The notes under the pieces were generated by a model. That model made no database searches. It was not told the origin of the DNA and worked only from the letters and a program-made list of their open reading frames with translations. Below, piece after piece: positions 1-64,000 of a DNA stretch of 64,000 bases. The translations under genes and the position numbers were made by a program. The DNA comes from a virus, in IMG/VR virus record IMGVR_UViG_3300050821_009780, positions 64,001 through 128,000 of that record, one strand, 5' to 3'. Numbering within the stretch: the first letter of the stretch is position 1; each line of letters starts with the position of its first letter.

Positions 1-9
1 ACGTCTCTG

Positions 10-38
10 ATTTTACTCGCTGACTTGGCTTGAGTCAA
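10..38 (-). promoter_or_regulatory. Sigma70/HrdB-type promoter with conserved palindromic spacer (copy 1)
   Basis: Minus strand TTGACT-caagccaagtcagcgag(17)-TAAAAT; shares the TTGACnnnAGCCAAG motif with other intergenic sites. Confidence 0.75.
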
Positions 39-300
39 GTCTCGGCAGTGTGCGCAGATCCTCTGCCTTGACTGCATCAAACTCTTCGGCTGTCCGCATT
101 GCTTCCTGGCGGCTGCGCCTCGGCGTCGCGTACACGGTGCGCGGCTCCTGGAACTCGACCACCTTGACGACGACCGGGTGCTTCGTCTTGACCACCTGGC
201 CGACCAGCAGGCAGGCGGTGTACGGGTCGGGGGCCGCCTGCTCGCGCACGGCCGGGGTGGTGGTCAGCTCCCCCTGGTAGGTGACCTGGTACCTAGGCAC
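13..300 (-). CDS. Hypothetical protein (~95 aa)
   Basis: GTG start (VPRYQVTYQG...) overlapping the upstream stop; C-terminal part of the 13..861 ORF. Confidence 0.55.
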   Translation of the reverse strand: MPRYQVTYQGELTTTPAVREQAAPDPYTACLLVGQVVKTKHPVVVKVVEFQEPRTVYATPRRSRQEAMRTAEEFDAVKAEDLRTLPRLDSSQVSE

Positions 301-562
301 GCGGGGCCTCCCATCCCCCCAGGCGCTTGTCGCGCTGGCCCATGCTCTCGGCCTGCCACAGCCAGCGGTCGCCGGCGGAGCTGGCGACCCGGAAGAGACG
401 GCGGCCGATGTCCGCCTTCGTGATGTATCCCAGGAACGCGAACACCGGGATGACCTCGGCCGTGGTCTCGATGCGGGTCTTGCCCACGTCATCCGGCTGC
501 ACCGTGTAGAACACCCGGCCAGGGTCGGGCGGCGGGCCGGCCGGCTTGAACACCTCACGCAC
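293..562 (-). CDS. Hypothetical protein
   Basis: VREVFKPAG... ORF coupled to neighbours by overlapping start/stop. Confidence 0.55.
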   Translation of the reverse strand: MREVFKPAGPPPDPGRVFYTVQPDDVGKTRIETTAEVIPVFAFLGYITKADIGRRLFRVASSAGDRWLWQAESMGQRDKRLGGWEAPRA

Positions 563-902
563 GGTCTGCCTCCTCCAGCACCGTGAACGACGCGCGGCGC
601 ACGAAGTAAACGGCCTGGTCGCGGTTGCCGAACTTGAACTCCACGCCGACGGGCCACAGCTCGTAGGCAATGCCGTCCGGCCAGTGCTCCGCGATGGCCT
701 CCTCGGGCAGGTCGTGCCGGGTACTCAGGTCGCTGTACCCGATGACCTCGTACTCGCCGCGCAGGTGCCGCACGCTGCCGTGGTAGCGGACCCTGGTGCC
801 GACCGGCACCTTCGCGGCCTCGCCAGCCTGGCAGGCACAGGAACCCGGAGCGTGCGGGCACACCCGCCCGGTCGCGTCGTAGCGGACCCCTGACTCGCTC
901 AT
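555..902 (-). CDS. Hypothetical protein
   Basis: MSESGVRYD... ATG overlapping upstream TGA, normal composition. Confidence 0.6.
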   Translation of the reverse strand: MSESGVRYDATGRVCPHAPGSCACQAGEAAKVPVGTRVRYHGSVRHLRGEYEVIGYSDLSTRHDLPEEAIAEHWPDGIAYELWPVGVEFKFGNRDQAVYFVRRASFTVLEEADRA

Positions 903-1324
903 CTCTTCACCGGCTTCCCCCGGGCGCTGCGCACCCTGGCAATCTTCTCGATGGCACCGCACGCCGCGTCGGACGGGTACTCAAGCTCCGCCTGCCCGTG
1001 GTCGGCGGCCTCGGCCCCGGAGGAGAACAGCGGCACCGGGGCCTCGTAGTCCAGTACCGAGGCGTCCAGCTCGTGCAGGTGCAGCCGGACCGCGAGCAGG
1101 TCGTCCGACAGGCTGCGGTGCCCGGCCCAGCCGGCGCACAGCTGCCCGTCCGCCTGGTGGCACATGAACAGCATGTGCCCCCCGGCGCGCATCTGATCCA
1201 GGATGTCGCCATCGTAAGCGCGCAGCTTCTCGTACTCCTCGTGCGACCAGACGCCGGACGGCACGTCCCGGCGGTACGGGCAGAACGCACACGGCTTCGG
1301 CCGCACCTCGGTCTTCTCTGTCAT
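899..1324 (-). CDS. DUF6283-like Cys-rich actinophage protein
   Basis: PCAFCPYRRDVPSGVWSHEEYEKL...FMCHQ...CAGW pattern. Confidence 0.65.
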   Translation of the reverse strand: MTEKTEVRPKPCAFCPYRRDVPSGVWSHEEYEKLRAYDGDILDQMRAGGHMLFMCHQADGQLCAGWAGHRSLSDDLLAVRLHLHELDASVLDYEAPVPLFSSGAEAADHGQAELEYPSDAACGAIEKIARVRSARGKPVKR

Positions 1325-1497
1325 GACCAGCTCCCCTGGCACCGTTCCTCTTCGCTGCCCTCGTGGTAGGCGAGGGACCGTACCTCGTGCAGTATTTCCC
1401 GGATCTCCCTGCGGCGCTCGGCCTCGTCCGGGATGCACTCCGCGACCATGACCCGGGCCAGCGCCTCGTCCACGGTCAGGCCGTAGCGGCTAGGCAC
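1321..1497 (-). CDS. Small hypothetical protein
   Basis: VPSRYGLTVDEAL..., translationally coupled. Confidence 0.45.
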   Translation of the reverse strand: MPSRYGLTVDEALARVMVAECIPDEAERRREIREILHEVRSLAYHEGSEEERCQGSWS

Positions 1498-1636
1498 CGC
1501 GCTGCCCGGAGCCGCCGCACTGCCGTCCGGCGCTGACCCCGTCCTTGACCTGGTGCTTGCGGAGCTTGCCATCCTTGGTCAGCGCCTGCGTGCGCCCGCA
1601 GTACGGGCACTTGGCGCGCGGCAGCTTATGCGCCAT
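1490..1636 (-). CDS. Small Zn-finger protein (48 aa, not in ORF track)
   Basis: MAHKLPRAKCPYCGRTQALTKDGKLRKH...QCGGSG, translated by hand. Confidence 0.6.
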   Translation of the reverse strand: MAHKLPRAKCPYCGRTQALTKDGKLRKHQVKDGVSAGRQCGGSGQRGA

Positions 1637-1838
1637 GGCTCCCTGCCTCCCCGAGCGCCCTGCGCCCGGCTTCCGTCAGCTGGTAGCGGTAACTAGTCTG
1701 GTCAGCCGGCTCAACCAGGCCCTTTTCTGCCAGTCTCCAGACCTGCGGCACGATGCTCGCCGCGTCCCAGATGTACGGCCCCTGCTCGTAGCTGCGCAGC
1801 AGCTCCAGCTCGCCCTTGGTCAGCTCCACGGCACTCAC
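1626..1838 (-). CDS. Small winged-helix-like protein
   Basis: ...VWRLAEKGLVEP...YRYQLTEAGRRAL, typical wHTH wing pattern. Confidence 0.5.
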   Translation of the reverse strand: MSAVELTKGELELLRSYEQGPYIWDAASIVPQVWRLAEKGLVEPADQTSYRYQLTEAGRRALGEAGSHGA

Positions 1839-2341
1839 CACCCGGCCTTTTCCAGCAGTGTCAGCCACATGCCGAGCGAGACCCGGTGCCTGTCGTCCAT
1901 GACGACCTCCGCCTTGACCCACAGGCGGTCGCGGACATCCTGCCACGTCTGCTCGGCGGCCTCGTCAAGCTGCTTGCGGACTGCTGCCGCAGCAACCTCG
2001 GTATCCCACTTCGCTGGGCTGTACCAGAGCACCGCAGCGGAGAACCGCCTGGCCCCGTCGGGGGCGCACTCGCCCTTGCCAGCCTTGCGAAGGGCACCCT
2101 CCTGCGTCAGCAGACGGAGCACCCGCCCGACCCTGGCCTGGAAAGCCTTCTGCCGATCCGCTCCCTCCCACCGCCAGCCCGGCTTGACGCCGAGGCTCTC
2201 GTCGCTGTACACGTCGGCACCCAGCTCCTTGGCCACCGCGACGGCGGTCTCCCAGGTGCCCTCGGTCCGGCCCTTGGCCAGGACGTACTTCAGTGCCTCC
2301 GCCTTCAGCTGCTCGACGGTCAGATCCCTGAGCTTGTTCAT
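1835..2341 (-). CDS. Hypothetical protein (168 aa)
   Basis: ATG preceded by GAGGGGAG RBS. Confidence 0.65.
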   Translation of the reverse strand: MNKLRDLTVEQLKAEALKYVLAKGRTEGTWETAVAVAKELGADVYSDESLGVKPGWRWEGADRQKAFQARVGRVLRLLTQEGALRKAGKGECAPDGARRFSAAVLWYSPAKWDTEVAAAAVRKQLDEAAEQTWQDVRDRLWVKAEVVMDDRHRVSLGMWLTLLEKAGW

Positions 2342-2348
2342 GTCTCCC

Positions 2349-2603
2349 TCAGCACTCCATTAGCCAGTGACGGCGCGTCTCCGGAAGCCTGTCGCACGGA
2401 CCGGGCTGCGGCTCGCCGGTGGCGAACACCGGGTCGCTGCTGCACTGCCATTCCGACGAGATCCCGGTGGGGGAGACGGCGTTGACCGCCGCCTCCACCG
2501 CATCCGCGTCCATGTCCGCCGAGGCGCAGACGCTGCAGACGACCAGCCCTGTCGCGTAGACCACGACCTCGCGCTCGCCTGCGTCGGCAACCTCCCTGCT
2601 CAT
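2349..2603 (-). CDS. Cys-rich hypothetical protein
   Basis: MSREVADAG...CSVC...PGPCD...HWLMEC, GGAGG RBS. Confidence 0.6.
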   Translation of the reverse strand: MSREVADAGEREVVVYATGLVVCSVCASADMDADAVEAAVNAVSPTGISSEWQCSSDPVFATGEPQPGPCDRLPETRRHWLMEC

Positions 2604-3418
2604 ACTGTTGCCTCCACGTCCGCCCAGTGCAGCGACAGCTCGTTGCCGAGCGCGCTGAGCTTCTGCCGGGTGCCGCACATGGGGCACACGCCCGTCTCCT
2701 GGTACCCGTTGTCCGGGACGGACAGCTCGGTGCTGCCCTCGACGGGGGCTACCCACGAACCCTCGCAGGCCCCGGTGCCGTCCAGGTAGCTGCCGGGAGC
2801 GGGCTGCGCGGCAGGCGACTTCTTCGGCTGCTGCTTGGCGGACGCCTGCTTGCGCGGCTTGCGGGCGCGCTGCTTCTTCGGGTAGCCGGGCGGGAAGACC
2901 TTCTCCGGCCCTGCCTCGGGGTAGGGGGACGGGTTGGGCACGCCGCAGTCCTTGCACTTCCTGCTCTTCTCCGGCCACCAGTGGCCCCACCGGCGGCACG
3001 CCTCGATGCCGGTCGGCCAGACGCTGCCGTACTTGCTGTCGTAGAGGCTGGTCCCGTCGCCGGCGGCGAGGAGGTCGTCCCACACCTTGTGGTAGGCGGT
3101 CACCAGGCCGCTGCGCAGCACCGGGTCCTTCAGGCCGTGCTGCTCGCTGGCCGCAGCGTTCTTGAAGTTGGTGTAATCGAGGCCCAGCACGATGCGCGCC
3201 ATGGCCCGGGCCACATCCTCGGGGCGGGCGTACGCCCGCCAGCTGTAGTCCGCCTTGCCATCCGCGAACATGTTCTCGCCCAGCTCGGGGCAGTAAACCC
3301 GGAAGCTGTCCAGCCACTCGACCCGGCGGGCACGCACCTGCAGGGTCCTGTCGTCGTTCTCATCAACCTTGGTGCGCTGGACGATGCTCAGCGCCCCGTC
3401 CGGAAGCATTACCCACAT
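2600..3418 (-). CDS. Hypothetical protein with C-terminal Zn-binding motifs (272 aa)
   Basis: MWVMLPDGALSIVQ...LQVRARR...DY..RA N-domain; CKDC and CPMC motifs; AAGGAG RBS downstream of promoter copy 2. Confidence 0.7.
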   Translation of the reverse strand: MWVMLPDGALSIVQRTKVDENDDRTLQVRARRVEWLDSFRVYCPELGENMFADGKADYSWRAYARPEDVARAMARIVLGLDYTNFKNAAASEQHGLKDPVLRSGLVTAYHKVWDDLLAAGDGTSLYDSKYGSVWPTGIEACRRWGHWWPEKSRKCKDCGVPNPSPYPEAGPEKVFPPGYPKKQRARKPRKQASAKQQPKKSPAAQPAPGSYLDGTGACEGSWVAPVEGSTELSVPDNGYQETGVCPMCGTRQKLSALGNELSLHWADVEATV

Positions 3419-3472
3419 AACCTGGCTCCTTCGCTCCGCCTTCCCGGCGGTGCCTACTTGGCTTATACCAAG

Positions 3473-3501
3473 AGTATAGGACTAGACTTGGCTCAAGTCA
3501 A
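3473..3501 (-). promoter_or_regulatory. Promoter with palindromic spacer (copy 2)
   Basis: TTGACT-tgagccaagtctagtcc(17)-TATACT; contains perfect GACTTG-AGC-CAAGTC inverted repeat. Confidence 0.85.
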
Positions 3502-3823
3502 GTCCTAGCTCCTGCTGGAGCACGAACACGGCCACATCGTGCTTCCACGCCTTGTACACGACAGTGCCGCAGCGGTCAGGCGGGAAGGGGTACTTGTCCA
3601 GCGCGGCCTGGACGACCCACCGGAACGCCTGAGCTGTGTCGGACAGGCCGATAGCCTCGGCGGCCTGGCAGAACGCCGTCAACTTCGCCTCGACCACGGC
3701 ATATGCCTTCAGGTTCGTGTTGTAGGAAAAGCTGCGTCGGTCGCGCTCAGCACCGGCAGCTCTGGCTATCAAGGTAGCCAGCTCTTCAAGTCCCACCGTC
3801 AAGGCAGGAGTTTCTTTGCTCAT
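3482..3823 (-). CDS. Hypothetical protein, probably leaderless
   Basis: MSKETPALT...; ATG 7 nt after the -10 box of promoter copy 3. Confidence 0.6.
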   Translation of the reverse strand: MSKETPALTVGLEELATLIARAAGAERDRRSFSYNTNLKAYAVVEAKLTAFCQAAEAIGLSDTAQAFRWVVQAALDKYPFPPDRCGTVVYKAWKHDVAVFVLQQELGLDLSQV

Positions 3824-3830
3824 GCCAAGA

Positions 3831-3859
3831 AGATTACTTATCCGCTTGGCTTGAGTCAA
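3831..3859 (-). promoter_or_regulatory. Promoter with conserved spacer (copy 3)
   Basis: TTGACT-caagccaagcggataag(17)-TAATCT. Confidence 0.75.
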
Positions 3860-4148
3860 GTCCGTGGCTGACGGCCTTCTCCCTTACGTGCCAGAGAGCG
3901 GCGTGCGCGTCGTACCCGTCCGGGACGTCCTCAACGGTCCACCGGCCGTTGTACGGCAGCCGCTCCGCCAGGCGCCCGCCGTGCTGCGGCCAGGTCGGCT
4001 GGCTGCCCTTATCCAGCAGCTGACCCTCCACTCCCGGCGGCACTCCCTGCGGGATACGAGCCATATCAGGCCACTGACCTGCCTTCAGCGGCAGCGTCGC
4101 GGCGAACGCCGGACCATGGTACGGGCTGTGCCAGACGGCGACCTTCAC
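3834..4148 (-). CDS. Hypothetical protein
   Basis: VKVAVWHSPYHG..., GTG overlaps stop of 4145..4558. Confidence 0.55.
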   Translation of the reverse strand: MKVAVWHSPYHGPAFAATLPLKAGQWPDMARIPQGVPPGVEGQLLDKGSQPTWPQHGGRLAERLPYNGRWTVEDVPDGYDAHAALWHVREKAVSHGLDSSQADK

Positions 4149-4558
4149 CCGTCCTCCTCGTCGCCGCGGAAGACCCGGCCCTCGGCGGACAACCGCAGCG
4201 ACTCCTGCCGATCCTTCGCCAGCGCCTTCGCCTGGGCGGGGGAGACGTTGCCGCTGCACACCATATCCATGTACCGGTGCGCCGGGGTCTCCCCGCCCAG
4301 GTCCAGGGTCAGCTTCAGCAGCGCGCAGGGCTGCTCCTGCACCAGCGCGCAGGCGGTGACCGCGCCGGAGAAGCTGCGGCCCTCGGAGGGGCTGTCGAAG
4401 AACACCACCGGGTCGATGCCGCGCAGCCGGACGACCTCCGGCCGGGGCACCGGGAGCGTGTGGGCCTGCGGGCTGTCGGCGGACGTGACGATGCAGCCGT
4501 GCGGGAACAGGCGGTCGAACATCGCCTGGTACTTGCGGGCCTGCTCGGGAGGTTCCAT
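4145..4558 (-). CDS. Hypothetical protein directly downstream of the giant protein
   Basis: 137-aa ORF, TGATG coupling to the giant ORF. Confidence 0.6.
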   Translation of the reverse strand: MEPPEQARKYQAMFDRLFPHGCIVTSADSPQAHTLPVPRPEVVRLRGIDPVVFFDSPSEGRSFSGAVTACALVQEQPCALLKLTLDLGGETPAHRYMDMVCSGNVSPAQAKALAKDRQESLRLSAEGRVFRGDEEDG

Positions 4559-7500
4559 CAGAACGGCGGACCTTCCCCTCCAGAAACAGCAGCATCCTTG
4601 GCTTCCTGAAGGGTATCGAAGGTACCGAGGTACTCAGTGCCATCGTAGGTCATGTAGCCCCCGTACGTGGCCTTCTCGACCTGCAGATCGCCGTTCTTCC
4701 AGGTGGGGTACGCCTCGCCGCCGCCCTTCACCCAGTTGAGGTCGGTGATCTGGCCGAGCAGCTCGCTGACCGTCGGCGGTGCGGCACCCGTCTCCTGGGC
4801 GGCCTGCTGCGCGGCGGCCTGGCCGGACTCGGCGGCCTGGGCGGACGGCTCGGTGGCCCCGGTGTACACCTGGGACTCGGCGAGCGGGTCGAGCAGCTCG
4901 GGGTGCGCGGCGAGGTTGGCCTTGACCTTGTCCACGGACGCCTTGCCGATGTGCTGGACAATCCTATCCTCGACGGGCAGGTAACGGATCTCGGTGATGC
5001 CGTGGTTCTTGAGGTAGGCGATGAGCTCGGCCCGGTCTTCCGCGTAGGACGACTGGACCAGCTCCACGTCGTCGAGCAGGGACAGCGCGTCGGAGATCAT
5101 GGTCTCGTTGCTGCCGCCGCTGTACTTGCGCCACACGTCCGGGTTCCAGTGGGCGTCCTTGCGCCGGTAGACGCCCTCGGCGCTGTACCCGCCCTCGCTG
5201 TACGGTATCTGGTTGCCGAAGTAGTCGTTGTCGTAGGAGTAGTTCCGGGTCCGGGCCAGGGTCAGCGGGCTGAACACGGCGGCGCGGTTATCGGTCACGT
5301 TGAGCCGGGTGAACACGTAGCCGGGGCCGCCGGACTCGTACGGGTTGCCGAGGCCGCCGGCCTCCGTCCCGGCCACCCGGATGAGGGCATCCTTGCCGTA
5401 TGACCCGCCTGCCTTGACGATGTAGGACGCAGCACTGCCGCTGCTGGACTGCCTGATGGGCATGGGCAGGCTCTTGACCTTCGCGGCCAGGTCGAACCGG
5501 TACCAGTCGGGCTTGCCGCCGACAACCGCCGGAGCGGTAGGGTCGAAGTGCTTCTGCCGGGGGAAGAAGCCGCCGCGCTCGGCCCAGTCCGCCACCTGCG
5601 CGGGGGAGGTCAGGGTGGCGAACGCGTCGCGGTACGCCCGCACCTCGGCCTGCGGGTCGGCCTTGCCCAGCGTCTCCAGTGCAGCGATGATCTTCCGGTG
5701 CTCGTTCTTGCCCGGCTTGGCGCCGCCGACAACCGGGTACGCCGTGCCCAGCCTCTCCTGCAGCACCTTCCACACCGGCTGGTCCTTGCTGTCCGCCCGA
5801 TCGTTCATGACGGACAGCAGGTGCCGCCAGTAGAACAGCTCGAAGTCGGGCACCTCGGCCTCGCGCATGTCCAGTCCGGCGAGCTGCAGGGCGGCGCGGA
5901 CGCGCTCCAGCGACGCGGCGCTGCCGTCCTTGCTGGTGAACCGGACGCGGCCCCAGTGGGAGACCTTGACGCCGGTGTCCTGGCCGTCGCCGAACTCGAT
6001 CTGCTCCCCGTCCGGCAGGGTCATCCGCCAGAACTTGCCGGGGTCCTGGTGCGCGCTGGTGTAGCTACCTGGGTTGAACTCGCCGGTGGTCTCGTCGATG
6101 CTGCCCTTGTCGTGCTTGGAGGCGGTGCCGGCCTGCAGCTTGATGCCGAGCGCGGACAGCTCATCCTTGACCTCGGGCTTGGGGGTGCTCTTCGGCAGCC
6201 AGCGGGGCAGATCGCCCTCGCCGAACCCGAACGAGCCTGCCTTGGCGTCCAGCACAGCCGCGATGTGCGACAGGTAGGTCTGGGCCATGTCGAGCAGGTT
6301 GCGGGACTGCTGAACCCCTGGGTCGGTGCTATCCGGGTGGGCACCGACCACGGCTTCTGCCGCCTGCTGCACCAGCTGCAGCTTCTGCTGCACCTCGGCC
6401 ATGGCGTCGAGCTTTCCCTGGTTGTACTGCCCGTCGGTCTTGTGCATGGTGACGCTGCGGGCCGCCGTGATGATCGTGTTGTAGTAGTTCTTTTCCCCGG
6501 CGAGGCCGCCGCGGTCGGGCGAATCGTACGGGGCCTTGCCGGGGCCGTAGCTGTCAGCCGGGTAGCTCACGGTGGTGTCGTCGGCGGGCGCGGCGTCCTT
6601 GCCGCTGTGGCTCTTGAGCCAGCCGATGACCTTGTCGTAGGCGGTGCCCTTGAGGAACGTCTCCCCGTGGGTGACCTTGGCTCCCTGGCCGTCGTTCTGC
6701 TGCCAGAGCAGCACGTGCATATCGCGCAGCTCGGGGCCGCCGAAGAACGCGGGGACGCCGTGGCTCTTGGCGGCGGCGACGTGGTCCAGCAGGCCCGGCT
6801 CGCTGAACCCGGAGTGCAGCGGGGCGCCGTGCGCGTCGGGGAGCCGCTGGACCGGGACCTCGGGCAGCCCGGTGACGCTGCCCTGCTTCAGCACCGGCTT
6901 GTCCGGGGGCAGCGCCTGCCATGCCTTGAGCGCGGCATCCAGGATCGCCTGGTCGCGGGCGGCGACGGTCTTGCTCTCGCTCTGCGCGAGGAGCTGCTTC
7001 GCCTCCTCCAGTGCCACCCATTTCGTCTGCTCGGTCTCCCCGTTGTCCAGCTCCGGGGTAGCGACCGCGCCCTCGGCCTTGGCCAGATAGAAGTAGGAGG
7101 TGGACTGGGTGCCGGTGAAGGCACCGGGCACGTAGCCGACCGGCTGGTACCTGGCGCCCATCTCCTCGGCGGTCTCCCGCACGGCGGCCTGCAGGGAGGT
7201 CTCGCCCGGATCGGCCCCGCCCTTGGAGAAGCTCCACGCGGTGCTGTTGTAGTGGTTCTTGACCTCGCGCAGCTGCACCTGGCCCTGATCGTTGAACACC
7301 ACCAGGCCGTAGCGGGGGTTGTGCCCGGGGGCATCGCCCCACGGGCTGCTCTTGCCGAAGTCGGAGGAGGCCCCGGCGTACCCGGCGTCCTGGTAGACCT
7401 GCGCCCACAGCTTGGTGAAGTCGTCTGCGAGGCTGTTCTTGCGGCGCAGCACCTCGTCGATGAGCGCCTGCCTGGACCCGAGGGAGCCGAACTTGGTGCG

Positions 7501-10500
7501 GTGCGCGAAGCCCTGCTCCAGGATGTTCTGCACGCTGGCGTCGGACACGTTCTGAATCTTGCGCGCCTGCTGGATGACCTGGAGGAACGCCTGGTCGGCA
7601 GCGTCCTTGGTGACCTGGTGGTTGCGGATGCCGTCGTACAGCCGGGTGTAGACGAGCTGGGTCATGGTGTCCATGGCGCTGGTGCCGGCCAGGCCGGGCC
7701 AGTCCATGTTGCCCCAGGCGCGGCCCTTGTCGATGCCGGCGATGTGCCCGTCCGGCGTCTTGATCATGTTGTTGGCGGAGCTGTCATCGTTGGACAGCAC
7801 CCAGTCGAGCAGGTGCTCGGACGCGATGTCGGCGACCTGCGCGGGGGTGAACGCGGACCAGGGCGGCAGGTCGGTGTAGTAGCCGAGCGGCTCGCCGGGG
7901 ATGGCCTTCTGCGCCTGCACCGGGCTGCCGCCGAACGCGGGGTCGGTCAGCAGCTGGGACTCGGCGGTCCGGAACCCGAACAGCTTGCCGAGCCGGTTGG
8001 CGGCGTGCTCCTGCTCCAGCCGGAACAGCCCGCCCCCGGCGCTGCTGGAGGGAGGCGCTGGCTTGACGTACCAGGTGCTGGTCTCCCCGGTGTAGGGGAT
8101 GGTCCTGGTGGCCTTCCACACCTCGTGCCCGTGGCTGGGCATATCCCCCGTGGGGATCTTCTTCCACACCGGGACGGACTGCTCGGCGACGGCCTTGACG
8201 TGCTCGTTATCGAGCCACTTCTGGATCGCCTGCTTCTTGTAGAAGGTGTAGTCCAGGACGTAGGCGAGGGTGTTGCCCATCTCGTCGGCGAGCTGCTGGA
8301 GGTAGGGGGTGACCTCGGCCTCGTGGTCGTCGGCGAACGCCTGCACAGCGGTCTCGGACCACTCGTCGGCGGGGGTGCTCGCCTGCACGTACGCGTCGTA
8401 GGCGTTGGCTGGCTGGAGGCCGTCGGTCCAGACGGGCGGCTCGGTCTTGGGAGACTGGCCCTGGCCGAACCGGTCGTTCGCGGTGCCGGTGAGCTGGTCC
8501 ACCGCAGCCTGGTCGTGGCCGCGGTGCGCCTTGACGACCATCTCCCGCTCGTAGGGGTACAGGTGCTCGGCGTGCTGGAAGCCCATTTTGATCAGGTAGT
8601 TGGCGACCTCTGCGGCGGGAAGGTTGGCCAGCCCGGCGGAGGACCAGGTGCCGGGGATGTCCTGGCTGGCCGGGACCTGGTGCGGGTCGAGCGGGGACCA
8701 GGTGACCTGGTGGGTTTCCGTGTTGTCCGGGGCTCCGGGGTGGGCGGGGGAGACCTTGCCGCCCTTGGCGTCCAGCTCGAAGACAGCCTTCATGTCCCCG
8801 GCCTTCCACGCCTTGGCCCACAGCAGGAGATCGTAAGCCGACAGTGAGGACAGGTGCGTGCCGACCACCTGGCCCTTGCCGAACTGCTGGGAAATGTCCT
8901 TGATCTTGGCGATGGTCTCAGTCTTGGTGCCGAGCATCCCCGAGTCGGGGAGGAACCCGGTGTAGGGCTGCGCCCAGCCCTGCGGGGTGAAGGTGAAGAT
9001 GTCCTTGGCAGAGGTGACGCCCTCCGGCATGGTCTTCAGGAAAACGGGGCCTTCGGACTTCTCTGCCTTGGCCGCCTTAGCCGGGACTGCGCCTGGTTCG
9101 ACCTTGCTGACCTCCGCGCCCTCCGGCAGTCCGGGCACGGCGAGCAGCTCGGTCAGCAGCCCGGTGACTGCGGCCTTCTGCTTGTCCCCGGTATCCCCCT
9201 GGTGGTCGGCCATGAACTGCTTGCCGAAGCCCTTGTAGCTGTTCCACTTGACGAAATCGTCCCCTGCCAGGAACTTCTGGAACTCCGGGACGAACTGCAG
9301 TCCCGGGCTGTTGTTCAGCGTGTCGAGCAGCGCCTGAATCTCGTCCCTGGTCTTGATATCGCTGCCCCAGATGTGGTAGCCCGTCGGCTTGGTCCCCGGC
9401 TCGACGACGGTGGTGCCATACTTGTCGAGTACGGTCCCGGACTGCATGAGCGCGTCTACCGTGTAGTCCGGGACGACATTCGGGGCGGCCCCGTCGTTGG
9501 ACTTCCACTGGGCGCTGCCATCGCTGAAGACGACAAGCTCCCCCGCTGTTTCCGGAGCCTTCCCGGCGCCGCTCCACAGTTTGAGGTCACTGGCAGGAGC
9601 CAGCACGGTGGCGTAGGCGACCTGGTCCGGGGGCTGCCCCGCCTGCGGGAACGGGACGCTTGAGTACTGGGTGGCCTTCTCCAGCTGCTTCGCGGCGGCG
9701 GCCGGAGTCAGCTCCTTGCTGCTGCCGTCGGTGGCGAAGTAGATGTACTTGCCCCACGCCTTGGTGCCGTACTTCCAGAAGTCGGAGTTGTAGCCGCCGA
9801 CCTTGACGGGCTGCACGTGCAGGTAGGACTTGCCCTTGGGGTTCTTCCAGTACCCGGCCCCGAACAGCTTGCCGTCCACGTTGACGGCGGCGGGCACGAC
9901 GTTCGCCTTGACCGCCTGCAGCAGCTGGTCCTGCAGCTCGGGCGACGGGGCCGCCAGGTCCCCGCCCTGCGGGTGGTAGGACACCTCCAGGGTCAGCGGG
10001 TTGACCTTGTAGTACTCGTCGGTGCTGCTCTGCAGGTACCCGCCGTGCCAGTTGCCGTACTCGTGCGAGATGTACTCGGTATCGCTGCCCTGGCTGCCCT
10101 TCTCGGCCAGCTTGTAGGCGGCGGCGAGCAGCCAGGTCGGGAAGAGCTTTTCGCTGCCGTGCTCGCTTATCGCCTGCCCGGCGGTCATGGCCCCGAACGA
10201 GACGGTCTTCAACGCGTCGGCGACCTCCTTGCCGTGCGCAGCCTCCTCGACGGACGGCGGCTCCTTCGGCGTCAGGGAACTACCGTTCAGGTCCTTATCG
10301 CTGACGTAGTACGACGGAGCCTTCTTGACCTGAGTGTTACCGCTGTAGCTCTGGATGTACCACCACTGACCGGACGGGTCGCGGGCATAGGCGCCACCGT
10401 AGGGTCCGGTCTTCTCGTAGACCACCGAGCCGGGCGGGAACTCCCCGACCAGCACCCCGCCCTTGAGGGCGGGCACGGGAGACTCGGCGGGCTTGTACGA

Positions 10501-12951
10501 CGGCTCGTCTGCCGGGATAGGGACCGGAGACCCTCCTGGCCCGAGTCCGGGTGCCTCCGGCTCCGGAGCAGCAGGCGGCTCCTCGGCGGGCTTGACGCCC
10601 TGCTTCAGGTAGAGCAGCACCGACTCCGGCTCGCGCGGGAACAAGGTGCCGCCCGGGGCGTGCATGAGCACCCGGTGGTCCGGGGTGACCTCGTAGAACA
10701 GCTCGCCGGGGGCACCGAGGGTGCCCTCAGTCGGCTTGGAGGTGGTGGTCTCCCAGCTGCCGGCGTCGTTCTTGTAGAGGTACTGCTTAGTATCCAGCGC
10801 GCTGGTGTAGACCAGCAGCCGGGCCAGGTGCTGGGCCAGGGTCGTCGCCTCGTGCGGGTTGTAGAGATCTGTCGGCTGAAGGTCGGTCAGCTTCTCGTCG
10901 ATCTCCTTCCACTGCGGGTTCTTCTTCCACTGCGCCGCCGTCGCCCAGTCCGGCAGCCGGGCGGCGGCGGACGGCTCGGGGGCCTGCTCCGCAGCGGCCT
11001 GGGACTTATCCTGCGCGGCCTCGGTCCCGCCCTGCGGCTCCAGCCAGATGTGCACAGCATTCCACAGCAGCGTGTCGGCGCTGGTCGGCTCGCCGCCGAA
11101 CATGTCGTGGTAAGTGGCCTTCAGCTGCGGGGTGACCTTGTAGTACGGCACACCATCTGGAGCAACCGGCTGGACTCCGAACTGGCCCGCCACGGGCGTC
11201 GTATAGTAGTCCTGGCCGAAGTCCGCGGCGTTCTGCGCGGCCTTGGCCATGGCACCATACGCAGTGCTGTACCAGCTCTTCTTGATGTTGCCGTTCTTGG
11301 CCAGGTCGTACAGCTCGGCGGCCTCGGTGTGCCCGGTGGCGTCGTCGGCCTTGGCGAGCAGCCCGGCCTTCTCGGTCAGCGCGGCGATGAACACCGTCTT
11401 GGCGTAGCCGAAGTGCTGCTGCTTGGTGCCCTTCTGCTGCGGCAGGTGCTCGGTATCGGGGTGCTGGTCCTCGTAGGCGTGGATGACGGCCCAGTAGTCG
11501 GACTCGGCGAGGGGGTTGCCCTTGGCCTTGAGCACCTGCTTGATCGCGGTGGACTTGGCGGCGGTCAGCGCGTCCACCGCATCCTGCACCTGCTCGGCGG
11601 TGGCGGTGACCCCGCCCAGCTCGAAGGTGTGCGGGGTGAGTAGCTGAGCGTGCTCCGCCTCGGCCTGCACCTTGTCCTGGGCGGCCTGCAGCGCATCCTG
11701 CTCGGCCTCGGTGTGCGCCAGGTGCGCGGCCCGCCCGGCCAGGTGGTGGATGACCGCCGACTTGACCTGCCCGACGTGCTCCTTCTTAGTGCCGGGAGCG
11801 ACCTTCAGCTCGGGGTGCTTGCTCAGTTCCTGCTGAGCTACCTGGTGGTAGTCCATCGCTGCCAGCGCGTGGCCGGCCTTGGCGAGGGGCTGCTTGACGG
11901 CGGTGGACTTGTCGTCCTGGAGGATTTTCAGGGCATGCTGGATCTCGTCCTTGGTGACGGCGAGCGGCGGGCCCTCCTTAGCAGCAACCTCGGCCTTAAG
12001 CTTGCCGGGCTGGCTCTCGCCAGGGACGGGCAGCGGCGCGTGCTGCTCCGCCTGGTCGTCGTCCGGGACAATGGCACCAGCCTTGAGCCAGGCGTCCTGA
12101 TGCTGCTCGGCTGGCTCCTTAACCACCTCGCCGCTGTGGAGCACAAGGTGCCAGGCACCTTGCGGGTCCTTAGCCCACTTGCCGTGCAGGTTCTTATCAT
12201 CCGCGTTGACTGCCTTGTAGACCTTCCAGTCAGCGGGTACCCAGGCGGCGTGCTTGCCGTTAAAGCTGACCGATTTCTGCGGCGGTGCCTCGTCCAGCTT
12301 CTTCCAGTGCTGGGCGAGGATCTCCTGAGCGGTCTTAGCGGTCGGCAGGGCCGACGAATCGGCCGGGTGGTCCGAGTGGAACAGGACGTGCTCGGCAGGC
12401 TTGCCGTCCTGATCCTTCTTGACGATAACCTTGGGCGCGGCCTTGACCGCCGCCGGGTTGTGCACGTCGGTGCTGTTCGGCACGTGCACATCGAGGTCCT
12501 TGTGCACGGCGAACTCGTGGTTGCCGGACTGGACCCACTTGTGGGTGCCGGCCTCGACCGCCTGGTGCGCGTCCTTGTCGGCCTTATCCGGGTCCTTCCA
12601 CTGGTTGGCGACCCACTTGGCCTCGGAGGTGTCGTAGATGAAGTGCGACGGAGCGCCCTTGACGTAGTGGGCGGTGCCGCCGTGCGCCTCGGAGGGAGCG
12701 TGCTGCGGGTGCGGGATGATCAAGCTGCCGATGGGGGCCTTGTAGAACGCCTCGCCGAGAGCGGAGGCGACCTTCTTCGGCGGCCCGTGCTGCCCCTGCA
12801 GCCCGGCAGCCTTCTGCGCGGCATCTTGGGCAGCCTCGGTGGTGGCTGCGGCCTGCTGGGCGATGGTGGCCCCGGGCAGCGCCGCAGCGGCGGGGTTGCC
12901 TGCCAGGTAAAGCAGCCCGAGCGTCAGGGCCTGCTGCTTCGTGAGGGCCAC
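4558..12951 (-). CDS. Giant polyvalent virion-type protein (2797 aa): internal repeats, HipA/PI3K-like kinase, Nudix hydrolase, possible C-terminal ADP-ribosyltransferase-like domain
   Basis: Kinase motifs WYVKP...EHAANRL...DWVLSNDD...NNMI...IDKG (~7400-8100); Nudix box GGADPGETSLQAAVRETAEEMG (~7160-7225); C-terminal GG.GYVFTR...SNETMI; located just after MuF and portal. Confidence 0.8.
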   Translation of the reverse strand: MALTKQQALTLGLLYLAGNPAAAALPGATIAQQAAATTEAAQDAAQKAAGLQGQHGPPKKVASALGEAFYKAPIGSLIIPHPQHAPSEAHGGTAHYVKGAPSHFIYDTSEAKWVANQWKDPDKADKDAHQAVEAGTHKWVQSGNHEFAVHKDLDVHVPNSTDVHNPAAVKAAPKVIVKKDQDGKPAEHVLFHSDHPADSSALPTAKTAQEILAQHWKKLDEAPPQKSVSFNGKHAAWVPADWKVYKAVNADDKNLHGKWAKDPQGAWHLVLHSGEVVKEPAEQHQDAWLKAGAIVPDDDQAEQHAPLPVPGESQPGKLKAEVAAKEGPPLAVTKDEIQHALKILQDDKSTAVKQPLAKAGHALAAMDYHQVAQQELSKHPELKVAPGTKKEHVGQVKSAVIHHLAGRAAHLAHTEAEQDALQAAQDKVQAEAEHAQLLTPHTFELGGVTATAEQVQDAVDALTAAKSTAIKQVLKAKGNPLAESDYWAVIHAYEDQHPDTEHLPQQKGTKQQHFGYAKTVFIAALTEKAGLLAKADDATGHTEAAELYDLAKNGNIKKSWYSTAYGAMAKAAQNAADFGQDYYTTPVAGQFGVQPVAPDGVPYYKVTPQLKATYHDMFGGEPTSADTLLWNAVHIWLEPQGGTEAAQDKSQAAAEQAPEPSAAARLPDWATAAQWKKNPQWKEIDEKLTDLQPTDLYNPHEATTLAQHLARLLVYTSALDTKQYLYKNDAGSWETTTSKPTEGTLGAPGELFYEVTPDHRVLMHAPGGTLFPREPESVLLYLKQGVKPAEEPPAAPEPEAPGLGPGGSPVPIPADEPSYKPAESPVPALKGGVLVGEFPPGSVVYEKTGPYGGAYARDPSGQWWYIQSYSGNTQVKKAPSYYVSDKDLNGSSLTPKEPPSVEEAAHGKEVADALKTVSFGAMTAGQAISEHGSEKLFPTWLLAAAYKLAEKGSQGSDTEYISHEYGNWHGGYLQSSTDEYYKVNPLTLEVSYHPQGGDLAAPSPELQDQLLQAVKANVVPAAVNVDGKLFGAGYWKNPKGKSYLHVQPVKVGGYNSDFWKYGTKAWGKYIYFATDGSSKELTPAAAAKQLEKATQYSSVPFPQAGQPPDQVAYATVLAPASDLKLWSGAGKAPETAGELVVFSDGSAQWKSNDGAAPNVVPDYTVDALMQSGTVLDKYGTTVVEPGTKPTGYHIWGSDIKTRDEIQALLDTLNNSPGLQFVPEFQKFLAGDDFVKWNSYKGFGKQFMADHQGDTGDKQKAAVTGLLTELLAVPGLPEGAEVSKVEPGAVPAKAAKAEKSEGPVFLKTMPEGVTSAKDIFTFTPQGWAQPYTGFLPDSGMLGTKTETIAKIKDISQQFGKGQVVGTHLSSLSAYDLLLWAKAWKAGDMKAVFELDAKGGKVSPAHPGAPDNTETHQVTWSPLDPHQVPASQDIPGTWSSAGLANLPAAEVANYLIKMGFQHAEHLYPYEREMVVKAHRGHDQAAVDQLTGTANDRFGQGQSPKTEPPVWTDGLQPANAYDAYVQASTPADEWSETAVQAFADDHEAEVTPYLQQLADEMGNTLAYVLDYTFYKKQAIQKWLDNEHVKAVAEQSVPVWKKIPTGDMPSHGHEVWKATRTIPYTGETSTWYVKPAPPSSSAGGGLFRLEQEHAANRLGKLFGFRTAESQLLTDPAFGGSPVQAQKAIPGEPLGYYTDLPPWSAFTPAQVADIASEHLLDWVLSNDDSSANNMIKTPDGHIAGIDKGRAWGNMDWPGLAGTSAMDTMTQLVYTRLYDGIRNHQVTKDAADQAFLQVIQQARKIQNVSDASVQNILEQGFAHRTKFGSLGSRQALIDEVLRRKNSLADDFTKLWAQVYQDAGYAGASSDFGKSSPWGDAPGHNPRYGLVVFNDQGQVQLREVKNHYNSTAWSFSKGGADPGETSLQAAVRETAEEMGARYQPVGYVPGAFTGTQSTSYFYLAKAEGAVATPELDNGETEQTKWVALEEAKQLLAQSESKTVAARDQAILDAALKAWQALPPDKPVLKQGSVTGLPEVPVQRLPDAHGAPLHSGFSEPGLLDHVAAAKSHGVPAFFGGPELRDMHVLLWQQNDGQGAKVTHGETFLKGTAYDKVIGWLKSHSGKDAAPADDTTVSYPADSYGPGKAPYDSPDRGGLAGEKNYYNTIITAARSVTMHKTDGQYNQGKLDAMAEVQQKLQLVQQAAEAVVGAHPDSTDPGVQQSRNLLDMAQTYLSHIAAVLDAKAGSFGFGEGDLPRWLPKSTPKPEVKDELSALGIKLQAGTASKHDKGSIDETTGEFNPGSYTSAHQDPGKFWRMTLPDGEQIEFGDGQDTGVKVSHWGRVRFTSKDGSAASLERVRAALQLAGLDMREAEVPDFELFYWRHLLSVMNDRADSKDQPVWKVLQERLGTAYPVVGGAKPGKNEHRKIIAALETLGKADPQAEVRAYRDAFATLTSPAQVADWAERGGFFPRQKHFDPTAPAVVGGKPDWYRFDLAAKVKSLPMPIRQSSSGSAASYIVKAGGSYGKDALIRVAGTEAGGLGNPYESGGPGYVFTRLNVTDNRAAVFSPLTLARTRNYSYDNDYFGNQIPYSEGGYSAEGVYRRKDAHWNPDVWRKYSGGSNETMISDALSLLDDVELVQSSYAEDRAELIAYLKNHGITEIRYLPVEDRIVQHIGKASVDKVKANLAAHPELLDPLAESQVYTGATEPSAQAAESGQAAAQQAAQETGAAPPTVSELLGQITDLNWVKGGGEAYPTWKNGDLQVEKATYGGYMTYDGTEYLGTFDTLQEAKDAAVSGGEGPPF

Positions 12952-12961
12952 CGTACTCCCC

Positions 12962-13180
12962 TCACTCGTCCGACAGGTACAGCCCGGGCACCTTCTCCAG
13001 CAGCCGGGTCACCATCTCAAGATCGGGGCCGGTGACGGTCAGGCCCTCGCGGTGCAGCTGCTCCAGCGAATCAGGCCCGAAGTCGAACTCCGCCTGGCTG
13101 CCGCGACCGTACTCGGCCAGCGCAATGAACGCGTTCGCGTAAGAGACGGTGCTCGCGGCACGGTACCGGACGGTGGTCAC
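12962..13180 (-). CDS. Hypothetical protein (72 aa)
   Basis: Fills the gap between MuF and the giant ORF; GTGA overlap. Confidence 0.55.
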   Translation of the reverse strand: MTTVRYRAASTVSYANAFIALAEYGRGSQAEFDFGPDSLEQLHREGLTVTGPDLEMVTRLLEKVPGLYLSDE

Positions 13181-14187
13181 GTCCCTAGTACCTTCCGCAG
13201 CCGGGACAGTGCCTGACCCAGCTCGTGGGTGGCGGCCTTGAGGAAGTGCAGCAGCGCCTGGTACTTGTCCTCGGGCAACTCCCGGACATCGGAGGCGGCC
13301 AGGAGGCTGCCGGAACCTGGCCGGTCCGGGCTACCTGAGACTTTCTGATGGGGAGCAGCAGCAGTCTTGGCGCCCCCCTGGCCGCTCCCTGATGGTACCT
13401 GCCCGGCCTGGGGCGGAGGAAGATCAGCGACAATCACTGCGCCGCACCGGCACCGGGGATGCCGGGGCGGGCCGCGCAGCACGCCGTGGTAGAGCCGGGG
13501 CGGGCGGGTGAGCCGCCCGTGCCCGGCCAGGTCGGCCGGCTCCCCGGCCGGGAAGTTGCCGTGCAGCGGGACGACCATGCCGTTCAGGGCCCGGCACCAG
13601 TGGCAGGTGCGGGCATCGGGCGGCGCGGGCCAGGAACTGCACCGCCACTGCTTCCACACCCGCTCCCCGGACTCCTCGCGCAGGGTGCCGTCGGCGATCT
13701 CCTTCTCGGTGCGAGCGGCGACGGCAGCGGACTCCAGGGACAGCCGGTTGCGGAGCGCCAGCTCGAAGCCGACCTGGAGGACGGCAGCCCGGACGTGCGC
13801 GGCGCGCTCGCGGGCGGACTCGGCGACCGGGGCCTGGCGGGGCGGGGTGACGCCCGCCCGGAAGTGCCGGGTTTCCACCGAGGTGTGAGCGGCCCGGATC
13901 TCCGCCCGCAGGCGGCCGAGCGCATCATAGGAGCGGTCCACGTCGTCCACCAGCCAGGACAGGTAGTCGTGCGGTGGCCCCCCGGCGGCAGCCCACGCCT
14001 GGCGCACCGCCTCGGCAGCGGTCTCCCGGGCGCGATCGAGGGTCTCCTGGAGCACCGCGTCCACGTCCGGGCGGGTCAGCAGGGCGGAAGCGGACCCCTG
14101 CGGGTTGTTCTGCACCAGCAGCCCGATATACCGGGCGGCGTAGGCGAACGCCTCACGGACGCTGCGGCTCAGCTCCTCCGGGGTCAC
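13177..14187 (-). CDS. MuF / SPP1 gp7-like minor head protein
   Basis: WKQW...DARTCHWCRALNG...PPRHPRCRC motif; near the portal. Confidence 0.75.
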   Translation of the reverse strand: MTPEELSRSVREAFAYAARYIGLLVQNNPQGSASALLTRPDVDAVLQETLDRARETAAEAVRQAWAAAGGPPHDYLSWLVDDVDRSYDALGRLRAEIRAAHTSVETRHFRAGVTPPRQAPVAESARERAAHVRAAVLQVGFELALRNRLSLESAAVAARTEKEIADGTLREESGERVWKQWRCSSWPAPPDARTCHWCRALNGMVVPLHGNFPAGEPADLAGHGRLTRPPRLYHGVLRGPPRHPRCRCGAVIVADLPPPQAGQVPSGSGQGGAKTAAAPHQKVSGSPDRPGSGSLLAASDVRELPEDKYQALLHFLKAATHELGQALSRLRKVLGT

Positions 14188-14476
14188 GCTGCGGATGATC
14201 GCCCGACGCCGCCTCGTAGGCGGCGTGCAGCTGCTCGTACTGCCGATAGTCCACCCGCCCGGAGTGGAAGGCGCTGTTCACCTCGCCGAAGCTGCCCGGC
14301 GGCGGCAGCTCGCCCAGCTGCCCGATGGCATCGGCGAGCCTGGTCTGGAAGGCGGTCTTGCCGGCGGCGCGGGGCCAGTTCATGCCGCGGACCTGGGCGC
14401 AGGCTTCGGCGAGGCTGATGCGCCCGTTCTCCAGGTCGTCGAGCAGCGCGGACAGCCGCTTCTCCTGATCGCTCAC
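14153..14476 (-). CDS. Small helical protein after the zeta-domain gene (possible antitoxin)
   Basis: VSDQEKRLSALLDDLENG..., GTGA overlap with the upstream stop. Confidence 0.5.
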   Translation of the reverse strand: MSDQEKRLSALLDDLENGRISLAEACAQVRGMNWPRAAGKTAFQTRLADAIGQLGELPPPGSFGEVNSAFHSGRVDYRQYEQLHAAYEAASGDHPQRDPGGAEPQRP

Positions 14477-17022
14477 GGTGCCCCCGGAGACTCGATGCCG
14501 GCCACCACCATGGCCGCCTTCCATGCATCCTCGCTGAACCCCGGCTCCGTGCTGGCCTGCTCGCGGACAGCATCCAGATCCAGGTCGTCCATCCCCGTGC
14601 CGGCGGTCATAGCTACCTGCCCCTTCTCCGCTGCCCGGGCCTGCGCCTCGGTAGCCCCTACGTACTCCATGATGTGGTAGTCCGGGTGATCGAACTTCTC
14701 CGTGTTCCAATCCGGTGCGGCCAGCGCCGGGTCGAACGGGAAGACCTGCTTGTCCCGGAACCCGAGCGACGCGTACAGCTTGGGCAGCACGGGACCGTAC
14801 GCCTCGATGTAGTTCGCCCCGTGCTCACTGACGGCCAGCCTGAGCAGCGCCAGCCCGGTGCCCTTATCCCCGGAGGTGTTGAACAGCCCGGTCGGCTCGA
14901 TGCGCCCATCCTTGTGGTCGTGGATGAGTATCCCGGCCTTCCCGCCGGCTGCGAGGATAGCTGTCATGCCCGCGTTCCTGATGTCCGCTGCGGTGTAGTG
15001 GTTGACGAAGGCACTGTACGGGCTGCCCTCGAATGCCTTGTTGAGCGTGCTCGCGAACTCCTCGGGGCTGGCCAGCCGAGTGCCGGGCGGCCCCGACCCG
15101 GCGGCGCGGGCTGCCTCCTGCGCCCGGGCCTCCTTGCTGCCGGGCTGCAGCGTGCGCAGCAGCGCCTCCACCGACGGGATGCCGGCGGGCACGGACGGCG
15201 CGGACTTCTCCGCCAGCCTGGGCGCGGTCCCGTTGTTGTCCCAGAGCTGCCAGTCGGCGAACCGGGACTTCAGCGCCTCGAAGACGAGCTTGTTGCGGGT
15301 GATGCCGCGGACGACCTCCTGGGAGCGGATCAAGTCGGGCGGCACGTACCGGCCGCCGAGCGGATCGCGTCCCTCCCGGTAGGCTTCCAGGCCCTGCCGG
15401 TAGCGCTTAGCGGCGCGCTGCACGGCCCGTTCCACCGGGCTATCCACGAACACGCCGCGAGTGGTGTACCCGTGCTGCTCCAGGGCAGCGAGGCGCTGGG
15501 AGACGCTGGCCTCGTCGGCCATGGTGATATCCCAGGCGATGTTCTTGCCGCGCTCGGCCAGCAGCCGGGCGGCCTGGTCGGCCAGGTAGGACGACTCGTC
15601 GTGCACCAGCGGGGAGGCTTCCAGCGGGGACAGCCCGGCGACCTCGGGGACCAGCCCGCGCCGGGCCAGCTCGGCCTTGAAGTCGTCGGGGTTGACGACG
15701 GCGTAGTCGCGCAGGCTGATGTCCGGGATCTGCTTGAGCACGGTGGTCTTGCCGGCCCCGCCGAGCCCGCCCATGACCAGCGCCCGGTGCTCGGACGGCA
15801 CGGATACCTGCCTGGCCAGGAAGTCCTGGAGGATCTGCTGGTGCTCCAGGGCGCGCTGCGGCAGCCAGGAGTAGCCGCCGTCGCGGGAGTGCAGCACGGA
15901 GGTGGCCTGGCCCTTGCCGGCGGCGGCGTTGACCTTCTCCTGCACGTCGCGGGCGTGCACGGCGTACTGCTCGTCGGTGAGCGGCGCGTACTGGCCGGGG
16001 GCGGCCTGCCCGGCGGCAGCGGCACGGGCGGCGGCCTGCGCGGCGCGGGCGCCGGACTCGGCCTTGCGCAGCTCCCCGAGGTGGTCGCGGAGATCGGACT
16101 GCCGCTGGCTCTCCTCGCGCTGGGCGTAGCCTTCCAGCCGCCGGTTGGCCTGATCCAGCGCGGAGTCCTGGGGAGAGGGTGCCTGCTGCGGCAGCGGCTG
16201 CGGCACGTGCGCGTGCGCGTGCCGGCTGAGGGTGTCCCCGGCCAGCGGGGTGACGAACCGGGAGCCGAGGTGCGGGTGGACCGCCTGCGCGCCCGTGGGG
16301 GGCGGCGGCAGCTTAGGCGGCTCGGGCTGCACGGCCGGGTGCTGCGGGCCCTCCTGAAGCCGCTCCGCCGCGCGGGCGGCCCGTTCGGGGACGGCCCCGG
16401 TGAGGCGGCGGGTGCGGGTGGACCTGACCCCGGACTGCTTGTCGATGTCCCGCATCCGGGACTGGACGTGGGAGATGCTATCGCGGACAGACTGCTTCTG
16501 CTGGTCGGTCTCCGCACGGGGCAGCAGCTGCTCGGCGGCGGTCCGGTGCGCCTCGTGCAGCTGCTCGTAGCCCTTGGCCAGAGCGGGACTATCCGGGTCG
16601 GACAGGTGCTGGTGGGCGGCGTCCACGTGCCCGGCGAACTTCTCAGCAGACGGCTTGTCGATATCGTGGAAGCGCTGGCTGCCCCACAGCGCCTGGCCCT
16701 TCTTCGCCCACGCCTGCTGCGCGGCCAGCCACTTGGCCTGGCTGGTGTCGTCGATGACGTGGCCGGGGGCACCCTGGACGAAGTGCGGGTCGTGGCCGCC
16801 GGGGTGCGGCAGGTCGCTGCGCAGCTCGGTGTGCGCCTTGACGTGCTCGGGGATGACCTTGCCCTGCTTGGTCTTCTGCAGCCGGGAGAACGGCCGGACC
16901 TGGAAGCTGGCCAGCTCCAGCGCCTCCGGGTCGGCGGCCAGCTCCAGCGCCCGCCCGGCGCTGATCTCCTCGACCAGATCGCGGGCCAGCGCGGCCAGGG
17001 CCTCCTCGGCGGGACTGGTCAC
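14473..17022 (-). CDS. Polyvalent protein: zeta-toxin-like P-loop kinase plus C-terminal GNAT-like domain (849 aa)
   Basis: ALVMGGLGGAGKTT Walker A, VVNPDDFK, VHDESS, NIAWDITM, GGRYVP, LWDN (zeta family); GTGLALLRLAV...EAYGPVLPKLYASLGF (GNAT-like). Confidence 0.8.
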   Translation of the reverse strand: MTSPAEEALAALARDLVEEISAGRALELAADPEALELASFQVRPFSRLQKTKQGKVIPEHVKAHTELRSDLPHPGGHDPHFVQGAPGHVIDDTSQAKWLAAQQAWAKKGQALWGSQRFHDIDKPSAEKFAGHVDAAHQHLSDPDSPALAKGYEQLHEAHRTAAEQLLPRAETDQQKQSVRDSISHVQSRMRDIDKQSGVRSTRTRRLTGAVPERAARAAERLQEGPQHPAVQPEPPKLPPPPTGAQAVHPHLGSRFVTPLAGDTLSRHAHAHVPQPLPQQAPSPQDSALDQANRRLEGYAQREESQRQSDLRDHLGELRKAESGARAAQAAARAAAAGQAAPGQYAPLTDEQYAVHARDVQEKVNAAAGKGQATSVLHSRDGGYSWLPQRALEHQQILQDFLARQVSVPSEHRALVMGGLGGAGKTTVLKQIPDISLRDYAVVNPDDFKAELARRGLVPEVAGLSPLEASPLVHDESSYLADQAARLLAERGKNIAWDITMADEASVSQRLAALEQHGYTTRGVFVDSPVERAVQRAAKRYRQGLEAYREGRDPLGGRYVPPDLIRSQEVVRGITRNKLVFEALKSRFADWQLWDNNGTAPRLAEKSAPSVPAGIPSVEALLRTLQPGSKEARAQEAARAAGSGPPGTRLASPEEFASTLNKAFEGSPYSAFVNHYTAADIRNAGMTAILAAGGKAGILIHDHKDGRIEPTGLFNTSGDKGTGLALLRLAVSEHGANYIEAYGPVLPKLYASLGFRDKQVFPFDPALAAPDWNTEKFDHPDYHIMEYVGATEAQARAAEKGQVAMTAGTGMDDLDLDAVREQASTEPGFSEDAWKAAMVVAGIESPGAP

Positions 17023-17144
17023 GACTCGCTCCAGGTGCAGTTATTGCAGCACAGGAACTCCTCGCCGGAAGCTGTAACCTCGGTGCCTAGGTCAGCGCTG
17101 CCGCACCGGGGGCAGTGCTCCTCGCACTCAGCGGAATCCGGCAC
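17019..17144 (-). CDS. Tiny Zn-ribbon protein (41 aa, not in ORF track)
   Basis: VPDSAECEEHCPRCGSADLG...FLCCNNCTWSES, stop overlaps the zeta gene GTG. Confidence 0.5.
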   Translation of the reverse strand: MPDSAECEEHCPRCGSADLGTEVTASGEEFLCCNNCTWSES

Positions 17145-18723
17145 CGCTGCCTCCGCCCGACGGCCCCTGCCCGCTCACCGGCTGGCTGTTCCCGCCGCCT
17201 CCGCCTGCGGCGGGCTGCGGCGAGGGCACGGCGGGAGACTGGGCGGCCATGTTGCCGGCGGTGTTCCCGGCCATGACCGGCATGCCGCCCATCATCTGCT
17301 GCTGGGCCTGGTCCTGCATGAGCTTCTGCTGCTTCTCCCGGTCGGCCTTGATCTTGTCGTAGTCGATGTCGAACGCCAGCTCCTCGCTCATCCGCTGCTC
17401 CAGCTCCAGCATGAACTCAGGGGTGACGTTGGCACTCTGCCCTGCTACGGCCAGCTTGTCGAAGGTGTCCTGGATCGCGGCCTTCTGCTCGGCGGTGAGC
17501 GCCCCCCACTTGAACTCGGGGTACTTCTCGGAGCCGAAGTTCCAGTCCACGAACCGCGGGAAGATGCAGTTGTTAATGACCTCGGCCATCTCCTCCAGGA
17601 TGCCCTCCAGCATCATCATGAAGGTGGTGTCGTTCTGCTTGCCGAAGTCCACCAGGGTGGAGTCGCCCTGGCCGGCCCCCGCCCCGGAGTCGGAGTCGAA
17701 CCACTGGGCCAGCACCGACTTGGACATCTGGCTGTTGTGGTGGTTGATGAGGCCGAGGAAGTCGAACCGGGAACTGGTCTCGTTGATGGACTGCACCGTC
17801 CAGTCGGCGGACGGGACGACCATGTACTGGGCCAGGCCGAGCTGGGACAGCGCCCGGGTGAAGTTGTTCTTGTCCTGCGGGGTCGGGTTGGGCACCATGG
17901 TGCCGACCCGCAGCCCGACGGCGGCGCGCTGCGCGGCCAGGTGCGCGATGAAGTAGAGCTTTTCCTTCTTGTCGTAGTGGTAGAAGGCGCTCTCGAACAT
18001 GCTCACGCCGTAGAACGGGCGCTCGGCCTCGTCGTGGGCGAAGTAGACGGCGGTGTCCTTGGGGATCTTCACGTCGATGGTGCGGCCCTGGAAGAACGTG
18101 CGCTGCCGGAAGCCGTTCCACCGGCCCTGGCCGTCGAGCAGGAAGGTCAGCGTCTCGGCGGGGCGCCAGTCCAGGGCGCGCAGCGTGGTCTTGCCCTTGT
18201 TGGGGCCGGTCTTCGGGGTCCAGTAAATCATTTCCCAGGCGCTGAACCCGGAGAACAGGGCGAGCAGCATCTGCTTGACGAACCGGGTGAAGCTGAACTC
18301 CATGCCGCCCGCGGACGGCGGCAGGAACAGCAGATCCTTGCAGAACTGGGCTTCCTCGGTGCCGCCGACCACCCCGTCGCGGGGAATCACGTCGGAGTGC
18401 TTGAGGCTGGCGAGAATCGGCTTGGTGATGAGCCGGAACAGGGCCCGGGCCTGGCCGTCGCGCCGCCGCATGGTGACAAGCTGACGGACCGTGACTGGAT
18501 CGTCCCTGAATAGCTCCCAGCTATCCCGGTACGGAGTGGCGAACGGGAGAAAGTACGGGACACCGACGCTGAAGTTGTCCGCCTCGGGCGGCGGCTGGGG
18601 CAGGGCCTGCGCGTCCTCCAGGACATAGCCCTCCTGGCCGAACCCCTGGGACGTGACTCCCATACCGCCCGGAGGGGACAGCCGTCCCTCGGATGAGCCG
18701 AAGCCGCTACCTGGTGTCGTCAC
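17128..18723 (-). CDS. Portal protein (DUF935 / Mu gp29-like)
   Basis: MRRRDGQARAL, ALFSGFSAWEM, PFYGVSMFESAF, INHHNSQMSKSVL, FPRFVDWNFG...YPEF; downstream of terminase. Confidence 0.8.
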   Translation of the reverse strand: MTTPGSGFGSSEGRLSPPGGMGVTSQGFGQEGYVLEDAQALPQPPPEADNFSVGVPYFLPFATPYRDSWELFRDDPVTVRQLVTMRRRDGQARALFRLITKPILASLKHSDVIPRDGVVGGTEEAQFCKDLLFLPPSAGGMEFSFTRFVKQMLLALFSGFSAWEMIYWTPKTGPNKGKTTLRALDWRPAETLTFLLDGQGRWNGFRQRTFFQGRTIDVKIPKDTAVYFAHDEAERPFYGVSMFESAFYHYDKKEKLYFIAHLAAQRAAVGLRVGTMVPNPTPQDKNNFTRALSQLGLAQYMVVPSADWTVQSINETSSRFDFLGLINHHNSQMSKSVLAQWFDSDSGAGAGQGDSTLVDFGKQNDTTFMMMLEGILEEMAEVINNCIFPRFVDWNFGSEKYPEFKWGALTAEQKAAIQDTFDKLAVAGQSANVTPEFMLELEQRMSEELAFDIDYDKIKADREKQQKLMQDQAQQQMMGGMPVMAGNTAGNMAAQSPAVPSPQPAAGGGGGNSQPVSGQGPSGGGSGAGFR

Positions 18724-18769
18724 ACCGAGGTAGATCGGTGCCAAGCGGGCAGCTTATCCCCGCTAATCC

Positions 18770-19318
18770 CTACCGCAGCACCTGTATTTTCAGGGTGGTC
18801 GCCACCAGGACACCGGTGGTGGACTTCGCCCCCGGCTGCTGCAGGGTGAGGTCCAGCTCAGGGGCGTTGTTGGCGATCTTCTGCGCCTTCGCCGCCGCAT
18901 TCAGGATGACCTGCGGGTCGGCGGCGGCGCTGACGCCCGCGCCCGCGCTCGCGGTGGACTTGGCAGTGGAGGAAGTATTCACGCCCGCGCCCGCACTCGC
19001 GGTGGACTTGGGCCCGGCGGTGTTCACGCCCGCCCCCGCAGTCTTGGTGCCCGCTGTGTTCGGCTTGGCTGCAGCCGACGTAGGCTTGTACGGCTTGATG
19101 GCGGTCACCGTGTACGCGGTCCGGCCGACCTGGATGACGTTCCCCGGCTTGAGCGACGAAGCAGGCATAAGGCCCGATCCTCCGGCGACGTGGCCCTGCA
19201 CGTGCTGCCGGACCACCTGGGGACGGCCCCGCTCGACCCGCTGGTACATGCGGACGGGCACCGTCTGGCGGGCGGTGCCGGCCAGGCGCAGCAGCTTGCC
19301 CAGGGGAGTCTCGGTCAC
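18770..19318 (-). CDS. Probable internal head protein, Ala/Lys/Thr-rich
   Basis: VTETPLGKLLRLAG...VRMYQRVERGRPQVVRQH; low-complexity repeats. Confidence 0.6.
   Translation of the reverse strand: MTETPLGKLLRLAGTARQTVPVRMYQRVERGRPQVVRQHVQGHVAGGSGLMPASSLKPGNVIQVGRTAYTVTAIKPYKPTSAAAKPNTAGTKTAGAGVNTAGPKSTASAGAGVNTSSTAKSTASAGAGVSAAADPQVILNAAAKAQKIANNAPELDLTLQQPGAKSTTGVLVATTLKIQVLR
18930..19040 (-). repeat. In-frame ~45-nt tandem repeat (GAGVNT....KSTASA x ~2.5)
   Basis: cacgcccgcgcccgc and cgcggtggacttgg units repeated. Confidence 0.7.
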
Positions 19319-19339
19319 ACCGGACAAATCGGTGCCGGA

Positions 19340-19370
19340 AAACAAGCAGCCCCGGCGAGCCGGGGCTGCT
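19340..19370 (-). terminator. Intrinsic terminator
   Basis: AGCAGCCCCGG-loop-CCGGGGCTGCT followed by TGTTTT on the minus strand. Confidence 0.7.
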
Positions 19371-19379
19371 CCTGGGGTA

Positions 19380-19529
19380 CTAGCGCTTCCTGCCATGCGG
19401 AGTCCTCTCCGGGTTCCGCTGCGTGCGCGCCGGGTTGTTCTTCGTCCGCCGGTGCTCGGCGGCGTACCTGGCGCACTTGACGCGGTTCCTGTTGAACTTC
19501 CGGTTCTTCTTTCCCTGCTTGTGGGGCAT
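19380..19529 (-). CDS. Highly basic 49-aa protein (not in ORF track)
   Basis: MPHKQGKKNRKFNRNRVKCARYAAEHRRTKNNPARTQRNPERTPHGRKR; GAGAGGAA RBS; terminator follows. Confidence 0.65.
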   Translation of the reverse strand: MPHKQGKKNRKFNRNRVKCARYAAEHRRTKNNPARTQRNPERTPHGRKR

Positions 19530-19609
19530 TTCCTCTCACCCCCTCTCACATCCGGTCCTAGGACTGGGGTGTGAGATGGCGCAGAAGAACCACGGCCCCT
19601 CCTCTCGAC

Positions 19610-19646
19610 AAGAAACAGCTCCCGCCGGGGGTGCGGCGGGAGCTGT
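19610..19646 (-). terminator. Intrinsic terminator ending a putative small RNA or leader
   Basis: ACAGCTCCCGCCG-loop-CGGCGGGAGCTGT then TTCTT. Confidence 0.75.
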
Positions 19647-19714
19647 CGGGCTGCAGGCGGTTGCCCGCAGCGGGGTTGTGGACGGCCGATGCAGCTGACA
19701 AGGCTGCTAGCCGC
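19610..19714 (-). ncRNA. Putative ~105-nt structured RNA or attenuator leader
   Basis: Lies between a TTGACT promoter and a terminator, has no credible ORF, contains a long stem and a GCGG-GCAA-CCGC tetraloop hairpin. Confidence 0.35.
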
Positions 19715-19719
19715 CAGCC

Positions 19720-19747
19720 ATACTACCGGACGGTTGCCTCAAGTCAA
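19720..19747 (-). promoter_or_regulatory. Promoter (degenerate copy 4 of the motif)
   Basis: TTGACT-tgaggcaaccgtccgg(16)-TAGTAT. Confidence 0.55.
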
Positions 19748-20023
19748 GTCGGTCATGGTCCCGGTCTCCACGCCGCCGGTGACGACATCGTGGCACAGGC
19801 AGAGGCAGCCCGAGCCTTGCGGCGGCTCCTCGCCCTTGCAGGCCGCATGCAGGTGACGGGCATATTCCGGCTTACTGCCAGTGAGCTTCATGGCGTCCTG
19901 GCAGGTGAGGCTGAGCCTGCTGTTCGCCGCTATCCGGTGCGCCTTCTGGAGCTGCCGGGCCAATATCTCCTCGCGGAGCCTGCGGCGCTCCAAGATGGTC
20001 ATTCCCCGCCGGAAGCTAGGCAT
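19739..20023 (-). CDS. Hypothetical Cys/His-rich protein
   Basis: 94-aa ORF ending CLCLCH. Confidence 0.55.
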   Translation of the reverse strand: MPSFRRGMTILERRRLREEILARQLQKAHRIAANSRLSLTCQDAMKLTGSKPEYARHLHAACKGEEPPQGSGCLCLCHDVVTGGVETGTMTDLT

Positions 20024-20252
20024 ACCGCACGCTCGTCTTCCCCTGGTAAGTGGCTACTGTCATCTTGTCGGCCTGGTCGCCTGGCAGCAGGTGGCAGTAC
20101 GCTGCCCCGCTCAGGTGCACCAGGCCGAACGAACGGCCGTCCGGCATTCCCGGACGTACATCAGCTCCGCAGTGATCGCATTTCCTGATCCAGACAGCAG
20201 CACAGTCGCACCCGAGCAGCCCGGTGATGCACTCGCCGTACAGGCACGCCAC
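20016..20252 (-). CDS. Cys-rich hypothetical protein
   Basis: 78-aa ORF with CDHC, coupled to neighbours. Confidence 0.5.
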   Translation of the reverse strand: MACLYGECITGLLGCDCAAVWIRKCDHCGADVRPGMPDGRSFGLVHLSGAAYCHLLPGDQADKMTVATYQGKTSVRYA

Positions 20253-20361
20253 CTACAGCACCCCCACCAGGATCAAGCCTCCGAGGGTGCCTGCGGCAAC
20301 CGCGAAGAACAGGGCAGCTCCGAACAGCCAGTACAGCAGACAGCCCAGATCACGCCCGAAG

Positions 20362-20658
20362 TCATCCACGGAGACGCTCCAGCAGCAGCTCCCCGTCGCT
20401 CGGGTATCCCCGGCCCGGATACCGCTGATAGGCAAGAAGCGGCGGGACAGTACGCCGGGCCTTCTTCGCAGGGCGCCACTTATCGCCCATATCCCGCATA
20501 AGACCGTGACCGGCCGGGCACCGGGGTCCTCCGCCGAAACCGAGGTGCGGGGCCTTGCACACGTGCAGGCACGTCTCGCACAGGAACTTGCTCTTCGGGC
20601 CGGACCGGCAGCAGCGGCAAAACGCGTTGATACCCGGACCGACGTAACCGTGCGCCAC
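20362..20658 (-). CDS. Cys-rich Zn-finger protein
   Basis: FLCETCLHVCK...RCPAGH...MGDKWRP. Confidence 0.55.
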   Translation of the reverse strand: MAHGYVGPGINAFCRCCRSGPKSKFLCETCLHVCKAPHLGFGGGPRCPAGHGLMRDMGDKWRPAKKARRTVPPLLAYQRYPGRGYPSDGELLLERLRG

Positions 20659-20694
20659 TAACCTCACCGCCTTGTCTTGAGACAAGTATACCAG

Positions 20695-22701
20695 CTACTG
20701 CTGGTGGTACCCGGCCTCTCCTACGTCGTACACCCGCTCGCCGCCCGGCAGGCTGTAGTACTCCATCTCCCGGTCCTTGACCTCCTCCGGGATAGGGTCC
20801 TCCGATATCAGGTAGGTCATGTCCGGCATGCCGATGGGCAGCAGCGACCGGTCGGCGGACCCGCCCCACGAGTAGTTGCCGGACGGGAACGCGCGCCGTC
20901 CCTGCTCGTCCTCCTGCCCGCCGAGGCGCAGCGCCCCGGACACCGCCCCGGACAGGCCGTCGGCCAGGTCCTTGCTGCCGCCGGCCGGGTGATCGATCTT
21001 CCCGTTCGGCATCCGGGACAGGGTGAGCAACTCGCGCATCATGATCTCGTTGCCGGGCATCTCCAGCCGGCTCTCGTACGCCGTGTCGCGCAGGTTGCGC
21101 CAGCCGGTCTCGTCGCGGTCCAGGGAGAACTTGTCGGTCTCGATGCCGGCGCTCGCCAGCCGCTGCAGCAGGTCGGTGGACTGCCACTGGTCGGCGGTGA
21201 ACAGGGCGAGGATGAAGCCGCGGCGGCGCAGCTCCAGCGCCAGGTCGCCTACCCAGCGGATCTGGATCTCCCGGGCGGGGACGGCGGACTTGTCGGCCTC
21301 GTAGCCGATGACGAAGTCCACCTTGACCAGGGGACGGGACTCGTGCAGGGCCACGTCCAGCCCGCCCTCGTCGGCGCCGAGCACGGTGACGTCGTTCCAG
21401 CTCTTGACGTGCGCGAGGGCGACCCCGGCCCGGCAGGCGTCCACCGCGAGGTCGGCGTGCAGCGCGTACCGCGCGCCCTGGATGGGAATCAGGTCGGGGC
21501 TGAACTTGTAGACCGGGCGCCACGCTTTGCCGTCCCGGACGTAGTCCACTTCCAGCGGCTGCACGTCGTGGCTGGAGGTGTAGACGCAGGAGCGCAGCGC
21601 CAGCTCGTTGGCGAAGTAGGGCGACACGGTGTAGGAGGGCTTGCACTCGTACCGCGCCCGGGCCATGACGGGGTCGTCCCGGTAGTCCTTGGCGAACTGC
21701 TCCTTGCCCTTGACCCGGGGGTTGACCTCCCAGGTGGCGAAGGGGCCGGAGACGTAGTGCCGGGACTGGTCGCCGTGCGCCGCCAGATCCTGGTTGCCCT
21801 CGTCCACCAGCTGCTGGATCTTGCTGCCCAGGTAGCGGGGCCAGGAGATACGGATGTTCTTGTAGGTCTCGAACCGGGTGGAGGCCGAAGTCTGGAGCAT
21901 CATGAGGATGGCCTCGGCAGTGGTGGTGGACTCGCGGGCCCCGCGCCGCCCGCCGGACTTCTCCAGCTCGCCGACCGTCTTGAACGCGTCGATCTCGTCG
22001 GCGACGCCGAGGATCAGGTTGAGGCCCTCCTGGCTGTCGGCGTCGGAGTGGCCGGAGACCGCCTCGATGTTCTTCGGGAAGCGGATGGTGTCCAGCAGCG
22101 CGGTGGCGTTGCGCTCCTCGCCGGGCTTGGGCTTGGGCGGCCTTCCGCGCCCGGCCTTGCGCTCGTTGATCTCCACCGCACCCATGGTGGTGAACCAGTT
22201 GCCGGAGCGGGTGACCGCCTTGCGGAGCGGGGCGAAGAACGCGCGCTGCGCCTGCCGGGAGTTGGACGCCACGTTGAGCACGTGGATCGAGTCCTGCGGC
22301 GGCATCTCGTAGTACGCCTGCGGGGAGCGCAGGCACAGCAGCAGGTAGCAGACCCGCAGCACCGCGATGCGGGACACGTGGTCCTTGCCAGAGCCCTTGC
22401 CCCACTCCAGCTCCAGGAAGTTGACCTGGCGGACCGGGGTCTTCCAGAACGCGCGGCCGACCGGGTCCGGGTGGTGGGCGGCGATGTACTCGTAGGTCTC
22501 CGGGTAGTAGATACGCTCGGCGTGCAGCACCGAATCGTACTGGATCTCCGACAGCCGGGGGTTGGCCAGGTACAGCGGGCTGGTGACGAACTCGGTCAGG
22601 GTGACCGGCCACTCCTCGAAGACACGGTCGGTGGAGCTGCCGCCGCGAGTGATCTTCGGCGGGGCGAGCGCGGAGAAGTCGGAGTTGGCCCACTCAGTCA
22701 T
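20695..22701 (-). CDS. Terminase large subunit
   Basis: Walker A WGKGSGKD, Walker B GVADEID, FATWEVNP, nuclease HADLA, DQWQS, KIDHPAGGSKDLADG. Confidence 0.9.
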   Translation of the reverse strand: MTEWANSDFSALAPPKITRGGSSTDRVFEEWPVTLTEFVTSPLYLANPRLSEIQYDSVLHAERIYYPETYEYIAAHHPDPVGRAFWKTPVRQVNFLELEWGKGSGKDHVSRIAVLRVCYLLLCLRSPQAYYEMPPQDSIHVLNVASNSRQAQRAFFAPLRKAVTRSGNWFTTMGAVEINERKAGRGRPPKPKPGEERNATALLDTIRFPKNIEAVSGHSDADSQEGLNLILGVADEIDAFKTVGELEKSGGRRGARESTTTAEAILMMLQTSASTRFETYKNIRISWPRYLGSKIQQLVDEGNQDLAAHGDQSRHYVSGPFATWEVNPRVKGKEQFAKDYRDDPVMARARYECKPSYTVSPYFANELALRSCVYTSSHDVQPLEVDYVRDGKAWRPVYKFSPDLIPIQGARYALHADLAVDACRAGVALAHVKSWNDVTVLGADEGGLDVALHESRPLVKVDFVIGYEADKSAVPAREIQIRWVGDLALELRRRGFILALFTADQWQSTDLLQRLASAGIETDKFSLDRDETGWRNLRDTAYESRLEMPGNEIMMRELLTLSRMPNGKIDHPAGGSKDLADGLSGAVSGALRLGGQEDEQGRRAFPSGNYSWGGSADRSLLPIGMPDMTYLISEDPIPEEVKDREMEYYSLPGGERVYDVGEAGYHQQ

Positions 22702-22990
22702 CCCAGTCGAACCCCCAGCGCGGCTCGTACTCCACGCTCTCGCCCGAAGCCAGGCGGAGCGGGGCCTCCTCGGGGGCGTACCGGTGGCCGGGAACGCTCC
22801 AGTAGTGAGCCATGGCGCAGCGGCGGGACTCCCAGCACGCCCGCACACCCTCGTCGGTCAGGCCGCCGTTGATGCGCTCCTCGCCGCAGTACAGGTGCCA
22901 GTAGATGCCCTCATCTACCAGGGAGAAGCGGCGGGTGTACCCGGCGGGCAGCCGGTACGTCCGGTCGAGATCTAGGTAGTTCTGTGCCAC
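22694..22990 (-). CDS. Hypothetical protein (98 aa)
   Basis: ORF overlapping the terminase start. Confidence 0.55.
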   Translation of the reverse strand: MAQNYLDLDRTYRLPAGYTRRFSLVDEGIYWHLYCGEERINGGLTDEGVRACWESRRCAMAHYWSVPGHRYAPEEAPLRLASGESVEYEPRWGFDWDD

Positions 22991-23008
22991 GCAGCAGGCA
23001 ATCGCCTG

Positions 23009-23557
23009 CTACCAGTCGCGGTCCCCGCCCGTCGTGTGGTTGGAGTCGTTATTGTGGTGGTGGTCGCCATCCTCGACGCGGATAACACGATGCGGGTGGC
23101 TGTGAGTGCCGTTGAACCGGCCGTGCTCCATGGCGACCGCCTGGGAGGCGGGGGCCTTGCCGGCCAGCCGCATGAACGTCTCGGAGTCGCTCTCGGCTGC
23201 CTCGCGGGCGGGCACCCGGGACAGGAGCAGCTCGCCGCCCTGCAGCGCGGACAGCGCGACCATGGCCTCCTGCACCAGCGCGGACGCCTTGACCTTCTTC
23301 TTGCCTGCGTCCTGGTCCGCCTTGGCGCCCTTGGCCTTCTTCTTGCCGAGCCACGGCGGCTTCTTCTTGCCGCCCTTGGCGTCGTCCTCATCCTCGTCGT
23401 CATCTTCGTCGTCGCCATCACCGTCGTCGTCCGTGTCGGCGAGCAGCAGCACCAGCTCGTTCAGCCGCTCAGCCGCCGCACGGACCAGCTCCTCGGCATC
23501 GTCGGCCGGGCCGCCCTCGGGGGCGGCGAGCCGCAGAACCTTTTCCAGGGCAGACAA
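23009..23557 (-). CDS. Probable internal head protein with acidic tract and His-rich tail
   Basis: TTG start with GGAGG RBS; MSALEKVLRLAA N-terminus shared with 24714..25199. Confidence 0.65.
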   Translation of the reverse strand: MSALEKVLRLAAPEGGPADDAEELVRAAAERLNELVLLLADTDDDGDGDDEDDDEDEDDAKGGKKKPPWLGKKKAKGAKADQDAGKKKVKASALVQEAMVALSALQGGELLLSRVPAREAAESDSETFMRLAGKAPASQAVAMEHGRFNGTHSHPHRVIRVEDGDHHHNNDSNHTTGGDRDW

Positions 23558-23599
23558 TGAGACCTCCGGTGTCGTTAGCTACGGCTGTCTAATCGCCCT

Positions 23600-24721
23600 C
23601 TACATCCGGAGGTTGGGCAGGTAGCCGTTGACCCGCCCGGCGAAGTAGTGGCGCCGCACCCGGTCGATGAGCCGGGCGACCTCGGTGCCGATCTTGCGCC
23701 AGGCGTTAGCCTGGTCCTGGTAGTCCTTCAGCATCTGGGCGAGCGCGCTGCCCTGCTCGGCAGGCGGCACCGCCTGCGCCCCGTAGACGGCGGGCCGACC
23801 AGCCCCGGCATCCTTCTTGCTGGCCGAGTACAGCGCGGACTGGGCCTGGCGCAGGCAGGCGAGGGCCTGGATGACGTCGTTCTTCTCCAGCTTGAGCGCG
23901 GCCATGCGCAGCGCCTGCCGGACGGTGTTGGACAGCGTGACATCGATGCCGTCGGGCACCAGCTTCACCAGCGCGGTGCACTCCTTCGGCGTCGGCAGCG
24001 CCACGTGGGGCGGCAGCGGCGGGGACGGGGAGACAGCCTGGCTGGGCACCTGGTGCAGCCCGTACTGGCCGCGCGGGGCGGGCGCGGCCAGCTTCAGCGC
24101 CTTCCAGGCCGGCTCGTCGGTGACCAGCTGCCCGTCCTGCAGCTGCTTGAGCAGCCGGACCCAGCGGCCCTCGCCCGGGTAGTTGTCCACTACGTGCTCG
24201 GACAGCTTGTCGATGTGCTCCTGCGCGCCCTTCAGGTGCTTGCGGGCGTGGTCGGCGTTGAACTCCCAGACCACCTTCGGGTCCGGCTTGAGCATCTCGT
24301 CGGCGTGCCGCTTGGCGTGCGCCAGCTCGTGCAGCACGGTCTCGGTGAGGTGCGCGGTCGTCGCGATCCGGAGGGACTTGTTCAGCGACCGGGCCAGCCC
24401 GACGCACTGCCGGACCGCCTCCAGCTCGGCGGCCTCGGCCGGGTAGTGGTGCCGGAGGTCGTCCACCAGGAAGTGCATGTTGTCCAGGGCGACGGACAGG
24501 TGGTTGGCGATGTGCGTCGAGTGGTACTTGCGCAGCTCGGCGGTGCCTGCCTTCAGCGCGGCGGACATCCGCTCCTCCCCGTGCCCCACCGCCCGCACCG
24601 TATCGTCGATGCGGTGCGCGACGAGCATCTCCCTGGAGTCCTTGTCACCGGGGGTGGCCGGGAGCGGCAGCTTGTCCCGGCCGGGGAAGGGGGAGGCCCC
24701 GGGGAACCCGCGCTCAGCCAT
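23600..24721 (-). CDS. Helical His-rich hypothetical protein, probable head protein
   Basis: MAERGFPG...; internal duplication (HIANHL...HHYPAEA / HARKHL...DNYPGEG). Confidence 0.65.
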   Translation of the reverse strand: MAERGFPGASPFPGRDKLPLPATPGDKDSREMLVAHRIDDTVRAVGHGEERMSAALKAGTAELRKYHSTHIANHLSVALDNMHFLVDDLRHHYPAEAAELEAVRQCVGLARSLNKSLRIATTAHLTETVLHELAHAKRHADEMLKPDPKVVWEFNADHARKHLKGAQEHIDKLSEHVVDNYPGEGRWVRLLKQLQDGQLVTDEPAWKALKLAAPAPRGQYGLHQVPSQAVSPSPPLPPHVALPTPKECTALVKLVPDGIDVTLSNTVRQALRMAALKLEKNDVIQALACLRQAQSALYSASKKDAGAGRPAVYGAQAVPPAEQGSALAQMLKDYQDQANAWRKIGTEVARLIDRVRRHYFAGRVNGYLPNLRM

Positions 24722-25199
24722 TCTTCTTCCCGCCCATGGTGCGATCCTTCTCCCACTCGGCGACGTTGCGCTGCGCGGCGGCGCGGACATCTGGGTGCGT
24801 CCGCTTGCCCTTGCCGCTCTTGGTCTTCCACCCGCCGGGGTTGACTCCCGCTGCCCATTTCTTCACGACCCCCACGGCGACCCGGTAGGCATCGTGCTTG
24901 CCGTACCGCTTGACCAGGTGGAACCACAGGTGCTGAATGTACGGCGGCAGGTGCAGGCCCTTGTGGTGGAACAGCCCGGGGCCGCCCGACGGGACGGTGG
25001 GCTTGTCCACGGTGGACGCCTCGGCGGTGTGCGGGGTAAGGCTGACCGTCAACCTGCCGTGTGCTCGGCGGCAGCTAGCCGGGTCGGCATTCTCGCCGTG
25101 GTGGACTTTGGCGTACCACGGGCACTCGCTCATGAGGAAGTCGTGGGCGTGCTGCTCCTCCTCGGCGGCGAGCCGCAGCACCTTCTCCAGGGCGGTCAC
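24714..25199 (-). CDS. Probable internal head protein
   Basis: MTALEKVLRLAA...LPPYIQH...AVGVVKKWAAG...AAAQRNVAEWE. Confidence 0.65.
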   Translation of the reverse strand: MTALEKVLRLAAEEEQHAHDFLMSECPWYAKVHHGENADPASCRRAHGRLTVSLTPHTAEASTVDKPTVPSGGPGLFHHKGLHLPPYIQHLWFHLVKRYGKHDAYRVAVGVVKKWAAGVNPGGWKTKSGKGKRTHPDVRAAAQRNVAEWEKDRTMGGKKNG

Positions 25200-25702
25200 T
25201 CGACCAGGCCCTCCTTCTGCATGTGCGGGAACAGGGTGGACTGGACCCAGAACTGCAGGTCGGTGCCGGCCACCGGGTCCTGGACGCTGACCGCCTGCTG
25301 CAGCAGGGCCTGGACGCAGCGGATAAACTTCTGATCCCGTTCGGCGAGCGCGGACTGGAGCTGCTCCGGGTTGGCCCGGACCACCCGCAGCCGCAGCATG
25401 GCGTCGCGCAGCGCCGAGAGCGCGCTGTTGAGGGAGGACAGCGCGGCCCGCTCGCTGCCGGGGTCGGTGTAACCGCCCAGCTCGGGGTACCCATACGGCT
25501 TGCGGGACGCCTGCATGTGCTTGGAGAACTGGTTGATGGCGGCGGACGCCTCCATCAACACCTCGACCGGGGCACCGACCGCGAGCAGATCGGCCTTGAG
25601 CGTCTCGGCGAGCTGGGCAACCGCCGCGCGCAGGTCCTTATCCGCTACCGATTCGGGCACGTTGAACAGGCACTCAAGGCTGGCCGGGAAGGAATCGCTC
25701 AC
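25196..25702 (-). CDS. Hypothetical helical protein (possible terminase small subunit)
   Basis: 168-aa helical ORF at the start of the packaging block; function inferred from position only. Confidence 0.45.
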   Translation of the reverse strand: MSDSFPASLECLFNVPESVADKDLRAAVAQLAETLKADLLAVGAPVEVLMEASAAINQFSKHMQASRKPYGYPELGGYTDPGSERAALSSLNSALSALRDAMLRLRVVRANPEQLQSALAERDQKFIRCVQALLQQAVSVQDPVAGTDLQFWVQSTLFPHMQKEGLVE

Positions 25703-25718
25703 CTTCCGGTAATCGGGC

Positions 25719-26060
25719 CTACTTGGGCGGGTCGATGCCGTGGCACTCCGGGTCGCCCGGCACCACGTACATCACGCCGAACTGGTCCACGTACATGCCG
25801 TCGGTGCCGAGGCAGGCGCGCATCAGGGACGGATACCCGGCAGGGGTGTCCACCCTGGTCCAGCGCGGGATCTTCGCAGCCGACGAGTACTTATCCGGAG
25901 TGGCGTTCGCCGGGAGCGCCAGTCCGGTGCGCACGGTGATGTAGGTGACAGCGGGCGCGCGGTGGGTCGTGGACCAGACGGTATTCCAGATGACCGCGAA
26001 CAATATCACGGCGAGGACACCGAACAGGAAGTGGTCGAACCTGAACTGGAGCTTCTTCAC
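25719..26060 (-). CDS. Membrane-anchored protein
   Basis: N-terminal TM segment FLFGVLAVILFAVIW; two Cys near the C-terminus. Confidence 0.55.
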   Translation of the reverse strand: MKKLQFRFDHFLFGVLAVILFAVIWNTVWSTTHRAPAVTYITVRTGLALPANATPDKYSSAAKIPRWTRVDTPAGYPSLMRACLGTDGMYVDQFGVMYVVPGDPECHGIDPPK

Positions 26061-26077
26061 GGCAGGTCCTATCGCGG

Positions 26078-26545
26078 TTACGGCAGCTTGCGCAGGCCGA
26101 AGTTCATCTCCTGGCCTTCCAGCCGATAGTTGTCCTTGGCGAACTTCACCTTGCCGCCGAGGCCGTAGGCGGCGCCGTACCGCGCGCTCAGGTGGTTGCC
26201 GGGCACCCAGTAGTCGAAGGTCTCCTCGGTGCAGAACCGGCGGTGGGTCGGATCGGTGTAGGCGTTCCGGTGCTTCCAGTGGGAGACCCGGATGTCGAGC
26301 ACGCCGTCCTCGTGCAGCACCCGCCAGCACTCCTGCATGAACAGGACGGGCTTGTCCACGTGCTCGAAGATGTCGTAGGCGCGGATGCAGGAGACGCTGC
26401 CGTCGGCCCAGGGCCACGGAGCGGTGTCCAGATCATAGACGACATCTACTTCCGGGATGTCGGCGATGTCCACGTTGACGTACCGCGGCAGCCGGTCGGT
26501 GCCGCTGCCCAGGTTCAGGTAGATTCCCACGGCAGTGTTACCCAT
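26078..26545 (-). CDS. Class I SAM-dependent methyltransferase (glycan-cluster type)
   Basis: LNLGSG...VNVDI...DL...PWPWADGSV...IFEHV...ECWRVL...DPTH. Confidence 0.85.
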   Translation of the reverse strand: MGNTAVGIYLNLGSGTDRLPRYVNVDIADIPEVDVVYDLDTAPWPWADGSVSCIRAYDIFEHVDKPVLFMQECWRVLHEDGVLDIRVSHWKHRNAYTDPTHRRFCTEETFDYWVPGNHLSARYGAAYGLGGKVKFAKDNYRLEGQEMNFGLRKLP

Positions 26546-27248
26546 CAGCCAGGAGGTACCGCTGGGGCGGCGCGTCCGGCAGGTAGCAGCGGGACTGCAG
26601 GTCCTCGAAGGCGGCCGGTGAGCAGTGCGCCCCGCCGTACTGGCCGATGTGCTGGGACCTCGCCAGGTGCGGGTAGACGACCTTCCGGCCCTGCTCCCGG
26701 CACCAGTAGTCGTTGAGCCGCCAGTCCCAGCCGTTGTGCTCGTAGTTGAACGTCCAGTCGGCGGCCAGCTGCTCCCAGCGGTCGCGCCAGGTGCCCCAGA
26801 CCCAGCCGTGAAACTCCTGCTCGACGCTGACGGCGGCGGCCTGCTGCGGGTCTCGCGGGTACTGCCGGTAGGTAGAGACCGCCAGGATGCCTGGGTCAGC
26901 GGCGAACCGCTCACTCGCCCAGGCAAAGTACTCCAGGGTGTCCGCGCCGACCGTGATGTCGTCCTCGGCGAGGATGACGAAATCGTCCGGCTGCGAGTAA
27001 TCGGGGAAGGCCCCGAACCCGCAGGTGACGGCGTGGAACGGGTTGGCCTGCACGCCGAGGTGCCTGCTGTTGACGTGCACGGTCACGGACGGCAGGGCCG
27101 CCTCGGCGATGACGCGTTCCATGTGCGGGCAGCCCGGTTCCACGTGGAAGTCCAGGGGCGTGTTCTCGACGCCGCGCACCCGCGCCCAGCTGGCCAGCAC
27201 CTCCTGCATGTAGTTGGCCCGACTGAACGCGGTAAAGACGACCCTCAT
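26538..27248 (-). CDS. GT-A fold glycosyltransferase
   Basis: FTAFSRANY, VILAEDD, WVWGTWRDRW, GWDW, RSQHIG. Confidence 0.8.
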   Translation of the reverse strand: MRVVFTAFSRANYMQEVLASWARVRGVENTPLDFHVEPGCPHMERVIAEAALPSVTVHVNSRHLGVQANPFHAVTCGFGAFPDYSQPDDFVILAEDDITVGADTLEYFAWASERFAADPGILAVSTYRQYPRDPQQAAAVSVEQEFHGWVWGTWRDRWEQLAADWTFNYEHNGWDWRLNDYWCREQGRKVVYPHLARSQHIGQYGGAHCSPAAFEDLQSRCYLPDAPPQRYLLADG

Positions 27249-27913
27249 CACCCGTTCGGCCTCGCAATCTCGGGGGGCGGCCACGGCTCGGTCCACTGCC
27301 CGGCCTCGACCATCTTCCTGGCCTGCTGGAACAGCAGCTCGTCGTACTGCATGCGCCCGCCCTCGGTCATGCCCGCGCCGCGCAGGTGCTGCGCCCAGTG
27401 GTGGGTGAAGCTGTAGCCGGTGCGGAGCCGGGACCGCCAGCCTTGCCGTGACCCTCGGTAGCTGAACCAGTCATCTGTGTAATAATGACAGGTGAGCAGC
27501 GGGACGATCTTCTCCAGCTGCGCCCGGGACACGAACGGCAGCGCGGTCATGCTGACCTCAGCCCAGTCCCGGCCGACGACGCCGACCTGCGGGCAGGACT
27601 GGGGGTAGCCGTCCGGAGCGTACACCTGCGGGGCGGGCAAGAAGCCGAGGTCGGCGGCCTCGACGGCCGGCTGCGCCCAGCCCGGGTGCGGCTCGATGTC
27701 ATCGCAGGTGAAGTGAAAGTACCGGGCACGGGTGCTGGCCCGGTCCAGCCCGGCCTGCCAGGCGGCCCCGCAGGTGGGGTGGTTGCGCTCGATGATGAGG
27801 TTCAGCTCGTAGGCACCGCCGGCGCAGTCACGGTACGCCTGCCAGCAGCGCTCGAAGTGATCTTCCCGGCCATCGACTGTCGGAATTATTACACTGATGA
27901 CGGGAAGGCTCAC
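27248..27913 (-). CDS. GT2-like glycosyltransferase
   Basis: ISVIIPTV, FHFTCDD, YYTDDWFS. Confidence 0.8.
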   Translation of the reverse strand: MSLPVISVIIPTVDGREDHFERCWQAYRDCAGGAYELNLIIERNHPTCGAAWQAGLDRASTRARYFHFTCDDIEPHPGWAQPAVEAADLGFLPAPQVYAPDGYPQSCPQVGVVGRDWAEVSMTALPFVSRAQLEKIVPLLTCHYYTDDWFSYRGSRQGWRSRLRTGYSFTHHWAQHLRGAGMTEGGRMQYDELLFQQARKMVEAGQWTEPWPPPEIARPNG

Positions 27914-28638
27914 GTCTCCTCGATCCACGTGCTGAGGTACCCGCACTCGCGGCGCCCCTTGACCTCGTAGTACTGCTGCGGCGGGTAGTGCTGGCTGAAG
28001 CACCGCGACTGGACCTGATCGAGCGGGGGCTGCGGCTGGTAGCCGAACTCGCCGATGTCCTGCGCCCGGCTCAGGGCGGGCCGGAGGACGTCGTAACCCC
28101 GGCGCTGGCACCACGCCTGATCGATCCACTGGTACCAGTCCCCGTACCGGGACTCCGCCCAGGCAGCGCTGAGCAGCGCCCACTTCTCCCGGTGGAAGCC
28201 GTGCAGCCAGCCGATGGTCTGGGTACGCCAGACAGCGGCGGGGCCGCCGTCCAGGGCGGTATCGCGCCAGCAGGACAGGGCGAGGACGGTAGGGTCGTCG
28301 CGGTAGTTGTCGCGGTGCCAGGCGTGCAGCTCCAGCGCGTCATCGGAGGGCAGGTAGTCGTCCGAGGCGAGCACGGCGTAGCCCGCCCGGCGGCAGCCGA
28401 TGTCCAGCGCCTGCTGGGTATTGCGCGAGGCACCGAGCTGCTTCAGGTTGACATAGACGTACCGCTCGGCGAAGTCCACCGACCAGCACAGCTCCCGCAC
28501 CTCCTCGCAGCCAGGCTCGCAACAGAACTGGAGGACGGCATCTTCGATACCGCGGACCTTGGACCAGGCGTCCAGGGTCTGCCGGAGGTAGTCCGGGCGG
28601 TTCCAGGCGGTGAAGGCGACAGCGGTGCGCTCAGCCAC
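27910..28638 (-). CDS. GT-A fold glycosyltransferase (paralog of 26538..27248)
   Basis: FTAWNRPDYL, EPGC, VLASDD, SRAQDIG. Confidence 0.8.
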   Translation of the reverse strand: MAERTAVAFTAWNRPDYLRQTLDAWSKVRGIEDAVLQFCCEPGCEEVRELCWSVDFAERYVYVNLKQLGASRNTQQALDIGCRRAGYAVLASDDYLPSDDALELHAWHRDNYRDDPTVLALSCWRDTALDGGPAAVWRTQTIGWLHGFHREKWALLSAAWAESRYGDWYQWIDQAWCQRRGYDVLRPALSRAQDIGEFGYQPQPPLDQVQSRCFSQHYPPQQYYEVKGRRECGYLSTWIEET

Positions 28639-29068
28639 GGCCGGCCTCCAGCACCCGGCGGCGGATCTCGGTGGTGGAGATAGACAGGCTCTGCCGGTAG
28701 GGCACCCAGGCGAGGATGACCCCCTGGGCATCGAGCCAGTCCTGGGTCACGCCGACCTGGGCCAGGTAGTCCTTCCCCCGGCCCGGTGCCCAGTCCGTCC
28801 CGATCGCGAGCACGTCCGGATGGAATTCGGCCACCATCTCCTTGCCGGCCGAATCGTTCAGCCGGGTCTCGTAGCCGAGCAGATGGAGCGCCAGGATACG
28901 CTCCCGCTCACTCATGATCGGGGCGGGCTTGAACTCCCGCACGAACCGGTCGGTATTAATCCCGACGACGAGCCGGTCGCCGAGAGCCGCGCACTGCTGG
29001 AGAAATGCCACGTGCCCGAAATGCAGGATATCGAACGTGCCGATGGTCAGCACCAGCCGGGGACTCAC
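28631..29068 (-). CDS. Cytidylyl/adenylyltransferase (TagD / RfaE-II family)
   Basis: GTFDILHFGH (HxGH), VVGINTD, IGTDW, ISTTEI. Confidence 0.85.
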   Translation of the reverse strand: MSPRLVLTIGTFDILHFGHVAFLQQCAALGDRLVVGINTDRFVREFKPAPIMSERERILALHLLGYETRLNDSAGKEMVAEFHPDVLAIGTDWAPGRGKDYLAQVGVTQDWLDAQGVILAWVPYRQSLSISTTEIRRRVLEAGRG

Positions 29069-29697
29069 TCGCACCACCGGAAACACGGGACGGGGATCTC
29101 CGGCCGCTCGTGCGGCTGAGCAGGCTTCGGCTGCGGCCCGTTCTGCGTGGTGTCCCAGGCGGACCACTGGTAGTCGTACACCGGGCGGCGCAGCAGCACC
29201 TCGTGCTTCAGCAGCGGCAGCACGCTGTTCACGTACACCATGTCCTCACCGGTGTAGCCGTACCCGCCGCGCAGGAAGGTGCCCTGCTTCGCCAAGCTGG
29301 ACCGCACCGGGTTCATGTGGGTGAACCGGCGCTGGTAGCCGGAGTCCCGGTTGCCGGGCTGCAGGGCGATGCTCACGTCGGTGTAGAAGCCGGGGGTGCC
29401 GTGGTTGATGTGCCGCCAGCCGACCACGTCCGGGTCGCTGCGCAGCGCCTCCAGGATGTCGGCCACGTAGTACGAGGCGACCTTGTCGTCGTCGTCCACG
29501 AAGCACAGGTAGTCACCCTCGGCGGCGTACAGCAGCCGCTCGCGGTACGCCTCCAGCAGCTCCTCGCCCTGGTTCTGCAGGGCCACCACCTCAACTTGCT
29601 CGGCGGCGGCCTGGCACTGCGGCAGCAGCTCGCTGAGCAGGTGCAGGAACTTGTGCTGCCGGCGGGCGAGGGTGGGGATGAGGACGGACAGTCTCAC
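29065..29697 (-). CDS. GT2 glycosyltransferase
   Basis: LSVLIPT, GDYLCFVDDDD, GED. Confidence 0.85.
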   Translation of the reverse strand: MRLSVLIPTLARRQHKFLHLLSELLPQCQAAAEQVEVVALQNQGEELLEAYRERLLYAAEGDYLCFVDDDDKVASYYVADILEALRSDPDVVGWRHINHGTPGFYTDVSIALQPGNRDSGYQRRFTHMNPVRSSLAKQGTFLRGGYGYTGEDMVYVNSVLPLLKHEVLLRRPVYDYQWSAWDTTQNGPQPKPAQPHERPEIPVPCFRWCE

Positions 29698-30362
29698 AGC
29701 GTCGCCCGTATCCAGCCGTTCTGCGGCTCAGCATCATAAGGCGGCACCCCGTCCGGGTAAGGGTAAGGGATGACCTCCAGCCGGTAGGCGGACAGCATCT
29801 CCTGGCAGGTGTCCCGCAGCGCGGGGGAGTGCCATTCGACCAGCCACTCGGTGCGGCCCATGAGGGTGCCGGCCCCCTCCAGCACCCGGACCTCGCCACC
29901 CTCGGTATCCACCTTCACCAGCTGCGGCACCCCGTACTGCGCGGCGAGGGCATCCAGGGTGACGCACCGGACGGTACGACGGCCGGTCTCGCCGCTCCAC
30001 CACAGATCCGGGGAGTGCCCGACCAGCTCCGGGGCCAGCAGCTCCCCGCCCTGGATGGCGCCCGCGCACACGGACAGCTCCAGAGTGCCGGTGCGCTCGG
30101 CGGCAGCCCCCTGGAGGAGGGTGACCCGGCCGTCGCTGCCGAACTCCCGCACGAGCACCTCCCACGCCTCGGCGGACGGCTCCAGCGCCACCGCCCGGCG
30201 GAACCGCCCGGCGGTCACCATGGCCCGCAGCGACTGGCCGTGGTTGGCGCCTACGTCAAAGGCGAGGTCTCCCTCGAAGTTCCACAGCCAGTAGTGCAGC
30301 GGGACCGGGTCGTTGGTCTCGTAGGAGACCCCGTTGTACTGGACCGGCGTCATCCCTGCCAC
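29694..30362 (-). CDS. FkbM-family methyltransferase
   Basis: FDVGANHG, ALEP, VTLD, VKVDTEGGEVRVLEGA. Confidence 0.85.
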   Translation of the reverse strand: MAGMTPVQYNGVSYETNDPVPLHYWLWNFEGDLAFDVGANHGQSLRAMVTAGRFRRAVALEPSAEAWEVLVREFGSDGRVTLLQGAAAERTGTLELSVCAGAIQGGELLAPELVGHSPDLWWSGETGRRTVRCVTLDALAAQYGVPQLVKVDTEGGEVRVLEGAGTLMGRTEWLVEWHSPALRDTCQEMLSAYRLEVIPYPYPDGVPPYDAEPQNGWIRATL

Positions 30363-31312
30363 GCCCCGTTCCGGTCAAACTTGCGGAAGTACTCGTAGGT
30401 GCGCTTCATCCCGTCGGCCAGGTCCATCTCCGGCTCCCAGCCCAGCGCCCGCAGGTGCGAGTCGTCCAGGGACTTGCGGAAGGTAATCTGCCCCGGCGGC
30501 GGGACCTCCACGATGCACGACTTGCTCCCGGCCAGCTCTCTGGCCATCTGAGCCAGCTCCAGGACCGGGTAGTGGTCGTCGTTGCGGCAGACGTTCCAGG
30601 TGCCAGCCTTGCCGGCCTCCAGGATGGCGGCCAGGCCGCGCACGCTATCGCCGACCCAGGTGAGGCAGCGCTCGGTGCCGAGGTGGACGCGCAGGTCCAT
30701 CCCGTGCTCGGCCTCCCAGAGCATGGAGTGCAGCACGTTGTATCCGACGGTACCGGGCTTGCCAGAGATGTGCGGCTTCTCGGCCGTCCGGGGCGGCCAG
30801 TAGGCGGGACCGTAGGGCATGTTCAGCCGGGCGACCATGAGGCCCTTCGGGGCGTAGACCCGGCATGCCTCCTCGCCCCACTTCTTGGACAGGCCGTACA
30901 TGTTGACCGGCCGAAGCTGCGAACCGGGGCCGACGGTGCCGCTGTTGGCGGACTCGCCGTACACCTCGGAGGAGGACATGAACATGAGCCGGGAGCCGTA
31001 GTGCGCGCAGTCGCGGGCCAGCTGCCCGGTGAGGCCGGCGTTCATGCCTGCGGTCTTGTGCATGTCCACCTCGCCCCACACCCGGCCGTACAGCGCGGCG
31101 AGGTGGACCACGACATCAGGGCGGCGGTCCTCCAGCCAGTCCTCGCGGGCCTCGCGGCAGTTCAGGTCGAACAGGCGGAAGGTATCCCAGACCGGCTCGG
31201 TGGTGTTGGGGTAGACCAGGTCCTGGGCGTGGACCTCGTGGCCGCAGCGGTGCAGCTCGGCGAGCAGCCAGCCGCCGACATATCCTGACGCGCCAGTAAC
31301 AGCGATTCTCAT
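30350..31312 (-). CDS. NAD-dependent sugar epimerase/dehydratase
   Basis: MRIAVTGASGYVG, VVHLAA, SSSEVYG, YGLSK (YxxxK). Confidence 0.9.
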   Translation of the reverse strand: MRIAVTGASGYVGGWLLAELHRCGHEVHAQDLVYPNTTEPVWDTFRLFDLNCREAREDWLEDRRPDVVVHLAALYGRVWGEVDMHKTAGMNAGLTGQLARDCAHYGSRLMFMSSSEVYGESANSGTVGPGSQLRPVNMYGLSKKWGEEACRVYAPKGLMVARLNMPYGPAYWPPRTAEKPHISGKPGTVGYNVLHSMLWEAEHGMDLRVHLGTERCLTWVGDSVRGLAAILEAGKAGTWNVCRNDDHYPVLELAQMARELAGSKSCIVEVPPPGQITFRKSLDDSHLRALGWEPEMDLADGMKRTYEYFRKFDRNGAWQG

Positions 31313-32460
31313 GCGGTGAAGTACTCCGTTTTCAGCAGTCCGGCCGCCGTCAGCGGCGCGTGGTGGCCGTTCCCGTTGCCGTTCGTCGGCGGCAGGGGCG
31401 GGCAGAGCTTCTCGCTCAGCACGGCAGCGGCCAGCTCCAGCCCGGCCCGGCGGTCCTCGGTGCGGCACCTGACCTGCAGGTCCCACAGCACGCCCATCGC
31501 CCGCACCACGCGCCGGGAGTCCACGCTGTGTGCCAGCAGCAGGCGGCCCTGCAGGGCCTCGCCCTGGGCGGCAACCGTGCCCCCGGCGGACAGCACCAGC
31601 ACGTCGCGCAGGCAGGTAACCAGCTGCCGGGTAAGGGCGGGGTAGTCGCTGCAGGTGAGCAGCGCCCGGTCCAGCTCGGCGTACATCCCCTTGTGGTCGC
31701 CCTGCGCGGCGGCGGCGAGCAGGGCCGGGGCGAAGTCCTCGTCGCAGGTGAGCTGCTGCCAGGCGTCCAGGGTGACGATGTCCACCGACGCAGCCTGGTC
31801 GAGCAGCATGAGTCCGTCGCGCATGATCCCGTCGGCCCGGTCGGCCAGGTGGAGGAGCAGGCTGTCCTCGACGACAATGTCCTCGGCGGCGCAGACGTGG
31901 CGCAGCCGGGAGGCGATGACGGACGGGGCCAGCCGGGCGAACGCGAAGGGGATGCAGCGCGACCCGATCGTGTCCGGCACCTTGCCGTGCTCGGTGGTGG
32001 CGAGCACGAAAGCGGTGCGCGGCGGCGGCTCCTCCAGCGTCTTGAGCAGCGCGTTGGAGGCATCACGGCTCATGGAGTGGCACTCGTCGAGTATCACGAC
32101 CCGCCACTCGCCAGGGGCGCCGTACTGCACCAGGTCGCAGATGCTCCGGATCTTGTCCACGGTGCCGTTGGAGGCGGCGTCCACCTCGATCACGTCCAGG
32201 GAAGTGCCGCCGGCGACCGCCTTGCAGGACGAGCAGGCGGTGCAGGGCCAGGAGGCGGCCGGGCCAGGCGGCTCGTGGCAGTTGAGGGCGGCGGCGAAGA
32301 TGCGGGCGCTGGTGGTCTTGCCCGAGCCGAAGGCCCCGTAGAACAGCAGTCCGGCGGGCACGCGCTTGCGCTGGGCCATCCGGTTCAGCACCCCCGCCAC
32401 CTCGCGCTGGCCGACCAGCTCGGCGAACCGCTGAGGACGGTATTTCGTGGCCAGCCTCAT
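31309..32460 (-). CDS. dnaX: DNA polymerase III clamp loader gamma/tau subunit (gamma-length)
   Basis: LATKYRPQRFAELVGQ, GSGKTT, ALNC...C..C..C, EVDAAS, ILDECH, NALLKTLEEPP, SRC. Confidence 0.92.
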   Translation of the reverse strand: MRLATKYRPQRFAELVGQREVAGVLNRMAQRKRVPAGLLFYGAFGSGKTTSARIFAAALNCHEPPGPAASWPCTACSSCKAVAGGTSLDVIEVDAASNGTVDKIRSICDLVQYGAPGEWRVVILDECHSMSRDASNALLKTLEEPPPRTAFVLATTEHGKVPDTIGSRCIPFAFARLAPSVIASRLRHVCAAEDIVVEDSLLLHLADRADGIMRDGLMLLDQAASVDIVTLDAWQQLTCDEDFAPALLAAAAQGDHKGMYAELDRALLTCSDYPALTRQLVTCLRDVLVLSAGGTVAAQGEALQGRLLLAHSVDSRRVVRAMGVLWDLQVRCRTEDRRAGLELAAAVLSEKLCPPLPPTNGNGNGHHAPLTAAGLLKTEYFTA

Positions 32461-32732
32461 TGCGGTCTCCTGCCGATCGTGGTTCCCAGGAACACGTGCG
32501 CTGGGCTATCGGGTACGGGCGTGCTGGCCTTGCGCCGCACACCCTCCGGAATTCCCAGGGAGCAGCTGCCGGCGGCGGACTCGTCGGGCACCAGCTCGTA
32601 GCCGAACTCCATCTCGCACTGCGTGCAGCGCCAGTAGCAGAGCATGCCGCCCTCGGCCAGCTCCTCCTCCGGCTCGGCGGCGCCCCCGCAGTCGCTATCC
32701 AGGCAGGCGCGGTTCAGTTCGTAGCGTTCCAC
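32457..32732 (-). CDS. Zn-ribbon hypothetical protein
   Basis: CLDSDCG...CTQC. Confidence 0.55.
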   Translation of the reverse strand: MERYELNRACLDSDCGGAAEPEEELAEGGMLCYWRCTQCEMEFGYELVPDESAAGSCSLGIPEGVRRKASTPVPDSPAHVFLGTTIGRRPQ

Positions 32733-33859
32733 GGCAGCCTCTCCAGCAGGATGAGCAGGGCCAGCACGGCCTGCCGCGGAACGACCCCGTTGCCGAGGAT
32801 CTTCAGCTGGGCGTTGCGGGACAGGCCGTCCACCCCGGTGACCCAGCCCTCCGGCAAGCCGAGCATCCACTCCACGAAGACGGGGGCGAGCACGCGGTTG
32901 CCCTTGCTGCCCGGCTCCAGCGGGTGCGGCACCATCCGGCCGGTGACCTGCTGCCAGCGCAGGACGGCCCGGGAGTACTTGCCCCAGTCCACCACCGGGC
33001 CGCTGCCCAGGTGCTCGGCCAGGCCAGGGAGCAGCAGCTCCCCGCTGCGTGCCCCGGAGCGGTTCCTGTGGCCTCCGGTCACGTCGGCGACCTGCGGGGT
33101 GGGCAGGAGCGCGCCGGCCAGGGTCGGGTTACCGCGCTTGTACGCCAGGCTGCGCCGCTCCCCGTCAGCAGCTGCCGGGGTGGGGAGAAGGCTGCCCCCG
33201 GTGCCCATCATGTCGTTCTCCACCATGATCCGCAGGTCGGTGACCGAGGTGCGGCCCGGCTTCTTGCGCAGGTGGTTCTCCGGGGTGTTCTGGCTGTAGC
33301 TGGCGACCGGGGTGGGCAGCAGCTCGTGCTCGGCCTGGTCGGCGAGAGTGGGGCCGTGGCCGCCGGCCCGGCGCTTATCCGGGTGCTGGCTGCCGCCGTT
33401 GACGGCGAGCTGCGCGGTGGGGGTCTTCAGCAGACTGACCGCCTCGGGCAGGTCCGCGTCCGCTGCGGTGCGCGCCCGGCCGTCCCTGCGGACCCGGCCC
33501 ACCGACACGGTAGGGCCCTTGTGGTCGCTGGCCTGCGGGGTGGGCAGCATGGACAGCGTCTCGATGAGGGTGCCGCCCTCGCGGGCCTTGGCGGGGGTGA
33601 CCAGTCCGCCGTTACTGCCCAGCGTCGCCGAGGGCGTCGGGAGCAGCAGGCCATGCGGTGATGAAGATCCGCTCCCGCCGGTGGCAGGACCCGGCATCTG
33701 AGGCGCGTACATTCTGCCATTCCGCATCGTACCCGAGGGTGGAAAGGTCTCCGAGAACAGCTCCGAGTGCCCGCAGAGCATGTCCTGCCCTTTTTCCCAG
33801 ACAGATCTCGCAGGATTCCACGTCGCTATGGGCGGAGGCAGAGCATATCCCTCGGACAT
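32714..33859 (-). CDS. C5-cytosine methyltransferase, C-terminal subunit (variable region plus motifs IX-X)
   Basis: Six L(P/K)TP repeats; FVEWMLGLPEGWV; RNAQLKILGNGVVP. Confidence 0.8.
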   Translation of the reverse strand: MSEGYALPPPIATWNPARSVWEKGQDMLCGHSELFSETFPPSGTMRNGRMYAPQMPGPATGGSGSSSPHGLLLPTPSATLGSNGGLVTPAKAREGGTLIETLSMLPTPQASDHKGPTVSVGRVRRDGRARTAADADLPEAVSLLKTPTAQLAVNGGSQHPDKRRAGGHGPTLADQAEHELLPTPVASYSQNTPENHLRKKPGRTSVTDLRIMVENDMMGTGGSLLPTPAAADGERRSLAYKRGNPTLAGALLPTPQVADVTGGHRNRSGARSGELLLPGLAEHLGSGPVVDWGKYSRAVLRWQQVTGRMVPHPLEPGSKGNRVLAPVFVEWMLGLPEGWVTGVDGLSRNAQLKILGNGVVPRQAVLALLILLERLPWNATN

Positions 33860-34193
33860 TTTCGATTACCACCAGTTCCGGCCGGAGAATTCCGATTGCG
33901 TAAGCCATGTACGTCCACACGCCGCTGCGGGTGCCGGGGCGCAGCCCGGCCCGCTGGCCGGCGCAGGACACGTCCTGGCAGGGGAACCCCCCGCAGAAGA
34001 TGTCCACCGGCTCGACCTGGTCCCACTCCACGGTGCTGATGTCGCCCAGGTTCGGCACGTCCGGGTAGCGCTGCTTGAGCAGCAGGGACACATCCGGGTC
34101 GTTGTCGGCAACCCAGGCCAGCTCGGCGCCGAACACGGCCTCGACGGCCCCGTCCAGGCCGGCGTAGCCGGTGCAGGCCGACCCGAGCCTCAC
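33612..34193 (-). CDS. C5-cytosine methyltransferase, N-terminal subunit (motifs I-VIII)
   Basis: ACTGYAGLD, GDI, GGFPCQDVS, IENV, HRRERIF. Confidence 0.88.
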   Translation of the reverse strand: MRLGSACTGYAGLDGAVEAVFGAELAWVADNDPDVSLLLKQRYPDVPNLGDISTVEWDQVEPVDIFCGGFPCQDVSCAGQRAGLRPGTRSGVWTYMAYAIGILRPELVVIENVRGICSASAHSDVESCEICLGKRAGHALRALGAVLGDLSTLGYDAEWQNVRASDAGSCHRRERIFITAWPAAPDALGDAGQ

Positions 34194-34480
34194 CGGTGCC
34201 CCGCCACCCAGCGGTGATGCGCAGCCCGGACCCTCATGTGACGCGGCAGGGTAACAGTCATGATGGACTGCCAGCCGTTCCTCTTGGCCCGGAACCCGTA
34301 GGACGGCGGATCGCACATGGTGCAGAGCCAGCGCCACGGGTACTCTCCCCAGCCGTGGCTCTCAGCGTAGCCGCCCTTGCCGTAAAGGATGAACCGATCG
34401 CGCCAAACATAGAACCTGCGCTCGGTCGGGCGCCGGTAGTTCGTGCTGGGCGGGTTACGCCAGCTGGTCTGGATTTTCAC
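34190..34480 (-). CDS. Hypothetical protein
   Basis: VKIQTSW...WLCTMC...H...H; stop overlaps the MTase start. Confidence 0.5.
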   Translation of the reverse strand: MKIQTSWRNPPSTNYRRPTERRFYVWRDRFILYGKGGYAESHGWGEYPWRWLCTMCDPPSYGFRAKRNGWQSIMTVTLPRHMRVRAAHHRWVAGHR

Positions 34481-34694
34481 AGCCCCGCTCGTCCCCCAGG
34501 TCGTCGTCCAGAACGGCAGCGGCATCTGCCCGCAGCAGCTCCTCGTAACGCTCGTCGTCGGTCAGCAGGTTCACTTCCCTGGACGGCCGGCGCTCCTGCA
34601 CTGCATCGAGCAGCTCGCCCTGCTCCGCAGGACTATCCCCGAACTCCTGGCCGTAGCCGTGCGTCGGCTTGGTGAACCCCGGCGAGTCACACAC
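34455..34694 (-). CDS. Acidic hypothetical protein
   Basis: GTG with AGGAGG RBS. Confidence 0.5.
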   Translation of the reverse strand: MCDSPGFTKPTHGYGQEFGDSPAEQGELLDAVQERRPSREVNLLTDDERYEELLRADAAAVLDDDLGDERGCENPDQLA

Positions 34695-34715
34695 AGATCC
34701 TCCTTGGGCAAAAGG

Positions 34716-34757
34716 GCGGCCCGGCAGGCCACAAGGGGGGCGAGCCTGCCGGGCCGC
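34716..34757. terminator. GC-rich hairpin after the radical SAM gene
   Basis: GCGGCCCGGCAGGC...GCCTGCCGGGCCGC inverted repeat followed by CCTTTT on the minus strand. Confidence 0.55.
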
Positions 34758-34780
34758 AGGGGGTCGGGGGAACCCCTCCC

Positions 34781-37700
34781 TTATACGAGCCTGCTGAGGC
34801 CGACCGCGAAACCGGACGCTCCCAGCTCGTCCCGGCAGCGGGGGCAGTAGTCCATATCGAACACCTCGCCGAGCAGCCCGGCCGGGACGGCGGTGCCGCA
34901 GCCGATGCACACCGGGCGCAGCAGGCTGCCCTGGAGCGGGTCGGCACCGTCGAAGAACGCGAGCCGACGGGCGGTGTAGCGCATAGCATCCACCCAGGAC
35001 TTCTTGCCGCACAGCGGAGCGTACGCCTGGTAGGGGCCGAGCTTGCCGTTGAGGATCATGCGCAGCAGCAGCCGATCAGCGTCGCGGACCAGCCAGGCGT
35101 CGGCGATGTGATCCTTGGCGTTGGCCTCCTCGGCGCTCATGCCGGAGTAGAAACTTTCCTGTTTGAGCAGCACCCGCACCTCGGGAGCCTCATCGTAGGC
35201 GCGCAGGGCGGCGGCGAGGGCCTGCTCGCCTCCCGCCACCTCCAGCTCCCAGAAGGATTTGGGGGTCGCCGGAAGCTGGGACTCCTTGGGGTAAAGCATC
35301 CAGCTCTGAAGGGCCAGCCACGGGTCCAGCTCCGCCTTGAACCAGGCGATGAAATTGTTCATCTTGTGCGGCTGACGGGTGAGGCCGAACTCGGCGTAGT
35401 CCGTCCCGGCACTGCGGTCGCGGAACTTGTAGGCATCGCTGACGATGCGGACCGACCGCTTGGCGATGGGCGGGAACCCCTCGGTGTGCTCCTGGGCGCG
35501 GTAGGCGGCGCGGCGGATGGCGAACTTCCAGTGCGCGTTCGACACGAACCGGTGCTTCTCCGACCGTTCGTACCGGAACCGGACCTTGCACGCGACGGTG
35601 GTCTGATCGAGGGGGCGGACCGGCCGGGCCTCCAGGTCGCGGTCGGTCGCCTTGAGGTAGCCCTGGCGGATCTTCAGGTCGGTCTTGTCGCAGCAGCCGC
35701 AGGTGTTGCCGGAGCAGTGCTGGTCGCAGCGGGCAATCCACTCGCTGCCGCGGTAGCTCTCGTCGAACTGCTCGTCGTAGCTCTCGCTGTCGGTTCCCTC
35801 CAGGAACTGCACCATGTGCCGGTAGGCGCCCCACATGAGCTGCTTGGAGACGCCGGTGTCGATGTGCTCCCAGCCGAACAGGTCGTCCTCGCCCATCTCC
35901 AGGAACAGGTCGTCCAGCCCGTTGCGGAACCCGTGGTTCTTCAGCGCGGCGTTGAGCCGGTCCTTCATGTCCTTGGCGACGCCGCCCCAGCAGCCGGCGG
36001 CGAGGTCCTCGATCACGTCGGTGATGGCCTCCCCGGCGTCGCGGCTGGCCCGCTGGCACGCCTGGAACAGGGCGATCTTCTCCGGCTGGGCCTTGCTGCC
36101 GAGCTTCATCTCGATCCGCTGGTCGCGGAGGTCGGCCATGGCCTGCTGGAGGGTGTAGTCGGGGGCGGTGGGGGCGAACCACTGCATGGGGGTCTGCGCC
36201 TCGATGAGCAGCGGCGTCCAGGAGAACTGGATCCGCACGCCGGGCTGGCCGAGCTGCTCGCGGATCTCTGCCAGCCGCTGGCCGAGCCTGACGATCCGCA
36301 TGACATCCCCCGCTTCCTCGCCGGGCATGTTGGAGATCATGAACAGCTTGACCTTGCGGATGCCGGCCCGGATGGCACGGGTGACGGCCTCCTCGACGTC
36401 CTGGTCGGAGACGCCCTTGCCGATCAGGTCGCGCATCCGCTGGCTGTTGCCCTCCAGGCCGAGGGTGACCGCATCGGTACCGCCGAAAGCGAGCAGCATG
36501 GAGTAATCCGGGTCGCCGATGAAGTCATCTACCCGCATCGCCCCGGTATCCACCTCGTCGGACACCTGCTCCAGCAGCCCGCCGAGCAGCTCCTTCTTGC
36601 GGGTGTACATGGGGAAGTCGGGGCCGTAAGGAGACAACTCGTTCGATCCCATGTTGAGCCGCCACTGCCTGGCCTGCTCGATCAGGTACTCCACGCTGTG
36701 CTCGCGGTAGGGCTTGTCCACGTAGGTGAGGTGGCAGTTCATCGTAAACACGCCGTCCGCCAGCGAGAAGCGGTGCGAACCCGGCACAGTCAGGCAGTAG
36801 ACCTCCTGCGGCTTGTCCAGCGGCTCGATGGCCTCAACGCACCACCCGTGCCTTTCCGGCTTGACCAGGGTGTGCTGCATGAGCGGAGCGCTACGCGGCC
36901 CGAAGTTGGTTACGTCGGAACGGCTCTGACAGCAACCGACGTACACCCAGCCTCCCTGCGCAGCGTGTCGCTCCAGCCACTGGCTGGGAGACGTGTCGCC
37001 ATGGTGCTGAGCACTGTACTGCGCAGCAAGAACATAAGAGGTCTCCTTAGCACGCAGGGTGCCATCTGCGGCAAGCCAGCCTTCCAGGAACCCAGCTACG
37101 TAAGCGGTATCAACTGCGGGCGAAGGCCATGACTTGACATCGAAGGCGGCCCACCCATAGACCACAACATCACCCTTGGCGTAATCCGGGTTCTGAATGG
37201 AACTGACCCGGAGGTCAGGGCGGACAGCCCAAGAATCCCGGTCGTCCTGGTCAGGCTGCCAAAACTTCTCGAACCAAGGCCGAACGGCGGCGTCCTTGCC
37301 AAACAGGCGCACCTTGAAGGAACCCGACAGCACAGGCCGCCGTTCACCGGTAGAGAGCTTCCGCTGGTGGCCGTCCCCGAACAGGAACCCGTGCACCCGG
37401 CCGAGGTCGTAGCTCGACCCGTCGTACTGCACCGAGGCAGCAGCAGCAGGCACAAAGTCTCCAGCCCGTAGCGCATGCGTCTCCGTACCATCTACCAGCT
37501 CCCAGCCATGCGCCGCAGTGGCTGTGACCTGAACCCGATGCGTGGCCTTGGGGTTACGTCGCCAGGCTCCGTTCGCCGTTCCGCAGTCGGCGGGACGGAA
37601 GGTGATGCGCTGCACCGCCTGGACCCCGTGCGACTCTACGGTAGCGCTAGCCCAAGCCGCGCCATCCCAGACCTCAGCCTTCCCGACCCCGTGCAACCAG

Positions 37701-38659
37701 TCGATGGATGAGATGCCCCACTCGCGAGACAAAACCTGAGTCTCCCCGATCAACGGGAAGCTGCACCAGGCCGGGCAGCCCTTGCCTGCCTCGATGTCCC
37801 CCGCGCCCATGCCCGGGTCGGAGTACAGCAGCGGGGCCTGGGTGTGCGGGGCGGCGCTGTCCAGGTCCTTGACGTACCGCTTCTTGAACCTGACCGCCGG
37901 GCCGCCGAGCGCCGTAGGGCCGGACCACCCGCTCACCAGCTTGGTCGGCTCGGGCAGCCCGCGGTCCTCGTACCTGTAGCCGAACTCCACCTCGCGGGGG
38001 AAGTACAGGAACGGGAACTCCACCGCCAGCATCCGGTAGCACATGGACCGCTCGGCCCGCCACAGGCCGTCCGCCTTCATGTCCGCGATGGCTTCCATGA
38101 CCACCGAGATGCCGGGGTTGCCGGGGGCGTCCTCGGCCTCGCCGAGGAAGACGCAGTCCACTACCGGGGCCATGAACTCGGGGTGGCTCCACGCCTGCCC
38201 GCCGGCCATGACCATGGGGTAGGCACCCGGGTCACCCAGGCGGTCGCGCCAGCGCAGCGGGATGCCACTTACCCGGAGGTACTGGCAGAAGTTGAGCCAG
38301 AGGACGGTGTAAGAAATAGAAGTAGCGAAGACGTCGAAGTCCTGTACGCCGTGCTTGGTCTCAATCCCGAAGACAGGTAGACCCGCCCGCTCCAGCAGGC
38401 GGAAGTCACGTGGGGTGGCAGGCAGGTAGAAACGGTCACAGAGCGCTCCAGGAGAGTCGTTGACGCACCGGTAGACGACCGGGGTGGAGTTGTTCCCCGC
38501 CGCCTGCATGTACGGCCAGGAGGCCGCCAGGAGCATGCGGACGGACGCCTGGTCCCACGGCTTACGGACGGAGCCCGGCTCGTCGCCCAGGTATGCCTCG
38601 GGGCCGTCCAGCTTCCACAGATTGCCGTCCAGCCAGCGCTGGATATGCCCAGGGTCCAC
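34781..38659 (-). CDS. TIGR03960-like radical SAM protein fused to a DUF2344/TIGR03936-like domain, intein-interrupted
   Basis: PEAYLGDE, DRFYLP, LPVFGIET, GG...HPE, GEAE; spliced motif GCPAWCSF/C; EGNSQRMRDLIGKG; KVKLFMI; C-terminal VRFRYERSEKHRFVS...AIRRA. Confidence 0.8.
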   Translation of the reverse strand: MDPGHIQRWLDGNLWKLDGPEAYLGDEPGSVRKPWDQASVRMLLAASWPYMQAAGNNSTPVVYRCVNDSPGALCDRFYLPATPRDFRLLERAGLPVFGIETKHGVQDFDVFATSISYTVLWLNFCQYLRVSGIPLRWRDRLGDPGAYPMVMAGGQAWSHPEFMAPVVDCVFLGEAEDAPGNPGISVVMEAIADMKADGLWRAERSMCYRMLAVEFPFLYFPREVEFGYRYEDRGLPEPTKLVSGWSGPTALGGPAVRFKKRYVKDLDSAAPHTQAPLLYSDPGMGAGDIEAGKGCPAWCSFPLIGETQVLSREWGISSIDWLHGVGKAEVWDGAAWASATVESHGVQAVQRITFRPADCGTANGAWRRNPKATHRVQVTATAAHGWELVDGTETHALRAGDFVPAAAASVQYDGSSYDLGRVHGFLFGDGHQRKLSTGERRPVLSGSFKVRLFGKDAAVRPWFEKFWQPDQDDRDSWAVRPDLRVSSIQNPDYAKGDVVVYGWAAFDVKSWPSPAVDTAYVAGFLEGWLAADGTLRAKETSYVLAAQYSAQHHGDTSPSQWLERHAAQGGWVYVGCCQSRSDVTNFGPRSAPLMQHTLVKPERHGWCVEAIEPLDKPQEVYCLTVPGSHRFSLADGVFTMNCHLTYVDKPYREHSVEYLIEQARQWRLNMGSNELSPYGPDFPMYTRKKELLGGLLEQVSDEVDTGAMRVDDFIGDPDYSMLLAFGGTDAVTLGLEGNSQRMRDLIGKGVSDQDVEEAVTRAIRAGIRKVKLFMISNMPGEEAGDVMRIVRLGQRLAEIREQLGQPGVRIQFSWTPLLIEAQTPMQWFAPTAPDYTLQQAMADLRDQRIEMKLGSKAQPEKIALFQACQRASRDAGEAITDVIEDLAAGCWGGVAKDMKDRLNAALKNHGFRNGLDDLFLEMGEDDLFGWEHIDTGVSKQLMWGAYRHMVQFLEGTDSESYDEQFDESYRGSEWIARCDQHCSGNTCGCCDKTDLKIRQGYLKATDRDLEARPVRPLDQTTVACKVRFRYERSEKHRFVSNAHWKFAIRRAAYRAQEHTEGFPPIAKRSVRIVSDAYKFRDRSAGTDYAEFGLTRQPHKMNNFIAWFKAELDPWLALQSWMLYPKESQLPATPKSFWELEVAGGEQALAAALRAYDEAPEVRVLLKQESFYSGMSAEEANAKDHIADAWLVRDADRLLLRMILNGKLGPYQAYAPLCGKKSWVDAMRYTARRLAFFDGADPLQGSLLRPVCIGCGTAVPAGLLGEVFDMDYCPRCRDELGASGFAVGLSRLV
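36737..37756 (-). mobile_element. Class 3 intein (340 aa) with LAGLIDADG homing endonuclease
   Basis: Starts PLIGETQVL; block B ATAAHGW; block F VYCLTV; ends GVFTMN/C; GFLFGDG and GFLEGWLAADG; visibly more A/T-rich codons than the flanks. Confidence 0.88.
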
Positions 38660-38668
38660 GGCTACATC

Positions 38669-38923
38669 CTATCCGGTTTTCCGCTTCCACCGGGGGTGCG
38701 GCTTGGTTCGGTGCACCACGTGCCGCGTAGCCCAGGCAATGTCCCTGCGGTTGCAGAAGTCCCCCGCCCAGCCGAGCACCGCGCGCCAGCCGGTCGGGTG
38801 CTGCGGGATGTCCCAGCGCAGGCCCTTGCCGTGGGGGCGGACACCGTAGAAGAAGCCCTCCAGCCGTTCCCACGGCCCCTCGTAGTCGATGCACAGCAGG
38901 AGCCGCCTGTCCTCGTCTAGCAC
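38669..38923 (-). CDS. Hypothetical protein
   Basis: 84-aa ORF in operon context. Confidence 0.5.
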   Translation of the reverse strand: MLDEDRRLLLCIDYEGPWERLEGFFYGVRPHGKGLRWDIPQHPTGWRAVLGWAGDFCNRRDIAWATRHVVHRTKPHPRWKRKTG

Positions 38924-39123
38924 TACAGGTCTTCCCGGTGCACTTCGAGGATGCGGTTCCGCAGCTCGCGCTCCAGCTTCTCCAGGCCGAAGCTATCCAC
39001 CTGGTGGAGCACGACGAACTTGCTGCCGCGCGTGAGCCCGTCGCCGTGGAACCGCGCCACGTCCCGGACAATATCCCACTCGGGATTGTTCTTCGGGTGA
39101 TCCAGCTTGATGCGGAACTTCAC
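38923..39123 (-). CDS. Hypothetical protein
   Basis: 66-aa ORF with GTGA overlap. Confidence 0.55.
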   Translation of the reverse strand: MKFRIKLDHPKNNPEWDIVRDVARFHGDGLTRGSKFVVLHQVDSFGLEKLERELRNRILEVHREDL

Positions 39124-39767
39124 TCGGACTCCCCCTCGTGGACCTCGGTCACCCCGTCCGCCCCTAGTACAAGGCGGTAACGTGCGTCGGCCAGGTCACC
39201 GAAGGCCGTGCTGTGCGTGACGAGCAGGATCTGCACTCCAGCCTTGTCAGCGACCTCACGCAGGAACTCGGCCACCCGAGGCTCATAGGACGCTGAGACG
39301 TGGGCAAATGACTCGTCCAGTGCCAGAAAGCGGCGCGCTCCCGGGGTGAGCAGGAGCACGACCAGCCGTAGAACGAATCCCACGACAGCAGCCATCCCTC
39401 CGCCCCGGGCATCCAGCACTGGAGTCTCGACCACGTCATCTCCGTAGCTGCTCCTGATCACGAAGTCCACCTCGGCGCGGTTCGCCTTAACGGACGGGAC
39501 CATGTGGAAGGTCAGGTTCTCGGAGAAGATCACCTGCAGCGCCCGGGTGACCAGCCCCTCGACCTGCTGCCGGGCGGATTCCTGGCGCTCCTCGCCGATG
39601 GTGGTGAGCAGCGCGCACGCCTTCTCGTGCAGCTCCTGGGCGGCGCGCAGCTCGCGGACCCGCTCCTGAGCCTCCTTGCCCTGCCGGGCCACCTGGGCGG
39701 CCTGCCCGGCCTCCCGGTCCAGGCCCCGCTGCACCTGGGCCAGGCGCGCGGACAGCGCAGGAATCAC
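39120..39767 (-). CDS. SbcC/Rad50 C-terminal half (coiled coil, signature, Walker B)
   Basis: ARGGG signature, FLALDESFAHV Walker B/D-loop, ILLVTH H-loop; no Walker A. Confidence 0.85.
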   Translation of the reverse strand: MIPALSARLAQVQRGLDREAGQAAQVARQGKEAQERVRELRAAQELHEKACALLTTIGEERQESARQQVEGLVTRALQVIFSENLTFHMVPSVKANRAEVDFVIRSSYGDDVVETPVLDARGGGMAAVVGFVLRLVVLLLTPGARRFLALDESFAHVSASYEPRVAEFLREVADKAGVQILLVTHSTAFGDLADARYRLVLGADGVTEVHEGESE

Positions 39768-39970
39768 TGCCCTCCGCCGATCCAGATGCCCTTCTTCTGC
39801 GGGGAACAGCACGAGCACCGGGCCCGCCTGACGGTACCGTCCTCCGCAACTATCAGCGGCAGTCCCTCGTGGCTGTGCGCCTTGGAGGAGTGCTCCTTGT
39901 GCTTCAGCCTGCGCCGCTGCGCCGGGGTGGGGCTGCTGCCGTACAGCTTCGCGCGCTCTTCATGCGTCAT
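39764..39970 (-). CDS. Small basic Cys-containing protein
   Basis: MTHEERAKLYG...TPAQRRRLKHK...CSCC. Confidence 0.5.
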   Translation of the reverse strand: MTHEERAKLYGSSPTPAQRRRLKHKEHSSKAHSHEGLPLIVAEDGTVRRARCSCCSPQKKGIWIGGGQ

Positions 39971-39977
39971 AGCCCTG

Positions 39978-40352
39978 CTACGCCACCCAGCCGCGCTGGC
40001 GGGCCCGGGCCAGCGCGACCCCGCACCCCTCGTCCCACAGGGTGCGGAACTCCTCCTCGGACAGCGGCCTCGTGCTGGGCTGGACCCCGGCAGAGCTGTC
40101 CTGGTGCGCCTCGGTGTACTCCGGCCAGGCGTCCTCCCGGCTGGCGGACAGCACCTGGACCTGCGCGGCCTTGGTCCCCCGGTCGCCGTGCTCCTCCTCG
40201 TAGGACACCCGGACGCCTGGGCGGAGCTGGCGCGCATCGCCGCCGCGGGCGAGCGCGGAGACGTGCATGAACACGTCCCGGTCGCCGTTGTCGGGGGAGA
40301 CGAAGCCGAAGCCCCGGTCGGTGTCGAAACGAACGATCTTCCCGTACTGCAT
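39978..40352 (-). CDS. Cold-shock domain protein with C-terminal extension
   Basis: GKIVRFDTDRGFGFV (RNP1), DVFMHVS (RNP2). Confidence 0.88.
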   Translation of the reverse strand: MQYGKIVRFDTDRGFGFVSPDNGDRDVFMHVSALARGGDARQLRPGVRVSYEEEHGDRGTKAAQVQVLSASREDAWPEYTEAHQDSSAGVQPSTRPLSEEEFRTLWDEGCGVALARARQRGWVA

Positions 40353-40354
40353 TT

Positions 40355-41554
40355 CTAGTATCCCACCAGCGAAGAAGCCATCTGCGTGAGCACCTGAACG
40401 GTCCCGGTGCCCTCCAGAAGGATAACGGAGCGGCGCTTGCCGAGGTCCTTGCCGAGCCGGAACGCGCAGGTCACATCAGGGTGCGCGGCCAGCATCTCGG
40501 CGAGGAACACGTGGTTGACGCACAGCACCCGCTCCTTGCCGGGCCAGTCGGTGACCAGCTGAACGGGCACGGACGCGGAGTGGCCCACCTGATCGCGGGA
40601 CACCACGGTAACGGTGCTGCCCTCGACGACCAGCGCGATGGCGGCGGTGTCGGCGTCGGCGTTGACCCGGACGCACCGCACGGCAGCCGACAGCTCCTCG
40701 CGGTCCACGGCGAGTACCTGGTCGTTATCCCCCGCCGGGCCGAGCAGCTGCTTGTCCATGTCCGGGAACGGGGTGGAGCGGCGGGCCACGGCGAACACCA
40801 CGTGGTCGGCGCGGAACACCAGGGCATCCTCGGTGACGGCCACGCCGACGGCGTCGCCCTGGCTGCCGGACACCAGCCGGACGATGTCGTCCAGGGCCGA
40901 GGAGGGGATGCACATGGGGTGGGGGAACTCGTCCAGCTCGGCGCGGGCGAACCGGGTGCCGTCGGAGGCGGTGATGCGCCTGCCCTCGAACCCGTCCGAG
41001 CCTTCGGGGGCGCCGATCTCCACCTGGGTGAGCATGGGGCGGCCGGCGTCGCGGCACACCGCATGGCGTACCGCCTTCAGCCCGGCGAGGAACTTCTCCG
41101 CCGGGTACAGGAAGAACCCCAGCTCGGACGGCTCCAGCAGCTGCGGGTACTCGCCGCTGTCCGGCAGGGCGAACACCCAGGAGGCGCTCCCGGCGGTGAC
41201 GGTCGCCCGATCCTTCTTCACCGCGACGGTAATGCTCTCCTCCGTCGCCTCCTTCAGCACGGCCTGGAGCTTCTTCGCCGGGATGAACGCCTCGGCGGAA
41301 GCTGACTCGTCCACGCTGTCGCCGGTCCACACCGCCTCCGTGGAGGCGAGGACGATGCGCTCCATGTCGGTGGCGGCCAGCTCCAGCCCGGCATGGCTCA
41401 CCCGGACCCGGTAGCAGCTAAGCACGGGGAACTGGCCGGAGGAGGGCACCGCCGGTGCCACGGCAGCGGCCAGGGCCTTCAGCACGTACGGCTTGACCCG
41501 GAAGGTGAACTCCCCGTAATCGGTTCCCGCAGCCGGTTCGTCCGCCTCGTTCAC
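40355..41554 (-). CDS. dnaN: DNA polymerase III beta sliding clamp
   Basis: PVLS, LAATDME, IPAKKL, EYP, RPMLT, ASDGTR, FPD; ~400 aa three-domain length. Confidence 0.88.
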   Translation of the reverse strand: MNEADEPAAGTDYGEFTFRVKPYVLKALAAAVAPAVPSSGQFPVLSCYRVRVSHAGLELAATDMERIVLASTEAVWTGDSVDESASAEAFIPAKKLQAVLKEATEESITVAVKKDRATVTAGSASWVFALPDSGEYPQLLEPSELGFFLYPAEKFLAGLKAVRHAVCRDAGRPMLTQVEIGAPEGSDGFEGRRITASDGTRFARAELDEFPHPMCIPSSALDDIVRLVSGSQGDAVGVAVTEDALVFRADHVVFAVARRSTPFPDMDKQLLGPAGDNDQVLAVDREELSAAVRCVRVNADADTAAIALVVEGSTVTVVSRDQVGHSASVPVQLVTDWPGKERVLCVNHVFLAEMLAAHPDVTCAFRLGKDLGKRRSVILLEGTGTVQVLTQMASSLVGY

Positions 41555-41811
41555 GCCTTCTCCTCCGCCTTATCCAGAAGCTCCTGCACCCTGCGCACCT
41601 CGGCGTCCAGATCGACTGTCAGCTTCTCCGCAAGAGCGGGCACTTCCTCGGGGGTGACCCCGAACTCGTCCTTCAGGGCCTTCTCCGCCTGCTGGGCGCG
41701 GTCCGCCGCGACGGCGTGCTGCTGCTCGGCACGGGCACGGTCCTGCTGCATGCCGACGATGCGCTTCTTCAGCGCGGCCACCCGCGCGTCGAGCGCGCTG
41801 GGGTCAGTCAC
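41551..41811 (-). CDS. Small coiled-coil protein
   Basis: Heptad-rich; LKDEFGVT turn. Confidence 0.6.
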   Translation of the reverse strand: MTDPSALDARVAALKKRIVGMQQDRARAEQQHAVAADRAQQAEKALKDEFGVTPEEVPALAEKLTVDLDAEVRRVQELLDKAEEKA

Positions 41812-41986
41812 GGCGCACCGCCTCATCCCAGCCTGCCGCAGCCCGGAGATGCCGGGCGAGCGCGGACAGCCGCCATATGACCAGGCCCTGGCAGCTCGAA
41901 CGGCGCCGCAGCACGTCAGCGGCCCGCTCCAGGATGACAGCGTCCGCGACCTTGCGCTCCGCGTTCTCCCGCAGGATGTCCCTCAT
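41804..41986 (-). CDS. Hypothetical protein
   Basis: MRDILREN..., ATGA overlap. Confidence 0.45.
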   Translation of the reverse strand: MRDILRENAERKVADAVILERAADVLRRRSSCQGLVIWRLSALARHLRAAAGWDEAVRRD

Positions 41987-42870
41987 GCCCCTCCTACCGC
42001 CACCCGGCCGCTCTTCGGCCCGCGTCCCTTGACCGGGCAGGCGTGCTTGACGTCGCAGTACCGGCACTTAGCCGGGGTCGGAGTAGGGTCCACGCGACCG
42101 TCCAGGATGTCGTTGGCCACGGCGACGATGCGCTGGAACATCTGCGTCCGGTGGTCCGCAGTGAACTGCCAGGACGGCATGGTCTCATCGCACAGCGGCT
42201 GCAGCAGCCCGGAGCAGACCGGCCACCGGCCCTTCTTCATGGCCCACACGGCGATCTCGTAGAAAACGAGCTGGCCGAGGGTCTTGCGCCAGTACTGGTT
42301 ATCTCTGGTGGTCTTCAGATCCCAGACCTCGACGACCATGCCGTTCTCGTCGGTACCGTTGACCTGGACCTCGCCTGGCAGAAGCCGGCGGCGGACCAGC
42401 AGGTCTATCTCTCCGTGGAGAAGGATCTGCACCTTGCTCCCGTCCGGGCGCGGGATGACGAGCGGCACCTCGAACCGCGGCGCCGGGTCCCAGTCGTAGG
42501 ACGGCGGCTCGTACAGGTGCAGCAGGGTCCGCAGGTCGTCCTCCAGCTGGTGCACCGCGTCCCGGCACATCTCACGGACCTCGGCGCGGTCGGAGAGGTG
42601 CTTCCAGCGGATGATGCCGTCGCCCGCCTCCTGGGTGCCCTTCTCCAGCTCGTCCATGATCCGGTCCACCTGCGCGGTCATCCAGCCGCGCTGGGGGTCG
42701 TCGCCCTGCAGCCACTGGCGCATGCACCGGTCGGCGACGTTGCCGGCGAAGAACACGCGTCCATCCGCCACCTTGGACCGGCGGCCCAGCGCGATGAGGT
42801 GGCCCTTCTGCGGGCATTCGCTGTGCAGCCTAATCCGACTCCAACTTATCTTCAACGGACTGTCGGTCAC
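41983..42870 (-). CDS. Cas4/RecB-like PD-(D/E)XK exonuclease
   Basis: ISWS...CP, GEIDLL, WDLKT, QLVFY, C-terminal CRYC..KHACP. Confidence 0.85.
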   Translation of the reverse strand: MTDSPLKISWSRIRLHSECPQKGHLIALGRRSKVADGRVFFAGNVADRCMRQWLQGDDPQRGWMTAQVDRIMDELEKGTQEAGDGIIRWKHLSDRAEVREMCRDAVHQLEDDLRTLLHLYEPPSYDWDPAPRFEVPLVIPRPDGSKVQILLHGEIDLLVRRRLLPGEVQVNGTDENGMVVEVWDLKTTRDNQYWRKTLGQLVFYEIAVWAMKKGRWPVCSGLLQPLCDETMPSWQFTADHRTQMFQRIVAVANDILDGRVDPTPTPAKCRYCDVKHACPVKGRGPKSGRVAVGGA

Positions 42871-43124
42871 AGAGCCAGGCCCTCCACCTCGTGCGCGGCA
42901 GCCACCTGGTAAAGACCCGGCCTGTCAAAGCAGCAGACGAGAAAACTACGGCTGAACATAGCCAGCCACAGGTGGATCTTGCAGTCGTGCAGGTCCATCC
43001 CGCTTTCACGTTCCGAGTCGGTATGCGCAATGGAGAAGCCCTCGTCCAGGTCAACCCACGCGACGTGGGTGTCGCGCAGCCCCAGGTCGGCCTGCACCCG
43101 CTTGACATCCTCGACGGTGAACAC
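42867..43124 (-). CDS. Hypothetical protein
   Basis: 85-aa coupled ORF. Confidence 0.5.
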   Translation of the reverse strand: MFTVEDVKRVQADLGLRDTHVAWVDLDEGFSIAHTDSERESGMDLHDCKIHLWLAMFSRSFLVCCFDRPGLYQVAAAHEVEGLAL

Positions 43125-43669
43125 TACAGCCCGGTGCCCGGGACTTCGCCGTCGAACGGGTTGATGCCGATAACCGGGATACCGGTCTCACAGCGAATCT
43201 GCTCCGCCGACTCCTTCCAGTCCTCGAAGTACAGCCGGACGTCGGCGCCGTTCCGGCGCAGCGCCTGCAGCACCCGGGTCTTCCAGATGCCGTTCGGCGA
43301 ATGGTCCTCCGAAGGCCGCAGAATGACGGCGGACAATGGCACCTGGTGCTTCTTCACCCACTCCCAGGTCAGGTCGTAGGCGAGCAGGCTGCGGCCGGAC
43401 ACCGCGATGTGCGTGTACCAGCCCATCTCGCGCATGAGCGCGACGCTGCCGTGCACCGGCTCGTCGTCGGCGCACTGGAGGCTGTAGTCACACCAGGTAG
43501 GCGCGTCCGGTCCTCCGGCCTTGATGGCCGGAACCATGTCGCGGCGGTGGACAGTGCTGCACAGGGTGCTGTCCAGGTCCCAGCCGATGACGGGACGGTG
43601 CTGGGCCAGCCACCACCCGGCCTCGGTCCGGACCATGTCGTCCAGCACGGCATCAGGAGTCTTAGGCAC
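43124..43669 (-). CDS. HAD phosphatase, PNKP 3'-phosphatase-like
   Basis: WDLDSTL (DxDxT), VSGR, LRP..D, K, FED. Confidence 0.8.
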   Translation of the reverse strand: MPKTPDAVLDDMVRTEAGWWLAQHRPVIGWDLDSTLCSTVHRRDMVPAIKAGGPDAPTWCDYSLQCADDEPVHGSVALMREMGWYTHIAVSGRSLLAYDLTWEWVKKHQVPLSAVILRPSEDHSPNGIWKTRVLQALRRNGADVRLYFEDWKESAEQIRCETGIPVIGINPFDGEVPGTGL

Positions 43670-43922
43670 GGCTGGCCTCACAGAAGGTGCAGCCGGCCCC
43701 CGTGCAACCCTCGCCGCAGGTTGCGCCGAGCGCGACGACCAGCTTCGGGATATCCGCATCCTCGACGCAGATTTCCTCGTAGCAACGGTCCTTGATCGAG
43801 AAATACCCGTAGTTACGTGTCACCCGCAGGCTCTCCAGGCCGTCGTCTGCGATGCCTATCCTAGTCTCGTGCCCAAGGGTCATGCGCTTCTCGTACGACG
43901 GCTCGTACTCAGCGGTCGCCAT
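43662..43922 (-). CDS. Hypothetical protein with C-terminal Cys cluster
   Basis: 86 aa, CGEGCTGAGCTFC. Confidence 0.5.
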   Translation of the reverse strand: MATAEYEPSYEKRMTLGHETRIGIADDGLESLRVTRNYGYFSIKDRCYEEICVEDADIPKLVVALGATCGEGCTGAGCTFCEASRA

Positions 43923-44934
43923 GCTGTGCTCCTGTCAGCAGTTCCTCCACGAGGTCCTCCACGTCCTTGCCTAGGCCTAGCGACTTCACGTGCGCGATGA
44001 CGGACCCGGTGTTCAAGATCTCCAGCCTGGCATCGCCAGCTGACTGGAGGAACTCGTCGAGCCGGCCCTGCATGTCGGTGGCCTGCTGCTTCTCCTGCAG
44101 CCGGAAGACCTCGCCGGCGGGCTTGGCATCGAGCGGGACGAACTCGAACGCCCCGGTGTCCTGATCCCAGAAGGTGACGCCTACCTGGCGGGTCAGATTG
44201 TACTCGTGCAGGCTGCCGCGGCTCAGCGCCCCGTTGTTGCAGAAGGTCACGCCGCCGTGCTGGAACATACGGTGCGGCTCGTGCACATGCCCGTAGAAGA
44301 CATTGCCTCCGTAGCCCATGTGCTCGGACCAACGCATGCCGGGAAACCACTCGTAGGGCAGGTTCTCGCCTGGCGGGTAGAGCGGCGCGTGGGTGACGAC
44401 CAGGTACGGCTCGCGGATGTTCACCTCCCGGTACAGGCGCAGCGCCTCGGCAACAGCAGTATCGATGCCCGGCTGAAGCGGCAGCGGAGCGCTGCGCGCC
44501 ATCACCTTGACCAGCTCCTCATCCCACAGCCCGTATCCCTGCAGCCAGGGCACGCCGAACACCTTGAAGGGGCTGCCCCAGCCGTTCAGCTCGGTCGCCC
44601 CGGCGCGGTACAGCATGCCGAGGGGCTGCTTGGTGCTCACCGACTCCAGCCGGTCGTTGGACATGTCGTGGTTACCGGCCAGGATGAGCACCGGGAAGTG
44701 AGGAATACAGCTCTTGATGAACTCGCAGGTCCGGTGCACCAGGCTGTAGGACACCCGGCTGGGGGCCTTGCAGTGGAAGGTGTCCCCGGCCCACACCATG
44801 GGGGAGCCGCGCTCGATGCACAGCTCGCGGGCCTGCTCCAGCAAGTCGAAGAGATCATCCGTGTAGGACTCGGTGCAGCTAGCGGGCGGCTTGTCCGACA
44901 GATGAATATCTGAGATGAGACACAGGCTAGTCAC
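43909..44934 (-). CDS. SbcD/Mre11 metallophosphoesterase nuclease
   Basis: SDIH, AGDTFH, GNHD, VTH, YGHVHE, NNGALSR. Confidence 0.9.
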   Translation of the reverse strand: MTSLCLISDIHLSDKPPASCTESYTDDLFDLLEQARELCIERGSPMVWAGDTFHCKAPSRVSYSLVHRTCEFIKSCIPHFPVLILAGNHDMSNDRLESVSTKQPLGMLYRAGATELNGWGSPFKVFGVPWLQGYGLWDEELVKVMARSAPLPLQPGIDTAVAEALRLYREVNIREPYLVVTHAPLYPPGENLPYEWFPGMRWSEHMGYGGNVFYGHVHEPHRMFQHGGVTFCNNGALSRGSLHEYNLTRQVGVTFWDQDTGAFEFVPLDAKPAGEVFRLQEKQQATDMQGRLDEFLQSAGDARLEILNTGSVIAHVKSLGLGKDVEDLVEELLTGAQHGDR

Positions 44935-45214
44935 CGTGCGCTCCCCGGTACCTGTCTCCGGTCTCCATGTAGCGGAAGCACACAGCCGCGACCTGAACGG
45001 CTTCAGTCAGCACCCGCTCAGTCGGCTCGTCTGCTTTTATCGCATCCCACAGCTCGTCTACCTTCTCCTTGAGGATGACGTAGAACTCGTGCAGTCCCCA
45101 CGGCTCCCGTCCGTGCTTGGCGTAAGCACGCTCCAGCTCCTGCTCCACTGCCACAACAGCAGCGCTACGGCTGGCCTCAAAGTTCCTGGCTATCAGGTCG
45201 TCTAGATGACTCAT
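44927..45214 (-). CDS. MazG-like nucleotide pyrophosphohydrolase (degenerate)
   Basis: ELERAYAKH...ILKEKVDEL...EAVQVAAV. Confidence 0.6.
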   Translation of the reverse strand: MSHLDDLIARNFEASRSAAVVAVEQELERAYAKHGREPWGLHEFYVILKEKVDELWDAIKADEPTERVLTEAVQVAAVCFRYMETGDRYRGAHGD

Positions 45215-45465
45215 GACTCTTTTACGATTTCCTCGGTCCACCAGTGCACCGCGACACCCTTCCGGACCCACGGGCTCTCGTACTTCCCTGTCGCGATACG
45301 GCGGATCTCGGCAATACGGTTCGGGTCCAGCAAGGGACCGTACCCGTGGCCATCCTCGGGAGACGCCCACGTGCGCCCGTGGCCGTCGCTGCGGGGCAGG
45401 TAATCATGCGGCCTGCCGCACGTCTTGCAGGCCGCCGCCTTGCGCAGCAGCTCGGGAACGGTCAC
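45211..45465 (-). CDS. Hypothetical protein
   Basis: 84 aa, CKTC. Confidence 0.5.
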   Translation of the reverse strand: MTVPELLRKAAACKTCGRPHDYLPRSDGHGRTWASPEDGHGYGPLLDPNRIAEIRRIATGKYESPWVRKGVAVHWWTEEIVKES

Positions 45466-46859
45466 GGCAGCGCGTGCGCGGCGAGCAGGCTCCAGGTGAC
45501 CGGGCCGACGGTACCATCCTGCTGCGCCGGGTCGTTCGGGTAGTAAGCCCGCTGCACTGCGACGACGGCGTTCTCAGTGTTCTGCCCGAAGTTCCCGTCG
45601 ATGGCGAGCTGCAGCCCGTGCGCCTCGCACAGCGCCTGCACCCGCTTGACAGAGGCAGCCACAGGCAGGCCGGAACCCTTAGTCAGGGTCAGCAGCTGAG
45701 CGTTCGGCGAGCCGCCGACCAGCACCTCCCAGGTCACCGGGTCGGTCCAGCCGGTGGTCAGCAGCCCGGCGGTGGCCTGCAGGGCCTCCAGCGCGGTCTG
45801 GGTCTCGGCCCCGAAGTCCCCGTCCACCGGCACCGCCTGGCTGGCGGGAAGCGCCACGTTGAGGAGCAGCTGCACCTGGCGGACCCACGTCACGTTCCCG
45901 GCGGCGTCCTGGTCGCCCAGCCGGATGCCGGGGAGCTTGGAGTACAGCGTGGTCTCCCAGGCAGCGAGCGGAGCCGGGGCAGGAGCTGGCGGAGCAGGAG
46001 CCGGGGCGGGCGGCGGCGGGGGCGCGTACAGCCACAGGGTCACGTCGGAGGGAACAGGGGCAACCGGGGAGATCGTCCCGGCGAACATGCCGTTGATGAA
46101 GTCGGTGAGCGCGGCGTTCCAGCCGTACTTGACGTAGGTCCCGGCCAGGATGCCGGCGACGGTCTGGCCCGGCGCGAGCGCGGCGGCCTCGTACATGGCG
46201 GTCCGGCCATCTCCGCGCCACTGCTGCGGCACGGCGGGATCGGGCGCGGGGAGCTGGAAGAACGCGGGGCTGTTCACCGCCGACTCGTCCCACCCGGCGG
46301 TGGAGACGTACTGGGTGCCGTCCGCCTGGGGGTACCCGCAGGCGCTGGGCGAGCAGATGTGCCGGCCGATCCAGTGCGCGGACCAGATCCGGTACTTGGT
46401 CCTCGGTATCCCTGCGGCGGTGCACGCGTCGATGCAGTCCTGCACCGAGTAGCCGGCCGCCGCGCCGGGGGAGGCGTAGAAGCCGAGGCCGCCCGCCTTG
46501 ATGAACGCGGGCACGCTGGAGGCGGTCACGTTGCCCGGCTCGATGTCGGTGTACATAGCCCCCTTGGCCCCGTCCGGGGTGACGGACACCAGCTGGGCGG
46601 CGGGGAACCGGGCCCTCAGCGCGGCCATGTTCTCGTAGATGCCGTTGAAGTACCCGGCGTAGGCGAACGCCCCGGCGGGGTCCGACCCGACGGCGGTGCT
46701 GTCGTACATGGCCTCGACGCCGGACGGGAGGTTCGCGGCGGCCAGCAGGTGCGCGGCGGTATCAAACCGGGCCCCGTTCGGGCCTGCCTGCATGGTGGCG
46801 GCGATCCAGGCGGCATCGTGCAGCAGGTTCTGCGGCTGGACCACGGTCTGCTCTGTCAT
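45462..46859 (-). CDS. Endolysin: GH25-like catalytic domain, Pro/Ala linker, two peptidoglycan-binding domains
   Basis: MYDS...DIEPG...YAS...WSAHW...TQY; DGDFGAET and IDGNFGQNT...DGTVGPVTW repeats. Confidence 0.75.
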   Translation of the reverse strand: MTEQTVVQPQNLLHDAAWIAATMQAGPNGARFDTAAHLLAAANLPSGVEAMYDSTAVGSDPAGAFAYAGYFNGIYENMAALRARFPAAQLVSVTPDGAKGAMYTDIEPGNVTASSVPAFIKAGGLGFYASPGAAAGYSVQDCIDACTAAGIPRTKYRIWSAHWIGRHICSPSACGYPQADGTQYVSTAGWDESAVNSPAFFQLPAPDPAVPQQWRGDGRTAMYEAAALAPGQTVAGILAGTYVKYGWNAALTDFINGMFAGTISPVAPVPSDVTLWLYAPPPPPAPAPAPPAPAPAPLAAWETTLYSKLPGIRLGDQDAAGNVTWVRQVQLLLNVALPASQAVPVDGDFGAETQTALEALQATAGLLTTGWTDPVTWEVLVGGSPNAQLLTLTKGSGLPVAASVKRVQALCEAHGLQLAIDGNFGQNTENAVVAVQRAYYPNDPAQQDGTVGPVTWSLLAAHALP

Positions 46860-47794
46860 GACGTTCCCTCTCCCACTGACTGCCCGCAGGTAGGACAGGT
46901 CCCGGCGGCTACCAGCGCCTCGTGCAGCGCCCGGTGCGCCTTATCTTCCTCGACGGCGAGTATCTGCTGCTGCCGCTCCGTTGTCCTTGCGGCCTGATCG
47001 GCCTGCTGGTACTGGCTGTGCAGGTTGCGGAGACGGCCGAGCCGGGAACCCAGGAGGTCAAGCTGCTCCGCCGACGGAGCACTCAGCACGGCCAGCCTGG
47101 TCTCAGCGGCACTCTGGGCGGCGATGCCCTGGCGGAAGGCGGACCACAGCGCCCCGAGCCGCTCTCTCTGGTCGGTGATGTACTCCAGGCTGTCCATCCG
47201 GTCACGGGCCTCCATAAAGGCAGCCCGGCGGGCTTTCAGCGTGCGGAACGGCTGCGCGGCTGCAGTCAGCGCCCGCACCATATCCTCATAGGACTTAAGC
47301 TCGCGGGCGATCTCCAGCTTGCGCCGGTTGGCCTCGCGGGCGGCGTCGAAGACCAGGGTGACGTTGGTCAGCTCGCCGAGCGCCCGGGCGACCTGGCTGC
47401 CGGAGTCGGCCAGCAGGAACGGCCGGTCGAACTGCCCGGCGAAGTTGATGTCCTGCAAGGCCAGCAGGGCGCTGACCTCCTCCGGCACCGCCCCGGCGAG
47501 CTTGGTGTACGTCTTCTTCTCGCCCAGCACGTTCACGGTGTAGGCGTCCTGGCCCCGGCCGCCGCGCACGATCCCTGCTGTCAAGCCGCTGTCATCCTGC
47601 ACGATGGCCTTGCAGGACTTCGCCCCGTGCCTGATGTAGGCGGTGCCGCGGGCGTTGAACACGACCAGCTTCAGCGCCCGGACGACAGCGGACTTGCCGG
47701 AGCCGGTGGGGCCGGTGACGACGGTGAGCCGGCCCAGGCGCAGCTGCGCCTTGCGGAGCGCCTGGTAGTCCTCGATGGCGATGTCGGTGATCAC
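46856..47794 (-). CDS. SbcC/Rad50 N-terminal half (Walker A, coiled coil, ends at Zn hook)
   Basis: IAIEDYQAL, GPTGSGKSAVVRAL, Q-loop GQFD, terminal CPTCGQ. Confidence 0.85.
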   Translation of the reverse strand: MITDIAIEDYQALRKAQLRLGRLTVVTGPTGSGKSAVVRALKLVVFNARGTAYIRHGAKSCKAIVQDDSGLTAGIVRGGRGQDAYTVNVLGEKKTYTKLAGAVPEEVSALLALQDINFAGQFDRPFLLADSGSQVARALGELTNVTLVFDAAREANRRKLEIARELKSYEDMVRALTAAAQPFRTLKARRAAFMEARDRMDSLEYITDQRERLGALWSAFRQGIAAQSAAETRLAVLSAPSAEQLDLLGSRLGRLRNLHSQYQQADQAARTTERQQQILAVEEDKAHRALHEALVAAGTCPTCGQSVGEGTS

Positions 47795-47808
47795 GTCTGT
47801 TGTACGGG

Positions 47809-48058
47809 TCAGGCCGGGCAGGAGGACGTAGCCGCCAGCTCGGCGTCGTAGTCCTTGTCGGTCTTGATGGTCATGTTCGAGGTCTCCGAGCAGCCGCACG
47901 GGCAGCTGTAGCAGTCGCCGCCGCCGAAGCTGCCCGCCCCGCACACCCCGGCCCCGCAGTTCCAGCAGACGTGGTGCCAGTGCGCGGAGGTGTACAGCCG
48001 GGACTGCTCGCACCGGTCAGGCAGCCGGACTGCCTTCAGCGCCATACCAGGGACCATC
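47809..48058 (-). CDS. Cys-rich hypothetical protein
   Basis: CWNCG...CYSCPCGC; start position uncertain. Confidence 0.45.
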
Positions 48059-48059
48059 G

Positions 48060-48245
48060 TTAGCCTGCCTCGCCGAAGGTGGTCCAGCCGGGGTACTCGG
48101 CCGGGAACACGTCCCCGCACTCCGGGCACTCCTGGTCGGCGACGGGCGGCCCGTCCATCTGCTCGATGTCGATGGAGTCATCGTGCCACTGCCCCTCCAG
48201 CGTGGTATCGCAGGAGGGGCAGTCGATGAGGGCGGTGAAGTTCAC
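48060..48245 (-). CDS. Small acidic Zn-ribbon protein
   Basis: CPSC...CPECG. Confidence 0.6.
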   Translation of the reverse strand: MNFTALIDCPSCDTTLEGQWHDDSIDIEQMDGPPVADQECPECGDVFPAEYPGWTTFGEAG

Positions 48246-48248
48246 GGC

Positions 48249-49373
48249 CTAGGCATCTTCGTGCACCAGCTCGCCGTCCACCACCCGGTGCACCTTGCCG
48301 AGGTCGCAGCGGCGGCTGTGGCTGCTGACGATGTGCCCGCCCATGCCCATGAGCCGGTCCACCGCGCGGTAGTCCAGGTCGGGCAGGTTGGCGGTGACGG
48401 TGACGGCGTTGAGCAGGCTGTAGGCGGTCATCTCGTCGTCTTCGGCCATCTCGCCGATGACCCGGTGCCGGTCGGCGACGGTGATGCCGTTGTCGTCGAA
48501 CAGGCCCTCCAGCATGCCGCGCACGTCCCCGGTGACCGGCTGGGCGGTGAGGCCCTGCACGTTGTCGAGCATAGGCTCCAGGCCGGCGAGGACCTCGTCC
48601 ACGGTGACGGAAGCCCAGGCGACGGCGTCATCCTCGGTCTGCCCGCGCCGGGAGAAGTTGGGGGAGGCGTTGATGGTGTCGATGCACCCGTTGGTGCACC
48701 ACCAGCGGAACAGGTAGCCGCGCACGGAGGTCTGCCTCAGCCCGGTGAGCGAGTTGCGGTAGTCGATGCCGACGCTCCAGGTATCATCCGGGACGGACGT
48801 GCCGGTGATGACGCGCCGCTGGCCGGGGACGATGAGCCGCAGCGCGGTCGCCTCCAGGTTGTGGTGGAACTTGTAGTCAGCCAGCACCTCGCCCTGGCCG
48901 TACTTCTTCTCGACGCCGGCGATGACGGTGTCGAGCATGCGCAGGTTGGAGAACGGGTTGACGGTGCCCCGGGTGACGGCGGCGACCTTGTCCTGCTGGC
49001 ACAGCGCCTTCAGCTCCTTGGCAGCCACGTCCTCGCCGTTGGCCAGCCACCAGTTGATGAACGGGGCGAGCACGTCGGGCGGGGTCTGCGCCTGCAGGCC
49101 GCGCGGCATGTGGCAAACGGCCCCCAGCTCCAGCGCGCCCTGCTTGGTGAACTGGTACTCGTTGCCGCCCGGCAGCCGCAGGTACGCGCCGGTGTAGGCG
49201 GTGTCCGCGACGGTCTTGGCGGCCCACCCCGGCTCGTAGCGGACCTCGGCGTCGCCGGCGGTGAACTCGACCTCGCTCAGCGGCTCGGTGACGGCCAGGC
49301 GCTCCCGCACCTGGTCCAGGGTAAGGAGCTGGCTCCGCATTTCGTCGAGCGATACCGCACTGGCATGGACCAT
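48249..49373 (-). CDS. DUF932-like protein
   Basis: PFSN, GIDYRNSLTG, FRWWCTNG, YSLLNAVT; has its own promoter and GGGAGG RBS. Confidence 0.65.
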   Translation of the reverse strand: MVHASAVSLDEMRSQLLTLDQVRERLAVTEPLSEVEFTAGDAEVRYEPGWAAKTVADTAYTGAYLRLPGGNEYQFTKQGALELGAVCHMPRGLQAQTPPDVLAPFINWWLANGEDVAAKELKALCQQDKVAAVTRGTVNPFSNLRMLDTVIAGVEKKYGQGEVLADYKFHHNLEATALRLIVPGQRRVITGTSVPDDTWSVGIDYRNSLTGLRQTSVRGYLFRWWCTNGCIDTINASPNFSRRGQTEDDAVAWASVTVDEVLAGLEPMLDNVQGLTAQPVTGDVRGMLEGLFDDNGITVADRHRVIGEMAEDDEMTAYSLLNAVTVTANLPDLDYRAVDRLMGMGGHIVSSHSRRCDLGKVHRVVDGELVHEDA

Positions 49374-49407
49374 GATGGTTCCTCCCGCATCAGAAGTTCT
49401 TGGCTCC

Positions 49408-49436
49408 AGCCTAGTCACTGACTTGGCTCAGGTCAA
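49408..49436 (-). promoter_or_regulatory. Promoter with palindromic spacer (copy 5)
   Basis: TTGACC-tgagccaagtcagtgac(17)-TAGGCT. Confidence 0.8.
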
Positions 49437-49461
49437 GGGAAGGAGGCTGCTTCCGACACTA

Positions 49462-50538
49462 CTACGTATCCGAGGAGGATTCTTCCTCCCACGGGGGCGG
49501 GTCGTCCCCCGTCAGGCTGGCGCGCGGCTTCGCAACAGGAAGCACGGGAGACGCAGCCCGGACTGCCTTCTCGATGGCGGCAAACCCCTCCGGGTTAGCG
49601 TCCAGGTAGCCCCGGGCGGCAATCTTGCCGTTGCCGATATTCTGCCCATCCCAGACGTACCAGGCCCCGGACTTCTTCAGAGCCCCGCGCTCCACCCCCA
49701 GGTCGAGCAGCTCGGCGGAGCGGCTGATGCCGACGCCGAACAGGAAGTCGAACTCGGCGGTCTGGAACGGGCGGCCCAGCTTGTTCTTGACCACCTTGAC
49801 CCGCACCCGGCTGCCGACGGGCTGGTCGCCGTCCTTGATGGTCGAGATGCGCCGCACGTCGAGCCGGACCGACGCGTAGAACTTCAGTGCCTTGCCGCCC
49901 GGCTGAGTCTCGGAGCTGCCGAAGAACACCCCGACCTTCTCGCGCAGCTGGTTGATGAAGACGAGCGTGGTGCCGGAGTCGTGCGCCTTCCCGGTCAGGA
50001 TACGCAGCGCCTGGCTCATCATGCGCGCCTGCAGCCCGACGTGCGCATCACCGATCTCGCCCTTCAGCTCGGCCTCGGGCACCAGGGCCGCGACCGAGTC
50101 GATGGTGACCATGGAGAACAGCCCGGACGACACCAGGTTGTCGGCGATCTGCAGGCCCTTCTCGCCGCTGTCCGGCTGCGACAGGTACAGGTCGTCCACG
50201 TTCACCCCGAGGATGTCGGCCCACTCGGGGTCCAGGGCGTGCTCGGCGTCGATGAGCGCGACCTTCTTGCCCATCCGCTGCGCGTTGCCCATGGCGGTCA
50301 GCGCCAGGGAAGTCTTGCCGGACGACTCAGGACCGTAGATCTCCACGATGCGCCCGGCCGCGAACCCGCCGACCTTCAGCGCCTCATCCAGCGCGATAGA
50401 CCCGCTCGGGACCACGTCCACCGGCTCCGGATCAGTGTCATCGCCGAACCGGATGAGCGCGCCCTTGCCGAACTGCTTGTCCATTCCGGCCATGAGGTCG
50501 GACATCTTCTGCTCGGGGGTCAGCTCGGCCTTCGCCAT
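49462..50538 (-). CDS. recA: RecA recombinase
   Basis: [75 protein letters not shown]. Confidence 0.97.
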
Positions 50539-50933
50539 CAGATGGTCTCCCAGCCGTTGTTGTCCCCCAGGAGGCGCAGCCGCCGCAGCTCGGTCAGCAG
50601 GCGGACGAAGTGCTCGCCGGACATGGTGACGTAGCCGGTGCCTGGGTCGGTGGCCTGGAGGCGGGGCGAGAGCCGGCGGCGGTGCCACACGGCCCCGACC
50701 GGCACCTTGGCGTTATCCGCCTCGGCCACGGCCTCGTCCACCCACTGGGCCAGGGTCTGGCCCTTGCAGTTCTTCGCCTCGATGACGACACCGGGCACCG
50801 ACGGCACCTCGATATCTCCCTCGTCCTTGCTCCCGGCCTGGACCTTGCGCCGGGCCGGGAGGCCGCGGAGCGCCAGGTAGGCGACCACCGAGACCTCCCA
50901 CGAGGTGCCTTTTTTCTTGGCGGGGTTCGACAT
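50538..50933 (-). CDS. Holliday junction resolvase (PD-(D/E)XK, actinophage type)
   Basis: KKKGTSWE...DEGDI...VIEAKN. Confidence 0.75.
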
Positions 50934-52141
50934 CAGACCCCGTCGAGCAAGTTGTCGAAGTCGAAGTCCCCGCTAGAAGACGCCGTCTCCGGAGACGGCG
51001 TAGAGGAGGGCGCACTGGCAGGGGCTGAACCCGCAGCACTCTCACTCTCATCCCCGAAAGGGTCGTCAAGAACCTTCCGGGCCTTCTCCGCCTGCTGCGC
51101 AGCCTCCTGCTCCCGCTCGACGCCTGCTACCAGGCCGGCCGCGTCAGAAGGGCGGGCAGTCCGGGGAGTCGCAGGCTTTTTCGTTGAGGCAGAAGCCTTC
51201 TTTGGCGCAGCCTGCGGCGAGTCCGGCAGGAACTCCGCGAAAGGGTCGGCCACCGCAGAGCCCAGCGCCGCCTTCTGCTCGTCGGTCATCGCGTCCAGGA
51301 CCGTGCCGGCATCCTGGGTCTCCTCCCCGAGCAGCTCCTCGATGCCGCCGGACAGGTCGGCGGCCTTGGACTGGAACGCCTCGGAGACCTGGCCCTCGTT
51401 GCGCAGCTTGCGCCACTGGCGCATCGCGAACTCGCAGTCCTCCTGCATCCGCTCGCGCGGCACGGCCGAGCCGCAGCCGTCCTTGAGCTGGGCGTCGGTG
51501 GCCCGGTTGCCCGCCGTGCCGAGCAGCTCCTTCAGGTAGCCTGCCGGGGCTTCCTTGTAGCCCGGGTCCATCTTGAACGCGAGCTTGTTCCGCTGCCAGC
51601 TCGGCTCCTCGCACTCCAGGGTGATGTCGTGCCGGCGCAGGTCGCCGATCTCCTGCTGGATGCCCTCGATCTCATCGTAGATGCGGCCGGTGAACTTCCA
51701 CATCTTGATGGAGGCGCTGAACGGCTTGGCGGTGTTGAAGCTGTTCCCGGCCAGGGTGTAGTACACCACGTTGACCGCGAACCGCTGCACCGGGCCGGCG
51801 ATGTCCCCGCCTGACTTGACAGACGCGTCGCAGGCGGGGCAGTTCCGCTCGTCGATTCCCTTTTCCCTCAGCGTGTCCTCGTCGCCCAGGCAGATCTCGG
51901 TGCGCAGCAGTTCCAGATCGTAGTCGTCGTACTCGTCGCCGTTCTTCCGCCTCTTCTTTTCCTTCTTCGGGGTGCCGTCGTCGTGAAACTTGGGGTGCTT
52001 GATGTAGTGAACGAATTCGCGCCACGGTTCTTCGATGACTGTGAAACGTGCCTTCTGGCCTTTTTCCGTAAGCTTGACTGAGGGGAACCCGGCCGTGCCT
52101 TCGCCGGTCTTGTTCTCGGGTGCGACCGCTACTCTGCCCAT
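50933..52141 (-). CDS. T4 gp32-like single-stranded DNA-binding protein
   Basis: H...C...CPAC Zn ligands, RFAVNVV, KMWKF, acidic tail DFDFDNLLDGV; adjacent to RecA. Confidence 0.7.
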   Translation of the reverse strand: MGRVAVAPENKTGEGTAGFPSVKLTEKGQKARFTVIEEPWREFVHYIKHPKFHDDGTPKKEKKRRKNGDEYDDYDLELLRTEICLGDEDTLREKGIDERNCPACDASVKSGGDIAGPVQRFAVNVVYYTLAGNSFNTAKPFSASIKMWKFTGRIYDEIEGIQQEIGDLRRHDITLECEEPSWQRNKLAFKMDPGYKEAPAGYLKELLGTAGNRATDAQLKDGCGSAVPRERMQEDCEFAMRQWRKLRNEGQVSEAFQSKAADLSGGIEELLGEETQDAGTVLDAMTDEQKAALGSAVADPFAEFLPDSPQAAPKKASASTKKPATPRTARPSDAAGLVAGVEREQEAAQQAEKARKVLDDPFGDESESAAGSAPASAPSSTPSPETASSSGDFDFDNLLDGV

Positions 52142-52260
52142 GTGCCGTTCTCGCTTCTGCTCGTGCCGTTTCCGATGCGCGCCTGCCCGAGCGCTACGCA
52201 GTAGCAGGCCGCATAACTCTTATATACACACCGGGTCTGACATTCTGGAGATCACCAGGA

Positions 52261-52434
52261 CTACGCCACCCGGTTGAACCGCATGGGCCGCTGGCACTTA
52301 GCGCAGAGCATCGTCTTGACATGACCCATCTCGCGGTTCTTCCGGGCACGGATGACGACCCTCGTCCCGTGGCAGCGCGGGCATGCGTACAGCTCCTTAG
52401 AGGCCCCGCGCCCGGCCCGCAGGTGCCGACCCAC
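52261..52434 (-). CDS. bL33-like Zn-ribbon protein (57 aa, not in ORF track)
   Basis: VGRHLRAGRGASKELYACPRCHGTRVVIRARKNREMGHVKTMLCAKCQRPMRFNRVA. Confidence 0.55.
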   Translation of the reverse strand: MGRHLRAGRGASKELYACPRCHGTRVVIRARKNREMGHVKTMLCAKCQRPMRFNRVA

Positions 52435-52435
52435 C

Positions 52436-52738
52436 TCAGACTCCGGTGAGTACGATCAACGGCAGCGGGCGGCGCAGGCTGGCTACCAGCGCCATACGGG
52501 AGTAGGCGGCGAGCAGCCACGCGATACGGAAGTCATGGCCGTAGTCCTCCCGCAGCTGAAGGGCGCAGGGCACCTGCCAGCGGTCCATTTCGGGCCGCAA
52601 GGGGTCAGCGGTCGCAGACGAACCGGTAGACGTTCTCTCCAGGCTCTCGCTCGACTCGGTCAACGGGGTACCACCAGTTCTCCAGGGGGTCGGGCAGCTG
52701 GCACTCGCCGTCGCCGAACTCGTTAACCTGGCGCTCAA
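52436..52738 (-). CDS. Hypothetical protein
   Basis: 100-aa ORF, TTGA overlap. Confidence 0.4.
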   Translation of the reverse strand: MSARLTSSATASASCPTPWRTGGTPLTESSESLERTSTGSSATADPLRPEMDRWQVPCALQLREDYGHDFRIAWLLAAYSRMALVASLRRPLPLIVLTGV

Positions 52739-53082
52739 GCTCCTCGATTATCTCTGTCGCCTTCATGGCCTGGCATCAAGTCCTCTACCTCGATCACGGT
52801 CTGCTGCCTCCAGTCCGTGTCCGGGCGGGGCTGACTCGACGGATCGGCAGACTTCGCCTCGGCGAGCTGCTCCTGCTTCTTGTGCGCGTGGTAGCACTTA
52901 CCGTGCGAGAGCTTCACGAGCTGGCCCTTAGCCTGCCTGAGCGGCAGCTCGCCCTTGCCGAAAACGTGTATGTCCAGCCTGCGCTCACTGGTAGCCAGGC
53001 TCTCCACCCGGACGCTGCGCCACTCGTAGCGGTCGGCCAGCTCAGCCCCGCGGATGGGCCGGTGGCATACGAAGCAGATCAC
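52735..53082 (-). CDS. Hypothetical Zn-binding protein
   Basis: VICFVC...HGKCYH. Confidence 0.55.
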   Translation of the reverse strand: MICFVCHRPIRGAELADRYEWRSVRVESLATSERRLDIHVFGKGELPLRQAKGQLVKLSHGKCYHAHKKQEQLAEAKSADPSSQPRPDTDWRQQTVIEVEDLMPGHEGDRDNRGA

Positions 53083-53210
53083 AGCTTCCTCCGGTACAGC
53101 CACAGGCCTGCCACGACGACAAGCCCTGCGGCGATGACAATAACTGAACCCAGCCCGCGCATGGGCGTACGCCCACCCTGCCAGGCCCAATCCCAGTGAA
53201 GCGGGTTCAT
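53079..53210 (-). CDS. Small membrane peptide
   Basis: ...VIVIAAGLVVVAGLWLYRRKL single TM segment. Confidence 0.45.
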   Translation of the reverse strand: MNPLHWDWAWQGGRTPMRGLGSVIVIAAGLVVVAGLWLYRRKL

Positions 53211-53806
53211 AACCTCTCCATGTCGGTCTGCCGCATGAGCGCGGTCAAGCGGCGGCTGAGATCCTGCCGCACACCATCCAGGCCGTAGTAATGCAGCCGG
53301 ATGCGCCGCTCTATGTCGGACGCGGTGTCGGCCAGCGCCCGGGCGTCCCGGGCGCGCTTGCGCTGATCGCGGCAGGCCAGGCGCCAGTAGGCGTACCGTT
53401 CCTGCGCACCCTCGTACTCCCGGCGCCCGTAGCGCTTCTCCTTCATGGCCTGGTCGTCCCAGGCATCGTCCGCCTCGGCCTCCAGCCTGCGGGCCTTGGT
53501 CTCGCAGGCTCCCTTGAGGCCGATGGCCATGGACAGCAGCGTCTCGATGTGGCCCAGGTGCCCGCTGGCGGACACCATCGCCTCGTAGACAGCAGTGTGC
53601 GGCGCAGACGACGACGGAACCCGCGCTGCGGCGCGGTACTTCATGGCGGTCTTCAGCCAGCCCTTGCACTCCTCGACCAAGACTGCGGCCGGATCGGGCA
53701 GCGGCTCCTCCGGCTCGTGATGAACTGGATCATAACGAGGATGCCCGCAGTTGCAGAGAACACTGCCGTGGGTGGGGTCCGACGTGAACGGATGCACCTC
53801 AGCCAC
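53207..53806 (-). CDS. Coiled-coil protein (possible recombination mediator)
   Basis: 199-aa helical ORF with N-terminal H...CNCGH...H; function speculative. Confidence 0.55.
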   Translation of the reverse strand: MAEVHPFTSDPTHGSVLCNCGHPRYDPVHHEPEEPLPDPAAVLVEECKGWLKTAMKYRAAARVPSSSAPHTAVYEAMVSASGHLGHIETLLSMAIGLKGACETKARRLEAEADDAWDDQAMKEKRYGRREYEGAQERYAYWRLACRDQRKRARDARALADTASDIERRIRLHYYGLDGVRQDLSRRLTALMRQTDMERL

Positions 53807-54128
53807 CCGGGGCTGCCCGGAACATGATGGCCTTGATGATCTTGTCCTTCTCGTCCCGGTGCGCCTTCATCTCGGCCTTGACCGCGGCGACCTGCTTGTC
53901 GTCCAGCCTGCCATCAACCAGGAACGGCTGGACCTGGAGCAGGGTCAGCCGGGCGTAGGCCTCGGTCTCGTGGTGCACCAGGCCGAACGCCTCGGCGAAC
54001 CGCAGCTCGGAAGCCTCGGATGGCGGGATGCCGTTCTCCTGGAGGATGCGCTTGATGTCGTCCTCATCCGCCTCGACGTCGAACTTCCGCTCGCCCCACT
54101 TGGTGTTCCACCCTGCTCGTGCTCGCAT
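53799..54128 (-). CDS. Hypothetical protein
   Basis: MRARAGWNTK..., AGGAG RBS. Confidence 0.6.
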   Translation of the reverse strand: MRARAGWNTKWGERKFDVEADEDDIKRILQENGIPPSEASELRFAEAFGLVHHETEAYARLTLLQVQPFLVDGRLDDKQVAAVKAEMKAHRDEKDKIIKAIMFRAAPGG

Positions 54129-54135
54129 GCTCCTG

Positions 54136-56694
54136 CTACAGCTCCAGCCCGGCACCGAGCGCGGTCAGGTCCACCGACGCCTCATCGTAGCGGACCACGG
54201 CCCCGCCGCAGATCACGGACAGGTCGGCCTGGTCGGCCGGGGCCACCCCGCAGGTGCCAGTCATGATGACCCGCTCGCCGTCCGGGAGCACCAGCACCAG
54301 CGTGTTCGGACCTGTCCTGACGCGGCAGTAGCGGACCAGCTCCGGCACCGCTTCCTGCGGCATGCGCCCGGTCAGCTCCACAATCACCGTACGGGGCACC
54401 GGGTGCCCGTGCTCGCTCTCATACTCCTCGCGAGCGGGCGGCAGCGCATCATGCCCGTGCTCGTTCTCGTACTCCTGTGCCTGCCGGGTCCCAGCGTAAT
54501 CCGGTTCCTCCCGCCTGCTCCTTATCTCCGCCAGGGCGGGCAGCACCGGGGCGGGGGCCACATCGTCCTCGTCCTCCTCGGACAGGTCGATGTCGGTTTC
54601 CGGCTTCACGGCCCCGGCGGCGAAGCGGTACCGGCTGTCCGGGCCCTTCTCCAGGGTGCGGACCGACCCCCAGCGCCGCCCGGCGTGCCACTCGGCGAGC
54701 ATGGGCGGCCAGCCGGGGACGGGGAAGATGATCGCGGGCTCCAGCACCGCGATCACGTCGTTGAAGTCCACGTCGTTGCGGACGTACCACTCCAGGGCGT
54801 CGTGGATGTTCATGACGAGCCGGACCTTGTCCTTCAGCCCGGCCTTGCGCAGCGCGGCCTCGGAGCGGACCATGGCGATTTTCATGTAGTCGCCGGTGGC
54901 GGACCCCTGCACCGGGGCGTTGCCGGCGGTGCGCTGCGCATCGCGGCGCTTGCGGCGGTCTGTGCTGTCGATGTCCCAGATGCGGACCTGGCGCCCCCAC
55001 CAGGTGGTGACGTACCCGGTGTCGTACGCGGTCTTGATGCACTCCTCGGTGAACGCCTTGATCTTCGGGTAGGCGGCGTGGAAAGCGGCGAACAGGTCGG
55101 CCGCCTCGGCCCGGCTGATGCCGAGCCGGTCGGCGAGGCCATCTTCGGACAGCCCGTAGACCATGGCCAGGCCGAGCGTCTTGCCGACGTCGCGCTGATC
55201 GGGGGTGACCTCCTCGACCGGGACGGCGAACACCAGCGACGCGGTGACCGAGTGCACGTCCACGTTGTGCTCGAAGGCGTAGAACATCTTCTGCTCGTGC
55301 GCCATGCCGGCGACCGCGCGCAGCTCCGCCTGGGCCAGGTCGTAGCCGAGCTGGTACCAGCCCGGCGGCGCCCCGATCATGTCCCGGAAGTTGAACTTGA
55401 ACTCATCACCGTCGCGCAGCGTGTAGAAGTACTTCTTGGGCGACTGCTGGTAGTTCGGATCGTTGCAGGCAAACCGGCCGGCCGGGACGCCGTGCTGCAT
55501 GAGCGAGGCGTGCACCCGGCCGTCTTCGGCGTAGCCGTAGGCGTCCTCGAACTTGACCAGGAAGTCGCGGTACAGCTTGGTGAGCTTCTTCCACTTCAGG
55601 AAGCTGGCGACCTCGGGGTAGGTCTTAGACAGTCCCTTGAGCGCGACCTTCGCATCTGTGCCCTGCTGCGGCCCGGTAGTCTTCCCGCCCTTGGTCCAGT
55701 GAGTGCACGGCATGCCGCAGTCCTCGTACAGCAGCTTGCGAAGCTGGACCGGGGAGCCGAAGTTGAACGTGGGCAGCAGCGCCTCGCCTCGCAGCGCCCC
55801 GAAGTCCTCGCGGACCTCCTCCATGTAGCGGTCGGCGAAGTCCTTCGCCTTCCGGCCCCACTCGCGCATGCCGTTGAAGTCGTACCAGATGCCCTCGTCC
55901 TCCATCTCGCAGACGACGGGCAGCACGGCCATTTCCAGCTTCCAGATGAACCCCTGGCCCTTGGCCTGGCTCTCGGCGAGCATCTGCTGCAGCCGCGGGT
56001 AGCGGAGCCGGTGGTGGGCCAGCGCGTAGACGGTGTCCTCGCAGGTGTAGCGGACCACCTTGGGGTCGCGCGGGTCCAGCACGTTGAACCGGATCTGCTT
56101 CCGCTGCTTGGCGGTGAGCTTGTCCGGGTACAGCTCCGCCAGCTCCAGCTGCTTGTGCCAGAAGCCGCTGGTGTCGCGGGCCTCCTGCTCCTCGGTCAGC
56201 TCCTTGAGGCCGTGGAGACGGCTGCCGGCCAGGGCGTAGGACTCCAGCATGGTGTCGGAGCGGAGCCGGAACTGCTGGTAGTCCAGGTCGGTGCCGAGCT
56301 GCTCGTTGAACCAGCGGCGCAGCACCCGCAGGTCGAACTTGCCGCCGTGGAAGGTCATGAGCGGCTGCCCGGACTCGCTGCGCGCCTGGGTGAACAGCGG
56401 GTAGAGCAGCTCAGCTACGCCGCGCGGGTCGAGATTGGGTCCGACATCGTGCCCGACGGGGACGTACCGGGACCACTTCAGCGAGTTGGTGAAGGAGACC
56501 CCGGCGATGAAGTTCTCCTCCGGGTGCAGCGACGCCTTATCGCGCGAGTCCCCCAGGTATCCGGTCTCGATGTCGCCGCTGCACGCACGCCCATCGGGCT
56601 TAGCGGGGTCGGTGCACTCGACGGTGACCCGGGCGACGTACTCCCTCAGCTCGTCCAGGCTGCCGATGAGATCGTAACTAGGCTGGAAGGCCAC
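54136..56694 (-). CDS. polA: Family A DNA polymerase with 3'-5' exonuclease and an extra C-terminal domain
   Basis: ExoI DIET, ExoII KFDL, ExoIII YTCED; NFGSPVQL, GRFACNDPNYQQ, motif A DLAQAELR, motif B RDVGKTLGLAMVYG, motif C IHDA. Confidence 0.93.
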   Translation of the reverse strand: MAFQPSYDLIGSLDELREYVARVTVECTDPAKPDGRACSGDIETGYLGDSRDKASLHPEENFIAGVSFTNSLKWSRYVPVGHDVGPNLDPRGVAELLYPLFTQARSESGQPLMTFHGGKFDLRVLRRWFNEQLGTDLDYQQFRLRSDTMLESYALAGSRLHGLKELTEEQEARDTSGFWHKQLELAELYPDKLTAKQRKQIRFNVLDPRDPKVVRYTCEDTVYALAHHRLRYPRLQQMLAESQAKGQGFIWKLEMAVLPVVCEMEDEGIWYDFNGMREWGRKAKDFADRYMEEVREDFGALRGEALLPTFNFGSPVQLRKLLYEDCGMPCTHWTKGGKTTGPQQGTDAKVALKGLSKTYPEVASFLKWKKLTKLYRDFLVKFEDAYGYAEDGRVHASLMQHGVPAGRFACNDPNYQQSPKKYFYTLRDGDEFKFNFRDMIGAPPGWYQLGYDLAQAELRAVAGMAHEQKMFYAFEHNVDVHSVTASLVFAVPVEEVTPDQRDVGKTLGLAMVYGLSEDGLADRLGISRAEAADLFAAFHAAYPKIKAFTEECIKTAYDTGYVTTWWGRQVRIWDIDSTDRRKRRDAQRTAGNAPVQGSATGDYMKIAMVRSEAALRKAGLKDKVRLVMNIHDALEWYVRNDVDFNDVIAVLEPAIIFPVPGWPPMLAEWHAGRRWGSVRTLEKGPDSRYRFAAGAVKPETDIDLSEEDEDDVAPAPVLPALAEIRSRREEPDYAGTRQAQEYENEHGHDALPPAREEYESEHGHPVPRTVIVELTGRMPQEAVPELVRYCRVRTGPNTLVLVLPDGERVIMTGTCGVAPADQADLSVICGGAVVRYDEASVDLTALGAGLEL

Positions 56695-56697
56695 TGC

Positions 56698-56874
56698 TCA
56701 CGCACCTTCCAGGGCCTCGTCTATCTGGCGCTTCAGGTCGGTGAGCGACGGCCCCTCGAACCACGTGTCGCCGCTCTCCGACACGGCGCAGTACAGCTGC
56801 CCGGAAGCGGTCGGCCGCCCGTACCAGAGGGTGTAGCCGTGGTGCCGCTCGACCGGGACGGGCTGGGAGTTCAC
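56698..56874 (-). CDS. Small hypothetical protein (58 aa, not in ORF track)
   Basis: VNSQPVPVERHHGYTLWYG...LTDLKRQIDEALEGA. Confidence 0.5.
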   Translation of the reverse strand: MNSQPVPVERHHGYTLWYGRPTASGQLYCAVSESGDTWFEGPSLTDLKRQIDEALEGA

Positions 56875-57093
56875 CTACGCAGCCCGGTTGTACCGCGACC
56901 CGGCGAGCGCCTGGCGTGCCTCTTCCCTGGTCGGGAAGCGGAACGCTCCCTGGCGGAACGGGGCGAAGTTCCACTCGTGCATGACCCGGGCGAACTCGCC
57001 CAGGAACTCGTCCTCGGTGACATCCGGGGCGGCGAGCACGACCTCCAGCTCCACATCCAGCCCGGCTATCACGTCCAGTTCAGCTGCCGTCAT
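56875..57093 (-). CDS. Hypothetical protein
   Basis: MTAAELDV..., GGGAG RBS. Confidence 0.5.
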   Translation of the reverse strand: MTAAELDVIAGLDVELEVVLAAPDVTEDEFLGEFARVMHEWNFAPFRQGAFRFPTREEARQALAGSRYNRAA

Positions 57094-57307
57094 CTCCCAC
57101 CCTCCGGTGACTCGCCTGCACAGAACCGGCTCGTTCATCAAGCCGGTCCAGCCTGTCCCGCAGCTGCACAAGCTGCTCCGGGGTAAGAAGTTTCATCGCC
57201 TCCTGGGCGACCCGCTTGGCAGCAGCCAGCCGGTGCTCCGCCTGCATCCGGGCAAAAGCCTCTTCCGCCAGGCTGAGCGCGGCCTCTGCCATCATTTCGT
57301 CCGCCAC
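57080..57307 (-). CDS. Hypothetical helical protein
   Basis: 75-aa ORF. Confidence 0.5.
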   Translation of the reverse strand: MADEMMAEAALSLAEEAFARMQAEHRLAAAKRVAQEAMKLLTPEQLVQLRDRLDRLDERAGSVQASHRRVGDDGS

Positions 57308-57314
57308 CCTCCTA

Positions 57315-58235
57315 TTACGCCCAGAGAGCGGCGACCGCCTCCAGGATTCCGTCCCGGGCCCCGGACTTCCAGGCGGACTCGGCCAGAGCGAGGACCTCCC
57401 GGCAGCGGGCCGTCCTGCGCGGGGTGTAGGCGGCAGCGTACGGCCGGAGCAGCCGCACCGAGTACGCGTCTATCTTCAGCCGGATGGCGGCGTCCTGCGC
57501 GCTCACGCCCTTGCGGGCGGCATCGCTGAGCACGGACAGCACGGTCAGCCGGGACGACAGCAGGGCGAGCACCTGGCCGGCCTGGTCCGGGGGGGTAAAT
57601 GCGGCAGCCGCCATGGCGGCCTTCACGTTGCCGGCCACCATCAGGTCGGCGAACTCGTACCGGGCGGCGGGCGGGCACACCAGGTCCAGCGCGGGCACCT
57701 CCGGAGGCAGGTCGGCGAACCCGGCCTTCAGGGCGGCGTGCCGGGCGGCGGCGATATCTCCCGCGCACCGCTCCAGCAGGGCGGCCCCGAAGTTGCGCCC
57801 GGCGCCAGGCCACCAGGAGGCGGCGAGCTGCGCCTGCCCCTCCGGGTCCTTCGGGACGGTGCAGCGGACCAGCTGGCCGTGCCGGGAGTCGCGCAGGGCG
57901 GCCAGCGACGGGGCGAGGACGGACCGCGGCCTGTCCGGCTTCTCGCTGCGCTCCTCGGTGCGCGGGAAGTCGTCGTCAGCGGAGACGAACACGGTGAACG
58001 CGCGGTCGAACTCGTCGGCCAGCAGCAGCGGCAGCCGGTCCAGGTGGCCGAGCTTCTCCGCTCCCCATACGGTAACCAGCCTCGGGCCGGACGGGACGGC
58101 CAGCAGGATATCCCACGGGTTGCTCTCAGGCCACAGGTTCCACCGGCTGGCTCCGGGCAGCGCCTCGGCGTAGGCGGCGGTGACATCATGGCGCAGCACC
58201 GGCTCCGGCCCGCACACCCAGGCGACCCGGGTCAC
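57315..58235 (-). CDS. holA: DNA polymerase III delta subunit (HolA-like)
   Basis: AWVCGPEPVLR N-terminal strand, RLVTVWGAEK, ALLERCAGDI, EFADLMVAGN, LALAESAWKSG: HolA architecture; start codon uncertain. Confidence 0.6.
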   Translation of the reverse strand: MTRVAWVCGPEPVLRHDVTAAYAEALPGASRWNLWPESNPWDILLAVPSGPRLVTVWGAEKLGHLDRLPLLLADEFDRAFTVFVSADDDFPRTEERSEKPDRPRSVLAPSLAALRDSRHGQLVRCTVPKDPEGQAQLAASWWPGAGRNFGAALLERCAGDIAAARHAALKAGFADLPPEVPALDLVCPPAARYEFADLMVAGNVKAAMAAAAFTPPDQAGQVLALLSSRLTVLSVLSDAARKGVSAQDAAIRLKIDAYSVRLLRPYAAAYTPRRTARCREVLALAESAWKSGARDGILEAVAALWA

Positions 58236-58273
58236 CGGCTTCTTGCGCGCCCACTGGCTGTAAGTGCCGACGG

Positions 58274-58681
58274 CTAGCTCCCCGGCTTCAGGGAGAAACC
58301 GGTCTCGGCGGCCAGCTGGCGAATCATAGAGGGAGTGAACGACGCACCCAGGCCGAGCTGCGCCTTGCGGCCCTGCTCGCCGGCGGCCTGCTGCTGCTCT
58401 GCTACCTGCTGCTCGAAGGAGATGCGGGCCTGGATCGCCCACAGCTGGCCCGGCGGCCCGAATGCCTCGGCGACCGACTGGATAAGGCTGTCGAGCCGGG
58501 CGCTGAGCACCGTGCCAGGGTCGAACTGGATGCCCCGGCGGGCCAGCTCGGCAAACCCGGCCTTGTTCTGCTCGACGAGCCCGTTCAGGTGCTGCTGCAT
58601 CTGCGCGGCCTGCTGAGCCAGCTGCTGCTCCTGGGTCAATGCCTGCCCGTTCGGCTGCCCGAACCCGTTGGTCCCTGCCAT
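58274..58681 (-). CDS. Gln-rich hypothetical protein
   Basis: 135 aa, between the holB- and holA-like genes. Confidence 0.6.
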   Translation of the reverse strand: MAGTNGFGQPNGQALTQEQQLAQQAAQMQQHLNGLVEQNKAGFAELARRGIQFDPGTVLSARLDSLIQSVAEAFGPPGQLWAIQARISFEQQVAEQQQAAGEQGRKAQLGLGASFTPSMIRQLAAETGFSLKPGS

Positions 58682-59473
58682 TTACCTTTCCTCCCTGAAC
58701 GCGCTGGACAGCGCAACCGACGAAGCATTCCTCGCACCCTCGTACCGCCCCAGGGCGCGCAGCACCCGGCGGGCCTGGTCGCTGGTCACGCCGGGGGCGA
58801 ACCCGGCGGAGAACCGCACCCACCGGGCGGAGGCGGCCTCTTCCGCCCAGGCGCGCAGCACCCCGGCGTGGGCCGGGGTCCAGAAGCGGAGCGCCAGCTC
58901 CAGCACCGCGCCATCGCCGTCCTGCGCGGCACGCAGGGCTGCGGCGACCACCGAACGAAGCCTGCCGCCATCACTGTCCCGGGCTGCCTCCAGGGCCGGA
59001 GCGACCCGGCCGCGGCCGAGCGGGGCGCACCGCAGCGCCTCGCTGCGACCGCAGTGCTGCTCCAGCACCTCGGCGACCTGCGCATCGGTGAGCAGGCTGA
59101 CCCGGTACACCACGGCCCGGGAGACGACGGTGGGCAGCGGCGGGCGGGACGCGGTAAGCAGGAACCGGATGTGCGGCGGCGGATCCTCCAGCACCTTGAG
59201 CAGAATGTTCTGCGCGGCCTCGGTGGTTCCGTCCAGCCCGATGATCACTGCGATGCTCCCGCCCTGCGGGCGCTGGCGCGGGACCAGCCCGACAATTTCC
59301 CGGGCGAGCGCGGCAGAGGGGCCGTCGTAGCCGTAGGAGGTCATGCGGTGGTGCCGGGCGGCATGCTGGGCCAGCTCGGTCTTGCCGACCGAGGACGGGC
59401 CGAGCAGCAGGGTGACCGGAAGCAGATCGCGCTCCAGCTCAGCCCGCAGCGCCTCGTGACCGACGAGCCTCAC
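58682..59473 (-). CDS. holB: DNA polymerase III delta-prime subunit (HolB-like)
   Basis: LVGHE, LLLGPSSVGK, AQNILLKVLEDPP, FLLTA, LPTVVSR. Confidence 0.75.
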   Translation of the reverse strand: MRLVGHEALRAELERDLLPVTLLLGPSSVGKTELAQHAARHHRMTSYGYDGPSAALAREIVGLVPRQRPQGGSIAVIIGLDGTTEAAQNILLKVLEDPPPHIRFLLTASRPPLPTVVSRAVVYRVSLLTDAQVAEVLEQHCGRSEALRCAPLGRGRVAPALEAARDSDGGRLRSVVAAALRAAQDGDGAVLELALRFWTPAHAGVLRAWAEEAASARWVRFSAGFAPGVTSDQARRVLRALGRYEGARNASSVALSSAFREER

Positions 59474-59673
59474 GGAGATACTGCCTCCACTGCCGCGCGG
59501 ACAGCGCGCCGGTGACGCGAGCTGCCTGCACCGCGCCCGTAATCCCAGGATTCGTACACTTCCCGCCGCAACGGCCCGGGCACCTGCTTCCAGTGTGCCG
59601 GGCACATGAGCCTGACGACATCAACCTGCACCGTGCAATCAGGTCCCGGGCACGTATGAGGGGTCCTGGGCAT
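59470..59673 (-). CDS. Small Zn-binding phage protein
   Basis: HTCPGPDC...LMCPAHW. Confidence 0.6.
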   Translation of the reverse strand: MPRTPHTCPGPDCTVQVDVVRLMCPAHWKQVPGPLRREVYESWDYGRGAGSSRHRRAVRAAVEAVSP

Positions 59674-59687
59674 GGGCTTTACCTCCC

Positions 59688-59858
59688 CTACGGACGGTTA
59701 GCGGGTCCCCATGGCGACCAGGTCCAAAGTCCGCCAAGGGCCACAAGGGCAAGGACGACGAACACGAGGGCGATGAGGTGCTGAACCGAGATGGTCTTGT
59801 CCACCCACGCGAGGATGGCACCGATGAGCGCTATGACGAACGCGATAAGACTGAGCAT
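59688..59858 (-). CDS. Two-TM 56-aa membrane protein (holin-like; not in ORF track)
   Basis: MLSLIAFVIALIGAILAWVDKTISVQHLIALVFVVLALVALGGLWTWSPWGPANRP. Confidence 0.6.
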   Translation of the reverse strand: MLSLIAFVIALIGAILAWVDKTISVQHLIALVFVVLALVALGGLWTWSPWGPANRP

Positions 59859-59872
59859 GACGGGATCTCTTT

Positions 59873-60994
59873 CTATGGCTCCGTGTACAGGCGGCGCACG
59901 GCAGCGAGCACGGTATCTACGGCTGCGGCGTCCAGGCCCTTAACGTGCCAGAGTTCGGCCTCCAGCAGCTCCTCACGGGTGAGATCGGGTTCCGGAGCTG
60001 CCGGGGCAGGCAGATACCCCTTCTTCCGGTCCACGCCCTCCAGGACAGAGCCCTCGTACTTCCAGCCGGGCGCAGCCTCGGCGAGCATCCGCTCCAGCCG
60101 GTGGATGACGGCGCGCTTGACATGGTCGGCGGGCTTCTTGTGCGTCTGCTGGTCCATCCCGCACTCCGGGTACAGCTCGCGCTCGGCCCTGGAGAACGAG
60201 TGGTACCAGCCCTTGGGGGCCTCCAGCTGGAGACGGTGGGCGGCCAGCGGGCGGTGCACGTGGTTGCCCTTGGCATCCCTGAGCAGCTCGACGGCCTCGC
60301 GCACCTCGGCAGCGGTCAGCTCCACGCCCTCGACGTTGAACTTCTCCTGCGCAGGAGCGGCCATCCCGTCGCGCACCGCCTGCCCCAGCTCGCGCATGGC
60401 CCGGCCGGCCTGGTTCCGGCTGAGGCCGAGGCGGCTCAGCGGCGGAACGGCACCATCTTCCTTCAGGTGCCCGGCGATCTCGCTGAACAGCGAGAAGAGA
60501 CTGACCGGGCCGTCCCAGTCGTCCGGCACGGTCGCCAGGTAGTCCCTCATCCGGCCGACGAACTGATCGTCGGCCAGCGACGGGTAGTCATCCCAGCTCT
60601 CGCCACCGAACAGCTCCACCCAGCGGGAGCCGCCCTCGCCGGCGACCGTATCGCACAGCAGCAGCTCGCGCCCGGAACGCCGGGAGACCTGCTCGCGCTT
60701 GCCTCGCATGTACAGCGCCACCTTGCCGGACAGGAACGCCCGCCAGGAGACGCGCTGCCCGGTCTTGGCACTGACGAACGAGGAGTCGTACTGCCGGAGG
60801 GCGTTGCGGCCCTCGGCGTTCACCGCGACCAGGAGCCGCTCCATTATGTCGGCAGCGGCGTCCTCCGCATCCTGGGTGTTGCCCCCAGCGCCCAGCAGCT
60901 TCCGCGCCAGGCCCTGAACGTACGCACCATCCTGCCGGAAAAACTCGTCCGCATCTGCGGGCGCGGCATACTTGCCGAAATCACCCATCCCCAT
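59873..60994 (-). CDS. Sigma70/ECF-like sigma factor with an atypical C-terminal domain
   Basis: FFRQDGAYVQGLARKLLG...QDAEDAAADIMERL...YD...SWRAFLSG resembles ECF region 2; weak HTH LGLSRNQAGRAM. Confidence 0.6.
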   Translation of the reverse strand: MGMGDFGKYAAPADADEFFRQDGAYVQGLARKLLGAGGNTQDAEDAAADIMERLLVAVNAEGRNALRQYDSSFVSAKTGQRVSWRAFLSGKVALYMRGKREQVSRRSGRELLLCDTVAGEGGSRWVELFGGESWDDYPSLADDQFVGRMRDYLATVPDDWDGPVSLFSLFSEIAGHLKEDGAVPPLSRLGLSRNQAGRAMRELGQAVRDGMAAPAQEKFNVEGVELTAAEVREAVELLRDAKGNHVHRPLAAHRLQLEAPKGWYHSFSRAERELYPECGMDQQTHKKPADHVKRAVIHRLERMLAEAAPGWKYEGSVLEGVDRKKGYLPAPAAPEPDLTREELLEAELWHVKGLDAAAVDTVLAAVRRLYTEP

Positions 60995-61038
60995 TTACTC
61001 CCACCACCGCGATGAGGGCTGAAACTCACCTGGGTCAG

Positions 61039-61067
61039 ACCCTAGTCCTCGACTTGGCTGAAGTCAA
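61039..61067 (-). promoter_or_regulatory. Promoter with palindromic spacer (copy 6), upstream of the sigma-like gene
   Basis: TTGACT-tcagccaagtcgaggac(17)-TAGGGT. Confidence 0.8.
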
Positions 61068-61071
61068 GCCT

Positions 61072-61254
61072 TCAGGAGGACGCGTGCCCGGAGCCGGCGT
61101 CACCATCGGAAACGTGGCGGATCACGCCGAAGTACTGGCTGAACGCCTGCGGTGCCCGGGTCCGAGCACACGACTCGCACTGGCCCCCGTCCCACGCCCC
61201 CGGCAGGTAAAACAGCGTCGTCCCCTTCGAGCGGCAGCTGGCGCACTCGTTCAC
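61072..61254 (-). CDS. Small Zn-finger protein
   Basis: CASC...CESC. Confidence 0.5.
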   Translation of the reverse strand: MNECASCRSKGTTLFYLPGAWDGGQCESCARTRAPQAFSQYFGVIRHVSDGDAGSGHASS

Positions 61255-61532
61255 CGGAGGACCGCACCGCTCTTGCGAGCCTTGCGCAGCGTAACCACGC
61301 CGACCGCGATCTGGGAGCCGGGGATGTCAGTGCTGTCGGCGGCCACCTCCTGCAGCAGCATGCCGCTGGCCCCGCGGGCCGACGACAGCGGGGAGTGGAA
61401 CTTGCCGCCCTCGATGGTGAACCCGCCCTGCAGGAACCGGACCGTGGCCGGGCCGTCGGTCACCGTGCCGGTCTTCTCCGTGGCGACCCGCCACTTCCGG
61501 GTGGCGAAGTACTCATCCCAGCTGCCGTCCAC
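61251..61532 (-). CDS. Hypothetical protein
   Basis: 93 aa, GGAGG RBS. Confidence 0.55.
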   Translation of the reverse strand: MDGSWDEYFATRKWRVATEKTGTVTDGPATVRFLQGGFTIEGGKFHSPLSSARGASGMLLQEVAADSTDIPGSQIAVGVVTLRKARKSGAVLR

Positions 61533-61734
61533 GCTTATCCTCCAGGTAACTGTCGTCGTACACCAGCGTCACCCACGGCTCGTCGGTGTACATCCCCGGC
61601 GGGCTGTGCAGGTTGCAGTGGTCGCGGTGCCTGGTGCCGCACCCTCCGGCCGCACAGGTGCAACCGGGAAACCAGTGACCGACGTGCGGTACCTGCGCTG
61701 CGCAGTGAACGCACTGCACCTCGGGCTTAGTCAT
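61513..61734 (-). CDS. Cys/His-rich hypothetical protein
   Basis: MTKPEVQCVHC...CTC...HRDHC. Confidence 0.5.
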   Translation of the reverse strand: MTKPEVQCVHCAAQVPHVGHWFPGCTCAAGGCGTRHRDHCNLHSPPGMYTDEPWVTLVYDDSYLEDKRGRQLG

Positions 61735-61990
61735 CCAGGAAATCCCTCGTGGCGAACCGCGTTGCCATGGCCGCCCTGCGGGTGTCGGTATCGGCGACGG
61801 TCTGCTCGTGCGCGGCGGTCTTCGCGGCGGGCTTGCCGTGCTCCAGCCAGCTCGCGTACTCGTCAGCCGGGCTGAAGATGCTGTCCGGATCGGCTCGGTA
61901 AGCGGCGGCAAAGTTCGGGCAGCTCACCTGGTGCGCCTCGACCAGCCCGGCGGGCGCGGTGTACCCGCAGACGCAGCGCCCGGTGCACAC
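61727..61990 (-). CDS. C2HC Zn-finger protein
   Basis: CVCG...HQVSC. Confidence 0.55.
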   Translation of the reverse strand: MCTGRCVCGYTAPAGLVEAHQVSCPNFAAAYRADPDSIFSPADEYASWLEHGKPAAKTAAHEQTVADTDTRRAAMATRFATRDFLDD

Positions 61991-62271
61991 TACGGCCCCA
62001 GCTCCTCGCGCCGCTCGTCCACGTGCCAGCAGTGCTCGTGGTTGACGTAGCCGGGGCAGTCGCAGGAGATACGCCCATCCCCGTGGTGCAGCTGGGTGTA
62101 GAAGGTACCCGGCCGGGAGGCGGACTCGAACCTGCCGAGGCTGACCGCACCGAACGGCACCCGACGGCTGGCACTGCGGTAATCCTGTGCAGCCTCCTGC
62201 ATGAACTCGCGGACGTCGCGGGCCGGGTTCGCCTCAGGGTGCCACCAGCCGGGGCCGTAACGGGCTCTCAC
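61990..62271 (-). CDS. SWIM Zn-finger protein
   Basis: SCDCPG...HCWHV (CxCxnCxH). Confidence 0.7.
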   Translation of the reverse strand: MRARYGPGWWHPEANPARDVREFMQEAAQDYRSASRRVPFGAVSLGRFESASRPGTFYTQLHHGDGRISCDCPGYVNHEHCWHVDERREELGP

Positions 62272-62462
62272 GGGTCGGGCACCGCCCGGACCGGAGAGGT
62301 CAGGTCGGCCGTGAGGGCCTGCTCGCGGGCCAGCACGCCCCTCATGATCAGGTAACCGCCCGGCCGGTGACGGGCCAGGTACGTGAAAAGCGCAGCGTCC
62401 AGAGACGGGGGCACGGGCACCGACGGGTCCAGGGGGTCAGGAGGCGACTGACTGGCGGGCAT
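62268..62462 (-). CDS. Hypothetical protein
   Basis: 64-aa coupled ORF. Confidence 0.4.
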   Translation of the reverse strand: MPASQSPPDPLDPSVPVPPSLDAALFTYLARHRPGGYLIMRGVLAREQALTADLTSPVRAVPDP

Positions 62463-62691
62463 CTGCTTCCGCCTCCCGGAAACGGATCATGGCCTGGATC
62501 TCGGATTCCCGCACGATGCCGACCGGGCGGTGCCCGATGCGGCGCGCGGTGGTCAGCTTCCCCTCCTGCGCCATCTGCCGGATGCGCTCGCCGGTCAAGC
62601 CGAGGGCGTCCGCCGCCTCGCCGAAGGTGAGCCACCCGGCCAGCTCCGGCAGATCCTTCAAGCTGGCGAACTTCAGTATCTTGACCTTCAC
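62437..62691 (-). CDS. Excisionase/MerR-like HTH DNA-binding protein
   Basis: WLTFGEAADALGLTGERIRQMAQEGKL...RRIG. Confidence 0.8.
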   Translation of the reverse strand: MKVKILKFASLKDLPELAGWLTFGEAADALGLTGERIRQMAQEGKLTTARRIGHRPVGIVRESEIQAMIRFREAEADARQSVAS

Positions 62692-62757
62692 GCTTATCCC
62701 AGTCCTCCCGTTAGCACACAGTGCGGCCCCGGCTCCAAGGATACCGGGACGCTTGGT

Positions 62758-63288
62758 TTAAGACAAGTAAGGACGCAGGGCGGTCTTGCACGCCTGCAGC
62801 CAGGTAGTGCAGTCCTGCCCGGTCTGGACCAGGTGCAACAGTCCGAGGCAGCGGGCCAGCCGATCGCTGACGGCATCGCCATACTGCCGCTCATCCCAGT
62901 CCGGGCAGGTCGCCCGGCACCAGGTCACCAGGGCCTTGGCGAGGGCCTCCCGGTCCGGCTCCGGGACGCGGGAGACTTCCTCCCACAGGTGCGCGTAGTC
63001 GGCCGGCTTCCACCCGTACCGCTGCAGCGCCTTCGCGGCGGCATCCTCCGGGTCCACCTCCCAGGCGGCGGCAAGCAGCGAGGTGACGGTGAGGTACCGC
63101 TGCTCGGCGAAGCAGTAACCGTGGTCGCGGTAGACCCGCAGCGACGGCTCGGCCCCGCCGTCGTCGTGCTCCTGCGGGAACGGGCAGTAGCACTTGGACC
63201 GGCCCCCGGAATCCACCCCGGCCCAGGAGGCGGCGAGCGGGAACGGGACCACCTCGTTCGCAGCGGCGGCCAGGCTGCGCTTCTTCAC
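62758..63288 (-). CDS. Primase Zn-binding (CHC2-like) domain protein without TOPRIM
   Basis: CPFPQEHDD...PSLRVY...YCFA; adjacent to the helicase. Confidence 0.65.
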   Translation of the reverse strand: MKKRSLAAAANEVVPFPLAASWAGVDSGGRSKCYCPFPQEHDDGGAEPSLRVYRDHGYCFAEQRYLTVTSLLAAAWEVDPEDAAAKALQRYGWKPADYAHLWEEVSRVPEPDREALAKALVTWCRATCPDWDERQYGDAVSDRLARCLGLLHLVQTGQDCTTWLQACKTALRPYLS

Positions 63289-64000
63289 TCTTCCTCATCC
63301 AGCAGCGGGTTGACCTGCTCCGCGCCATCGCGGACCTGAAAGTAGCTGTTGGCGAAGTCGGCCATCATGTCTATCTTGACGTACCGCTCCCCCTCCCGGT
63401 TCTTCAGCACCTCCAGCTTGACGGGCACGTTCCGGCCGCGGGTGTCATCGTTCTCCGGCTCCTGCAGCGAGCAGACGATGTCCGGGGTGTTGGCAGCCTC
63501 GGCGCTCTCCGACAGGTCGGCCAGGCTGTACCCGCCGCGCTCGCGGGCCCCGCGCCGACCCTCCCGGCTGACCTGCCAGGGGGAGATGACCGGGATGCCG
63601 CGCCCGTCGTTGAAGGTGACCGCGAGCTGCCCGGTGTCCTTCAGGATCATGCCCAGCTCCTCGCGGAGGTCCTTGCGGTGCCGGTCGGGCCGGGCCAGGC
63701 CCAGGTAGTCGATGATGCACAGGTCGGGGGAGAACTGCCGAGCGACGGCGTTCAGCCGGGACTCGATGAACGCCACGGTGAACCCGCGCGGCACCTGCAC
63801 GATGTAGGCGTGCCCCTCGGCGCGCTCGTAGTCCTCGGTGACCGCGCGGAACGCGGCGTACTCGGCGGAGGTCAGCGCGCCATCCCGGATGTCGCGGGTG
63901 TTCAGCCCGGCCCGCAGCCCGAACTGCGGCTTGCGGGAGTGGCGCCCCAGGATGCGGATGAGCATGTTATCGCGGGTGGTCTCGCTGGCGAACAGCACCA
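63285..64000 (-). CDS. dnaB: DnaB-like replicative helicase (C-terminal part; truncated by the window edge)
   Basis: LFASET, CIIDYLGL, ISPWQVSR, DLSES, PDIV, VLKNREG. Confidence 0.85.
   Translation of the reverse strand, partial: VLFASETTRDNMLIRILGRHSRKPQFGLRAGLNTRDIRDGALTSAEYAAFRAVTEDYERAEGHAYIVQVPRGFTVAFIESRLNAVARQFSPDLCIIDYLGLARPDRHRKDLREELGMILKDTGQLAVTFNDGRGIPVISPWQVSREGRRGARERGGYSLADLSESAEAANTPDIVCSLQEPENDDTRGRNVPVKLEVLKNREGERYVKIDMMADFANSYFQVRDGAEQVNPLLDEEE

Follow-up and report, generated by a model that had tools for sequence, protein, structure and literature searches.

Introduction

DNA polymerases of families A and C are not homologous, and in bacteria the C-terminal domain (CTD) of DnaE is how tau holds the polymerase. 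In the Pol III alpha subunit this domain forms the extreme C-terminus (residues ~1127-1205 in the Taq structures 2HPI and 4IQJ, ~1072-1160 in E. coli 5FKU), and it sits in a family C context, after an OB-fold and an HhH region. Family-A polymerases have also been described together with components of the bacterial clamp system. In the large phages Ma-LMM01 and RSL1, PolA is accompanied by a Pol III beta clamp and by a homolog of gamma (Kazlauskas and Venclovas 2011, PMC3201878), while in actinobacteria the family-A polymerase PolA2/APEX, in which an internal QxxLF motif is found, was proposed to use the beta clamp (PMC12926913). No PolA bearing a C-terminal domain of the DnaE type came up in our literature search, an absence that is no proof of novelty.

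The phage studied here has a genome of ~143 kb (143.5 kb) with 69% G+C, and the window, i.e. the whole stretch of 64,000 nucleotides that was analysed, holds its polA gene. Like Ma-LMM01 and RSL1, it has a family-A polymerase, a bacterial-type clamp and a clamp-loader subunit but no DnaE; in its lineage, unlike in theirs, there are delta- and delta'-like subunits as well. PolA2/APEX differs from the phage PolA in being cellular and error-prone, with an inactive exonuclease, and in having an internal clamp motif and no DnaE-like C-terminal domain (PMC12926913). The explanation that we favour, with modest confidence, is that the phage PolA carries an appendage with the fold of the DnaE CTD, probably a remote homolog of it, which docks the polymerase to a replisome protein.

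Organization of the polA gene and its product

The gene and the parts of its product are arranged as follows:

54136-56694, minus strand: polA, coding for an 852-aa family-A DNA polymerase, stop codon at 54136-54138 (open reading frame and translation)
55945-56694, minus strand: N-terminal 3'-5' exonuclease region, about residues 1-250 (motifs in the translation)
54643-55824, minus strand: polymerase domain, residues 291-684 (Pfam match and tblastn extent)
54538-54591, minus strand: IDLSEEDEDDVAPAPVLP, an acidic patch with a proline-rich motif (residues 702-719) that does not vary among the three closest homologs
54394-54537, minus strand: variable low-complexity linker, residues 720-767, differing among homologs in length and sequence
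54181-54393, minus strand: very likely DnaE-CTD-like domain, residues 768-838, predicted as beta-alpha-beta-beta-alpha-beta, with conserved PGxNTVxL
54139-54180, minus strand: C-terminal peptide ASVDLTALGAGLEL, residues 839-852, conserved in the tailed-PolA family

Assignment to family A follows from the matches to Pfam DNA_pol_A (PF00476; E 2.4e-75, 254 bits against a cut-off of 34.3, residues 291-641) and to PHROG 17 DNA polymerase (E 4.6e-94). The exonuclease motifs DIETGY (41-46), GGKFDL (117-122) and YTCED (216-220), which supply residues D41, E43, D121, Y216 and D220, are conserved in the homolog alignment A1, and two homologs (P0063 and P0076) match Pfam DNA_pol_A_exo1. In the polymerase part, motif A is YDLAQAELR (D452), motif B is RDVGKTLGLAMVYG (R501, K505, Y513) and motif C is NIHDAL at 629-634 (H631, D632). 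Judged from the translation, both the exonuclease and the polymerase motifs of the 852-aa protein are intact.

When this protein was compared by tblastn with 2,545 phage PolAs, every alignment was over by about residue 682-684, the ends falling at 675-684. The original prediction had stated that family-A phage polymerases usually end shortly after motif C, and the end of these alignments, at ~682-684, bears this out. Past residue ~684 there are ~170 further amino acids, which comprise the acidic patch, the variable linker, a folded domain of ~75 aa and the conserved end; no OB or HhH domain was found in PolA, and the DnaE-like domain comes after the family-A polymerase and a disordered linker. 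The segment to which the prediction had drawn attention corresponds exactly to the last 88 codons (54136-54400) of the minus-strand frame 54136-56694. Two conserved elements lie beyond what had been pointed out there, namely an acidic patch accompanied by a helix motif, and a hydrophobic C-terminal peptide past the DnaE-like domain. The acidic stretch itself, IDLSEEDEDDV, occupies residues 702-712, C-terminal to motif C, and about 30 more distant tailed PolAs have an acidic patch at the equivalent place, often followed by LPxVDxxxLRxA.

Distribution of the tail

When the last ~90 aa served as HMM query in an exhaustive search, 85 cluster representatives were recovered at E<=1e-3, and 21 of these reached E<=1e-10. 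With so many representatives the tail is not a chance extension of the reading frame; it is a real, recurrent module of PolA. All 28 of the tail matches that were scanned with Pfam, each at least 315 aa long, carry DNA_pol_A and none carries DnaE, while three tail-bearing fragments (391, 247 and 237 aa) gave no Pfam match. The domain is beyond the sensitivity of BLAST: megablast with polA and tblastn with the tail, both run on 50,697 phage records, left the tail unmatched, and tblastn with the tail of the Microbacterium phage Magritte matched Magritte only. Likewise, Pfam and PHROG scans of the tail gave nothing relevant.

Magritte is the one cultured phage found with the tail, on its gene 69 (OR553905, 'DNA polymerase I'; A3 HMM E 2.7e-20). 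Its product is a distant member of the tailed-PolA family, with 32% identity over the polymerase. It is 888 aa long, with a longer Lys/Glu-rich linker and a divergent C-terminal peptide that ends in ...GDFLGVDV, and its tail is unannotated in OR553905. The replication modules of the two phages are syntenic, both presenting two ASCE ATPases, polA, small genes, SSB and RecA. On the other hand, the A3 profile found no tail domain in the genomes of Ma-LMM01 and RSL1 at E<=1, and the tail is therefore not general to phages that pair PolA with a clamp.

Predicted fold and probable relationship to the DnaE C-terminal domain

The AlphaFold2 (AF2) model of the tail, built from a 61-sequence alignment, reached a pLDDT of 87.7, with all five models at 83-88. 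Its topology, beta-alpha-beta-beta-alpha-beta, agrees with the beta-alpha-beta-beta-alpha pattern read earlier from the letters, plus one final strand. In Foldseek searches of the PDB the top five matches were all Taq Pol III alpha (probability 0.99-0.60), which also came first with a tail model made from a shallow alignment. Structural alignment with VIA-align against 48,161 PDB representatives gave the Pol III alpha C-terminal domain as the top and sole clear match, and in the ESM Atlas the named rows were fragments of the Pol III alpha C-terminus, from five phyla (TM by query 0.59-0.67). Foldseek and the ESM Atlas likewise gave no other clear match. Furthermore, a search on protein-language-model features ranked first a cluster with PF20914 (DNA_pol_IIIA_C) on 23% of its members (0.91). 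The predicted tail domain is thus matched more closely by solved alpha CTDs than by any other fold, and it has in common with them the order of its strands and its place at the very C-terminal end of a replicative polymerase. It differs from them in its setting, within family A and after a disordered acidic linker, in the conserved 14-residue peptide that follows it, and in giving no significant profile-to-sequence match.

Such a resemblance could also be convergent or generic, the tail being an unrelated small alpha/beta domain that serves DNA binding, polymerase dimerisation or small-ligand regulation, with no docking of the tau type. We consider this unlikely. The sequence comparisons include several null results. 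The tail profiles had only non-significant matches to PDB sequences in hmmsearch (E 0.7-1.4), with sub-threshold matches located at the alpha C-terminus (7pu7 1119-1156 and 2hpi 1127-1165). No Pfam family matched the tail at E<=1, including PF20914, a narrow model of 52 positions which covers the gammaproteobacterial form of the DnaE CTD and which, among 14 control genomes, has matches in E. coli only; the majority of actinobacterial DnaE1 proteins likewise have no PF20914 annotation. Comparison of the tail with 74 gammaproteobacterial DnaE CTDs by hhalign gave a short off-register match only (probability 9%), and the reciprocal search, with an actinobacterial DnaE1-CTD HMM against the 1,506 six-frame ORFs of the phage, did not recover the tail.

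A weak signal was obtained with actinobacterial DnaE1 CTDs, to which the A3 tail profile aligned in hhalign over 75 collinear columns with a probability of 67% (P 5e-5); the yardstick, a true comparison of actinobacterial with gammaproteobacterial CTDs, gives 97.5%. In a second run (P 1.9e-4) the score was not attained by any of 60 controls with shuffled columns, and a reversed control scored 10.9 against 27.3 for the true comparison. The best segment for the A3 HMM fell within the last 110 aa in 111/111 full-length actinobacterial DnaE1 proteins, and in 2/97 with the reversed profile. At the junction of helix 1 and strand 2, hhalign places PG-x-[NT]-x-V-x-L in both the tail and actinobacterial DnaE1.

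The sequence evidence for homology is weak. Taken with the structural matches, the claim that the tail resembles the tau-binding extreme C-terminus of DnaE has nevertheless held. These results show that there is a conserved tail domain, equivalent in fold to the DnaE CTD; the domain is very likely DnaE-CTD-like, and probably a remote homolog.

The C-terminal peptide

Across the tailed-PolA family the peptide follows the consensus S-V-D-x3-[LVI]-x2-G-[LIV]-x-[LF]-COOH. In the 61 aligned sequences V is present in 43, D in 48, G in 48 and a final L or F in 48. The peptide extends past the region aligned to the E. coli alpha C-terminus, PolA is the sole protein of the 143.5-kb genome with such an ending, and, since pLDDT is low there, the peptide is probably flexible in the modelled structure.

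Examples of hexapeptide clamp motifs are QLVLGL in Pol IV and the QVELEF found at the end of alpha in E. coli, and clamp peptides at the C-terminus are known in T4/RB69 gp43, Pol II and Pol IV. It is conceivable, although we give it a low probability, that the main function resides in the last 14 residues (LxxGLx[L/F]-COOH), as a motif binding the phage beta clamp that the folded domain merely presents. Strong conservation, predicted flexibility, the position at the extreme C-terminus and uniqueness in the genome would all suit such a role, and the final residues agree with one half, xxxLx[L/F], of the hexapeptide motifs. A clamp is encoded by every tailed-PolA phage tested, and actinobacterial PolA2 offers a precedent for a clamp motif in a family-A polymerase (PMC12926913). 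Yet when the peptide is compared with QL[SD]LF/QLxLxL, only the last two hydrophobic positions are kept, the leading Gln and the hydrophobic residue at position 2 of QL[SD]LF being absent from the consensus. A clamp motif would also leave the conserved DnaE-CTD-like fold upstream unexplained, and Ma-LMM01 and RSL1 pair PolA with a beta clamp without having such a tail. A single run of complex prediction, in which the tail domain including the peptide was paired with a dimer of the phage clamp, scored 0.00, which speaks neither for nor against binding. This reading overlaps with docking of the appendage to a replisome protein, the clamp being named as the partner.

Replication genes and possible partners of the tail

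The following genes of the phage are relevant to the question of a partner:

40355-41554, minus strand: beta sliding clamp, 399 aa (Pfam DNA_pol3_beta and DNA_pol3_beta_2)
31309-32460, minus strand: gamma-like DnaX, 383 aa, without the tau C-terminal domains (Pfam DNA_pol3_delta2 and DNAX_ATPase_lid)
58682-59605, minus strand: delta'-like clamp-loader subunit, 307 aa (Pfam DNA_pol3_delta2, E 4e-9; PHROG 5846 clamp loader)
57315-58277, minus strand: tentative delta (HolA)-like subunit (Pfam DNA_pol3_delta_C, E 3.4e-4, 21 bits, below the 27-bit cut-off)
53207-54155, minus strand: two small conserved genes (~118 aa and 199 aa) directly downstream of polA (homologs in L002 and L003)

A DnaB-type helicase, SSB and RecA are also encoded, and no DnaE was found in the phage genome. 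The replication module further includes a primase and, located between the delta-like and delta'-like subunits, a protein of 135 aa. Clamp and DnaX are present in 3/3 relatives tested, with beta clamp homologs in G001, G002 and Magritte, and the delta-like gene is conserved and syntenic in L002, L003, L099 and Magritte. Distant members of the family (L123 and L124) have a clamp or delta' gene near polA, while the flanks of 11 tail-less PolA loci hold no clamp-loader gene. Because the phage has no DnaE but has its own clamp, gamma-like DnaX, delta/delta'-like subunits, helicase, SSB and RecA, the appendage would most likely be a docking tether.

According to the mechanism that we propose, the replicative PolA would carry a flexible C-terminal appendage of ~170 aa whose core is the ~75-aa alpha/beta domain with the fold of the tau-binding DnaE CTD. 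Tethered on the disordered linker, this domain would dock the polymerase to another replisome protein, analogous to the way in which the alpha CTD holds Pol III to tau. We infer the docking function by this analogy, and the two polymerase families seem to have a docking module in common.

The original prediction had already cautioned that the phage DnaX, at 383 aa, apparently lacks tau domain V. In agreement with this, DnaX is gamma-like and without tau domains IV-V in 4/4 genomes examined, and its homologs in three relatives span the query just to about residue 355. Neither PF12170, the profile of tau domain V, nor PF12169, that of gamma domain III, had a match in the phage genome in a search of low sensitivity, the domain V model matching in only 3/14 control genomes. 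The canonical partner of the DnaE CTD, tau domain V, thus appears to be missing from the phage, as far as a search of this sensitivity can indicate. This raises the question of what holds a DnaE-CTD-like domain where the DnaX of the phage has no polymerase-binding part of tau.

One answer could be the tau of the host, in which domain V is kept, the phage polymerase thereby borrowing the host clamp loader and its coupling to the helicase. We regard this as improbable. The phage's own DnaX, devoid of tau domains IV-V in all four genomes, would fit such borrowing, as would the tail profile, which is nearer to actinobacterial than to gammaproteobacterial DnaE CTDs and is thus compatible with an actinobacterial host (cf. 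Magritte on Microbacterium). An autonomous replisome is argued for by the phage clamp, gamma-like DnaX, delta/delta'-like subunits and helicase; moreover, the tail shows very little similarity to CTDs of the host type (13-18% identity).

Alternatively, and still within docking to a replisome protein, a family-A replicase may have captured a docking domain of family C and coupled it to the tau-less clamp loader, to the helicase or to a new adaptor, e.g. the small proteins encoded after polA. This can be put forward tentatively only. If true, it would mean a rebuilt link between polymerase and loader, and actinophage-like viruses would have a replisome of new architecture. More generally, a shared C-terminal docking domain would represent a clear exchange of a module between replicases, and would show a phage building a working hybrid replisome from PolA, a bacterial clamp and a loader; if the partner is new, the range of known couplings of polymerases to clamp loaders or helicases would become wider. 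Magritte, as a cultured member, makes the family accessible to experiment, from pull-downs and tail deletions to reconstituted processivity assays.

The products of the two small genes are candidate accessory proteins. The gene for ~118 aa overlaps the polA stop, and genes of equal size to the two come after polA in L123 and L124, while in Magritte a homolog is detectable for the 199-aa gene only. Neither has a Pfam or PHROG match. In the Atlas feature search the 199-aa protein gave a weak UvsY-like lead only (0.79).

A family-A polymerase with an extended C-terminus

The source record spans 143,503 bp and carries a completeness rating of 100% in IMG/VR; in the window, G+C is about 69% and almost every gene is on the minus strand. 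The genes relevant here are the following:

54136-56694, minus: polA, 852-aa ORF product
53207-54155, minus: two small genes after polA, of about 118 aa (overlapping the polA stop) and 199 aa
50933-52141, minus: SSB-like protein, 402 aa
34781-38659, minus: radical-SAM protein, 1,292 aa (Radical_SAM_N2 and Radical_SAM)
In the window: beta clamp; gamma-like DnaX, 383 aa; delta'-like subunit; tentative delta-like subunit (DNA_pol3_delta_C, 21 bits, under the cut-off); DnaB-type helicase; RecA-like gene (read from the ORF translation); Mre11/Rad50-like genes

Residues 291-641 of PolA match Pfam DNA_pol_A (E 2.4e-75), and exonuclease motifs as well as polymerase motifs A, B and C are read directly in the translation. 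A tblastn search of 50,697 phage records returned 2,545 PolA matches, none reaching 60% identity, and every one of these alignments stops by residue ~682-684. The C-terminal segment quoted in the original prediction is present exactly, within the roughly 170 residues past the alignable polymerase. Its premise that phage family-A polymerases normally end soon after motif C also holds, as 11 more distant tail-less phage PolAs terminate at most about 50 residues beyond the polymerase domain.

The polymerase domain ends in EWHxGxxWGS, which is followed by five parts:

Part 1, directly past EWHxGxxWGS: short hairpin-like segment
Part 2: acidic patch, IDLSEEDEDDVAPAPVLP in this PolA
Part 3: variable linker
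Part 4: domain of ~75 aa with a conserved PGxNTVxL motif
Part 5: terminal peptide S-V-D-x3-[LVI]-x2-G-[LIV]-x-[LF]

Among 61 aligned sequences, the terminal peptide has V in 43, D in 48, G in 48 and a final L or F in 48, and it stands at the end of no other protein in the genome. In more distant members the acidic patch is often followed by LPxVDxxxLRxA. This post-patch motif (54394-54591, minus, and the homologues P0019, P0027, P0043, P0066 and P0085) resembles the first half of SVDxxxLxxGL, so one short linear motif may occur twice in the tail.

Distribution of the tail

Two proteins of the same architecture (850 and 846 aa) were found by word-indexed search, with 70% and 68% identity to our PolA over the full length (alignment A1). 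An exhaustive HMM search with the last ~90 residues against 1.84 billion cluster representatives gave 85 matches at E<=1e-3. All 28 matches of at least 315 aa checked with Pfam carry DNA_pol_A, and none of them is a C-family polymerase. Three fragments (391, 247 and 237 aa) have no Pfam match, one of them visibly starting with the PolA C-terminal region, and the shorter matches are C-terminal pieces of tailed polymerases. One cultured phage has the tail module, Microbacterium phage Magritte: the product of its gene 69 (888 aa, annotated as 'DNA polymerase I') is matched by the tail profile with E 2.7e-20.

Some of the DNA_pol_A-bearing homologues carry LAGLIDADG intein-like inserts; in P0036, P0049, P0084 and P0085, which measure 1,150-1,464 aa, the homing-endonuclease insertions lie within the polymerase domain. 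In three metagenomic homologues (P0007, P0029, P0038) the ORF continues 25-160 aa beyond the usual ...GLxL tail end, which could reflect stop read-through, fusion or assembly error.

Predicted fold and relation to DnaE

AF2 gave one confident tail model from three sequences (pLDDT 73.5); when the alignment was deepened to 61 sequences (A3), every one of the five models scored 83-88, the top one 87.7. The predicted topology is beta-alpha-beta-beta-alpha-beta, with low confidence in the final ~10 residues. For both models, Foldseek ranks 1-5 in the PDB were occupied by Thermus aquaticus Pol III alpha (2hpi, 3e0d, 4iqj; probability 0.99-0.60), and VIA-align, run on the top 1,000 Foldseek chains, placed the match at residues 1121-1210 of Taq alpha and 1070-1160 of E. 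coli alpha, that is, in the extreme C-terminal domain (CTD). The closest named models in the ESM Atlas were Pol III alpha C-terminal fragments from five phyla (HHH_6, OB, PF20914; TM by query 0.59-0.67). These three lines of evidence agree on the likeness to the DnaE CTD that had been proposed. The first-ranked cluster in a language-model feature search carries PF20914 on 23% of its members (score 0.91), and the top two rows in a viral structure library were PolAs of other viruses.

Profile-to-sequence comparison is failing or sub-threshold. PF20914, a narrow model finding only E. coli among 14 control genomes, did not match the tail in the Pfam scan, and hmmsearch of the tail profile against PDB sequences gave E 0.7-1.4, with alpha chains as three of the seven listed rows, matched in the expected place (1119-1156 and 1127-1165). 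The profile-to-profile signal is weak but consistent. With hhalign, A3 was negative against gammaproteobacterial DnaE CTDs from 74 genomes (probability 9%); against CTDs taken from DnaE proteins of actinobacteria and Streptomyces phages (about 110 in all) the whole domain aligned collinearly (P 1.9e-4, probability 48%), and a trimmed 40-sequence actinobacterial alignment gave P 5.1e-5 and probability 67% over 75 columns. The real score was 27.3, against at most 17.1 for 60 column-shuffled templates and 10.9 for the reversed one; the two sets of true DnaE CTDs, aligned to each other, reached a probability of 97.5%. In all 111 full-length actinobacterial DnaE1 proteins, the segment best matched by the A3 HMM fell within 110 residues of the C-terminus; with the reversed profile this was so in 2 of 97. 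The 111 proteins are mutually related and do not represent 111 independent trials. The reciprocal DnaE1-CTD HMM search of phage ORFs did not recover the tail.

It is very likely that the tail domain shares the fold of the DnaE CTD, and homology of the two is somewhat probable. The source could be the DnaE of an actinobacterium or an actinophage. Many actinophages encode DnaE, and the CTD of the Streptomyces phage Nerdos protein (gene 52) visibly has the VVIEL...HPGxTEVxLRL pattern in common with the tail. This Nerdos CTD is recognisable but shortened, stopping after helix 2 with the final strand missing, so phage C-family polymerases also differ among themselves in this domain.

Replication module and possible role of the tail

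The phage lacks DnaE. As originally noted, DnaX is only 383 aa long; it is gamma-like, and a low-sensitivity search detected no tau domain V in it or elsewhere in the genome. Clamp and short DnaX occur in all three relatives tested, the DnaX match spanning the query only to residue ~355. The order delta'/delta/polA/two small genes/SSB/RecA is conserved in two ~150-kb relatives, Magritte and partial metagenomic contigs. The combination of PolA, clamp and gamma is already known from Ma-LMM01 and RSL1 (PMC3201878); both of those genomes lack the tail. A 2026 survey names actinobacterial PolA2 as the first family-A polymerase of bacteria in which a clamp motif has been identified (PMC12926913). 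The searchable literature gave us no account of a family-A polymerase bearing a DnaE-type CTD.

The tail is best read as a tethered docking module: a flexible acidic linker would bear the folded, DnaE-CTD-like domain together with two conserved short motifs, and these would tether the polymerase to a further replisome component. The partner could be the clamp, the gamma-like clamp loader, DnaB, the small conserved proteins from the genes beside polA, or host tau; the clamp would be bound through the C-terminal peptide, whose final residues are similar to those that close the hexapeptide clamp motifs.

The ~118-aa and 199-aa proteins may serve the polymerase as accessory subunits. Pfam and PHROG match neither of them, and the 199-aa protein gave a weak UvsY-like lead and nothing else. 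Both genes have homologues in two related phage loci (L002, L003), genes of the same size follow polA in two distant members (L123, L124), and Magritte has a detectable homologue of the 199-aa gene only. The 402-aa protein, likewise devoid of Pfam and PHROG matches, is a homologue of Magritte's annotated SSB (phmmer 2e-39), and its acidic and hydrophobic tip, DFDFDNLLDGV, recalls SSB C-terminal tips. The 1,292-aa radical-SAM gene is placed between the clamp and DnaX genes, inside the replication module.

Follow-up and report, generated by a model that had tools for sequence, protein, structure and literature searches.

Why would a phage sigma-like factor and a giant protein of the phage head carry the same protein segment? 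The question arises from a stretch of 64,000 nucleotides (hereafter, the window), comprising bases 64001-128000 of a 143,503-bp IMG/VR virus record with a CheckV completeness of 100%. The phage genome has a GC content of 68.6%, and its minus strand holds nearly all credible genes. Two open reading frames, both as described in an earlier note on this DNA, encode the proteins in question:

59873..60994, minus strand: gene for the sigma-like protein P0002 (ORF, 373 aa)
4558..12951, minus strand: gene for the giant P0001, a head-module protein of polyvalent type (ORF, 2797 aa)

The earlier note had aligned a C-terminal segment of P0002 by eye with two segments of P0001 and claimed that all three are copies of one domain. 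We delimited these copies by alignment and profile searches.

60071..60343, minus strand: shared domain, sigma-type copy, P0002 residues 218-308 (BLASTP, Smith-Waterman, class-only profiles)
11716..11979, minus strand: shared domain, giant copy 1, residues 325-412 (hmmsearch E 2e-28; genome profile search E 3.7e-34)
11353..11628, minus strand: shared domain, giant copy 2, residues 442-533 (hmmsearch E 5e-26; genome profile search E 6.7e-29)

By BLASTP, residues 226-300 of P0002 align with residues 332-404 of P0001 at 35% identity (E 2e-7), and the two giant copies are 36% identical to one another (E 9e-13). Likeness of this kind could come about by chance or composition, given that the genome is GC-rich and its proteins are Ala-rich and helical. 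We compared Smith-Waterman scores with those of 2000 composition-preserving shuffles and obtained z-scores of 12.9 for the sigma copy against giant copy 1, 7.1 for the sigma copy against giant copy 2 and 15.9 for the giant copies against each other, with the observed score reached by 0 of 2000 shuffles. When the whole sigma-like protein was aligned with the whole giant, the top local alignment fell on the same domain region (z 9.3). Because circularity had to be avoided, we also built class-only profiles, from sigma-type or giant-type copies alone, with E values scaled to 1.84e9 sequences. The sigma-only profile retrieved P0001 at E 5.7e-29 and all 38 giants at E <= 1e-3, and the giant-only profile reciprocally retrieved P0002 at E 7.6e-9. 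The best 150 profile matches listed were made up of three carrier size classes and short fragments. Shuffles, profile search and class-only profiles together rule out chance similarity of the sigma and giant segments, to which we assign a negligible probability. The ~88-residue domain is a genuine homology family, as had been claimed for all three segments.

We then asked what kind of protein carries the domain at the sigma locus. P0002 is laid out as sigma2, a conserved linker, a sigma4-like region, the shared domain, a variable linker and a conserved C-terminal helical hairpin. Apart from the shared domain, its parts map as follows:

60647..60976, minus strand: sigma region 2 fold (ECF-like), residues ~7-116 (VIA-align and sub-threshold sequence matches)
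60572..60646, minus strand: sigma2-sigma4 linker, residues 117-141 (column identity, model)
60344..60571, minus strand: sigma4-like helical/HTH region, residues 142-217 (VIA-align)
59876..59980, minus strand: C-terminal two-helix tail, residues 339-373 (conservation, model)

The P0002 family consists of 37 metagenomic homologs without a precomputed Pfam domain. Comparing the whole-protein model (pLDDT 75.8) with known structures revealed that sigma-factor domain 2 chains fill most of the top 25 VIA-align rows for residues ~5-116, including those of AlgU (Z 7.5, rmsd 2.9 over 82 residues), SigK (Z 7.4) and the sigma2 domain of SigC (Z 7.1, rmsd 2.1, 76/89 residues); SigG1 is also among the structural matches of this part. 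Sequence searches pointed the same way. P0002 matches Sigma70_r2 (PF04542) at 14.1 bits and E 0.041, under the cut-off of 24, and the same Pfam model is matched sub-threshold in 11 of 19 family members (best E 7e-4), with no other family recurring in more than two of the 19. NCBIfam matches were to ECF sigma models only (E 3e-4 to 0.03, below threshold), and the top PDB profile match was region 2 of M. tuberculosis SigE (E 0.3). Z-scores below 8 are weak alone; we consider the sigma2 assignment supported because the matches are uniform and the sequence matches agree with them. The sigma assignment thus holds at the level of the modelled fold, with consistent sub-threshold sequence matches, and the sigma region 2 fold on which the earlier note had made its reading depend is the one that dominates the VIA-align comparison, in the form of ECF sigma2 chains.

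Downstream of sigma2, holoenzyme sigma chains align over model residues 12-217 with Z-scores of 5-6.5. Residues 142-217 resemble the sigma4-like UPF0122 chain 1xsv (Z 4.9), and Sigma70_r4_2 is matched in only 1 of 19 family members (E 0.013). The shared domain therefore appears to sit where it had been placed, after sigma region 2 and a weak HTH. Between the two sigma regions, the linker is the protein's most conserved stretch (mean column identity 0.63) and is modelled as disordered (pLDDT 33-38); W125, W134 and D135 are invariant within it, as are C114 and D115 just upstream. Across the sigma family, the shared domain has a mean column identity of 0.54, compared with 0.55 for sigma2, and contains 17 invariant residues among 19 homologs. 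Because it is conserved as strongly as sigma2, we regard the domain as part of the working sigma and not as a spacer. The C-terminal two-helix tail, with its invariant E345 and W349, had no counterpart in the giant.

Additional C-terminal domains are already known from sigma factors. ECF sigmas with C-terminal extensions have the same sigma2-sigma4 core and, behind it, a conserved domain that activity requires or that regulates it, acting through conformational change or partner binding (PMC8999054). P0002 departs from these described ECF sigmas in being phage-encoded, in having a core that reaches sigma models only sub-threshold and in carrying an extension that is also present on two other phage proteins. 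That extension matches none of the described types, whether SnoaL-like, TPR, Cys-rich CRD, WD40 or fused anti-sigma. The P0002 gene lies between a DnaB-like helicase gene and genes for a HolB-like clamp-loader subunit and PolA, an order preserved in a 150-kb Logan contig.

To determine how widely the domain occurs, we ran a profile search of 1.84 billion cluster representatives and recovered it in only 194 proteins at E <= 1e-3. Sigma-size proteins account for 90 representatives, nearly all with one copy at residues ~205-315. Another 38 are giants of at least 2000 aa; most of these have two copies, some have three, and the usual location is ~220-600. A further 49 are short proteins that represent fragments or stand-alone forms. 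The domain occurs in three architectures: after the sigma2-sigma4 core in sigma-type proteins, in giants encoded beside or fused with MuF, and in early proteins bearing a Cys cluster. In a maximum-likelihood tree of 110 copies, giant-type and sigma-type copies are split with an SH-aLRT of 95, and giant copy 2 forms a clade with an SH-aLRT of 99. Since these sister clades are well separated, the carrier architectures are old and stable and do not reflect recent shuffling. A tblastn search of the sigma and the giant tandem region against 50,697 deposited phage genomes returned no match. In Microbacterium phage Magritte, the nearest cultured relative by portal, a 1991-aa ORF occupies the same slot as the giant without a copy of the domain. 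Its range is limited to a phage clade, known solely from metagenomes, with high-GC genomes of about 125-150 kb. Metagenome contigs with the domain from a contig scan were at most 31 kb long and held one locus each.

The giant had been described as a virion-type protein, and we examined the genes around it. The relevant features are:

17128..18744, minus strand: Mu-type portal protein gene (Pfam Portal_Mu E 1e-31)
14473..17022, minus strand: gene for an 849-aa protein with a Zeta-toxin/AAA_33 kinase domain (Pfam Zeta_toxin E 1.6e-18)
13177..14187, minus strand: MuF-like head protein gene, 336 aa (Pfam Phage_Mu_F E 3.4e-6, just under the cut-off at 28.2 versus 29.6 bits)
6976..7320, minus strand: NUDIX hydrolase domain, giant residues 1878-1992 (Pfam PF00293 E 2.7e-16; PHROG nudix families)

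The gene order is portal, Zeta-toxin protein, MuF-like protein, a 72-aa ORF and giant, which makes the MuF-like gene the giant's upstream neighbour with the 72-aa ORF between them. The Zeta-toxin gene recurs upstream of a related giant in L043. Related giants occupy the same slot. P0041 lies between a Zeta-toxin gene and capsid genes; P0100 immediately follows the portal gene and has an N-terminal MuF domain and a GNAT domain; and P0122 likewise begins with a MuF domain. This head-module slot after portal and MuF agrees with the description as a virion-type protein. NUDIX is the single catalytic domain confirmed by Pfam in P0001, and the nearest NCBIfam models to it are RppH-type, below threshold. 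Relatives of the giant bear NUDIX, GNAT or AAA_5 domains.

These properties fit the class of phage polyvalent head proteins, which is already known (Iyer, Burroughs, Anand, de Souza, Aravind 2017, PMC5512222). Like P0001, polyvalent proteins are very large multi-domain proteins of the head module that adjoin or are fused with MuF, and they combine enzymes (NUDIX in P0001, GNAT in a related giant) with non-catalytic domains that are uncharacterised; delivery together with the DNA would be expected. The shared domain matches no Pfam model and thus matches none of those polyvalent LPD families that Pfam may hold. Our literature search found no described case of a polyvalent-protein domain doubling as a sigma C-terminal domain. 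As far as we could find, no publication describes a folded domain that a phage sigma has in common with an early regulator-like protein and a head-delivered multi-enzyme protein.

The early protein emerged from a profile search of the window's phage genome, which has four domain copies in three proteins. The fourth copy lies beyond the window:

G000:135356-135622, minus strand, outside the window: shared domain at the N-terminus of the early protein (genome profile search E 6e-13)

Proteins of this early family are about 238-250 aa long, number about 31 homologs and have five invariant cysteines. One stands beside a conserved Tyr within the domain; the other four form a C-terminal motif, C-x9-C-x5-CGTGxC, which is followed by an invariant RPxNH. 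We surveyed ten related IMG/VR genomes of 124-152 kb, seven of them at least 97% complete, and counted sigma-giant co-occurrence in IMG/VR records. All ten encode the domain exactly twice, in a sigma ortholog and in the early protein, with the two 10-19 kb apart; N-terminal homology of the sigma ortholog to P0002 was checked in five of the ten. Sigma and early protein therefore both carry the domain in 11/11 genomes, and only in the window's phage is it also present in a giant. In the seven related genomes searched for a giant homolog, none was found save matches through the domain itself. In one relative, G001, the genes for an SNF2 helicase, DnaB and a second, conventional-looking sigma lie downstream of that for the early protein; this second sigma is encoded in the window's genome as well.

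From this co-occurrence pattern, we conclude that the conserved pair is the sigma and the early Cys-rich protein, a pairing that had previously gone unnoticed, and that the giant is a lineage-specific third user of the domain. The earlier note had proposed to see whether homologs co-occur in sigma-like and giant proteins of related phages, and had suggested a handover from virion protein to sigma. Homologs in both kinds of protein do exist. The handover itself is weakened as a conserved core, since 7 of 7 relatives searched lack a giant homolog and, in the ten relatives, no protein other than the sigma and the early protein carries the domain.

The same distribution bears on two other explanations. 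The domain could be a signal for head incorporation and ejection, such that sigma and early protein travel in the head together with the giant and enter the cell along with the DNA. Domain-bearing giants do occupy the MuF slot in three lineages, two of them with an N-terminal MuF. We nonetheless consider this very improbable: in 10 of 11 genomes the sole carriers are encoded in the early/replication region, the sigma gene of the window's phage lies behind a predicted host-type promoter, the domain is internal in the giants and not terminal, and the head modules of relatives keep working without a domain-bearing giant. The domain could instead be a self-association module whose copies pair, either within the giant tandem or in trans between sigma and early protein or giant. 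Under such a scheme, the early protein or late-made giant would hold, release or sequester the sigma, forming an anti-sigma-like switch by domain mimicry. The tandem duplication in nearly all giants and the joint presence of a sigma copy and a small Cys-rich protein copy in 11/11 genomes are consistent with pairing, as is the precedent that a fused anti-sigma factor can be the origin of an ECF sigma extension, with zinc- or Cys-based anti-sigma factors known (PMC8999054). Against it, divergence has left the sigma-type copies only about 35% identical to the giant-type ones, in separate old clades, and a sigma-giant pairing cannot be the conserved function given that none of the seven related genomes searched has the giant. 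We judge self-association distinctly unlikely.

What the domain itself looks like can be gauged from AlphaFold models. The sigma copy and giant copy 1 share the same order of elements, namely a 13-residue helix, a short helix, an 11-12-residue helix, a variable loop and a 16-17-residue helix, to which the sigma copy adds an N-terminal beta-hairpin. The shared domain is accordingly predicted to be mostly helical, with a short beta-hairpin and four or five helices. The pLDDT of the sigma copy is 84-95 over most of its length, with a low of 58 in the variable loop that precedes the last helix, and that of the giant copy 1 model is 80. Only two polar residues are conserved over all three classes, a Tyr that opens the third helix and a Lys that opens the last one; other conserved positions are mostly hydrophobic. 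The loop before the conserved Lys is basic or Gly-rich, reading GTKKEH in giants, THKKPA or GGAGNGH in sigmas and GRGAAGRH in early proteins. No catalytic-looking motif was found in the domain across the three carrier classes.

Neither sequence nor structure searches placed the domain in a named family, as the earlier note had suspected. Pfam yielded no recurrent family for the domain among 110 members, PHROGs gave nothing for P0002 and nudix families only for P0001, NCBIfam had no match on the shared domain, and a PDB sequence profile search with the domain reached a best E of 0.16. Searches with the domain model were likewise at background, with a best VIA-align Z of 4.7, Foldseek E values of at least 0.84 in PDB and at least 1.3 in BFVD, and a TM of 0.58 to an unnamed viral protein in the ESM Atlas, itself background level. 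A language-model search of the Atlas gave scores of at most 0.84, within the noise range. Structural comparison, which the earlier note had put forward as a check, thus recovered a common element order in the sigma copy and giant copy 1 and only background rows from Foldseek. Altogether, these analyses define a new domain family with 194 representatives, three architectures and a confident small fold without a structural neighbour.

Could this fold bind nucleic acid? The segment had been called a basic module, and its mean net charge is indeed mildly positive, at +2.6 for sigma-type copies, +3.0 for giant-type copies and +1.4 to +3.0 over all classes; at about +3 only, the word basic overstates it. 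Direct binding, to phage DNA near promoters or operators or to RNA, would give the sigma an extra DNA contact beyond sigma4, make the early protein a metal-sensing transcription factor and tether the giant to the genome. The positive charge in all classes and the universal Lys at the N-terminus of the last helix, following a basic or Gly-rich loop, would suit this role, and polyvalent proteins include DNA-binding modules (PMC5512222). Yet that Lys is the single basic residue conserved over all classes, and no HTH, winged-helix, RHH or HeH/SAP chain appeared among the best structure matches in PDB, BFVD and ESM Atlas (VIA-align Z <= 4.7, Foldseek E > 0.8).

A candidate DNA target lies directly upstream of the P0002 gene, where a putative palindromic operator overlaps a predicted promoter:

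61039..61067, minus strand: predicted host-type promoter TTGACT-N17-TAGGGT overlapping the palindrome GACTTCAGCCAAGTC (sequence reading)

The promoter before the sigma gene is one of the host-type promoters in this genome that such a putative operator overlaps, and the palindrome pattern is over-represented in the window, with 8 matches against 1.58 expected. The pattern is present in 6 of 10 related genomes, compared with 10 of 10 for the shared domain, a difference that we count against nucleic-acid binding, although the co-distribution of the two does not decide between readings. The early protein contributes a further point in favour of nucleic-acid binding through its regulator-like layout. 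Taking both sides together, we regard direct nucleic-acid binding as possible but somewhat unlikely.

We tentatively favour a different function for the shared domain, that of a non-catalytic docking module through which all carriers reach a single partner, probably in the transcription machinery. That a sigma, a giant and an early protein share the domain suggests a common docking target during host takeover. We lean towards docking because the domain has a restricted distribution, three architectures and an 11/11 co-occurrence in sigma and early protein, and because it is conserved like sigma2, falls into old clades and lacks a catalytic-looking motif. A protein partner in the transcription machinery is preferred because there are precedents in ECF extensions and head-delivered enzymes, and also because the structure searches yielded no DNA-binding fold and the domain has a low charge. 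Two observations sit less comfortably with docking. The basic or Gly-rich loop before the invariant Lys would also suit phosphate or nucleic-acid binding, and the layout of the early protein, a small N-terminal domain joined to a metal-cluster domain, resembles that of a small DNA-binding regulator.

If the domain docks as proposed, its partner would most likely be a protein of the transcription machinery, either host RNA polymerase or a factor bound to RNA polymerase. In the sigma, the domain may act as an integral third domain, like the functional C-terminal extensions of some ECF sigmas. Through it, the early protein would link a Cys cluster that senses metals or redox state to the common site, and on entry the giants would direct the enzymes they carry, such as NUDIX, to that site. 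Effectors carried in phage heads are known to modify host RNAP, as T4 Alt does (PMC5512222). Our docking hypothesis for the giant is modelled on modifiers of this type, the T4 Alt ADP-ribosyltransferase and the T7 Gp0.7 kinase, which either enter together with the DNA or are the first to be produced, and whose target is the transcription machinery (PMC5512222); P0001 differs from them in its catalytic domains, and contact with RNAP is only proposed here. Should all carriers dock on one partner, that partner would probably be a control point of host takeover in this clade. The domain would then also serve as a handle for finding it.

The docking reading has a parallel in T4 late transcription, where one element that docks on the sliding clamp gp45 is common to the sigma-like gp55 and to gp33. 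PDB 7d7d, which came up in the structure comparison of P0002, bears on this T4 system. In both phages, a sigma-like protein and a second small transcription protein would carry one docking element, as proposed here for the sigma and the early protein, and the P0002 gene likewise lies among clamp-loader and replication genes. The T4 element differs in being a short C-terminal peptide with a known partner, whereas the element described here is an 88-residue folded domain that a head protein also carries and whose partner is only proposed. Extending the docking reading, one site on the host transcription machinery might be used in turn by the injected giant, the early Cys-cluster regulator and the ECF-like sigma, with the giant as an optional first stage; this sequential scheme strikes us as doubtful. 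Within the giant, we also observed a possible second repeat family with a YYKVxP motif, at a marginal E of 0.049.

Conservation along the sigma-like protein (373 aa) is highest in the linker joining its sigma2 and sigma4-like regions, where mean column identity reaches 0.63. W125, W134 and D135 are invariant within this stretch, and the invariant C114 and D115 lie immediately ahead of it. Despite this conservation, the linker is disordered in the structural model (pLDDT 33-38), and it may constitute a functional linker or finger element. Directly upstream of the gene, a host-type promoter overlaps a palindrome that recurs elsewhere in the window.

60572-60646 (-): sigma2-sigma4 linker, residues 117-141 of the sigma-like protein, conserved
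61039-61067 (-): host-type promoter TTGACT-N17-TAGGGT with overlapping palindrome GACTTCAGCCAAGTC, directly upstream of the sigma-like gene
22-41, 3485-3499, 3848-3862 and 49420-49434: included among the other matches to the palindrome pattern in the window

The window holds eight matches to the palindrome pattern versus 1.58 expected. Six of ten related genomes also carry it, with 4 to 17 occurrences in each, whereas a reversed control pattern returned none in the same comparison of related genomes. The palindrome looks like a conserved candidate operator for some dimeric regulator.

Two further genes of interest lie outside the window, in the remainder of the viral record (G000).

G000:C1:130399-131064 (-): second sigma-like gene, 245-aa frame (locus L019)
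G000:C1:135356-135622 (-): fourth copy of the shared domain (locus L018:1054-1770 (-))

The second sigma-like gene has an ortholog of 227 aa in the related phage genome G001, with weak matches to Sigma70 r2, r3 and r4. These phages therefore have a pair of sigma-like proteins, only one of which bears the shared domain. The fourth copy of that domain forms the N-terminus of an early protein of ~238 aa, which belongs to a family of ~31 homologs found in all 11 related genomes examined. Five cysteines are invariant, one within the shared domain and four in a C-x9-C-x5-CGTGxC arrangement, as is an RPxNH motif; the protein could coordinate a metal or carry an Fe-S cluster.

Judged by portal, the closest cultured phage is Microbacterium phage Magritte (OR553905.1, 133 kb; 48.6% identity). 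Its head module has a hypothetical protein of 1991 aa (L046 12048-18023) in the slot of our 2797-aa giant protein; the shared domain was not found in Magritte, and the sigma-like protein had no match there.

6976-7320 (-): NUDIX domain of the giant, residues 1878-1992
~9650-11350 (-): possible internal repeat of the giant with a YYKVxP...YH motif, residues ~535-1100
14473-17022 (-): Zeta-toxin/AAA_33 kinase-domain protein, 849 aa, between the portal and MuF genes

For the NUDIX domain, the closest NCBIfam models describe RNA pyrophosphohydrolases of the RppH type (E 2e-7, far short of the cut-offs), a hint that its target is an RNA 5'-end or nucleotide cap. The YYKVxP...YH motif may represent an additional internal repeat, which is not established since the pairwise comparison was marginal (E 0.049). 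The 849-aa protein is probably another head-delivered effector, and the same gene recurs upstream of the related giant P0041 at locus L043. Immediately downstream of P0041 is an ADP-ribosylglycohydrolase gene (L043 17354-18289), and P0098, a 699-aa N-terminal giant fragment with the shared domain, runs on into an AAA_5 (MoxR/dynein-type) ATPase domain; enzymatic cargo near the shared domain therefore differs between lineages.
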